From the NCBI GenBank assembly GCA_013239625.1, contig MU056737.1, positions 141,846 through 205,845 on the forward strand: a stretch of DNA of 64,000 nt. Reading direction: 5' to 3'. Of this stretch, positions 1 to 64,000 are shown in pieces (positions within the stretch are counted from its first letter, which is position 1; each line of letters starts with the position of its first letter). Position numbers and translations under genes: made by a program. Under the pieces are notes generated by a model, which saw nothing but the letters and a program-made list of their open reading frames with translations, had not been told where the DNA came from and did not search any database. The stretch is from Lama guanicoe (lineage: Eukaryota).

Positions 1-3000
1 GCGGGACCTGAGCTGGGGGGCTCTTTCTGGGTCTCCCTCCAGTAGCTGCTCCTGTCCCCTGACCTCCGGCCTCTGACATGGCCCGGCTAAAGCCCGGCTG
101 TGGTGTTGGGAGCTGCAGGAGGCCGGGCCCAGCTGGAGACCGTTTGGCACCCAGACAGCCCGCCTAGAGTTTATGCCCTAATATGGTGATGGCCGGCAGC
201 GGCCTGAACAGGGACTAGCCCTCAAAGGGACTAAGGAGAGGCTAGAGACCAGTAAGCCTTCACCCTGCAGACCCCCATTACCCCACCCCTGGGAGCCAGT
301 GATCCAGGCCCCTGATCCTCATTCCTCGCTGGGAAACTCATCTTAGATAAGTCCAGAGTCTGGGACCCCAATGGGCATGGCCCTTCAGGATGGGCTGGGG
401 ATCCTGCCCCAGTGCACAGCCTCAGGATTCTGACCTCGAGGCCTCAGCACCTATGCCCACTTCATTCCAGCTTCTCAGCGAGAGAGGCCAGAGCTGCACT
501 CTGCAGCCCAGACAGCCCAGGACACTAGCATCCCAAATTGCCAGCCAGTCCCTGCCAGGCCCCCAAACTCCAGATATAAGCCCCCCTCAGCAGCCCAGTC
601 CCACTCCCCAACCCTAGACCCACAGACATGCACATGGAGCCCTCCTGGTCCTCTCCCTTTGTCAATATTCAAGGAATTTTCCCTTTCAAATAACCCTGTA
701 AAAGCCCTGTTATTCCAAAAATGTGAACTGGAGCCCTGCCTGATGGCTGGGGCAGGATTTGGGGGGTGGAGGGTGGGGGGGCAGTAGGCTCCAGCTGCTG
801 TTTTCAAGGGGACATAAGAGCAAGGAAAGCGGGTGGCCCCCGTTCACCAGGGCCCCATCAGGCTCTGCCTCCCACCACCCTGCCTGGCTGGCTGGGTCTT
901 CCGTGAGCCAGCACAATACCCACCCCAAGCTCTTCAGCCAGACCTCAGCACACCCCATCCCATCACTGGCTGGAATTATGGCGGGCAGGGGTCCCTGCGG
1001 GTAGCTGGAGGTCAGCAGGCCAGGGGTGGGACACAGGGACAGCCAGAACTGGGCCTGGGTGCAGAACAAATTGGTGGGGCTCTGACCTTGGGCAAAGAAG
1101 TGATGAGAGTCTGTGGCTGGGCTGGCACTGGAAGCACAGAACGGTGCCTCGCCCTCCAGGAGCTCTGCTCCTACCCACCCTAGACCCTGCTCAGCACTCT
1201 GCCCCTCTTCTCCTCCGACTTGCCCCGCACCCCCAGAGCAGGTTCCGAGCTGAGGCTGCCTTCACCCCAGAGCCGGGTGAGGCTGCAGTTCCGTCGAAAG
1301 CCGCTCTGTGGCAGGCACGGCCCACACTCCCGAGGCAGCCAGAACCAGGAGGCGGGGGAAGGAGGGAACCGACTGGAAGAAAGCAAGCGGAGAGGACCCT
1401 GCCCCGCCCACAGGAAGCCTGTGGGGTTCCCAGGTGCAAAGGGGCGGGGCACAGGCACAAGAGTTAAGGGGCCTTTACTCATGGCATCAGAATGACTTTG
1501 GGCAAGTCACCTGCCCTCCCCCGAGCCCCAGGAGGCTCATCCAGTACCCAAGGGAGGTCTTGATAAAAGGAGGAGGAGGAAGAGTGGGAGATGCAGGTTG
1601 GGGGGGTGGTCTCAGGAACAGAGAAGCCCCTGCGGCCACCTGGCCCATGTGGCTGAAGCTGGAGAACACCCCGCTCACAGCCCCCGGGCCCAGCCCCAGC
1701 TGAGACACCTGGGTCTGGCTGAGGAGGCTGGGCACCCAGCCTTTGCTTGCCTCCTGGGGCTAAGGGCACCCTGGGCCCTGCGGGGATGGAGACCAGGAGA
1801 GGAGGGGAGCCATGAATGGATAGCTGCACACTGACAGGCTCCTCTGGGTCTCAGATTGTAACAGCCACAGAAGTCATGCAGCTCACTGCAGGCCACTGAG
1901 GAAGGGAAAAGAGGAAGGGGCAGCTGGGGGGGCTCCCGAGAGAGCTAGGCCTGGCCACCTGCCAGGTGCCGCAGGTACAGTTCCTCCTGACTCCAGGGAA
2001 GGGCGACGTCACTCATCAGAACACAAGGCTGGCTTGCTCCCCGTGGTGCCAACCCCTGCCTGCCAGTGCACCTGGGGGCATCGCCCCGCCCTGAATTCCG
2101 ACCCACCCAGAGGCCCCACCGACAGCCCCAAACCCACTTTCCCAACTCTGGGCACCCCTGGCTGTGCCCCAGGCAAGAGCTGCCCTCGGCTTTTGCAAGG
2201 AGGCCTTATCTCTGAGGGCAGCACCAGGCAGCGGGGGAAGGGGAGGCCTGCAGGTGGCCTGAGAGTCCTTGGACAAGCTCCCCAGGCAGAGTCTCCAGGC
2301 GCGCTCGTCTGCAAACTAGGTGTCATCACAGCTCCTTTGAAGGCGGCTCTTCAGCCCCTCGAACACTCACCGAGCACATGCATGTGAAGTATCTGGGGTG
2401 CCCACCCTCCCTGAGACAAGGTTTCCTGGCTCGGAGTCTAGAATGAGATGGCAGAGAGAGGGGTCCTGGGGACTGAGCTGAGCTGATCTGCCCTGACCCT
2501 CAAGAGACCCAGGCAACTGCTGTGTGACTATGGGCAGGTCACCCACCTCTCTGAGCTTCAGACTCCCTATGGGTACTGCAGGGACAAGTGATTCCTGCCC
2601 CAGGTGCCAGATGAGATGACAGATGGCCTTGTGGAAGCATCCAGAGCTGTAACAAGGCAGGGTGCCGGGTCCTTGCAGGGAAGGTGACCTCGGGGAGGCA
2701 GCCATCCTCACCCTAGTCGCCTTCCTGCCTTGCTGGAGCAGGAGGAGCTGGGCCCAAAGTCACGCTGAGGGCAGGAGGCTGGGGCTCCAGTTGGCCTGTC
2801 CGCCCCCAGGCAGAGGCTGTCTCCGGCGGCGGCCCGGGGCTGTGCAGTGTCAGGTTATATTTAGCCTGGTGGCAGCGACAGGAAGATGCAGCAGGAGCTG
2901 CTCCTGGCCGGGGGCCACCGTGTCACTAACACCGCTCTCATGGGCAACAGGGGCCCAGAGAGGGCCAGGGACACTGCAGGCCCAAGGGATGGAGCGGGGA

Positions 3001-3036
3001 CGCCTGAGAGGCCATCCAGTGAATGGGTGTGCCTAA

Positions 3037-3079
3037 GTGTGTGTGTGTGTGTGCGTGTGCGTGTGTGTGTGTGTGTGTG
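3037..3079. repeat. (TG)n microsatellite
   Basis: Direct observation; two CG interruptions. Confidence 0.95.
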
Positions 3080-4559
3080 AAACAGATGGGGTGGGGGCGA
3101 TCCTAACCTGACTCCAGGAGCTGAGTGGGACAGACTCGCCCGTGGATACTCACTGCAGGACAGGAATGGGGAGCCACGATCCAGACCCCAGCTCACACAG
3201 AGGAAGCATCTCCAGACAGACCCTCCCCCCGCCCCTCCAGCCTCACACCTTCACAGGGACCCATAGGGCCATACAGAGGGCCTGTGCAGTCATCCAGACT
3301 AACACCCACACCCCTGCAGGTGGCCTGTCTGTGCTGTCTTTCCCCGAAGCCACTGTGACGTCTTCGGGAGAAGAGCTCTTTCTAGAAAATCTCTGGGGCT
3401 CAGCCCCACTCAACCTCTGAGGATGCAGCCTCATAGTCTATAAACTGGGAAGCACACCCCTGCTCCGCTCCACAGAAGCCAAGGAAGGTGAAACCGGGCC
3501 ATGTTTATTCAGGGAAAGCTTCTCTTCACAGCTCCATCCCGTCCCCCACCTCCCTGAGGCCTCCACACTTAACCTCCCTCCTCCTGCTTCCTGGAGCCTG
3601 TCCCTCTGCAGAATCCTTCAGAATCCCCTGTCCCTGACCCACACATCCTTCAGCCTGCTCTCCCAGCTGGGCCTCCCATCCCCGGACACACAGACTGGCC
3701 GAGTCGCCAGCAGGCTGGTCCGGGCGCCCCCTCCAGCACACCCCAGCTTCACCAGACCCTCCCACTCCCCACGGCCCCATCCGGCTTCTCTCTAGCTCCT
3801 CCCAACCCTCTAGGCCCCGAAGGCCCCCTCTACAAAGAGCTCCTTGACTGCTCCACCTGGCCCACAGGGACGTTTCTCATTGAGAACTCTTCTCAAACTA
3901 GATCCCTCGTAGAGGGGGTAATTGTGCATGGCTTCCGGGGTGAGCTTCCTCCCTCCCCCCAGAGCCCTGAGGGCAGGGTGGGGCTGGCCTCGAGGGAGGT
4001 ACTGGGTAAGCAGGTGTCCAGGGACTGACTGTGGACTCCAGGGCAGTGACCTGCGCTGACGGCAGGTGTGGCCAGGGCCATCTCCCCACTCTCTAAGCTC
4101 CCTTTCAGATCCAGGGGCACTGACTGTCCTTCCACAAGAGGATTTGCCCATTTCAAACCCACCCTCAGCAGTGAGAACCCCCATGGGAATTAGGTGATGT
4201 CTTTTGCTGAAGCACTGTGAAATCCAGTCAAAAGCATAGAACATGGAAGCTGACCACCCAGCCACGGGTGGCAAGGATACAAAGAGCCGTGGTCCACCAG
4301 GAGACAACGGGGGTCCCTGCCCTCCTCCAGGGCTCAGCGAGCTTCTCAAACGGCGCTCCCACCTTGGCTCCCAGCATATCCCAGAGAGCCTAGGGACGCT
4401 TTGAGAGAGCCCTGTCCCGTCAGTCACCCAGTCGGCTACAGCTTCTTGGTCATTAAACCGAGACTTGCAGTCCCTCCCTGACTCACCCACCTTACAGGAC
4501 ACTGGAGGGTCTCCAGCAAATAAACACAAGTACATGTGAGAGCCTGCTGAAAAGGCAGA

Positions 4560-6380
4560 TGGAACGTTCCAGCATCAACACATACGGCAGTGACCCAGGC
4601 ATAAAGAGGAAACCAGCATTATTCGCAAATGATAGGATCATCTCCCTAGAGAACCAATAAAATCAACAGATAAACCATTAGCACTAACTGATAAGAGAGT
4701 TCACCCAGCAAGGCTGCCAAGTACAAGATCGGCCCACAAAACACACAGCATTTCTCTCCACCAGCATAAAGCTATTAGAATCGGTAGTGGAAAATAAGAT
4801 TTCTTTCCTAATAGCAACAAAAACTATAAAATATTTAGGAAGTGACCAAGAATGCACAGGGCCTCTATGGGGAAAAACAAAACAAAACCTTAAACTAATA
4901 AAAGATGCAGAAATGATCTGATAAATGGAAAGCCACTCCAGTCTCTTGGATGGGACAAATATTACAAAGATGTCAATTCTCCCCAGATTAACCTACCAAA
5001 CCAACCTAATTTCAGTTAAGATCCTAGTGGGGTTTTTCTTCCCAGGAACTTGATAAACTGTCTCTGAAATTTACGAAGAAGAGAGGTCCACAATATGCGT
5101 GTCAACCTTCAAAAGATGAACAGAGAGGGAAGCTTTGCCTTTCCAGATACTGAGACATACTAAATGCCGTATTTTTAATGTGGTTTTGATGCAAGAACAG
5201 ACAAATAAATATTTGGAACAAAACAAAGAGTTCAAAGACAGATCGATGGATATATGGGAAATTAACCGGTAATAAAGGTAGCCCCATAAATCAATGGAAA
5301 AGAACAGGCTGTTTACTAGATGTGTTGGGAAAATTGGCTCAGTATATGGAAAAAATACAACTTGGTCCCTGTTTGGCACCACAGACAGCGGAAGGCAGGA
5401 TGGCTCAAAGACCCAACTGATAAAGGTAAAACAATTAAGTTAATAGAAGAAAACATAGACCTTTGCAACCTTGGAGTGGTGAGGAATTTCTTAAACAAAA
5501 CTTCAGAAGCACAAACAAAGCTCAAAATCCATGATTTTGTATCAAAAGGAAGTATCTTTGTTGGATAAATTTAACAGATGACTGAACGGGAGCAGATATG
5601 TGCAATATCTTGATTCAGCAGGAAATAATATCCAGAATACGTGCTGGATATTTAACTGCATACATCTGTATTTCGAGACTACATAAGCAACTCTGGCAAA
5701 GCAACAAGAACAAAAGGCAGCAGCGTCATAGAAAAGTGAGCAGAGGATATGAGCAGGTAATTCGCGGGAGAGAAACCTGAACGGCTACCAACAAGATGCT
5801 CCGACTCGCATGAAATCAAAGAAATGCAAATTAAAGCAGCCAGGTATCACTCTCACCTACTGCACTGGCAAAAATTAGAACAGCCGATGATGCCAGGTGT
5901 GGCAGAGACGCGGGGGAATAGAAATCCCTTGCTCTGCGTGGGAGTGTGGTGATAGGTACAGCCCTGCTGGTTACAGCTGGACAGTACATGGTTGAATTGC
6001 ATGCCCATGTACCCTGTGACCCAGCAACGCCACCCCTGGGGATGAATCCCCGAAACATCCCTACACGAGTCCAAAAGGGGCCATGGACGAGGATGTTCAC
6101 TGCATCATCATTTATAGAGACAATGTGGAGGGCCCTCTCCAGGAGAGCAGACAGGTGAAATGAGGTGGGAGCACCCCACAGAATATGACGCTACGGACTC
6201 AGCGTCAACGAACAACCTGGCTGGACTTAAAGGCGTACTCCCATGTAACAAAAGTGAACACCAGAATACAATATATAGCACATATCATTTACATAAATTA
6301 AACCTACATGCAGCCAGACAAAACACACATTTTGCAAGAACATATGCAAGCAACACATTCACAGGAAGTACATTTGAATG
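4560..6380 (+). mobile_element. Degenerate old LINE-1 (L1M-type) ORF2 3' part and 3' UTR in KCNH2 intron 2
   Basis: A-rich; decayed RT motif region (ttattcgcaaatgatagg ~ LFADDM; gttcacccagcaaggctgccaagtacaagatc ~ FSKVAGYKI); typical ORF2 C-terminal sequence (gaaatgcaaattaaa, ccctgtgacccagca); boundaries approximate. Confidence 0.85.
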
Positions 6381-6543
6381 GTTGCCTAAGGGAAGGGGAA
6401 CTAACGGATGGGGAGTGAGAAAAAAGAAAAAGGAGAAAAACCAATGAAAGAGAAAGAAAAAACCAGTAACACAAATATCTTGGTTTCCACGATTTAGGGA
6501 GGAGGCAGGAGCTGGGGCCAGCAAAAGCCTGGGGTTGGGGGAG

Positions 6544-6577
<34 letters not shown>

Positions 6578-6583
6578 ACACAC
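6544..6583. repeat. (CA)n microsatellite
   Basis: Direct observation. Confidence 0.95.
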
Positions 6584-7424
6584 GCATGCAGAAGCCGGGT
6601 GCAGGGCAAGGAGTGAGCGCTGTAGGGAACAGGGATGCTGCGGCCCTGAGTCGGCTCACTTCCTTGGTTGGCCAGGACCTGTGGCCATGTGGGTGATGCC
6701 CTGCCTAATGGCAAGTAGGATGCCAAGAGCCTTGGCACTTGATACTGCCCTGCCTCTATTCTCTTATTTGCTGAACCTCTCCCAGCGGTACCCAAGAGGA
6801 CAGGTGTTATGATCCCACTTAGCGAATGAGGAATTGCAGCTCTGGGAGCCCAAGCTAAAACCCAAATTTCCTGGGGCTTTGAGACCATCATGCCGAAAAA
6901 TGGCCCTCTGAGGCAAGTCAGCCTGTGCGGTGGTGTTCCATGCCGGGCAGGACTCGAGTGGAAAGAGAAACACTGGATAGGAATTCTCACCCAAGCACCT
7001 GCCAGCTGGGGAAGTCCCCTTAGCCTTTCCAAGTGAGAATTTCACTCCCGTAAAATGATGGAGAGGAGGCCTCCCCAGTCTAAGGACCACCTGCCACAAA
7101 GCATGTGTCCCAGCTTGCAAACTACAAGTGCAGTCTCAACAGTGAGGGAGCCTGTGAGAGCTGGTCATGCACCATCGTCCCCTCCCCCAGCTTAGCTCCC
7201 TGGTCCGGGCCTCCTTGGTCCATCCCTGAGGCGGGGAGGGTGAGAATCCCCAGTGCCTTCCCTGCAGCCCACAACATCCCCCACACTCAGCTGGGCTGGA
7301 GTTCTCCAAACTCTCTAAGTGGCCACCTCAGTCCACCTCTTCCTGACCCACCTTCCTCTGGCCCTGACAGCCTCCTCATCCACTAAGACCCCTCCCAGCC
7401 CTGGCATTCTGTTATTCTAAGGCT

Positions 7425-7545
7425 TTTCAGAGAGGGAGAAACCAAGGCCCACAGATGGGAAGTGATTTGTCCAAGGCCACACAGCAAGTCTGTAACTAAA
7501 CCAGAAATTGCTCCCAAGACTCTGACTCCCAGGATAGGGTTTCTG
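7425..7545 (-). mobile_element. MIR SINE fragment
   Basis: gagaaaccaaggcccacaga...gtgatttgtccaaggccacacagc core; approximate. Confidence 0.7.
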
Positions 7546-7564
7546 CAACACAGCACACTGCCCT

Positions 7565-7700
7565 CTTCATTCATTCATTCATTCATTCAGCAAGCATGAA
7601 CTGAGCTCCCACTCTGCAGTACACACACAGACACAACAAAGAACAAAGCAGGCCACTCTCTGCCCTCACAGAGCTTACAATCTAGTGGGGGAGTCAGACA
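7565..7700 (-). mobile_element. L2 LINE 3' end with (TTCA)n tail
   Basis: ttcattcattcattcagcaagcat...ctgccctcacagagcttacaatctagtgggg. Confidence 0.7.
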
Positions 7701-10700
7701 TGGCAGCCTCAACCACAACTGTGGGCGAGGGCGATGGTGGGTCAAGGAGAAGATACCGCCCTGCCCTCAAGGTGCTTCTAGTCCCTGGACACTTGGTAGG
7801 AGTGGAAAGGAGTCCACTTGAGGCCACCCACAGTTCACAAGGTGGAGATCTTTATGGGCCCCTGGACTAAGGACAGGAAGGGACTTTAGGGGGACCGCGG
7901 TTCATCCAGAGCCCCCCCATACTCATCACTGGCCCCAGGTGGCCTTCTGTGCCCCCTCTTTGGCCCTGACCCCACAGCAGGGAGGAAAGTTTCTGTTAAA
8001 CTCCTTCACTGAAGGCTAGCTATTTCCACGTCCCTCCCTGCTTACAGGGGAGGAGTGATGACAGAGAATGTCTTTTTAAAGAAAAAGGTTCGTTCTCCTT
8101 CCAAGCAAGGGGTTCCCTAACAGAGGCATTTCAGGCCCCCTCGGGGAAGATATTTAATTTTGAAAGAACTTTCTTGGAACCTTTCAAGTCCTGCCACCCT
8201 GGAAGCCACCTCTGGGCAGAAAAGAGGCAGAGTCTCTCCCATCTCACACCCCAACCCCTATGTTGGTCCCCCCTGCTGCCCACAGCCCCCCTCCCCAGAG
8301 CCCAAGGCCACCATCAAACTCTGCTCCCATCCCAGACGGCTCTGCACAAATATTTACATAGCTCCTCTCGGGGGCTACAGCAGACACAACATGGAGGAGC
8401 CACCCTCCCGACACTCTCCAGACCCCAGAGGAGACCAAGAGTGGCCCACACACCCTCAGTCATGGCAGGCCTGCCTCGCCCCCAGGGTGGAGCTGGGACA
8501 GGAAGCCCCAAGCAGAACAGGGCACCCTGCTCCCGCTCAGGAATGACCCCCCACCCAGGGAGCCCCTGGAGCTGCGGAGGGAAAGCAGCTGGGCCCTGAG
8601 GCAGCCCCGCCCCACTCCTGGCCACCATGGAGCAGGTGCTCTCCCCCACCTGACTGCAAGCTGCCCAGGCCCTGACCAAAAGGCCCAAGGTGGAGGGAGA
8701 CCCCTAATGGCTTCCCCACTCTCCTGTCCAAGAAAAGTGCTACCTGTGTCTAACCGCGTTCCTCTGAGGGTCACCCCGGTCGGCTCCCTCTTAAGGGTGC
8801 AGAATATACCCAGGCGCCAGTCTCCACCTGACCTGCCTGCCGGCCTCCACATACCCCTTCACCAGCAACCAAGACTGGTGGCGGTCTGGGGACCTGACAA
8901 TCAGGTCCCTGCCTGGTGGGGACGGAGGGGAGTGAGAGTCAGAGCTCTAGACCACAATGCAGAAGGGCGTGGTGTGGGAGCCTCACAGTGAGGAGTCTGA
9001 TTTCAGGGACCAGGGAAGAGATAGGGAAATGGCCCGGAGTGTGTGGAAGGTCACAGGAGACCCAGAGGAATGGCACCGGTGCCAAGAGTACCTGCACAAG
9101 CACCTGGGAAGCTGAAGTCTGAGTCTGGGGACCACAGACCAGTGGGTGTGGGGCCACCTCTGGGTCTCTGGCTCCCCATGGGCTCTGAGGGCGCTGGGGA
9201 GCATGCTGGCCCTCTCCAACCCTCCCCCAGCCCACAGCTCAGCTGTTGCAGTGGGGGGCCCTCTGACCCTGTTACCATGACAACCAGCCTGCAACTGGAA
9301 TGGAGAAGCAGACAGACTCTTCTCTAGAGACACCCCCATCCCCACCCACGCACAGGCTCCCGAGGACACAGGGACATGGAGACCAGGCCAGGACAGGCAG
9401 AGGTACAGGGAGCCAGACAGAGACTTCCAGATGGAGCCCAGAGAGGCGGAAGACACCAGGGCAAAGGGAGAGTGGCAAAGAGGAAACCTCAGGGGTGCTG
9501 GAGGGAGGGAAGAAGAGACACAGCTGCAGGGAGAAGTCGGTAAAGGCCGTGGGGAGAGAGAGAGGGACAGAGACCACGGGCACAGGCAGACGCTGAGTGT
9601 GGCGGGGGGCGGGGCAGAGAGATGCGAACAAAGAGCAGAGAGAACACAAGGGACAGAGAGCAGGGGACCTCCATGAGGCCTGGCAGAGGAGAGGAGCACA
9701 TGAGGAGGAGCCGTGCTCGAAGGGGCCCACGGCCTACTCCAGTGCAATGTGGGAGGGCAGGTGTGCCCGGCATCACTGGCCACCAAGGAAACGCCCAGAG
9801 CCCCACAGGGATGCCACCACCTGCCGGCCCCATGCTGCGGGGGCCCGGCTCCCAATTCCACCTTAATCCCGGCCTGACATGAAGGGGCAGGAACACAGCA
9901 CCAGTGAGCCCTTGGCACCCCATGTCCAGTCCACACCCCCCAAGTCCGGCCTCCCAACCTCCCAGCAGTCCCAGCAGCTAAATAATGGGGCTGTCTGGCT
10001 CCAGGCCCTGACACTCCACAGAGCTAGCCTAGAGGCACCGATACAGCACAGCTGTCCGCAGCGGCGCCTGCCAGCAAAAGGTCCCGCCTCCTCCCCAGCC
10101 ACCCACCTCCCCGGGGCTGAAGCCCAGGGACCCACTCTGCTGTGGCTGGCCCAGGCAGAGACCCTGAGAAAGGCCTGGACAGAAACAAGAGGTGGAATCC
10201 GCATTCCTCCCTTCTGCCTCTCTCCTCTGCCCATGCACAAAGCCGTGAGCTCATGTTCACACACACACACACAGAGCCCAGGTCAGGCACAGAGACCTGC
10301 CCAAGGGACGGCACAGAGGGAGAGGGAGGGAAGGCAGAGGAAATATCTCTGCACCCTAGGCCTGGAGGGCCAGGACAAGTAGGGGCCCACAAAGCCTGAG
10401 GGCCAAGGCCAGCCTATGGGCCAGCAGGAACTACCTGATCCCCATGGAAACTAGGTGACAGCAGAGAAGGGGGCAGGCAGAGATGGCTGGCATATGACTT
10501 TCTGGGTCACAGCCCCATTTGGAGTAGTAACCTGGAGTGGGGAAAGATCTTGAACTTGGGTGGGGGGCCTGGGTTCTAGCCCCATTCCCTCCATGGATTC
10601 ACTGGTAACTTGACCTCTGCTTCTCAGTTTTTCCATTTGTAACTTGAGTGGACTGGATTAGGTGATCCGCGAGGTCACCAAGATTCCATGATAGCATGGC

Positions 10701-11034
10701 CATCCTCTCCCGAAGTCACCAGTCTGGGGCAGGAGGGAGGGCCAGCTCCTCACTCACACTACAGCAAAGACAGAAGCACTCAGGCCCCAGATGCCAAGCG
10801 GCCCAGCAGGCACACCAATCCAGAAGTAGAAACAGGCTCAAGGCAGTAACCAGCTTGGCCCATAGCATAGAATCTCTGGTGTTAGACCTGAATCCAGGAC
10901 TTGTGCATTCACATTCTTTTCGTTATATCAACGGTTTGCAAACTTTCAAAATAAAAGTGTGCATAAAGTAACGTGCAGTACGTAGGCATACCTATAACTA
11001 TTTTGTGTCATTTTTAATCTATGACAGCAGAGCA

Positions 11035-11260
11035 GAGTGGACAGGGCTCTGATCAGATAGACATGGTTCCATTCCCAGCCCTGCACTTTCTAGGTGTGTG
11101 CGTCTTTGAGGGAAGTTTCTTAATCTTCCTGAACTCCAGTTTCCTCATCCATAAAATGGAGGGGGAAAAATAGTATCTACCTCCCAAGGTTGTTGTGAAG
11201 AGCCCATGAGATAACGCAAGGGAAACATTTAGCTCAGTGTCCAGTGGATAAAAGGCACCC
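11035..11260 (+). mobile_element. MIR SINE
   Basis: Core cttaatcttcctgaactccagtttcctcatccataaaatgg...acctcccaaggttgttgtgaag; approximate. Confidence 0.8.
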
Positions 11261-12569
11261 ACCGACATTAGCTAGTACTAGATGAGCAGACAGATATTAA
11301 AGCAGATCTGTTCTGATTAGGTTCCGGGGAGACATCAGTGAAAAGCTGCACAGAAGGCCCTGCCTTCCAGAGTTTGCCTCTAGTCTCCCAGCCGCTACCT
11401 CCAGCCAGAATGCCCACTTGCTGCAAGCAAACCCTCTCCCAGAGGGCCCCAGAGACCATCTCCCATCTAAAGCTATCCAGGGATCTCAACTTCACCTCTG
11501 CAAAAGCAGGGGGGTGTAAGCCTTTGCAGGGCAGCCTCAGCCAACCCTGAGCATTCAGGGGAGGTTCCAAGGTACAGGGCTAAGGGCATACAGGGGCTGC
11601 TGGCTCACTATGCCCCCAGAGGGAGACAGAGTGCAGTCTACAGCAGGTAAGCTCCCTGCGGGCTCGGACCTCATCTGTCTCTTACACTGTTCTTGCTGCA
11701 CCCAGCTCACAAGGGTTCCGTAAATGCTCATCAGATACATGCTGGTGAGCAGAGGTCCAGTGGCAACTTCTGGAGCCCCCTCCTCAGCCTCTGATAATTG
11801 CAGGTCCCCCAGAGACCTGCTGCACGGCCCTCCCTAAGCACAGCCCACCCGGCCAGGGCTGAGGGTATGGGAGCAGCTCCACTCAGGGTTTGTTTATCCG
11901 CTCTCCGGAAGCCCACAGCAGCTGGGCCGGGAAGCGGTGGCTGAGCAGAGACACCTGGCGCAGGAGAAGGTGGTGGGCGGGGCGCTCAAAAGATGAGACA
12001 AAGGGAACTGAGGTTGTGGGGAGAGGCACACACCTCCCGCCAGGTGCAATTGAAGTGCAAGAGAGAGGGGGCAGGAGAGGGGCAGCAGAGAGCGAGCCAG
12101 AGTCCTGCCGCCCTTCCCCGGCTCGCCCTCAGCGACAACTCCCCAGACCAGTCACCTGGCAGGGGCTGTCCTAGGGTAATTAGAGGCCTGTGGCCGGAGG
12201 TCAGCGCCCAGCCGCCGGCCTGGACTTCTGTTACCTCCGTCCATGCACGCACCTGCCATCCCGGCGCCGTCAAACTCCAACCCACCTAGCTCAAGGTGCC
12301 CACCACATCTGCCTAGGGAGGAAGGAACCAGAGGCACCAGACCCACAGCCAAGCAGCCTCTTGGTCACCCCGTAAACCATCCCACCAGAGTGCTTTAAGT
12401 AGAGACCCAGTCCGCCCTGCACCCCCAACGCCCAGCCCGCGCCTCCCGCCTGGCGCACAGCAAAGGTCCCTGCTGGGATCACGCCCCCATGGAACCCACC
12501 CGGGATCCAGCCAACCTCAGGCCGCCCCCAACCCACGGTTCCCCCCCTTACCCACGGCCCCCACCCCTA

Positions 12570-13337
<768 letters not shown>

Positions 13338-13464
13338 TCACTCCCCCAAGTATCTGCAGACCCTGCCAGGTCAGTACTTCCTGGGACTTCTGCGCCCCCT
13401 CCAAGGGCAGTCAGGGGCTGGGGAGTGGGCGTACCAAAGAGGAAAAGGAAAGTAGTACCACATG

Positions 13465-13615
13465 AGCATCTACGATTCTTTCATTTAATACTCTGATAAC
13501 CCGGCCACTATCCTCATTCAATAGATGAAGAAACAGACTCAAAAGAAGTTCAGACCATGCCCTTATCTTGCAGCTTGTAAATAACAGACCCAGCTTTGGA
13601 ACCTTGGTCTGGCAG
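13465..13615 (-). mobile_element. MIR SINE fragment
   Basis: tcatttaatactctgataacc...atagatgaagaaacagactcaaaagaagtt; approximate. Confidence 0.65.
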
Positions 13616-15479
13616 AAGGTGAGGAATAAGCTGAGGGTCACAAGAGAAGCCCAAGGTCATAGAGAGCAAGGAAAGCGACCTGCAGCTCCAAACCATGGAA
13701 AGACCCAGAGCTCAGGGCCAGCCTGAGAGAGTGGCTTACTAGTAAGGAGACAGACCCAGAAAAGGGGGTCTCCCCCAAGGATGTGAGGCCTTCCTAGTTT
13801 GGCCCCATCAAGGTGAGAAGCCCCAACGGACCCACTGCAGCTAGACTTGGCTCACCCCCACCACACCTGCCCCAGAAGCCAGGCTGGTGGGTGAGCAGCA
13901 GGCGAGCAGCAGCCCCAGCTGTGCCAGGAAAGATGCTCTGTGGATAAGAGCTTTTTATAAACATAGAGGTTTCCGGGCACTTTGGCCTTTAGTGCTGGGG
14001 CTTTCAGTAAGAATCGGAACTCTGCCCTGTCCCTTCCCGGTGGGCACAGCCCTCAGGCTGCAGCCCTGGGCAATCCCACGGGCAGGGCCCAGGCTGCTGC
14101 ATGGCCTCCTCCTGCCTTCTCCCCCATCCTTACCCTGGCTTCCAGTAAGTTACTTTTGAAGTCGGGTAATCTTTAGGTCAGTTCTCCAGGCCCCGCATAA
14201 CTATCAGGCAGCCATCTACCCCAGAAGGCAGGGCTCCCTGTCAACAGGAAAAGATCCCTGACCAAGCCTCCATCTCCACCTGAGCCCAGGGCAATCCCGA
14301 GTACAAGCCACGCACGCGCCAGCTTCTGAGAGGAACAGCCACCTGGCCACCCCCCACTCCCAGGCCTGGAGAGAAGAGTGAGTTTCTTCGAAGGCAGGCC
14401 CCACCCCCACCTCCTTCCCTGAGCTCCTGGAATTCTGAGACAGAAGGAACCTGAAATGTCCCACAGTTTGGGCCATGTACGTTCTGTTCTTGCATCCACA
14501 GACCCCCATTCACATCCAGGTCCTTTGGCCACCCCCTCCTTCCCAGGAAACTGAGAAACTGAGACTAGGACAAGGAAGAGAGTCACTCAAGGTCACATAG
14601 CAGTCAGTGGCAGAGGTGAGGCCAGAAGGCAGGCCCCCAACTCCTAGCCCAGGTTCTTCCCGTGCCTGCACAGCCTCTTGGAGCTTGTGGGAAGGAAAGC
14701 CCCAGCCTCACCGCCCTCCGCCACGTCAGTCTCCTCCCCCTCAGGATCATCTTGTTCCTCTGCTTCAGACAATGCTGCCCATCTAACTGACCCCTCCCTC
14801 CCCCCACCACAGTTACAAGCACACGTTGTCCTGTGCTCACAGGGTCATGGGCAAGGAATGTCACCCGCTCCCAGGGCCTTTGGCAGTCACACCCACCATG
14901 GCACATGCAGCCTTGGGGGCAAACACGCATGCCAGGAGGGTGCAAACAACCACACACAGAACATTCACCTAGCCTGGGACACTTCTGGAAGCCTCTCCTA
15001 CTGGGCCAGCATTTGAGGTGCTGCAGACCCCGTAAAGGGGCTCGGGACAGGAAAATCAACAACTTGAGGTCACTGCATGGAGCCTGTTAGACCCCCAAAG
15101 CCCAGCTTCAGCCCTGGTTCCCTCTCACCCCAGAGCCCACAGTTTCTAGCCTTGTCAAAGACACCCTCCCCCTCCACTGCCCCGGCAGGGTCAAACTCAT
15201 GGGAGACACATACACACGCCACACACACCCAAGAGCAGATTGGGCACTGACCCCACATGCTTGGCTTTCAGTCTCTAGCAACACAATCAGCATGGGCACG
15301 GTGCTCTTAGGGTCCCACAGTTTGGACCATATACATTCTGTTCTTGTGTCCACACAGCACCATCCACTTCCAGACATCCAGAGTTAGAGATAACTGCACC
15401 CTCCCATCCCACCTCCCTTCCCTGCACACTCAGGGTATTACATTCACTCTCCCCATCCCGAAAACATGAGCTGAGCCTC

Positions 15480-16380
15480 CTACCTTGTGCCCCAACACCA
15501 GGCCCCTTGGCCCCAAGCCCACGGCCCCCAGCACCAAGCCTTGCCCCCGCGACCCCTGGCCAGCGCCTTGGGGCCACCAGCCCCCACTGACTCGCACTTA
15601 CTGGATGCACACGGCCCGGGCACGCCCCCCATCNNNNNNNNNNNNNNNNNNNNNNNNNNNNNNNNNNNNNNNNNNNNNNNNNNNNNNNNNNNNNNNNNNN
15701 NNNNNNNNNNNNNNNNNNNNNNNNNNNNNNNNNNNNNNNNNNNNNNNNNNNNNNNNNNNNNNNNNNNNNNNNNNNNNNNNNNNNNNNNNNNNNNNNNNNN
15801 NNNNNNNNNNNNNNNNNNNNNNNNNNNNNNNNNNNNNNNNNNNNTGGCCCGGCCCGGCCGTGATCCTCGCGCCCCGCGGCCAAGCAGAGCACGGGCGGGG
15901 CCGGGACTGGGTTGCGGGCGCGAGGTCTCCGCTCGGCGCCGGCTCCGGACCGCGGGCCTGGCCTGGAGCTGCCTGAGCTCGGGCCGCCCGGCCGCCCGCA
16001 CACCTGTCTGCCGGCCCCAGCCGAGCCGCAGGCTCCGCTCCGCCGCGTCCCCGCGCTGCCCGCCGCCCGCCCGAGCGCCAGGCTCCCGGCTCCCGCCCGC
16101 CGCGCGGACAGCCGCTCCGGCGCCCGCGGCTCGGGCTGCGCCTGCGGCTCGGCCCGGCCGCGGAAGGGTTAACGCGGCGCGCGCCCCTCAGGCTCCGGCC
16201 CCCGCCTCCCGGCCCCCTCCCGCCAGCCGCGCGCCCGCAGCGCCGCCCTCTCCCCCCACACACCCCGCGCGCCCGCCCTTCCCATTGGCTGAGCCGCGTC
16301 GAGGGCTCCCCCTACCCCAGCCCCTCGCTCAGCCCCGGAGCCCCCGGGACTCGCGCGCCCCAAGAGGGGGAAGGGACCCT
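15480..16380 (-). promoter_or_regulatory. KCNH2: KCNH2 CpG-island promoter / 5' UTR; coding exon 1 probably within N-gap 15634-15844
   Basis: Extremely GC/CpG-rich, ~3 kb upstream of exon 2, with GC boxes and a minus-strand CCAAT at ~16284-16288. The expected exon-1 peptide [25 protein letters not shown] is not in the sequenced bases, so it is inferred to lie in the gap. Confidence 0.8.
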
Positions 16381-18260
16381 TAGGTAGGGGAACTGTGAGG
16401 ACAGGTGCGACGGCCGGCCTTGAGGCGGTCAGGGAGGAGTCTTGGGAATCCCGCACCCTCCCCACTCCACCCACCTAGCCACCCGGGACTGGGAGGACTG
16501 AGGAACCTGACTTGAAGGGAGAGGGCAAGTCCCTTATGCCCTGCTCCCCCACCATGCCAGGCAGGCTCGGACACACAGCATGCGCTCCATAACCAATACT
16601 GGTGACATAGGCGAGGCCTGGGCCCTGGGAGGACGAGCACGGGGTCAGGGGAGACCCGAGAAGTGTGAAGGGCAGGACAATCTGTAGGCCCCTGGCCACC
16701 AACGTTTGAGATCAGGGTGGGTGAGATTTAGGAGGGGCACACACCCACAGCAGGAGCGCTCCCCCAATGTACACACACACACACACTGCCCTCTCTGGGG
16801 TTATTCCAGGCCCTCCTGCACAGAGGGACATTCTGACAGGAGTTACGGCCTCCTAGCTGCGGGATCAAAGAGAAGACCCTGAACGCGAGGTTCCAGCCTG
16901 GGGATCCCCTCGTCCGAAGGGCCCGCCCTCCCTCTGCAGCGCGGGGCCAGCAGTGCAGGCCCAATCGGCGGGCTCGGGGCCCTGCGGCGCTGCGGCGGCC
17001 CAGCCCCTCGGAAAACCCTGGCCTAGCCGCAGGCCCCTCCCCCCGGCCAGCTGGCTCACTCCAGCTGCAGCTCCCTTATTTAGGCAAGGAGGCCTGAGGA
17101 TGCTCAAGGGCAGGCAGGGTGTCTGCCCGCCGCCTGCCCATCGCCCGCCTGGGTCTAACGGAGGGTCTCCGGGGCGCAATGTCCCCAGCCTGAGCAGCCA
17201 GGCAGGGCCTCAGGACACTCAGGGCCGGAAGGCGAGTGTTGACAGCTGAGCTGGCCGGTGGGGAGGAGTCGGCCACTGAGCAGCTGCTGGCGGGTCCCCT
17301 CCCCTGCAGCCCGGATCAGAGACCTGGGAGATGGATGGGGCCATGTGAGGGCCCCTGAGGGCTTGCAGCTGCCTCTGTCCTTGGAGCAAGGGGGTGGGTC
17401 TTGTCACTGGGGAGAACCATCGTGGGATATGGAGGGAGGGGAGGAACAAAGGACAGAGAAAGCAGCAGAGCCTGGAAGGCAAAAGGCCAGAGGAAGAGGT
17501 CCCAGTGAGACCACCCTGCCTAGACTTTCACCTGCCACCCGGGAACAAGTAGGGGCGAACCCTGGGGCCAGATGGGACCATTGGCCAGCAGATGACACCC
17601 CTTTTTTATTTGCTGGTGGGTGGGCAGTGACTCAGGGAGGCAGCCAGTGGGAGAGAAGGAGGTGGCTCCACCAGCTGATGCTAAAAAAGACCAGAGGCTC
17701 TTGCCTGTACAGTCATCCCTTCGGCCCTCTCCACCTCCGGCAGCTTCTTCACCCTCACTTCAAGATGCCCAGGACCTTTGGTGGCACAGACCCCCCTTCC
17801 TCTGTGACCTGGCATCAGGTACATCAACCCATCTGGATACTAGAAGGAACCCAGTCTATGACTCAGCTCTTCCCCCCCCCCACCCCCAGCAACCACCCCC
17901 TGGATGCTGCTTTGCCTGCACTAAGTCCAGGGTGATTCACCTGCGAGTGGGTGTCTTCCCCTCCAGGTCAAGGGATTGAGAGAGTAAAAAGGGTCTGCTT
18001 TGAAAATGGGTGTGGGGAGAGAGGAAGGGGAGAGGGACATCTGTATTGGAGAGCTGGGCTGCCTAGACTGGCCAGCTGTCCACACTGAGGTACCCATGTT
18101 CCCGTGTTCCTCTGCTCTTATCCCTTGGGGAGGATGAAGGAATCAGAGGGACCATTGATCCCCCCAATAAAGAGGAGACTGGGCCCAGAGCAGCCCTCCT
18201 TCTGTGCATAGAGGCCACAGGCAAGGAGAGACCTGTCCCCTTAGGCAAAGGAGAGGTAAA

Positions 18261-18422
18261 TCTCTCTCTTTCCCTCTCTTTCCCTCTCTTTCCCTCTNNN
18301 NNNNNNNNNNNNNNNNNNNNNNNNNNNNNNNNNNNNNNNNNNNNNNNNNNNNNNNNNNNNNNNNNNNNNNNNNNNNNNNNNNNNNNNNNNNNNNNNNNNN
18401 NNNNNNNNNNNNNNNNNCCCCC

Positions 18423-18456
<34 letters not shown>

Positions 18457-18457
18457 T
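18261..18457. repeat. (CT)-rich / (CA)n compound microsatellite spanning N-gap 18298-18417
   Basis: (TCCCTCTCTT)n before the gap; (CT)n(CA)n after it. Confidence 0.85.
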
Positions 18458-19634
18458 ATGCACAAACACCTCAGTGAGAAGTGAAAGCTGAATGGAGGTT
18501 CTGCCTTCCTGGAGGCTAAGGAGAGTCTGAGGGCAGTCCCAATGAGCCAACCCCACAGCCAAGGACTGGGACAAAGAAGAGGGACCATGAGATGGGAGGA
18601 GTTTGCCCAAAGGCATCCTTCCTGGGGCCACAGGTACCAGGCCCCAAGAGGTAAAGAGCAACAGATGAGCTGCTAGAGAAGCCTCCGCTGCCCACCCCCT
18701 TTCCACCTCCACTACCCCCAGATCCAGTAGAAAGAGGAATGTGCCCAAGCTTAATACCCAGAGCTACCAGAATCCGCCCCACCCCCACTGGGGCTCACTG
18801 AGCCATTTGCAGGGATCAGTCCTAGGAAGAGCTTCCCCAACCGGGCCTGTGACCCTGGACTGTGATGGAGGGAGGGAGGGAGAAGCTGTACTGACAGTGA
18901 GACACACGGGCACTTCCCAGCTCCCTGAAAGAGATGGTTTGGGGAGAAAAGTCCTTGGAAAAGATCCTCCCCACCCCACTCTCTGCTCCTGCTCAGTCTG
19001 AGGGATCCTGTCCTGGGAGGAAAAAAGGAATTAAAGCCTGCCCCTGCTGGTGGATCCCCAAGGAACGAATGCAGCCAAAATGGTGCCCAAAAGAGCAAGT
19101 GACAGTCACAGGGGACTGGAAAGCAGTTCCAGTCAGGTGGGCGCAGGAAAGACAGCTGATGGAATGGCTCCTCAGAAACCCCAGGGAAGAACATGGAGTA
19201 GTCCCTCACTGCGCTAGGGGAGGCTGAGACTGCACGGTGGGGCCTGTGTTTCTGTGTGATTGGGTATTGAGAAGGAAGATGTTCGCAGAAAGGAACTGGG
19301 GTTAGAGGAGAGGAAGATCAAAGAAGCAGCATGTTTCTCCACAGAAGTGGGTGCTCAGGGCTTGCTGAGAACACGAAGAGAAGGAAGGGAGGGAAGGACC
19401 CACCACAAACCCCTAGCCAGGAGCCAGAGCTCCATCCACTCACTGCCATCTGTAGCTCCACGTGCAGTGATCTTGTCAACCTCCCGCCATAGCCAGTGTC
19501 TTCTCCCATCCACCTGATAACCACCCTTGATGGGACTTTTTCCTGCCTTGGTGATATCCAAAGAAGCAAGTAAGGTGCTGGAGACTAGGATTCAGGACAT
19601 CTGACTTTTAATTCTGGCTCTGCTACTAGTCGCA

Positions 19635-20110
19635 TCAACAGATGTCTACTGGGGGCCCTCTATGTACAAGGCCCTATGCCAGACACCGTGAGGGACGGGA
19701 GGGACAAGCTAGGATCCCTCCTCCAGGGATTCACAGTCTACTGGGGCTTGAGAGAGGTGATGTGCAGACAGAAACTGCAGTCTGCGGTAAATCCTGTGGA
19801 CTACAAGGAGATGTCAAATACTCTCAACTGGAGGAGTCTGGGAGGACCTTGGGAGGGGACAAGCTTTCAGAGCAGGTCCTTGAAGGTCAAGATGCGGCAG
19901 GGCAGGAGCACTGCAGGTGGAAGGGACAACGTGAGCACAGGCATAGAGAGTGGAGAATGAAGACCAGGTTTGGGGACAAAACAGTTTGATTTAGTGTCAG
20001 TGGAGCATAGGCTAGAGCCATTAGCAGAGGGCTGAGAAGTATGGATTTTATTTTGTGTGCAAAGGAACAGTGGTGGCAGCTGAAATGTATTGTCCATGAA
20101 TATAGAAATC
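19635..20110 (-). mobile_element. L2 LINE fragment
   Basis: caacagatgtctactggg...tatgtacaaggccctatgccaga...tcacagtctactggg pattern; approximate. Confidence 0.5.
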
Positions 20111-20214
20111 ATATCTGTCTTTGTACAGATCCTAGCATATGGTCAGTATCTAATAAAGGTCTATTGAATTAATGAAACGTGTATTAATAGTTTAGAGAAA
20201 CTGAGGCAGATACA

Positions 20215-20710
20215 AACTGTTTCAGTTGTCCCAAACCCCAGTGACTTAAATCAATGACAGCATTTATTTTACTGATGGGGCTGCCTTTTGGGCAGTTTCA
20301 GCCAGGACCTCTTGTGTCTGCTCCACTCAACTTGGGACTGAGAGGCTCATTCACTCACGTTTGGTGGTTGATGCTGGCTGTCAGCTGGGACCTCAGCTAG
20401 GACAAGAGCCAGAACGCCTCCATGAAGACTTTCCTCGTGGCTGCCTGGCTTCCTCACACTGTGGTGGCTGGTTTCCAAGGGCAAGTGTCCCAAGAGAGGT
20501 CCAGGCAGCAGCTGTACCACCTTTAATAACTTAACCTAGAAAGTCACATAAAATAACTTTTGCTACAATCATGGCCCATCAGATTTAAAGAGAGGAACAT
20601 AGACCCCCTACTTCTCAATGAAGAATTGTCACCAACATAAAAAAAAAAAAAGCACGTGCAATCGGATCTATTGTCATGACCACCTTGGAAAAATATAATC
20701 TGCCACCCAA
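20215..20710 (-). mobile_element. MaLR (MLT1-type) solo LTR
   Basis: cccaaaccccagtgacttaaa...catttatttt...tggctgtcagctgggacctcagct...gcttcctcac...ggtttccaagggcaagtgtcccaagagag...aagtcaca...tagacccc; approximate. Confidence 0.7.
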
Positions 20711-23700
20711 AGCTATGAAGTAGTCCAGGGAGAGAGGGAGAAGACTTGAACCAGGTCAGAGGTGATGGAAAGGAGCCTATTTGTTGGGTAACTTTAGGAG
20801 GGTCACTAAATCTCACTTTCCTTGCCTGTAAAATGAGGAGACCAAACAAGCTGATCTCTGAGATCCCTCTTAGCCTCAACAGTGAGTGATTCCTTAATTC
20901 TGCACAGCCATGTTCTCCACCCACCACCCATCCTCCACTTTCCCTCAATACCCGTCTCCACTCCACTTTCATCTCCTACCTCTGCTTTTTGATCCTAGGT
21001 GCCCTTGAGGACAATGGTTACTTCACAACTAGGACCCTGGTCCATCCTACATGTTTATTTCATACTAAAAATAAATGGAGTGGGAGACACCTCAAGGGAA
21101 GGTGAGAAGACCCTCAGACCCATCCAGTCTCCCATTCCACCCTGCTCTGTGCTCCCCCTGCAGAGTCTCCTGAAAACAGACATATGGTACCTGCAAGGAA
21201 TCCTCAATCCAACTGGGGAGAGAGAACCAATGGGCATGAAATGCCATGAAAACAGTCTGGTGTGACACTGTGCTACTGACAATATGTCCAAGGGAATCCA
21301 GAAGAGGGAGGGCCCTGAGTGGGCTGAAGCAGCCAGGGGCGCCTCCTGGGAAGGCTGGGCCTCCTGGATTGTAAGGGCTTTTTCAGGACAGAGGAAAGGA
21401 ATGACCATCTTCACAAAGCAGGATCCCATAGGAGTCAGGTGTGGAGTCCTCCCACCAATCTACTTACCCCCAAATGAAAAAAGAAGAGGGGACAGTTTAA
21501 GTTGATTCTGTCTGAGAACTTAACAGCCATCTGTCCCTTTGATTTAAGGGTGGGGCTCAGCCTTCTCATACACAGGAAGGGGCCCTCCAAAACTTAGCAA
21601 GTAACAGAAACTCCAGAATTATTATATAGGAGGCACTGATGAGGAGGGGGAATCTGATTACAAAGATAGGGGTCTGGGAAATTTGTCTGGATACTGAACT
21701 TCCATGTATTCCTTTAAAATGAGTATTTACTAAGCACCTACTACGTATCTGACACTGTTCTAGGATATAGTTCTGGTGGTGAATGTTGTTAAATAATGCC
21801 ATCAGGGTTTGCAGAACGAGTGCATTATTTTGACATAGGTTGGAGGTTTATTTTAGGGTGTCCTTGAGAGACTGAAAAATAGTAAGGAGCAAACCGTGCT
21901 TTGGTGCCTCCTCGCCAGGGAAGCTGGCCTGGCAGGCAATCCCAAGCTCTCTTGGCTGCCCAGGAGCTGTGTCTCTGTCCAAGGTGCTGAAACCCTCCAT
22001 GCCAGGCTCTGCAGGAAACCAGGGAGGGCAGCTCAGGTGACCAAGACTGGGGCTCTCCTCCAGACCCAGAGAATTAGACAGTCACTCCAAATCATAAAAA
22101 TGCTTCTGGAACTGGACAGTGGCTCCAGGAGGCAGTACATGGTGAAGCAAGAGCTCGCGTTGCCCATTGGTTCTAGGAAGCCTCAAATCTCGCTTTCATC
22201 TGTCCAGAATGTGTCTTCCTCCCTCACCCCAACACAAGTCATCAAGGAAAAGATATGAATCCTCTGAACTTTACACTTGCAACTCTTTCCCTTGAAGTTA
22301 TCTGTTGCTTTATGAAATATTAGAGCCAGAAAGAAACACTTTCCTATTTTAGATGAGAAAACAGATTCAGAGCAGTGCAGACCCTTCCTCGGGGTTGTGG
22401 CACAGGAGAGAGGAGAGATACAAGACCCAGAGAGCTCTAGACACAGAGGTAGCTATGTTAGCTCTTCAGAACTATTCCTTGTTCACTCTGCTAAACTCAT
22501 CAGGTGGAATTTAAGCCTCCCCCAGTGTGGGTGGGAGGGATGGGCATGGGAATGCTAACCCAACACTAGTTCCATATCCTAAAGGGTATCTATCCCACCC
22601 TATGAATCTTCAGCCAATATGAAGGACCAGAGAACAGAACTCAGGCCCTACCATGTCTCCCTCTCCATCATCTCCCCAATCCACAAGCAATTATCTGTCA
22701 CGTTCTATGTGCCCCATGCTGTGAGGGACCCCTAGAGAAATACATGGCATAAAATGCAGCCCCTGGGCCTTAAAGAGTTTGCAATTAGTTGGGAAGAAAA
22801 TATGCTCACACACGAATAGACAGTATTAGAGGGGCCAAATACAAATAATGACAGCCAACTAGAAAAGTCACATGGTCCTAGATCCCAAGTGCCAAGAAGT
22901 GGTTCAGACCATGAATGCTTTGACTTCAGAACAGGGAGCAATCATTTTAAGGCTGGAAAGGGAAGGGAAGACTTCACAAAGCAGCAGAGTTTAAGGAGAA
23001 TTTGACTGAGCTGAGAACATCAGTCAGGACACCCACATCTCTGTCCCTCTGGAGAACAGAAGCCCAGTGAGGAGCCTTATGATAGGAAGGCTAAGCTGGT
23101 GAGGGTGTGAAAGTGACAGCAGTGGCCAATCACGGGCCAGGGGTCCAGAATGTTCAGGAAGCGAGATGTCTCTGTTCTCTGGAAAAGAAAGGGCTTTGAG
23201 AGCTCCCCCTTCTGGACCCACAAGGCAGAACACCATCTCGATCAAGCTCCTCTAAATCACGGGTGGACCAGTTCCTACAGCAGCACAGAGTAGAATTAAG
23301 TAAGCCAGACAACAGTGAGGACCCAGGAAAGGCCCAGATCACCACCAACAGCAGATACACCAGGAATGGCTCGTTTGCTGGTCATTGGAGGTCAAGGGGC
23401 TAATAATCCAGCGGGAAGACAGGAAAAAACAAAACACAAGGACCGAAGGCTTATCAGGACCTGGGATCAGAGTGTCTCTGTCTCACAGGTCAGTAGCAGA
23501 GATATAAAGGCTCCTCCTCCCACCCTGGTTTGGAGAGAGTCTGGAGTCTGGCCCCTCCCTGGGACACCCGAGAGGCAAGGAGAAGGGATTCTGCCCAGCC
23601 AATCTCTAGTGATGGTTGCTGGAGAATTCCCATGCTGGGCACTCTGGATGCTCAAAGCCCCAGTTCCCAAGAGACCTGGAACCACAGCAACCACACTAGG

Positions 23701-23899
23701 AAACTGGGCCAGCCTGAGGGACTGAAGGAGAGAAGAGGGGAGAGGAGGAGGGAGGAAGGGGATAGGGCCTGTCACAGTGATCCCTGACAACCTTGGCCTT
23801 CTGTATAGGGCCCCCATGGCCTGAGACAGGGGGCCACATGGTCATCATTTGAGAAACCTCAGCCTAACCCTAAAAACTCCTCATTTTCACTCTGGATCC

Positions 23900-24270
23900 C
23901 AGGAGGAAAGGGCAATTTCAAGTCCCTGTGGAAACATTCCTATCCACCCCAGTGTTCTTGGTCCAAATTAGCTTCGGAAGGGACCAGAAGAGGAGGTCAA
24001 GGAGTGAGCCCCAGGCCACACTGCCCAAGGGCACACACATGCATGCAGACACACACACACACACACACATCCATGCACATACTATACATAGCCATACACA
24101 ATCACACAGACTCATACTTACACACACACACACACACACACACACAAGCACAGAATCCGCCCAAGGCTGTGGTTCAGAAGGAAGATTCTAAACCTCAAGG
24201 AGAATCAAGTCCTAGAAATACCCAGGTTCCCTCAGGAAGTTAGTTCCATCCCCTCCCAGGAACTCCCAAA
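23900..24270. promoter_or_regulatory. Possible orthologue of the eNOS distal (~-4.8 kb) endothelial enhancer
   Basis: ETS core CAGGAAGT at 24233-24240 plus GC/GA boxes, ~4.6 kb upstream of the NOS3 ATG. Assignment rests on position and motif only. Confidence 0.35.
24032..24146. repeat. Degenerate compound (CA)n tract
   Basis: Direct observation. Confidence 0.9.
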
Positions 24271-27200
24271 GATCGACAGTCACTGTCACTCCCAGGGCAA
24301 GATCTTGGGATTCTCACAGTCCTCTCAGCCCCGTGACTGTCCTACCAGTCTGAGGATCAGGAAGCACAAGAGTCTCCAGAACAGGATCAATGTCCCTAAG
24401 GAGCCCCCTGCAGGATGGGGCGGCGTCTGGGAGCGCTCCTTCCCACGACCCCCAGCAGCTGCAGGAACTGCCTCCCCTCGCGGGAGCCACGGGGCACCTG
24501 CTGATCACGCCCTGGGCTCTGCTAGATGTGCTCCCTGTGCCTTCAGTTCACTACACCCGTGTGGTCTGCTCGGAAGCAGAGAGTTTCCCCAGGGAAGGCA
24601 TCCCTGCGCCTCACGGAGTCATCATCAGGAACTTCAGGCTTATGCAAACAAACCACTTCAGGGTCCCAGAGGGCTAGTGTGGACCCACCACCCCAGCTGA
24701 GCCAGAGGCACACGCCACTGACCCTCGCTCATCCTGGATCTCACTGAGTATCAGGGTGTCTGTGCTCAGGCCTTTGCTCCAATCTCTTCTCTCCAGCTCT
24801 CTGCTGCCCCCATGTGGCTTCCTGAAGAAGGGCTGGGCTACTTGAAGGCGCCCTAAGTGCCATCCTGGAGCCCCTTCAGACAGGCAACATCTTCCACTGC
24901 CTGAGCCTTGAACACCCCAGACCCTACCTAGAGCCCCTCCCCAAACATCCAACCTCCACCTTGCAGTCTGGAATCTCAGCAAAGCTTTCTGACACGGCCT
25001 GAGTTGCATCCTGAGGACAGAAGGACAGAGGCCTCCCTGAGCCACAGAACGCTGCTCCCCTCCCCTCTGCTTGCTTCCCCACCTCCCTTCCCTCTTTTCC
25101 CCTCAGCTCCCCACCCAGGCTTGCCAGCAGGCAGGAAGGAAGCTGCTCATAGTGGGGAGGGCGGGGCGCTTCCAGCTCACACTGAACAACCCCGGGCTGG
25201 GCTATAAAGAGCCAGTGCCTTCCGCTCCGTCACCCGCCACCCTCCACCACCCCACAGCTCCTACACACACCCCTGGGGCCAGGGCCTTCCTCCCCCAAGG
25301 CCAGGGCATCCCACCCCAAGCCATGCACAGCTCTCTGCTCTGGAAGGGAAGGCAGGAGTAAAGTTTGCTGCCTTCTCAGGGAGCAGGTGGAGCCGAGGGC
25401 CTGACTACTAGCCCGCAGAAGGTCTGTCACCCTCCCTGACCAGGCCGATGGGGGCTGGGAACTGGGCTGTCCTCCCCCAGTGGCAGAAAACACAGCCACT
25501 GTCAGAGACCAAGCAATTGGGTTCGCAAACAAATTCCCTCAAAAGTCCTTTCCAGCTTAAAATCTCATGAGTTAAAGTTAAAATTCTTTCCTAGTAGTGG
25601 AAACTTCAACTCTGTGCATTTTGAAATTTGGGGGGTTTTTGCAATGATTCTAAAATGCAATTGCTAAGAAGAGCAGTCAGCCACTGAGATGCATAAGCCT
25701 TAATACCCATCAAGGGTGGCTGGCCAAAAACAAGGCAGGACACGAGGAAGGGTGGGAAAGTCCCCATCCCAGGGGTGGAAGAATCACAAACCATCAGGAA
25801 AGCCAGAGCCCTTGATGGAAGTTAGGACACATGGGCAGTGCTGGCTGCAACTCCAGGAAGAGTGACCAAAGGGGGGCTCCCCTGTCATCAAAGCCTCACC
25901 TCGACGTTCTTCAGCTGTACTTTTTCTCCCTCTTTTCCTAAAACCGCTGCCATGGCTCCCTCTGCCCAGATCCACACCAGTTCAGGCCCACCCCTGCCCC
26001 CACCATCAATGCCGCTGTGCTGAACTGTCCCTGACCTCCCTATGTCTGGAGAATGCCCCCTCTTGGCACCGTCACCCTCAGCAGCCCAATCCCTTCCCTC
26101 TGCCCACCCAGACCCGCTAGCCTCGGCCGCCTCCCATCTCAATGGCCCCTCTCCAACTGCCTCTAGAACAGAGCCATGGGCCCCTGGGCGGCCGCATACA
26201 TTAGCAGTTGAACAAGCCAGTGTTCACGAAGCACCTACTCGGTGTGGGGGCCACAGGCCTGGCAGAATCCCAAATGAGCAAAACTTGACCTGTCCTTCCA
26301 GAGCACACGAATTCATTTGGAAGAAAGATCAGACACAGAGCAAGCTGCCCACGAACCACTCTGGGAGGAACCAGAGCGAGAGATGTTCCCGTGGCCTGGG
26401 GAGCATGGAGAGAGGGGTTGGGAGGAAGGCGTCACAGAAGAAACACAGTGGGGCCTTGTGGTGGTCAAATCCGCCAGGAAGCACACTAAGAAGGAATTAG
26501 AAGCCTAAGAGATTTGTGCCTGTGAAACATAATGGGGAGGCAGGGAAAGGCTCTGGAACAGGATGCAGGTCTGACATCTGTGAAAGGAGAGAAAAAGAAA
26601 GAGGATGAGGTGGGAGAAGCCTCGGATCACAGTGAGTTCTGAGATGGTCTCACCAGGCCAGCGGGAGCACCACAGAAAGACCGCCTGTAGACGCCCCCAG
26701 GGCAGCAGTGGTGAGCCATGTACCTCCCGGGGCTCAGGGATTGACGCTTCGGAGGAGCGTGAGGGCTTGGGTTTTGCTGCTGGGCAGATTCTGAGGCCAT
26801 CACACCTGCACCTCCTGCAGCAGGTTCCCTCTGGACAGGGTGCCTCCTGAGATGCCAAAGCTGGGCCGTGAGGAAGGAAAAGAAAGATCTTTAGTCAGAA
26901 GGCGAAGGGAAAGGTGGACAGGGCAGCATTAGCAAGAGCCCAGGGGCAGGAAGACATAAGGACAGGTTGGATATCTGTGAGGAAGCCTGTTTGTGTAGAA
27001 CAGAGGGTTTGAGCCGCACATTTGGGAAACTGACGGCCAGGCCAGTGTGTTGGAGTGGCTCTGACCTTGGGTTGAAGGTTTCAGGGAGAGCCAAAGCATG
27101 AGGGAAGCCCTGATTTCGAGATGAGTCTGGCAGCAGTGTGGAGCACAGATGAGAGGGGAGACCCCAAGGTTAGGAGACCACATGGAAGGGCTAGGGTCAG

Positions 27201-28099
27201 TGCTATCGGTGAGAGGTCATGAAGAGTTCAGCCTCTTATGCTCCTTGTCCCTGAGGAAGCCAGCCACAGCTCTCTTAACTGGAATCTGGAAAAAAGGAGT
27301 GATGTGCAGTCAGTGGTGACTGAATGGGAGCCAGAAATGGGGTCGGCCTGCTTCAGGCACAGTGAGGAAATGTGTCTGAGAGGTAGGGGCCTGGATCCCA
27401 TCTCCAGCCTCACTGGAAAGGGAGGCGAGTCGGGTGGGGCCTCAGGCTCCAGGGAAGAGGCAGGCTGGGGGACAGGCCAGGAGTGAGCACAGGCTTCGGC
27501 CTTCTGCCTCTCACCTGCCCCTTGCCTGCAGGAGGGCCAGCGAAGCTTTCCAGGCACCCAAGAACTCAGGCTTGTCCATGTTTACAAGGACCCCTCACCC
27601 TCCTCCTTCTAGACTGGCAGACCCTACCTTCTTGGTGTGATCCCAGAGCTCAGAGCACGGCCCATTCCTTCCGGCTGGTCCGCCTGCTGCCCCCCGACAC
27701 CCACACCCAGGTCCACACCAATCACATCCTCCACTGCTTTTCAGAGGAGTCCAGCCAACACAAATCTACATGTTTATTTGTCTGCCTGTCTGCCTCTCCT
27801 GGTCTCTGCCTATCCCAGTCTCTCAACTTCTGTTTCTTTCTTGCAGATTCTCTTAGCCTCTGTGGTCTCAAATCCACAGGGCTTCGACCCCTGTAGATCC
27901 AGATGCCCCAGCTCATGGCCTTTCTCCAGCCCCTCCATATCTTAGAACTACAAACCCCAGCATGCACTACTGCTCAAGGTGCCTGGCGAGTGTCAGTGGG
28001 CACCACCTGCGTGCTGGAAATTGTAGTTCCCCTCTCCCCACCCTCTTGCTAGGGCTCCAAGTTCTCCCCAGTGGGCAGTGTCTGCCTCAGCCCTGGCTG

Positions 28100-28867
28100 C
28101 TGGGTTTATCTCTGGCCTACCACCCCCAGGGAAGCATGCGTCACTGGATGACAGGGTTGGGGTGGAGGCCCTGGATGGCAGCTTCCTGCTCTTTTGTGTC
28201 CCCCACTTGAGTCACAGGGGGTGGGGGTTCCAGGAAATTGGAGCTGGGGGGGAAAGGGATACCCTAATGCCAGACCCAAGGGCAAAGGGTCACTGCATCC
28301 TTGCTGGGCCCATATCCTCAAGAATCCGAAAGGACTCGAAGGTCCAGGAGCACCTAGATGTAGGGGGGTGGTGAAGGAGAGTACGAGGGTGACCCTAGAG
28401 ATCCCTGGTGTCACTAAGAGTCTGGGAATCATTGCCTGCAACTGACAGAGGGCTCACCTGCTGCCTGACCCCTCAGGGCAAGGCCAGCGTGGGTGAGGTG
28501 GAAGGCCTCTCCGCTGGTCGGCACCACAGAGGGCTCTTTCTGCTGCTCGGGCTGCTCCACCCCACCATTTTCCTGGGCCCCAGGGCTCTGCCAGACACCT
28601 GGGTTCCCACTTGTCATCCCTCGTTCTCAGAACGGAACCCAGGCGTCCGGCCCCCCCACCCTCTGGGCCTGCGGGCGGGGAGCCGAGACTTTAGAGCCTC
28701 CCAGCCGGCCTTGTTCCTGTCCCATTGTGTGTGGGACAGGGGCGGGGCGAGGGCCAGCAGCGGAGAGCCCCCTCCCACTGCCCCCTCCCCTTCCTAAGGA
28801 AAAGGCTGAGGCTCGGCTGGGAGCCGCACAGCAGACGCGAGGCCCAAGACGCCAGGCCGAAGCCAAC
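28100..28867 (+). promoter_or_regulatory. NOS3: NOS3 TATA-less proximal promoter
   Basis: CRE-like TGCGTCA 28137-28143, AP-1 TGAGTCA 28208-28214, STAT/ETS TTCCAGGAA 28228-28236, Sp1 GGGGCGGGGC 28739-28748. The layout matches the human eNOS promoter as recalled. Confidence 0.85.
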
Positions 28868-46807
<17,940 letters not shown>

Positions 46808-47158
46808 GAGCCCGCTTGCTTTCCACTTCAGTTCCCGGAAAGAGGGGCCATCAGTCCACGACGGCGGTGCCGCTCTCCTGTCTGCCGGACCAGGACCAGC
46901 CACCTCCCCCGCCCCCTTCCCGAGGTGCCTTCCCACGCCTGTCCAGAGACTGGCCTTATTCCCGGGAATGTCTCTATCTCTCTCTAGGCCTGTTTCCCTA
47001 ACCCAGGTCTGAGTAAATCTGGAAGGCCCCTCCGAGCAGTGGTGTTCCTGAGCCTACTGTCAGCCCTTTAGTGTTGATTAGGTGAATTTTAGATTCCCCT
47101 CATCTCTTTCAGGAAGGAGTATCTTATCTTGAAACCTGATCTCTAAATCATTCAAATA

Positions 47159-47164
47159 TTTATT
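47159..47164 (-). terminator. AATAAA polyadenylation signal on minus strand (candidate ATG9B PAS) within NOS3 3' UTR
   Basis: Plus-strand TTTATT, ~1 kb downstream of the ATG9B stop. Confidence 0.55.
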
Positions 47165-48151
47165 ACTGAAGATTCACCATAAGAGACTGGACCAGAAGTT
47201 ATGAGAGCTACTAAGATGTGTGACCCAGCACTGTCAATTACAGTTACAGAATGACAAGCTTTGTCTTTTAACTTCTGCAGTGAGAGGGAGGTGGAGGGGG
47301 TAATTCTTTGACTGGGAGTCCTGCCCTACACACTCCTCTCTGACCCAGCCCTCTAAAAACATGGTTTCCAGCCAATTACGGGCAATTCTGTTGTGTCGCT
47401 CCTTTGATCTTGACTGAGAAGCAGATGCAGCCCTCAGCTACCAGGAGTGGGGATTCCAGGCACTAAGGTCACAAACATGTGCACAGCCAGGAGTAACCTT
47501 TACTGCTTGTTTCAGACAGGATGAGAAACCACACCCACTTCCTCAGGCGTCACACCAAGGCTGAACTCCAAAAACAGCAGGCCTCCCTAGAGGCTTTCCA
47601 CTCACCCACCCCCATCGCCCTCCACGAGTCCCAGGGGAACCTGAAGGCCAGGCGAGCTTGAAGAACCTACTGCCTTTCAGATCCAGTCCCTCATTGCTCC
47701 CTTCTGTGTAGCTTGGCCTCCACCTTGGCCCAGCCCTCCATGTTGAGGTCACTCGGGAACTTCTTCCCAGGCAACCACTCCAGGACAAATAGTTGTCCCC
47801 TTTGCCCCTCCATGTGGGCTCTAACATGTGTTTCCAGCTGCCTTGGGCATCTCCTCTCCTACCCTTTCTCTGCTCTCTGGGGCCAGGGCGTCACTGACTC
47901 CAAGTCCTGCCCAAATCCCCAACTAAAGCGTCCATGGGGGTCTTTAAGGGGGGCTTGGCACGTCCTTCCACTCCAGTTCGTCTGATCTCCTGGGGCTGGA
48001 GAAGCCAGGAAACCTGGAGAAGGAGAAAGCTCTTTGCAAACAGTCCAGGGGTTTGGGTTCCCAGGATTCCCATCCCTCCAAGTCTGACTCCACCCGATTC
48101 CCTACTCATTCCCTCATGCCAGTTAGGTAATACTGACCTTAAGGAGCCCTC

Positions 48152-48279
48152 TCAGTCAATGCTAGGGGCCTGGCTAGGTTCCTTCTGCGTGTCTGTGGGC
48201 TCCTGAAACCCTCCAGGGAACAGATTCTGGGCCCTCTGGGTTCTCCACTGCTGTCTGGGGCTGGAGGCGGGACTGGAGC
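48152..48279 (-). CDS. ATG9B: ATG9B coding exon 13 (to TGA stop)
   Basis: (G)SSPASSPRQQW...NLFPGGFQ...APSID*; a splice donor follows 14 nt after the stop. Confidence 0.94.
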
Positions 48280-51200
48280 CTGATGAGAAATCCATCAGCT
48301 GGGCAGTGCCATGATGCCTGCTGCTCACCCAGAGTCTGTCCCCTGCACACCCCGACCACCTCACCATCACTCGACCAGGAAGGCTTCTCCTCATCCGGCG
48401 AGAGAGTCTGTGGGGGGCTGGACCAGGGCCTGGACAGGGAGGAGGCTGAAGCCTCCCCCCACAGTTCTTGCTGCTGCTGCTGCTGATGGAGCTAAAAGGA
48501 AGGGAGAAGAATGAGGGGTTCCCTTCTGCCCAGCAGCGTGAGGCCCAGCCCCTAGGCTACGTACAGAGGGTGTTGAAACCTCCTACCCAGCTCCTGTTGG
48601 ATAATTTCTTACACTCCAGCCCCCTCCACAGTCTCCATTTGTTTTGAGGCTTTCTCCCCATCTATCTCGCATCCCTCTACTCACCTGGTATAGGTAGATG
48701 GCATGGAGACTCATCTCAGCAGATGCAAGTTCTGGGAGCTGGGCCAGCTTCTGGCCCCCAGTGCCTCCTGGGGACACACAGCTGAAACAGAAGGTGCAAT
48801 AGATCAGAAAGACATGCCCTTTCCCCCCTGCACTCCACAAGGAACGTCAGGCTTTATCTCCTCGTCCTGCTCAGCCCCCCAGTACCCCTGCATTGGTCAG
48901 CCCCACCACCCCTGACCCCTGCATCTCAAGTCCCCACCCCTCACCTTGAGTCCTGGGCAATTCGGGAAATGGAGGCCAGGAGGCTGGCTGTGGCTGCAGC
49001 TGGGCAAGGGGCTGTGGGGCTCAGGTCCTGTGGGGGCAGGAGGGGCTGCACCAAGAGGTTGGCCAGGAAGGTCTCCGGCTGGGAGCAAGAGAAGAGAGGG
49101 TCAGAAGAGAGGACAGAAGGGGAGGGAGGAGGGCTAAGTAAGGTGGGAGAGCAGGCTGAACGAGTGAGTAGGTTAATGCAAAAGGTGAGGCTGAGGGAGG
49201 AGAGAGGAGGGGAGGGGAGAGGAGGGGGCAGGGTGTGAAGGTGGAAGGGCAAACCAAGCTTCAACTCACCAGAGGTGAGGAAGAGTTGCTGAGGACCCCG
49301 GGGGTGGGGGGACTGCGAATGGAGTTGGCGCCCCAGGTGGCTGCATCTTGTTGTACCCGGCCTCGAAGGTGCCCTAGGAACTTGGAGCTGTGGCCTGGGG
49401 GGCGCCATTGTGGATGAACTAGGGAGAACCTCATCAAGGACAGTTCAGTCTTCCCATCCTCGGCACGCTGAGATAGTGAGGCCTCTGTCTGTCCCTCCGA
49501 GAGCCACTGAAAGCAACGACAATCCTTCAAGTGCCGCGAACACTGCTTGTATACCTGCAGTGGGTGCCTCGTGGGGTGGGCAGGATGGAAGACAATAGCC
49601 CCATTTTCCAGGTGAAAGGATGGAGGTCACAATGGGGACTTGCTCAAGATCACCCAAAAACACAGCAGCAGAGCAGAACTTGGGTCCAGATCCAGCACTG
49701 GGATGTAGGCTCAATGTTCTGCCAGCAGGTGCACACTGGATGCCAGGGCCTGCCTTACAGCTTTGGTCAGGAAACCCATCCTTACTCCAGCCCCATCCAC
49801 TGATCAACCTGTTTTCCAGCCATTCTAGCGGTCTTGGCTCCCATTTACTGGTGTCAGGATGTGCTGGAACTCTGTTAGGGCTTTATACACGTCATCTCAT
49901 GTAATCCTCATGATAGCCCTGCACGTCGGTCACTGTCCTCGTTTGACAAACGAGGGCATTAGGTACAGGGAAGTGAGGTGATTAGCTCAAGGTCACAGGT
50001 GGCAAGCCATGGAGCTGGGGGTGGAACCCAGCTCTGCTTTGAGTGAGGCAAGCAAACTCCTACCTAACCACAACCCGGCACAGCCAGGGAAAGGCTCTAA
50101 CCTGAGGGTGGCCGTGGCGCTTCACATCCATAAGGGCAAAGGAACAGATGTCTCCAACCCCGGCCACATCCACAGTGAAGTGATGAAAAAAGTCAATAAT
50201 CTCCAAGGCGCGAGGGCGGAACCAGAAGAGCAGAAACAGTGGGGTGAGGAGAGGGGACAGGAGCTCCTCCGTGAGGGAGACCTGGAGAAGCAGGGGCGAG
50301 GCTGAGAAGGGGTTGCTGAGGGCAACCACACTAGCCAGGCAGGAAACCTCCAACTCCGTCATTCCGTCTTTCCCAGACTCCCGGGATAGCCAGCCCTGAG
50401 CCCGTTTGTCCCCGCCCTCTCCCAGACCTCGAGGTTTACACAGCCTCCTCGGCAGCCCCATTTCAGCCTGGACCCTCACCGCTCGGTACTGCAACAGCCG
50501 CGCCATCTGCCGGTAAGCGCTGGCCTTGCCGGCAGGGCCGGTCTCCTCCGGCAGGTAGTGCATGTGGGCCAAGGCCGCCTGCAGCAGGAGCTGCGGTGAA
50601 CGACTTTGGGCCTGCTCATCCGGAATGAAAGACCTAGAGGGCGGCATCGGGGTGGAGAAGGGGCCGGCGAGTAAAGAGGATGTGCGGGTGGGATGCATTA
50701 GCGGTGGGAGGGGTAGAGATTCGCGAGAGGTTCAGCCCCAGGCCGGAAGAACGCCCCCCTCCCTGGGCATCTCCCACCACACCTGGCCACGGTGGCCAGG
50801 ATCCCGAGGGCAGTCATGGCAGTGAGCACGTGCTCCACGGCGAGCACATCCTCGTCGTAGACGGTGAGCACCAGCAACGCGGCGAAGAGCGCGCCGGCGA
50901 AGAAGACGAGCTGGCGGGCCAGCAGCGCGAGCAGGGGCGCGGGGGGCGCGGCGGCGCGCAAGAAGGCGGCGGCGGGGCGGTAGGCGCGGGCCAGGCGCGC
51001 GCGCAGCTCGTGCGGCAGCTCGTTGAAGTGGCGCAGCTGCAGGCGGGCCAGGCGGGACCAGCGGCGCGTGCCCAGCGCGCCCGGCTCGCGCCGCAGCAGC
51101 TCGGCGTGGCTGTAGAAGGCGTGCAGCACCTGCCAGGCCAGCACCAGAGGGCTCAGCGCCAGGTTCACGACGGCCAGCAGCAGCACCGAGCGCCGCCAGC

Positions 51201-54200
51201 GCGCGGCCAGGGCGGCCCGCTGGTCGCTGCGCTTGTAGGCGTCGGGCAGCTCCCAGCCGCCGCGGAAGAGCGAGAAGGGCCCGCGGAAGAGGAGCAGGTC
51301 GACGTTGAGCGCCAGGCCGCGGCTGAGGAAGGCCACGCTGCCTCCCCAGGGCAGCGCGCAGCGGGCCGGCAGCAGGCCCTTGTTGGCCAGCGCCACCTGG
51401 TAGTTGGTGTAGCGCAGGATGCGATGGTGGACGTCCAGCTCCGTCAGCGGCCTCGGCTGCACGCACAGGCCCCCGCTCCTCTGCAGCGCCAGGAGGCGGG
51501 ACTGCACCTCTGCCCAGGACACTGAGCCGAGCTCCCCCTGAGGAGAGGGGACGGCTGAGAGCCAGCGACCTGGATTCCTCTCCACAGTGGTGCCCACACT
51601 CACCGTGACCAGAGTCCCTGAGTGTCCTCCCGTGCCCACCACTCTCACCCAGTGTCCCTCAGGCATGACACCTGTCACCTTCCGCTCTCTGCCTTCTCGC
51701 CCTCCCTTTACCTTGTCTCTAACAAGGGGAACCCTTACTTCCTCTCATCTGCTTCTGAATTGTGTTCCTCACGCCCCTGCCACTCCTGAGGCCATGAGCC
51801 CTGTGCTTCCCAGGGACACCTCCTAAGCTAAACTCTACGCCTATCTGAGCTCAGCTGCTTAAGAGCAGATTTTCCTGAGCACCCCCTACCACACACACAC
51901 ACACAGAGCCCTACACGTAGAAGGCACATCCCAGCTGCAGGTAACAGGGAAATCCCTCTTCCCCGTTCCTAGGGTACCCACCAACCCAGAAGCCTCACCA
52001 CTTTTTACCTCAGCCTGCTTTGAGAATCCCAGCCCCATCCCATTCTGTCAGATTAACCTTCCTAAGACAATGGCCACATCTGGCCATGGAGGTGAGGGCT
52101 GTCAGATCTCACTCCGATCTCATCTGCAAACCTCATTTTAGCCCAGTTTCACCCAGCTTCCCCAGTCCAGCTTAGTCAAGTCCCTCCAGGCCAGCCTCTC
52201 CAGTCCATCCCAGGGTCTCCCCTTCCCCTGGAAGGAATAGGGGCAATGAGGAAAGAAGGAAGGAGAAAGAAGGGTCAGCTGATTCCCAGCGGAGCAGCGG
52301 TCCAGCTCCTGATCTTCCCTGCCTCCACCCCTGCCCCCGTGACTCTTCCCTGTGCTATGGTTTGTGCTCTCCTACTCAAAGGGGCTTTCTGAAACCTCTC
52401 CCTTTTGCTGTACAGGAGAGCTGTGCAGAAGGTTCTGCACTTCTGAGGGGAGAAGGTAGCCTCTGTGCTTTGCCTTAAGGAAAGAATTTGGGTACAGAGC
52501 CAGAAGGAGTGTGAGCAAGGCAGGGAGGAGAGAAAGAGGAAAGCGTGACCAGGGACAGTGAAGGGGCCTGTGAAGTGGCTTCCTGCAATCAGGGGGAAGG
52601 CCAGAAAGGGAGGCAGGATTACCCACTGGGGACTGGAACTCTCAGATGCAGGCTGGTGGGTCAGTCTCCTCACTGCTGCCCACAGAGTTCAGTGTTTCCC
52701 CCCTCCCTGCCCAAGGCTTGGAATGCGTCCCCACCTCCTACCCTTCCCAGCCCCATCCCAATCCCCCCTGCCCTGTAAAGCCAGATGACTGCCCTTCCTC
52801 TAAATACCCACTGCCTGAACCACAAGCACGTGACCATACATCTTCTATAACCATCTAAATCAACTAAGCTCCACCACAGTAAGGGCCTTGTGTTACAAGT
52901 GGTAACCCACCTCCTAATAATATTCTGGGCCAAGGGTAGGGGTCAGTAAGTCCTTCTGCCCTTTTTCCAGTAGGTCCTTCTGTCTCTGCAGCCCCTCACT
53001 CCTCCCCATCCTCTTCCCCTCTGACGTTGTACCGCTCCTCAGACATGCTCACCCAACTCACCGGGGGAATGTGGAGGGCTTCCCTGTAAAACACTTGGAT
53101 GTCCCAGTAGCTGAAGAGGTTGCAGACAGAGCGAAGCAGCTGGAACAGCCAGAAGGCAGTAGCCAGGATCAGAAGGAAGACCAGCAGAGAGCTGGAGTGG
53201 ATCCTGTGTCGGGTGGGACAGACAGGAAGTAGGGGCCCGGTAGCAAGGGAGACCAGACTTGGGGAGCGATGGGGGTCATTGAGAGGGGACCCAGCCAGGC
53301 CGGTCGTTCTCAAAGTGTGGGCCCTGGGGCTCCCCAGACCCTCGCAAGTATCTACAAGGTCAAAACTTTTCAGATATTAAGGTTTTCTGCCATTTTAATT
53401 TTCATTCTCTCAAGAATATACAGAGGATTTTTCCAGAGGCTACATGACATCACATTCACAGTCAATGGAATGTGTGCTTGGACATTTTCAGGTTTTAAAG
53501 CTGTTCTCAGCTTGAATCTCAAATAAGGTAAATAGAGATAGATTTGATTCCAATAAGCAAAATCTCTTGGGAGTTGAGTTCTCAACTAATTTTAAGTGTA
53601 TTAAAGGTGTCCCAAGACCAAAAACTTGGAGAACAGCTGGTCTAGACCAAAAGACACAAGCATCTGCTAGTCCCCTCCATCACCTCCCCCAGCGGCTGTC
53701 ACTCACCGCTGGGCACACTGGGATGAGGGTAGGATGGCATCCGACAAGGTCACTTTGCTGTGGAGCAGCCCAGGTCTTGTGCGGTTATTTGGTTGGTTGG
53801 CAAAGAGAACATTGTAATCCACGCAGCGAAGGAGGAAGGTGGTGAAGGTGACAATGAAAATGAATTGTCTGGGACGGCAAGGAGTGCAGTGGTCAGGCCC
53901 AAGGGCCAGTGGGCTCCAGCCCCAGCCTCCAGACTGGCCTGGTTAACCCAACCTGCTGAGCCCTGGGGCTGCCTGGGGAGGCAGTCGGGGAACTAGAAGC
54001 AGCAGGCGCTACTGAGGAAATGAGAGGAAGAGTTTGGGGCCAGGGACAAGCATCTCACCCCAGCTGGAAGACATCCTCCAGCAGGATACAGGCAAAGCCG
54101 CTCCTCTGGTGGTAGCTGTAGATGTGGCTGCCCGTCAAGAAATAAGCCTGAGGTGTGATGATGGGCCTTTCCTGAGGACGCCTCCCCCTCCCTCCCCCAA

Positions 54201-54919
54201 GTCCCCAACCCACTGCACCCCTGGCTCCCTGCCTCCAGTGCCACTGCTGCCAGGCCAAGCACAAAAGGATATCTTGGTGAAGAAGCTGTCCAGGTTCTGG
54301 ATATGGTGCCAGGAGCCTGGGCACAGAGGGAAGAGCATGGGGACTCGGCTCTCACCGGGACAATTCTCCATGTCCTCAAGCTACTGCCAGAGGCCTAGTC
54401 CAGAGGAAACTCTGGAGCCCCCAGACCCTCCCCAGCCCCCGCCACTACCCACTCACCTCGGAGTCCTTCAGGTACATGAAGCAGGGGCTGCTGCTCCTCC
54501 CCGTGGAGGGGTGAATCTTGGGACCCCTCAGGGTCACAGTCCTCCAGCCGCTCATAATCCTGCTCAGGGATCAGAGGGCCTATCCGAAGCCCAGGAAGGT
54601 CCTGGGGGCACCGGCATGGGGGAGGGGGAGTCACCGAGGCCAAGGGTGGGGCAGAGTGGGAACCCCAGGAGGGGGGTACAGAGATGGGTGTCATCGCAGG
54701 CCTGGCCTGCATTGTGGGGGTGGCTGGGGTGGAGATGGCACTATGGTGAGGCTGAGAAGCCCCTGACACCTGCACCGCTGGGCAGGGGGGCCCCAGGGCT
54801 GAAGGAGGAGCCGAGGACGGGGCACTTCTTGTATGAGGGGCAGGGGACAGAGAGAAGATGGAGACCCTCCCTCCCCCAGGCCCCCGACTTGGAGGAGGAG
54901 GAAGAGGAGGCAGTGGCAT
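48152..54919 (-). CDS. ATG9B: Autophagy-related protein 9B (lipid scramblase), 13 coding exons, 2688 nt / 895 aa from first in-frame ATG
   Basis: Spliced frame gives ...PEQDYERLEDCDPEGSQDSP...GSWHHIQNLDSFFTKIYSYHQR...LTELDVHHRILRYTNY...YDEDVLAVEHV...VGDICSFALMDVKRHGHPQW...EDGKTELSLMRF...; exon phases are consistent. Confidence 0.97.
48365..48491 (-). CDS. ATG9B: ATG9B coding exon 12
   Basis: LHQQQQQQELWGE...EKPSWSSD; 127 nt. Confidence 0.95.
48685..48781 (-). CDS. ATG9B: ATG9B coding exon 11
   Basis: CVSPGGTGGQKLAQLPELASAEMSLHAIYLYQ; 97 nt. Confidence 0.95.
48945..49078 (-). CDS. ATG9B: ATG9B coding exon 10
   Basis: PETFLANL...ISRIAQDS; 134 nt. Confidence 0.95.
49270..49506 (-). CDS. ATG9B: ATG9B coding exon 9
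   Basis: WLSEGQTEAS...EDGKTELSLMRF...SSSPL; 237 nt. Confidence 0.96.
49865..50040 (-). mobile_element. MIR SINE in ATG9B intron 8
   Basis: atctcatgtaatcctcatgatagccctg...gtgattagctcaaggtcacag...ggaacccagctctg. Confidence 0.7.
50102..50281 (-). CDS. ATG9B: ATG9B coding exon 8
   Basis: VSLTEELLSPLLTPL...DVKRHGHPQ; 180 nt. Confidence 0.96.
50480..50633 (-). CDS. ATG9B: ATG9B coding exon 7
   Basis: SFIPDEQ...ARLLQYRA; 154 nt. Confidence 0.96.
50783..51537 (-). CDS. ATG9B: ATG9B coding exon 6 (CpG-rich)
   Basis: GELGSVSWAEVQ...LGILATVA; 755 nt. Confidence 0.97.
53062..53203 (-). CDS. ATG9B: ATG9B coding exon 5
   Basis: IHSSSLLVFLL...YWDIQVFYREALHIPP; 142 nt. Confidence 0.96.
53300..53640. mobile_element. 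hAT-Charlie-type non-autonomous DNA transposon (MER) in ATG9B intron 4
   Basis: Imperfect terminal inverted repeats CCGGTCGTTCTCAAAGT / ACTTGGAGAACAGCTG followed by Charlie-type target GTCTAGAC; AT-rich interior. Confidence 0.65.
53707..53868 (-). CDS. ATG9B: ATG9B coding exon 4
   Basis: QFIFIVTFTTFLLRCVDYNVLFAN...SQCAQ; 162 nt. Confidence 0.96.
54059..54123 (-). CDS. ATG9B: ATG9B coding exon 3
   Basis: IYSYHQRSGFACILLEDVFQL; AC acceptor; 65 nt. Confidence 0.95.
54124..54272 (-). other. ATG9B: U12-type (minor spliceosome) AT-AC intron, ATG9B intron 2
   Basis: 5' site ATATCCTTT, branch site TTTCTTGAC (54142-54134) ~11 nt from the terminal AC; the splice preserves the frame K|I. Confidence 0.93.
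54273..54316 (-). CDS. ATG9B: ATG9B coding exon 2
   Basis: (G)SWHHIQNLDSFFTK; followed by ATATCCTTT U12 donor; 44 nt. Confidence 0.95.
54457..54919 (-). CDS. ATG9B: ATG9B coding exon 1
   Basis: [10 protein letters not shown]...LLHVPEGLR; donor G|GTGAGT; in-frame TGA just upstream, so the start codon is uncertain. Confidence 0.85.
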
Positions 54920-56713
54920 GGGGAGGAGGGGCACTGATCAGGAAGGATGGGAGATGCTGCAGTTCCCGCCGAGGTCTGGCTGAGCAGGGACTTCAACAAG
55001 ACCAGTGACAACAACAGCCTGGTGACTCAGGTGGGGCAGGCCTCAGGCGTCCCAACTCGTAGTCACCTGTCTGACCACTCACACCTCTTCCAGGGCAACC
55101 TGCAGCCAAACCTCTTAGGGCCCCACCTCTAGCCTGGCAGGGACAGCAGCTGGGGAGGCAGGAGCTGAAGAACATCAGATCGAAGGAGATCCCTGCTGTT
55201 CCATCTTCAGACTCCCAGTGGATTTCAGGGGAGGCCAGAGGGCAGCCGCCAATAACAAAAGCAAAGAGAATCCTATTAAGGACTATAGGACTCTGGGGTC
55301 AAGATAGTAAATCTTTGATTTCTTAAAACCTTATCTCTCCTCCCTGCATATACACACACAGAGTGATCAACAGAGAAATGCTTTAAGACAAAAAACAGTA
55401 AGAAAGAAAAAAAAAGACAAGAAAGGCTGTATGTTTTGTGTGTGTGACAGTACTAAGGAAGGGAAAAGGGGGAGACTGCCTGACTTTGCAACCAGGTTGG
55501 GGGAAACTAAGGAGAGTAAAATAGGAGAGGTAATTATCTTGGATGTGAGATGGTTCTGGGAGCTTACAGTAGAAAAGTGGGGCTTCTTGGATGCGCCGCT
55601 ATGTTTACTTGTTTACTTATTTATCCTCTTGAAACCCTCTCCCCTAAATCCTGATCCAGTTTCTGGGGCCTTCTGAGAAGCATCAGGGTTGATGGCAGAG
55701 GGCAGCTGAGGGCATGGAATTTGGAAGGATAATTTCGGTGCCCCATGAATGAACTGACTGAGTTGACTTCCTTGTTGTCACCTCAACGAGGAGGCGGAGG
55801 CCCAGGCAACTGGTTTGGTGGCTTGTCCAACGCCATTCTTGAGTCCCTGAATCATCAGGCTACCTACTGAAGGCCATTCCAGAGGTGCTGACTCAGCCAC
55901 CCAGGTGTCAGAGCCACCAGGGCTTAGGCTCCAGGGCTGCTGTAGAGACCAGTATGCAGGAACCGGAGAGAGAGGAACAGAACATTTCCCATGTTGTCCA
56001 CCAGAGGAACTTAGAGGCAGTCGAGGAATTGCTCACAAAATTTGAGTCCAGGTACACCTATTTTTTCCTTGCGCCTCCTTCCTGTGAGGGGCATTGTCAC
56101 AGTAGCTCAGGACTTGCATAGTTTTATCCCCTAGCAGGAGGCTGAACTATAAAAACAGGATTCCTAGTGCCCAGAATGGAATCCCACACTGCAGAGGGGC
56201 TAGGAAATTTCCATGATCTCTCTGAGATGTCTGTCAAGATGGGTTACAAGGGGTTTCCTCTGGTCTTTTCCCAACCTCATTCACCCTGAGATACTCCACC
56301 ATACTCACTTTAGGACTCTCCTATATCCCTCCGCACTCAGCTCAACCTCAGACTAATCCTGGCACATTTTCCTACCGAGTTTCACTCCAGATTCATCAAT
56401 GGACAGCCTTCCTACCACCACCCCCAATTCAAGTCCGTTTATTATAAAGGAGACTTTTCCCTGCCAGGCATTTGGAGGGGAAGGAGGAGACGGATGAATG
56501 AGACAGAGCCACTACCCAAAAGGAAGTCACAGCCCAGTGAGGGAGACAGCTATGCAAACAAATCATTACACATAAGAAATAAATAAGCACACAAAGGTAC
56601 AAGAGTTGTGCTTTGGCAGCCTCAGGCAAGCGAGCCTGATATACCGTGAGGAAGGCATCTGCTGGGGAGACGGAACAGAGGCCGTGCGGTGATAAGCTAC
56701 AGTGCCTCCACAC

Positions 56714-56905
56714 CAGTGGTTCTAAACCATTGCGTAGGGGGAAGCGTATCAGAATCACCAGAGGAGTTCTTTTCCAAGTATAAGTGACTGTCGTCCCCGG
56801 AGCTCTGATTCGCCCGGGGAGGAGTGTGATGAGCAACGTGCACTTATTTTGAAAAAACGCTCCAGACGATTTTTGTCCCTTCGTCACTCAGAACCAGCAC
56901 TCTAC
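56714..56905. mobile_element. MER5-like hAT DNA transposon remnant upstream of ABCB8
   Basis: cagtggttctaaacc...atcagaatcaccaggaggag...ctctgattc...ctccagacgattttt. Confidence 0.6.
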
Positions 56906-56989
56906 CCTCCCTCGGGACTCCAGGACGTCTCGAGTCCGCTAGAAGCACCCATAAGAGAACAGCCCCGAGGTCAGCAGCTGACGCGTTAC

Positions 56990-57327
56990 TATGGATACCC
57001 CGGGGCGGGGGGCGTACAGCGCACACCCTCAAAACGTCACTCCAGAGCCTACTCCAGCGGCGGTCAGAGGACGGTGCCACATCCTGCTTGGCCCCAGGCC
57101 AGGACTGGGGGCGGGTTATAGGCGGCTCTCTCCAATCACAGCTCCAGAAGAAGACGAGCGAACAAGGTGTTCTCCAATCACAGCTTGCAACGAAATTGAC
57201 GTTTCTTTCCGCCAATCATCGCCAAGTGGCGAGGGGGTTGTCGGGATGGGGGCCGGAGCCAACATGGAGCCCTCAATGGGATAAGGGTGAAACCGCTGCT
57301 GCTGGCTGCTCCTGTTCTCCCTCGACC
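56990..57327 (+). promoter_or_regulatory. ABCB8: ABCB8 CpG-island promoter with three CCAAT (NF-Y) boxes and GC boxes
   Basis: CCAAT at 57132, 57174 and 57212; GGGGCGGG at ~57002 and ~57108; CpG-rich. Confidence 0.85.
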
Positions 57328-57422
57328 ATGCTGGTGCACTTATTTCGGGTCGGGATTCGGGGTGGCCCTGTCCCAGGCAGGCCGCTGCTACCCCTCCGCT
57401 TCCAGACATTCTCGGCCGTCAG
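57328..57422 (+). CDS. ABCB8: ABCB8 coding exon 1
   Basis: [31 protein letters not shown] (mitochondrial presequence-like); 95 nt. Confidence 0.95.
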
Positions 57423-60400
57423 GTAAAAAGGGACAAACCTACGGGAGCGCGGGCCATTGACCTGCCGGCAGGGCGTGGGGCCTGCCGGGAGATAGAGTCC
57501 CGGGCTCGCGCGAGGCCTGCTGGGAGTTGTAGGCTGGCCCGGCCCAGAGCTGAATGTCGCTCCCTGAGGGATTGGCCTCAATTATTTATAGCGACGACCC
57601 AGGTACCAGCAAGAGACTCGGCGCGTCTGTATCAGCACGTGTGGGCTGGACGGAGGGGACGCTCCGGGGTGGTGACCACTCCCGACCTGTACTCCCCACC
57701 AGGGGGCGCCATTTTGCACGGATGTTCGGGCCCCCGTTTCCTGCCCCTGTCCTTGTTCTTGGAATTGGTCTTGCGATGTGGACAAAAATTATCGGTGTCC
57801 AGAGTCATTTAGTATTGCTGTTGTTCCCAAGATTCAGTGTGAAATGGTTCCTAAATCTGGATACTTTCAGCAGAGTTAAAGAGTCAATTTAGTCAAGTGT
57901 ATGTATGTGTTCTTGTATGTTGGCTCTACACGTTGGTCCTAAGAGGAAGAGACACAGGTGGGAAATGAACAAGGACTCTGAAACGGCGACTTACTGGTAA
58001 ATACTTTATGAAAAGGGACTGATTCCTTTCTACTCCTGGAGTGAAGAACCTGTGGGCCAGGCAGGCAGCAGATTCGCAGGGGCGGGTGGATGTGGACTTG
58101 TGCTGTTTGGAAAGCCTATCCGATTGTTGGAGGGCAAGAGCCAGGCGAAGTTGAAGCTACAAGTACCGGTGCTCAGAACTAATCCGCCAGTTCTTGGCAG
58201 GGACCGAGTACTGCTTAGAGCCTTAGTTTGGAGAAGATGAGAAAAGCTGGAAAGTGGCCATGAAAAATTATTCAAAGGCTTGAAAACAGTCTTTAGGAAA
58301 AGAGTAGGGGTGTTGATATTATTTAAACCAGAGAGAAACCCAAGGAAAGCCATCAAATAATATTCTAGTATTTGTATGTTCATTGGTGTTTTTCAGATGT
58401 GCAAATCACAATAGATCATAAAGTGAATTTAGTGAGTACAAACCATTTAAAAGTGAATATGATGGAATATGTGTTAAAAAGAAATTAGAGAAACTAGTTT
58501 TGTGAAGCATTTCAATTTTCTGTGACATATTGTGTTCACTATACTGGATTGCAATGTAAAATGTATTCCTTGCTGTTGTCGCAGTAAGTTTAAAACTTTG
58601 CAAATGCTGCAGTAGCGAGTCAGGTCAGATTGTTCTGCATTTCTAATGAGGGCTTGCACTCAACAAACATAACTATTGGCTGAATGATGTTATGTACCAG
58701 AGCTCTGCTAACTGCTAGGGATACAGTGGTGAATAAGATAGAGCTTCCTGCCCCTCAAGGAATACATAGTCTAATGGGGAAATGAGACATTTACCCAGTG
58801 CAGAAGGAGAGTGAGCTTCTGTATCTAAGTTTTGGATAGACATAAAGTGCACAGTGGAAAAGACAGGTGGCTAGGGTGGGGGGAGGCATAATATAAAGGT
58901 AGCAGAGAAGCCCAGGCCTCACTGAGACAAGGGAAGAATGAGATGGAGTCTGCAGTTAGGTGGGTCTGGAAATATGAAAGACCCTCATAGTAAAGGGAAA
59001 ACCTCTCATCTGTTTGTTTTGAAGCCTTTCCCCATCAATAATCCCATTTGGATCTTTGAGCATCCTACCATATATTCTCTCAGCTGAATAACTTCTGCCT
59101 CTAACAGGCCTCTCTATAACCACACCTGTCCTCCAGTCTCCTCCCCTCTGCTGTGATCTTCAAAATGCAAATCTGATTACGGACCTTTTGCCCCCTCAAG
59201 TCCAGGTCTTTTAAAAGGACTGTAATGACTCCCCCTACCCAGCCCCCCACCCATGGCAAGCTTTGTCATTAGCTATTTGTTCCCTCTTACCTGCCCCCAG
59301 CTCCAGACACACACACACTAAAGCTTAACCACCACGAGGGTAGTTACTTGGTCTGTCCTGTTCACCTCCTATTCCCTGTGCCTCAGAGCAGAACACTGGC
59401 GCACAGTAGGCCTGCGACCCTACATTGCCACCTATAGATACCAAAACTGCAGGAAGGAGGCGCTCTTGGCCTGTGCAAGATGACAAGATACATTATTTGG
59501 ATTTTTATTTCTTTTTCTATCTTCAGCAGACAGAGGAGTCTGTCACCCTTTCCTTCTGTGCATTGTCACATAAGCACTGTAGGCCTGGAAGGGAAGAGGC
59601 TGATGGGGTGTAGTAAGCTCAGAGGACTTGGGTCTAGTCCTGGCCCTGCGACACATCACCTGAGCTTATTACACAGGGCAGAGTAGAATGAGCCTGGATC
59701 CTGGAATCCGACAGCAGGGTTCCTCTCTCGTCCCAGTTCCGCTGCCTGGGAACAGATTATTTCAGTTTCTCAGCCTCACGTGATTTTTTTCGTCTATCAA
59801 GTGAGAATAACAGCGGCCCCCTCCCAGGGACGCGAGGGTCACAGGCCACAGGCTGGTGACAGTGAGGCGGGGGCCGCGTTGGTGATGTGGCAGGCACTCT
59901 CCTGCTCTACCTCTCTGAGCTGCATTCACTCAGAGCTTCCATGTTCTCTGTGAAAGGAGTGCCCTTCAGCTCCAATGTCTCATGATTCTGAAAGAGCAGG
60001 GCTTGGAGCTGTCGCTGACCCAGAGGGCCGGTGCCTCTGGAGGCTGAGAGGGCCCGGCTGTCTGAGGACGCCTTTAAGACTCGATCACTCACTGTTTTCT
60101 CATTCCTCTACTGCTTTCCGTCATGGGTTTTTGTCTCAGAAACCGAGGTTGCTTAAGAACACCCTGAGAAAGTCAGTGTGGGTCCAACAGAAGAGGAAAT
60201 GCTGCTCTCCGTGGGGCTCCGCTGAGGGCTCAAGCAGTTTGTCATTCAGTCGAGGAATAGTTGGGGCCTCAAGCCATCAATGGCATTCTCTCCCCACAGG
60301 TCCTCCGATGGCTGCCCCAGCTCCTACCTCCTCAGGGCCGTGGCCCAGCTGCGGTCCCAGCTCCGGGCCCGCATCCCTCGAGCACCCCCAGCTCCTGGCC

Positions 60401-63400
60401 GGAGCCCCTCTGCCTGGTGCTGGGTTGGGGGAGCCCTCCTGGGCCCCGTGGTTCTGAGTAAATGCCCCCGCCTCTGCCTTGTGGCATTGTGTGAGGCAGA
60501 AGAGGCCCCTCCTGCCTGCTCCAGACCCTGGGTCGTGGAGTCCCGCTTTAACTGGAAGCTCTTCTGGCAGTTTCTACGCCCCCACCTGCTGATCCTGGGG
60601 GCAGCCATCGTGGTGAGATCTTCTCCCGCCCCCTCTACCCCCATCAGGGACAGGGAAGGATCCAGCCAGGGGGTTGCAGAAGCCCCAGTCAGAGGACACA
60701 TCAGGACAGCTCTCCTGCCTGGGCGAATCTCAGAGGAGACCTCAGGAAGCAGCAGAGCCAGCTGGCTTGGAGACAGGGGCTGAGGACCTGCACAGGGCGG
60801 CTGTGTGGACATGGGGGTCCCCAGGGGCTGGCAGCTGAACTTTAACTCTCAGAGAGACATGGGAGCCTCCAATGCATGGACGACAGTGGGAGAGGAAAGG
60901 CCAGGGATTGGGAAGAGTGTGGTTCTCCTAAACGTCTGTCCCCTCCCCGAAGCTGGCGCTGGGTGCAGCACTGGTGAACGTGCAGATCCCCCTGCTCCTG
61001 GGTCAGCTGGTGGAGATTGTGGCCAAGTATACAAGGGACCATGCGGGCAGCTTCCTGACTGAGTCCCGGAACCTTAGCACCCGCCTGCTGATTCTCTATG
61101 GCATCCAGGTACAGCAGAAGGGAGGGCCTGGGGGCACCCAGAGGAGTTGCCTGGGCACCCCTGAGAGCCCCGTCCTCTCTCCCAGGGCCTGCTGACCTTC
61201 GGGTACCTGGTGCTGCTATCCCGCATCGGTGAGCGCGTGGCAGTGGACATGAGGAGGGCCCTCTTCAGCAACCTGCTTCGGTACTGCCAGCCGTGGGGTG
61301 CGGGGTGCAGGCAGGGGGCTGAGGGGCCCTGAGGGGGTCTGGGTGAATGTCTGGGGGTGGGGCCTTGTCCTCAGGTAACATCTCTCTCTTTTCCCCCACC
61401 TGCTAACCCTGTGTCCCACCGCCAGACAAGACATTGCTTTCTTTGATGCTAAAAGGACAGGGCAGCTGGTGAGCCGATTGACAACGGATGTGCAGGAGTT
61501 TAAATCATCCTTCAAACTTGTCATCTCCCAGGTGAGTGCCCCAGGTCCCCCACACTCATACACTCTCACACACGCACACACACACACGCACACTCACTCC
61601 CTAGTGCAGATGCACCAGGCCAGCCCTGCCCCACCCACCCCACTGTTGGGCCTCGCGCCTAGGCTCACACTGAAGTGAGAAGCCTGCTGTCTGGTGAGGG
61701 TGCGGGTGAGGGAACAGGGAAGTTCACAGAAGCGAGGTGCCACGGCACTGTCCAAGGTCAGGACAGGCTGTTTCTTTCCTGTCCTAAAATCTTACCTCCC
61801 TGGAAAACCTTCTCAAAAACTCAGATAAGAGCCTGTCTCAGCCCAGATTGCCAAGAGCAAAATCGCAGTGGCCTGTCTTGTCCTCAGAATGCCTGGCTCA
61901 CTAACAGGAGAACAAGCAATGGCTCTTTGCTGTGTCCTGATGTCCCCTCTGCATACCCCCAGATTGTCACTGTAGCTGCCAGATCCTGCCAGTCACTGGC
62001 CAACAGCAGTCCCCGGGTGGCATCCCCAGGTGATTCTCGTTTTGTTCAGCTTCTAGAGCAGAAGACCAGGAGAGTGGGATTTGTCTAGGGGAAGGATGCC
62101 TTTGTCCATAGGCATCCTAACCCAGCGCCTTTATGCCTGGTCAAGGAAGGGTTAAGTTCTGTGTCCCGCAGTCTGCAGGTTGACTTCCCAGGGGTCAGAC
62201 CTGTGGCCTTGCCCTTGTGAGTATAGAGCTAGTTGTAGCCAGCTGACTCTTGGTAAAGTCCCCCATGTCCCATGTCATGGTGCTGATGTCAAACAGCCTT
62301 CCTTCCCACTCCTCAGGGGCTGCGAAGCTGTACCCAAGTGGCCGGCTGCCTGGTGTCCCTATCTATGCTCTCCACGCGCCTCACGCTGCTTCTGATGGTG
62401 GCCACGCCTGCCCTGATGGGAGCTGGCACCCTAATGGGCTCAGCTCTCAGGAAATTGTCTCGCCAGTGTCAGGAGCAGGTACCAGAAGTCCCACCCACCC
62501 TCCTTACCCTACCCTCCTTCTCTGCCCCATACTCCTCTGTCAACCCCTCTCCATCTCCAACCTGGCTCCCTATCTCCTGGACTTCTTGCAGGTCGCCAGG
62601 GCAACAGGTGTAGCCGATGAGGCCCTAGGCAACGTTCGGACAGTGCGAGCCTTCGCCATGGAGCAGCGGGAAGAGGAGTGAGTCGGGGCAGAGGCAGAGC
62701 ACAAAAGCAGGGGGACCCCAAATGCACCTCCCACCTTCCCCGCGCCCCACCCCGCCTGTTTCCTGAGGGCCAGCTTGACTTCTGTCCCCAGACGCTACGG
62801 AGCAGAGCTGGAGGCGTCCCGCTGTAAGGCAGAGGAGCTGGGCAGAGGCATCGCCTTGTTCCAAGGGCTCTCCAACATCGCCTTCAACTGTGAGTGAGCA
62901 AGGCCGCACCTGGGGGGACCCAGGCTGTGGCTGGGGGTGAGCGCAGAGGCGGGAAGGACAGGTCCCAGCAAGGCAGGCAAGGGGCAGCTTTCCACCTGCT
63001 TGATGGTCTTCAGATGTCTGTTGAGTGCCAGTTAGCCAGTCTGTGGAGCCTGCTGATGCCGGCAGGCAACGGGCAGGTAGGCCCAGTGTCACTACGTGCA
63101 GTGTGCTGCCGGGCCACTCTGGAGGGAGCCATGGAGGTGCCCCCAACCCACTCATTTCCAAATGAGGAAACAAAGGCAGAGACCATTCGAGTGACTTGCC
63201 AAAATTCCAGTCAGTTGGGAGCACAGCAGGGACTGAAACTGGAGACCAACGCGTGGGCCAGGTCTGTCTTCTGTTCTCCACAGCCGCCTTCCTAACCACC
63301 TGTCCTTTCCCCACACAGGCATGGTCTTGGGCACCCTGTTTATTGGGGGCTCCCTCGTGGCTGGACAGCAGCTGACAGGGGGAGACCTCATGTCCTTCCT

Positions 63401-63424
63401 GGTAGCCTCCCAGACAGTGCAGAG
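57328..63424 (+). CDS. ABCB8: Mitochondrial ABC transporter ABCB8 (MITOSUR), exons 1-9; continues beyond window
   Basis: [14 protein letters not shown]...[11 protein letters not shown]...[11 protein letters not shown]...[23 protein letters not shown]...[17 protein letters not shown]...[16 protein letters not shown]; GT-AG junctions with consistent phases. Confidence 0.97.
57696..57716 (+). promoter_or_regulatory. CTCF core motif overlapping a YY1 motif in ABCB8 intron 1
   Basis: CCACCAGGGGGCGC (consensus CTCF) running directly into CGCCATTTTG (YY1). Confidence 0.65.
58655..58800 (-). mobile_element. L2 LINE 3' fragment in ABCB8 intron 1
   Basis: cactcaacaaacat...tgctagggatacagtggtgaataagataga...cctgcccctcaagga...tagtctaatgggga. 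Confidence 0.7.
60300..60612 (+). CDS. ABCB8: ABCB8 coding exon 2
   Basis: [14 protein letters not shown]...LLILGAAIV; 313 nt. Confidence 0.95.
60953..61108 (+). CDS. ABCB8: ABCB8 coding exon 3
   Basis: [13 protein letters not shown]...LYGIQ; 156 nt. Confidence 0.95.
61186..61280 (+). CDS. ABCB8: ABCB8 coding exon 4
   Basis: [31 protein letters not shown]; 95 nt. Confidence 0.95.
61426..61531 (+). CDS. ABCB8: ABCB8 coding exon 5
   Basis: [35 protein letters not shown]; 106 nt. Confidence 0.96.
62317..62478 (+). CDS. ABCB8: ABCB8 coding exon 6
   Basis: [10 protein letters not shown]...LSRQCQEQ; 162 nt. Confidence 0.96.
62592..62677 (+). CDS. ABCB8: ABCB8 coding exon 7
   Basis: [28 protein letters not shown]; 86 nt. 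Confidence 0.96.
62792..62889 (+). CDS. ABCB8: ABCB8 coding exon 8
   Basis: [32 protein letters not shown]; 98 nt. Confidence 0.96.
63319..63424 (+). CDS. ABCB8: ABCB8 coding exon 9
   Basis: [34 protein letters not shown]; 106 nt. Confidence 0.96.
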
Positions 63425-63639
63425 GTGAGTGTGGGGCTGTTGCCATTCCTAAGAGCCCAGCTGGGCCAAGGGACAGGGCGTGCCTGCCAGTCTGCTCTGG
63501 GGACGACTACCCAGGTCCCCCAGTGCAGCACTGGGCAGTGGAGAGGGAGCCCCAGGCTCCCAGCCGCGCCTCCAGCCTAATTCAGAAATATGGTTGTCAT
63601 CTTCAACTTCCAAACAATTCAGAAGTTTCCTTGACAAAC

Positions 63640-64000
63640 TTTTTTCTTTAAAAAATTTCAGTAAAATACACAAAATTTACCATCTTAACCATTTCTAAGT
63701 ATTCAGTTTAATAGAGTTACATGCGTGCATGTTGCTGTGCAGCCATCACTACCGTCCCCTTCAGAACTTCAGTTTGCAAAACTGAAATGCTGCATCTGTG
63801 TGACCCACCCCCCCATCCCCTGGCAACCATCATTCTGCTTTCTGTCTCCGTGAGTCTGGCTCTTCTAGGTCCTCATCATATAGGTGACATCATATGGTAC
63901 CTGTCCCCTTGTGACAGGCTTATTTCTCTGAGCATAACATCTTCCTGGTTCATACATGTCGGAGCAGGTACCAGAATTTCCGTCCTTTTTAAGGCTGAGT
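63640..64000 (-). mobile_element. L1M (L1MB/MC-like) 3' UTR fragment in ABCB8 intron 9
   Basis: aaaatttaccatcttaaccatttctaagt...tgtgcagccatcactacc...cctggcaaccatcattctgctttctgtctc. Confidence 0.8.

What the first reader, a model, noticed from the sequence alone, without database searches (positions are those of the whole stretch)
54917..54945. ATG9B appears to have lost its ancestral start codon and Arg-rich N-terminal ~29 residues
Seen: on the minus strand the sequence reads CCATCCTTCC TGA TCA GTG CCC CTC CTC CCC ATG CCA. An in-frame stop lies directly before S-V-P-L-L-P-M-P-L-P, and no MxxRxGWGG-coding sequence is present upstream. Known (recalled): human ATG9B starts MVSRMGWGGRRRRLGRWGDLGPGSVPLLPMPLPP (924 aa) and mouse has a similar Arg-rich start. 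This segment has been proposed as a mitochondrial-targeting-like sequence. The spliced ORF from the first remaining ATG (54919) is 895 aa, equal to 924 minus 29. Inference: a ~69-nt deletion, possibly joined at GAT microhomology (ctGATgg... to ...gGATc), removed the original start. Initiation must then use the Met30 equivalent, which has weak context (CCC ATG C), or later Mets. This would be a natural N-terminal truncation of a placenta-enriched scramblase in this lineage.
Basis: partly seen in the sequence, partly recalled or inferred. Interest (0 to 1): 0.7.

Follow-up and report, generated by a model that had tools for sequence, protein, structure and literature searches.

The report
Start-loss deletion in one camelid ATG9B
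This camelid genome assembly lacks the short stretch that holds the start of the autophagy gene ATG9B, but alpaca and all three camel species have it, so it is likely a rare deletion in one animal or population (or an assembly error) that would shorten an otherwise intact protein, not a camelid trait.

Summary
The gap is real in the assembly. A stop codon abuts Ser24 of ATG9B, and residues 1-23 are found nowhere else in the genome search. It is not lineage-wide: alpaca, Bactrian, dromedary and wild camel records all carry the intact MVRRMGWGG start. The gap is probably about 93 nt, not 69, because nine codons' worth of 5' UTR seen in horse, carnivores, bats and whales is also missing. Residues 24-924 are intact, with two substitutions against alpaca. 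The lost start codon also appears to serve as the splice donor of an annotated 790-aa isoform, so two annotated isoform starts would go; Met30, Met99 and Met105 remain in frame. Best reading: a real, rare deletion allele in a G-rich tract of a gene under relaxed selection (0.55). Rival: assembly artefact (0.37). Reads across the junction were not examined, so this stays open. The scan's earlier notes held nothing on it. Modest interest.

The parts
54938..54940 (-). Deletion junction; reads as a TGA codon in the ATG9B frame. It now lies in the 5' UTR and is not a premature stop.
   Evidence: gap of 31 codons against carnivore and bat text
54457..54937 (-). Remaining coding part of ATG9B exon 1 (Ser24 to residue 184), one substitution against alpaca (P137L)
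54917..54919 (-). Met30, first remaining in-frame ATG, weak context; would give 895 aa
   Evidence: Met in 55 of 79 records
54710..54712 (-). Met99, A at -3; start of the annotated alpaca 826-aa isoform X2 (P0111)
   Evidence: Met in only 8 of 79 records
54692..54694 (-). Met105, G at -3; proposed alternative initiator of human ATG9B
   Evidence: PMC10936676 passage; Met in 53 of 79 records
54599..54604 (-). Internal acceptor used by the annotated 790-aa isoform (Met1 joined to residue 136); its donor lay in the deleted stretch (inferred)
54557..54562 (-). Second internal acceptor matching the annotated alpaca 776-aa isoform (Met1 joined to residue 150)
48152..54316 (-). ATG9B exons 2-13, in frame, one substitution against alpaca P0116 (V747I), AT-AC intron after exon 2, stop at 48154-48152
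28868..46801 (+). NOS3, tail-to-tail neighbour, used as local control of assembly quality: 26 coding exons without an in-exon shift

Best explanation
This assembly lacks the first 23 codons of ATG9B, and probably about 24 more bases of its 5' UTR, most likely because the sequenced animal carries a real but rare deletion allele rather than a camelid-wide change. The lost stretch is G-rich, and the junction can share only 2-3 bases with either end, which would fit end-joining repair at a G-rich tract (inferred). The allele would lose the 924-aa start and, because the start codon also appears to act as a splice donor, the 790-aa and 776-aa isoforms too. Scanning ribosomes would meet Met30 (weak), Met99 and Met105, all in frame with no out-of-frame ATG between them, so the likely products are N-terminally shortened but complete scramblases. 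The allele is therefore predicted to be hypomorphic or isoform-shifting, not null.
For: Shown: gap and intact remainder; intact start in four camelid species; no second copy in the genome. Local assembly looks accurate: no indel in ATG9B residues 24-924 against alpaca and 26 NOS3 exons on single diagonals against sheep, and no N at the junction. At most 2 bases 5' of Ser24 can match the missing Gly21-Pro22-Gly23 codons, so there is no long overlap of the kind that mis-joins contig ends. Against whale DNA the junction parses as one deletion plus one extra base, or as 25 + 68 nt with 2- and 3-base microhomologies (by eye). ATG9B is under relaxed selection in mammals (PMC13020874, passages), lost in cetaceans, turtles and crocodilians (PMC13299143, main text), and truncated knock-in mice are viable and fertile (PMC13299270, abstract). 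One of 14 well-matching DNA runs holds 0.95 of the sampled words, against 0.89-0.90 for the other 13, which fits a rare shared haplotype.
Against: No read or contig was seen to span the junction. Even the best run lacks about 5 of 99 words, close to the 3 expected from the junction alone, so no run may carry it; if that run were the source animal, this would point to an artefact. The genome is in 55,231 pieces. The lost tract is G-rich, and older camel gene models (P0076, P0099, P0100) also lack the 5' part of exon 1 although later records of those species have it. No camelid exon-1 product from sequencing-run contigs was among 28 hits (only the 7,987 best candidates were scored). No camelid DNA of the intact allele was obtained, so the exact size and junction are inferred from other mammals. 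Which Met is used was not tested.
Confidence: 0.55

Rival explanations
1. Assembly artefact: coverage dropped over the G-rich start of exon 1 and the assembler or gap filler joined the flanks; the animal has a normal ATG9B.
For: Draft genome of 55,231 pieces. All four annotated camelid species are intact. Older camel models and some other draft-based records (P0055, P0066, P0079, P0080) have odd or missing starts here, though that may reflect gene prediction. None of 14 DNA runs holds all sampled words. G-runs at this spot vary among whales.
Against: No N and no long overlap at the junction. The GC-rich exon 6, partly missing in the older alpaca record P0002, is complete here, as are all NOS3 exons.
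Confidence: 0.37
2. The deletion is fixed or common in one South American camelid species that has no annotated protein in the collection (llama, guanaco or vicuna).
For: No record of these three species was seen; 15 of 29 members of the relevant cluster were listed. The exon-1 sequence is alpaca-like, not Camelus-like.
Against: The 14 best DNA runs come from four organism labels and six studies; 13 sit at 0.89-0.90 and only one of three runs of organism A stands higher. A fixed allele should give a group of near-complete holders. This is indirect, since the missing words were not identified.
Confidence: 0.06
3. An upstream exon supplies a new start, so the protein is not simply truncated.
For: The junction places a CAG after 14 of 17 pyrimidines, within the range of the gene's real acceptors (10-17) and among the top 12 of 216 AGs nearby. 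Gene models of horse, manatee and dromedary use upstream sequence homologous to 55835 and 57220-57330.
Against: No transcript evidence; those models are predictions. This would modify the consequence, not the deletion.
Confidence: 0.02

Closest known systems
Alpaca ATG9B isoform X1 (XP_072820286.1, P0116; ATG9 family PF04109)
   Same: Residues 24-924 identical except P137L and V747I; YERL sorting motif at 151-154; 13 coding exons.
   Different: Residues 1-23 and the start codon are absent in the window.
ATG9B pseudogenisation in cetaceans (PMC13299143)
   Same: Damage to ATG9B in a cetartiodactyl; exon-1 frameshifts in baleen whales, two of them in the G-run just after the start codon.
   Different: Here no frameshift or premature stop lies in the remaining 901 codons, and the change is not shared by related species. 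'Alpaca', 'Vicugna' and 'Lama' do not occur in that paper's text or supplement; 'camel' occurs 5 times in the supplement, the 2 places shown being ostrich.
Engineered human ATG9B deltaN104 (PMC13322376)
   Same: Initiation at Met99 or Met105 would give nearly the same protein; deltaN104 keeps LC3 lipidation and loses most mitochondrial association (passages).
   Different: Initiation at Met30 keeps 75 of those 104 residues; the paper does not map the signal to residues 1-29 in the passages seen, and the data come from overexpression in tumour cells.
G-tract deletions repaired by polymerase theta end joining (recalled, no call)
   Same: Size near 100 bp, G-rich lost tract, 2-3 base microhomology or a one-base insertion.
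   Different: Camelid DNA of the intact allele was not seen, so G-quadruplex potential and the true junction are not established.

Membership tests
ATG9B orthologue | Intact ATG9 core and C-terminus | tested here: met
   Residues 24-924 match alpaca P0116 with 2 substitutions
ATG9B orthologue | Tail-to-tail with NOS3 | tested here: met
   NOS3 at 28868-46801 on +, ATG9B ends at 48152 on -
ATG9B orthologue | ABCB8 on the other side | not tested
   No search made for ABCB8
ATG9B orthologue | Mammalian N-terminal extension beginning MV[RS] | tested here: not met
   Residues 1-23 absent; present in 79 of 108 records of 700 aa or more (the 29 left out are short isoforms, other starts, monotremes, and two dropped by my filter)
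ATG9B pseudogene (cetacean type) | Frameshift, premature stop or broken splice site in the coding sequence | tested here: not met
   None in residues 24-924
Camelid-lineage truncation | Other camelids lack the same segment | tested here: not met
   8 of 17 camelid records, four species, have the intact start; none starts at Met30
Real germline deletion allele | Reads or independent contigs span the junction | not tested
   No reads were examined; word shares are compatible with either answer
Overlap mis-join by an assembler | Long shared sequence at the junction | tested here: not met
   At most 2 bases on the coding side; 2-3 bases against whale DNA
Microhomology-mediated end-joining scar | Short microhomology or templated insert at a G-rich tract | tested here: inconclusive
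   Fits when parsed against whale DNA, but the camelid intact allele was not available

The most novel reading that the evidence does not exclude
A real start-loss allele of ATG9B segregates in South American camelids. It removes in one step the conserved Arg-rich N-terminus and a start codon that doubles as a splice donor, giving living carriers of a natural N-terminal truncation of a scramblase expressed in placenta, skin and hair. Carriers would test which Met initiates ATG9B, whether residues 1-29 carry the mitochondrial signal, and whether fibre or fertility is affected.
Probability: 0.3. Interest if true: 0.45.

Novelty: new member of a known kind. Interest (0 to 1): 0.25.

Why it matters
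If real and segregating, it is a natural allele for two open questions named in the literature: which Met starts ATG9B (PMC10936676 suggests Met105 and calls this untested) and what the mammal-specific N-terminal extension does (PMC13322376). ATG9B protein is found in hair and skin appendages (PMC13299143), which is relevant to fibre animals. It does not show an evolutionary change of camelids, and loss of ATG9B function is already known to be tolerated in several lineages, so the surprise is limited. If it is an artefact, it marks the G-rich start of exon 1 as a trouble spot for annotation.

Tried and rejected
Camelid-wide truncation: rejected. Missing segment elsewhere in the genome: not found (only 54 candidates scored, small unassembled pieces cannot be excluded). 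Pseudogene: rejected. A clean 69-nt deletion: does not fit the spacing in horse, carnivores, bats (9 residues between the HP[SY] motif and Met in all 17 records where the pattern matched) or five whales, unless camelids lost that UTR piece earlier. Search for camelid exon-1 products from run contigs: none among 28 hits or among the members listed for 9 clusters. Reading the word shares as proof: rejected, since junction and one SNP each predict about 3 lost words. Literature: six searches listed no paper on ATG9B in camelids or on the short spliced isoform; one search returned camelid papers with 0 ATG9B occurrences among the 25 listed of 7,192, so this is a weak negative, and subscription journals are not covered. 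Supplements of the other four papers were not read. Earlier scan notes: nothing relevant. No fold was run, as the region is predicted disordered (PMC10936676 passage).

Full report
Observation. On the minus strand a TGA at 54940-54938 directly precedes the codons for SVPLLPM. No reading frame of 54300-55600 contains the usual ATG9B start, and there is no N near the junction. The locus is single-copy by DNA search. A protein search of the own genome with alpaca residues 1-45 hit this locus only from residue 23; the other 26 of 27 matches were 39-55% identical low-complexity hits.

The rest of the gene. Chaining alpaca P0116 on the window places residues 24-924 in 13 exons with two substitutions, P137L and V747I, and a stop at the end. 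Eleven downstream exons have AG acceptors, and the intron after exon 2 is of the AT-AC type described for this gene (PMC13299143). From Met30 the product would be 895 aa. This is not a pseudogene.

Not a camelid trait. The exon-1 search returned 104 proteins. Of 17 camelid records seen, 8 begin MVRRMG: alpaca (XP_006211394.1, XP_072820286.1), Bactrian, dromedary and wild camel. The other 9 are shorter isoforms or older models, and none begins at Met30. Pig, warthog, hippo and ruminant records are intact as well. Across 108 records of 700 aa or more, 79 have the MV[RS] start; residues 1-23 average 86% identity to alpaca, against 66% for residues 61-134. The window's exon 1 is alpaca-like. No llama, guanaco or vicuna protein was seen, and only 15 of 29 members of the main cluster were listed.

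Size and junction. Proteins with in-frame upstream text show 9 residues between the HP[SY] motif and Met1 in all 17 records where the pattern matched (horse, dog, cat-like, bats), and the alignment leaves a 31-codon gap in the window. Whale DNA in the supplement of PMC13299143 has the same spacing (counted by eye). The net loss is therefore about 93 nt if camelids keep the ancestral UTR, which I could not check. Against whale DNA the junction reads either as one 94-nt deletion with one added base, or as 25 + 68 nt with 2- and 3-base microhomologies that leave a few bases of the start context. At most 2 bases 5' of Ser24 can match the missing codons under any codon choice. The lost tract is G-rich: 15 of 23 residues are Gly, Trp or Arg, and whales have variable G-runs there. 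That short microhomology at a G-tract suggests end-joining repair is my inference from recalled knowledge.

Consequence (inferred). The annotated 790-aa isoform equals Met1 plus residues 136-924, and the 776-aa isoform Met1 plus residues 150-924. Both need a donor right after the start codon, which the Val2 codon provides; whale DNA reads ATG then GTGAG there. An M-D[PH]PGLR junction occurs in 13 records, from camelids, warthog, dog, fox, raccoon dog, horse, grey whale, a rodent, hedgehog and tamandua, and the wild-camel 790-aa sequence is also on record from run contigs. The deletion removes this start and donor; both acceptors remain. The ATGs left are Met30 (C at -3 and +4), Met99 (A at -3) and Met105 (G at -3), with no out-of-frame ATG between them. 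Alpaca isoform X2 already starts at Met99. Human Met105 has been proposed as a possible initiator (PMC10936676, passage). Human deltaN104 keeps LC3 lipidation, loses most mitochondrial association and still induces PARP cleavage (PMC13322376, passages). A shortened, working scramblase is the likely outcome.

Real or artefact. For real: no long overlap, no N, and clean neighbours, with all 26 NOS3 coding exons on single diagonals against sheep NOS3 (a 15-residue gap at the exon 1/2 border is covered by ungapped matches). The gene is under relaxed selection (PMC13020874), lost in three amniote clades, and truncated mice are viable and fertile, although human biallelic variants are linked to disease (PMC13299270, abstract). 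For artefact: a draft of 55,231 pieces, a G-rich tract, and older camel models that lack the 5' part of exon 1. Among 24 runs listed, 14 DNA runs hold most words: one at 0.95, 13 at 0.89-0.90. Junction and one SNP each predict about 3 lost words, so the top run may share the deletion, share only SNPs, or be the source animal lacking the junction. Reads across the junction were not examined, which leaves this question open. A search for exon-1 products from run contigs gave no camelid hit among 28.

What was read. PMC13299143: parts 1-3 of 5 (whole main text, start of references), term searches, and part 15 of 17 of its supplement. PMC13322376, PMC10936676, PMC13020874: passages around search terms. 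PMC13299270: abstract and outline. Six literature searches listed nothing on ATG9B in camelids.

Verdict. Observation partly confirmed; lineage claim not supported; most likely a rare deletion allele (0.55), artefact next (0.37). Interest 0.25.

Noticed in passing
window 54599-54604 and 54557-54562 (-); records P0110, P0113, P0115, P0117 and others: ATG9B's start codon appears to double as a splice donor across mammals, giving a 790-aa isoform without the Pro-rich, mitochondria-associated N-terminal extension (13 records). One search listed no paper on it.
   Followed up: partly
window 54933-54956 (-): The junction creates an acceptor-like CAG after 14 of 17 pyrimidines; use not tested.
   Followed up: partly
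window 54596-54598 (-): P137L, two to four bases into the internal acceptor's exon; Leu occurs in 0 of 79 aligned records. Could mark the same haplotype as the deletion.
   Followed up: partly
window 55740-55836 (-): Sequence homologous to the first exon of a horse gene model (P0095, MALDKP...), here with an early stop; seen by eye.
   Followed up: no
window 57180-57340 (-): CpG-rich stretch whose translation matches the starts of dromedary (P0099) and manatee (P0056) gene models; possible distal promoter or exon.
   Followed up: no
window 55175-55349 (-): Three upstream ATGs with short ORFs of 8, 9 and 60 codons, one in strong context at 55204; position relative to the transcription start unknown.
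   Followed up: no
   Followed up: no
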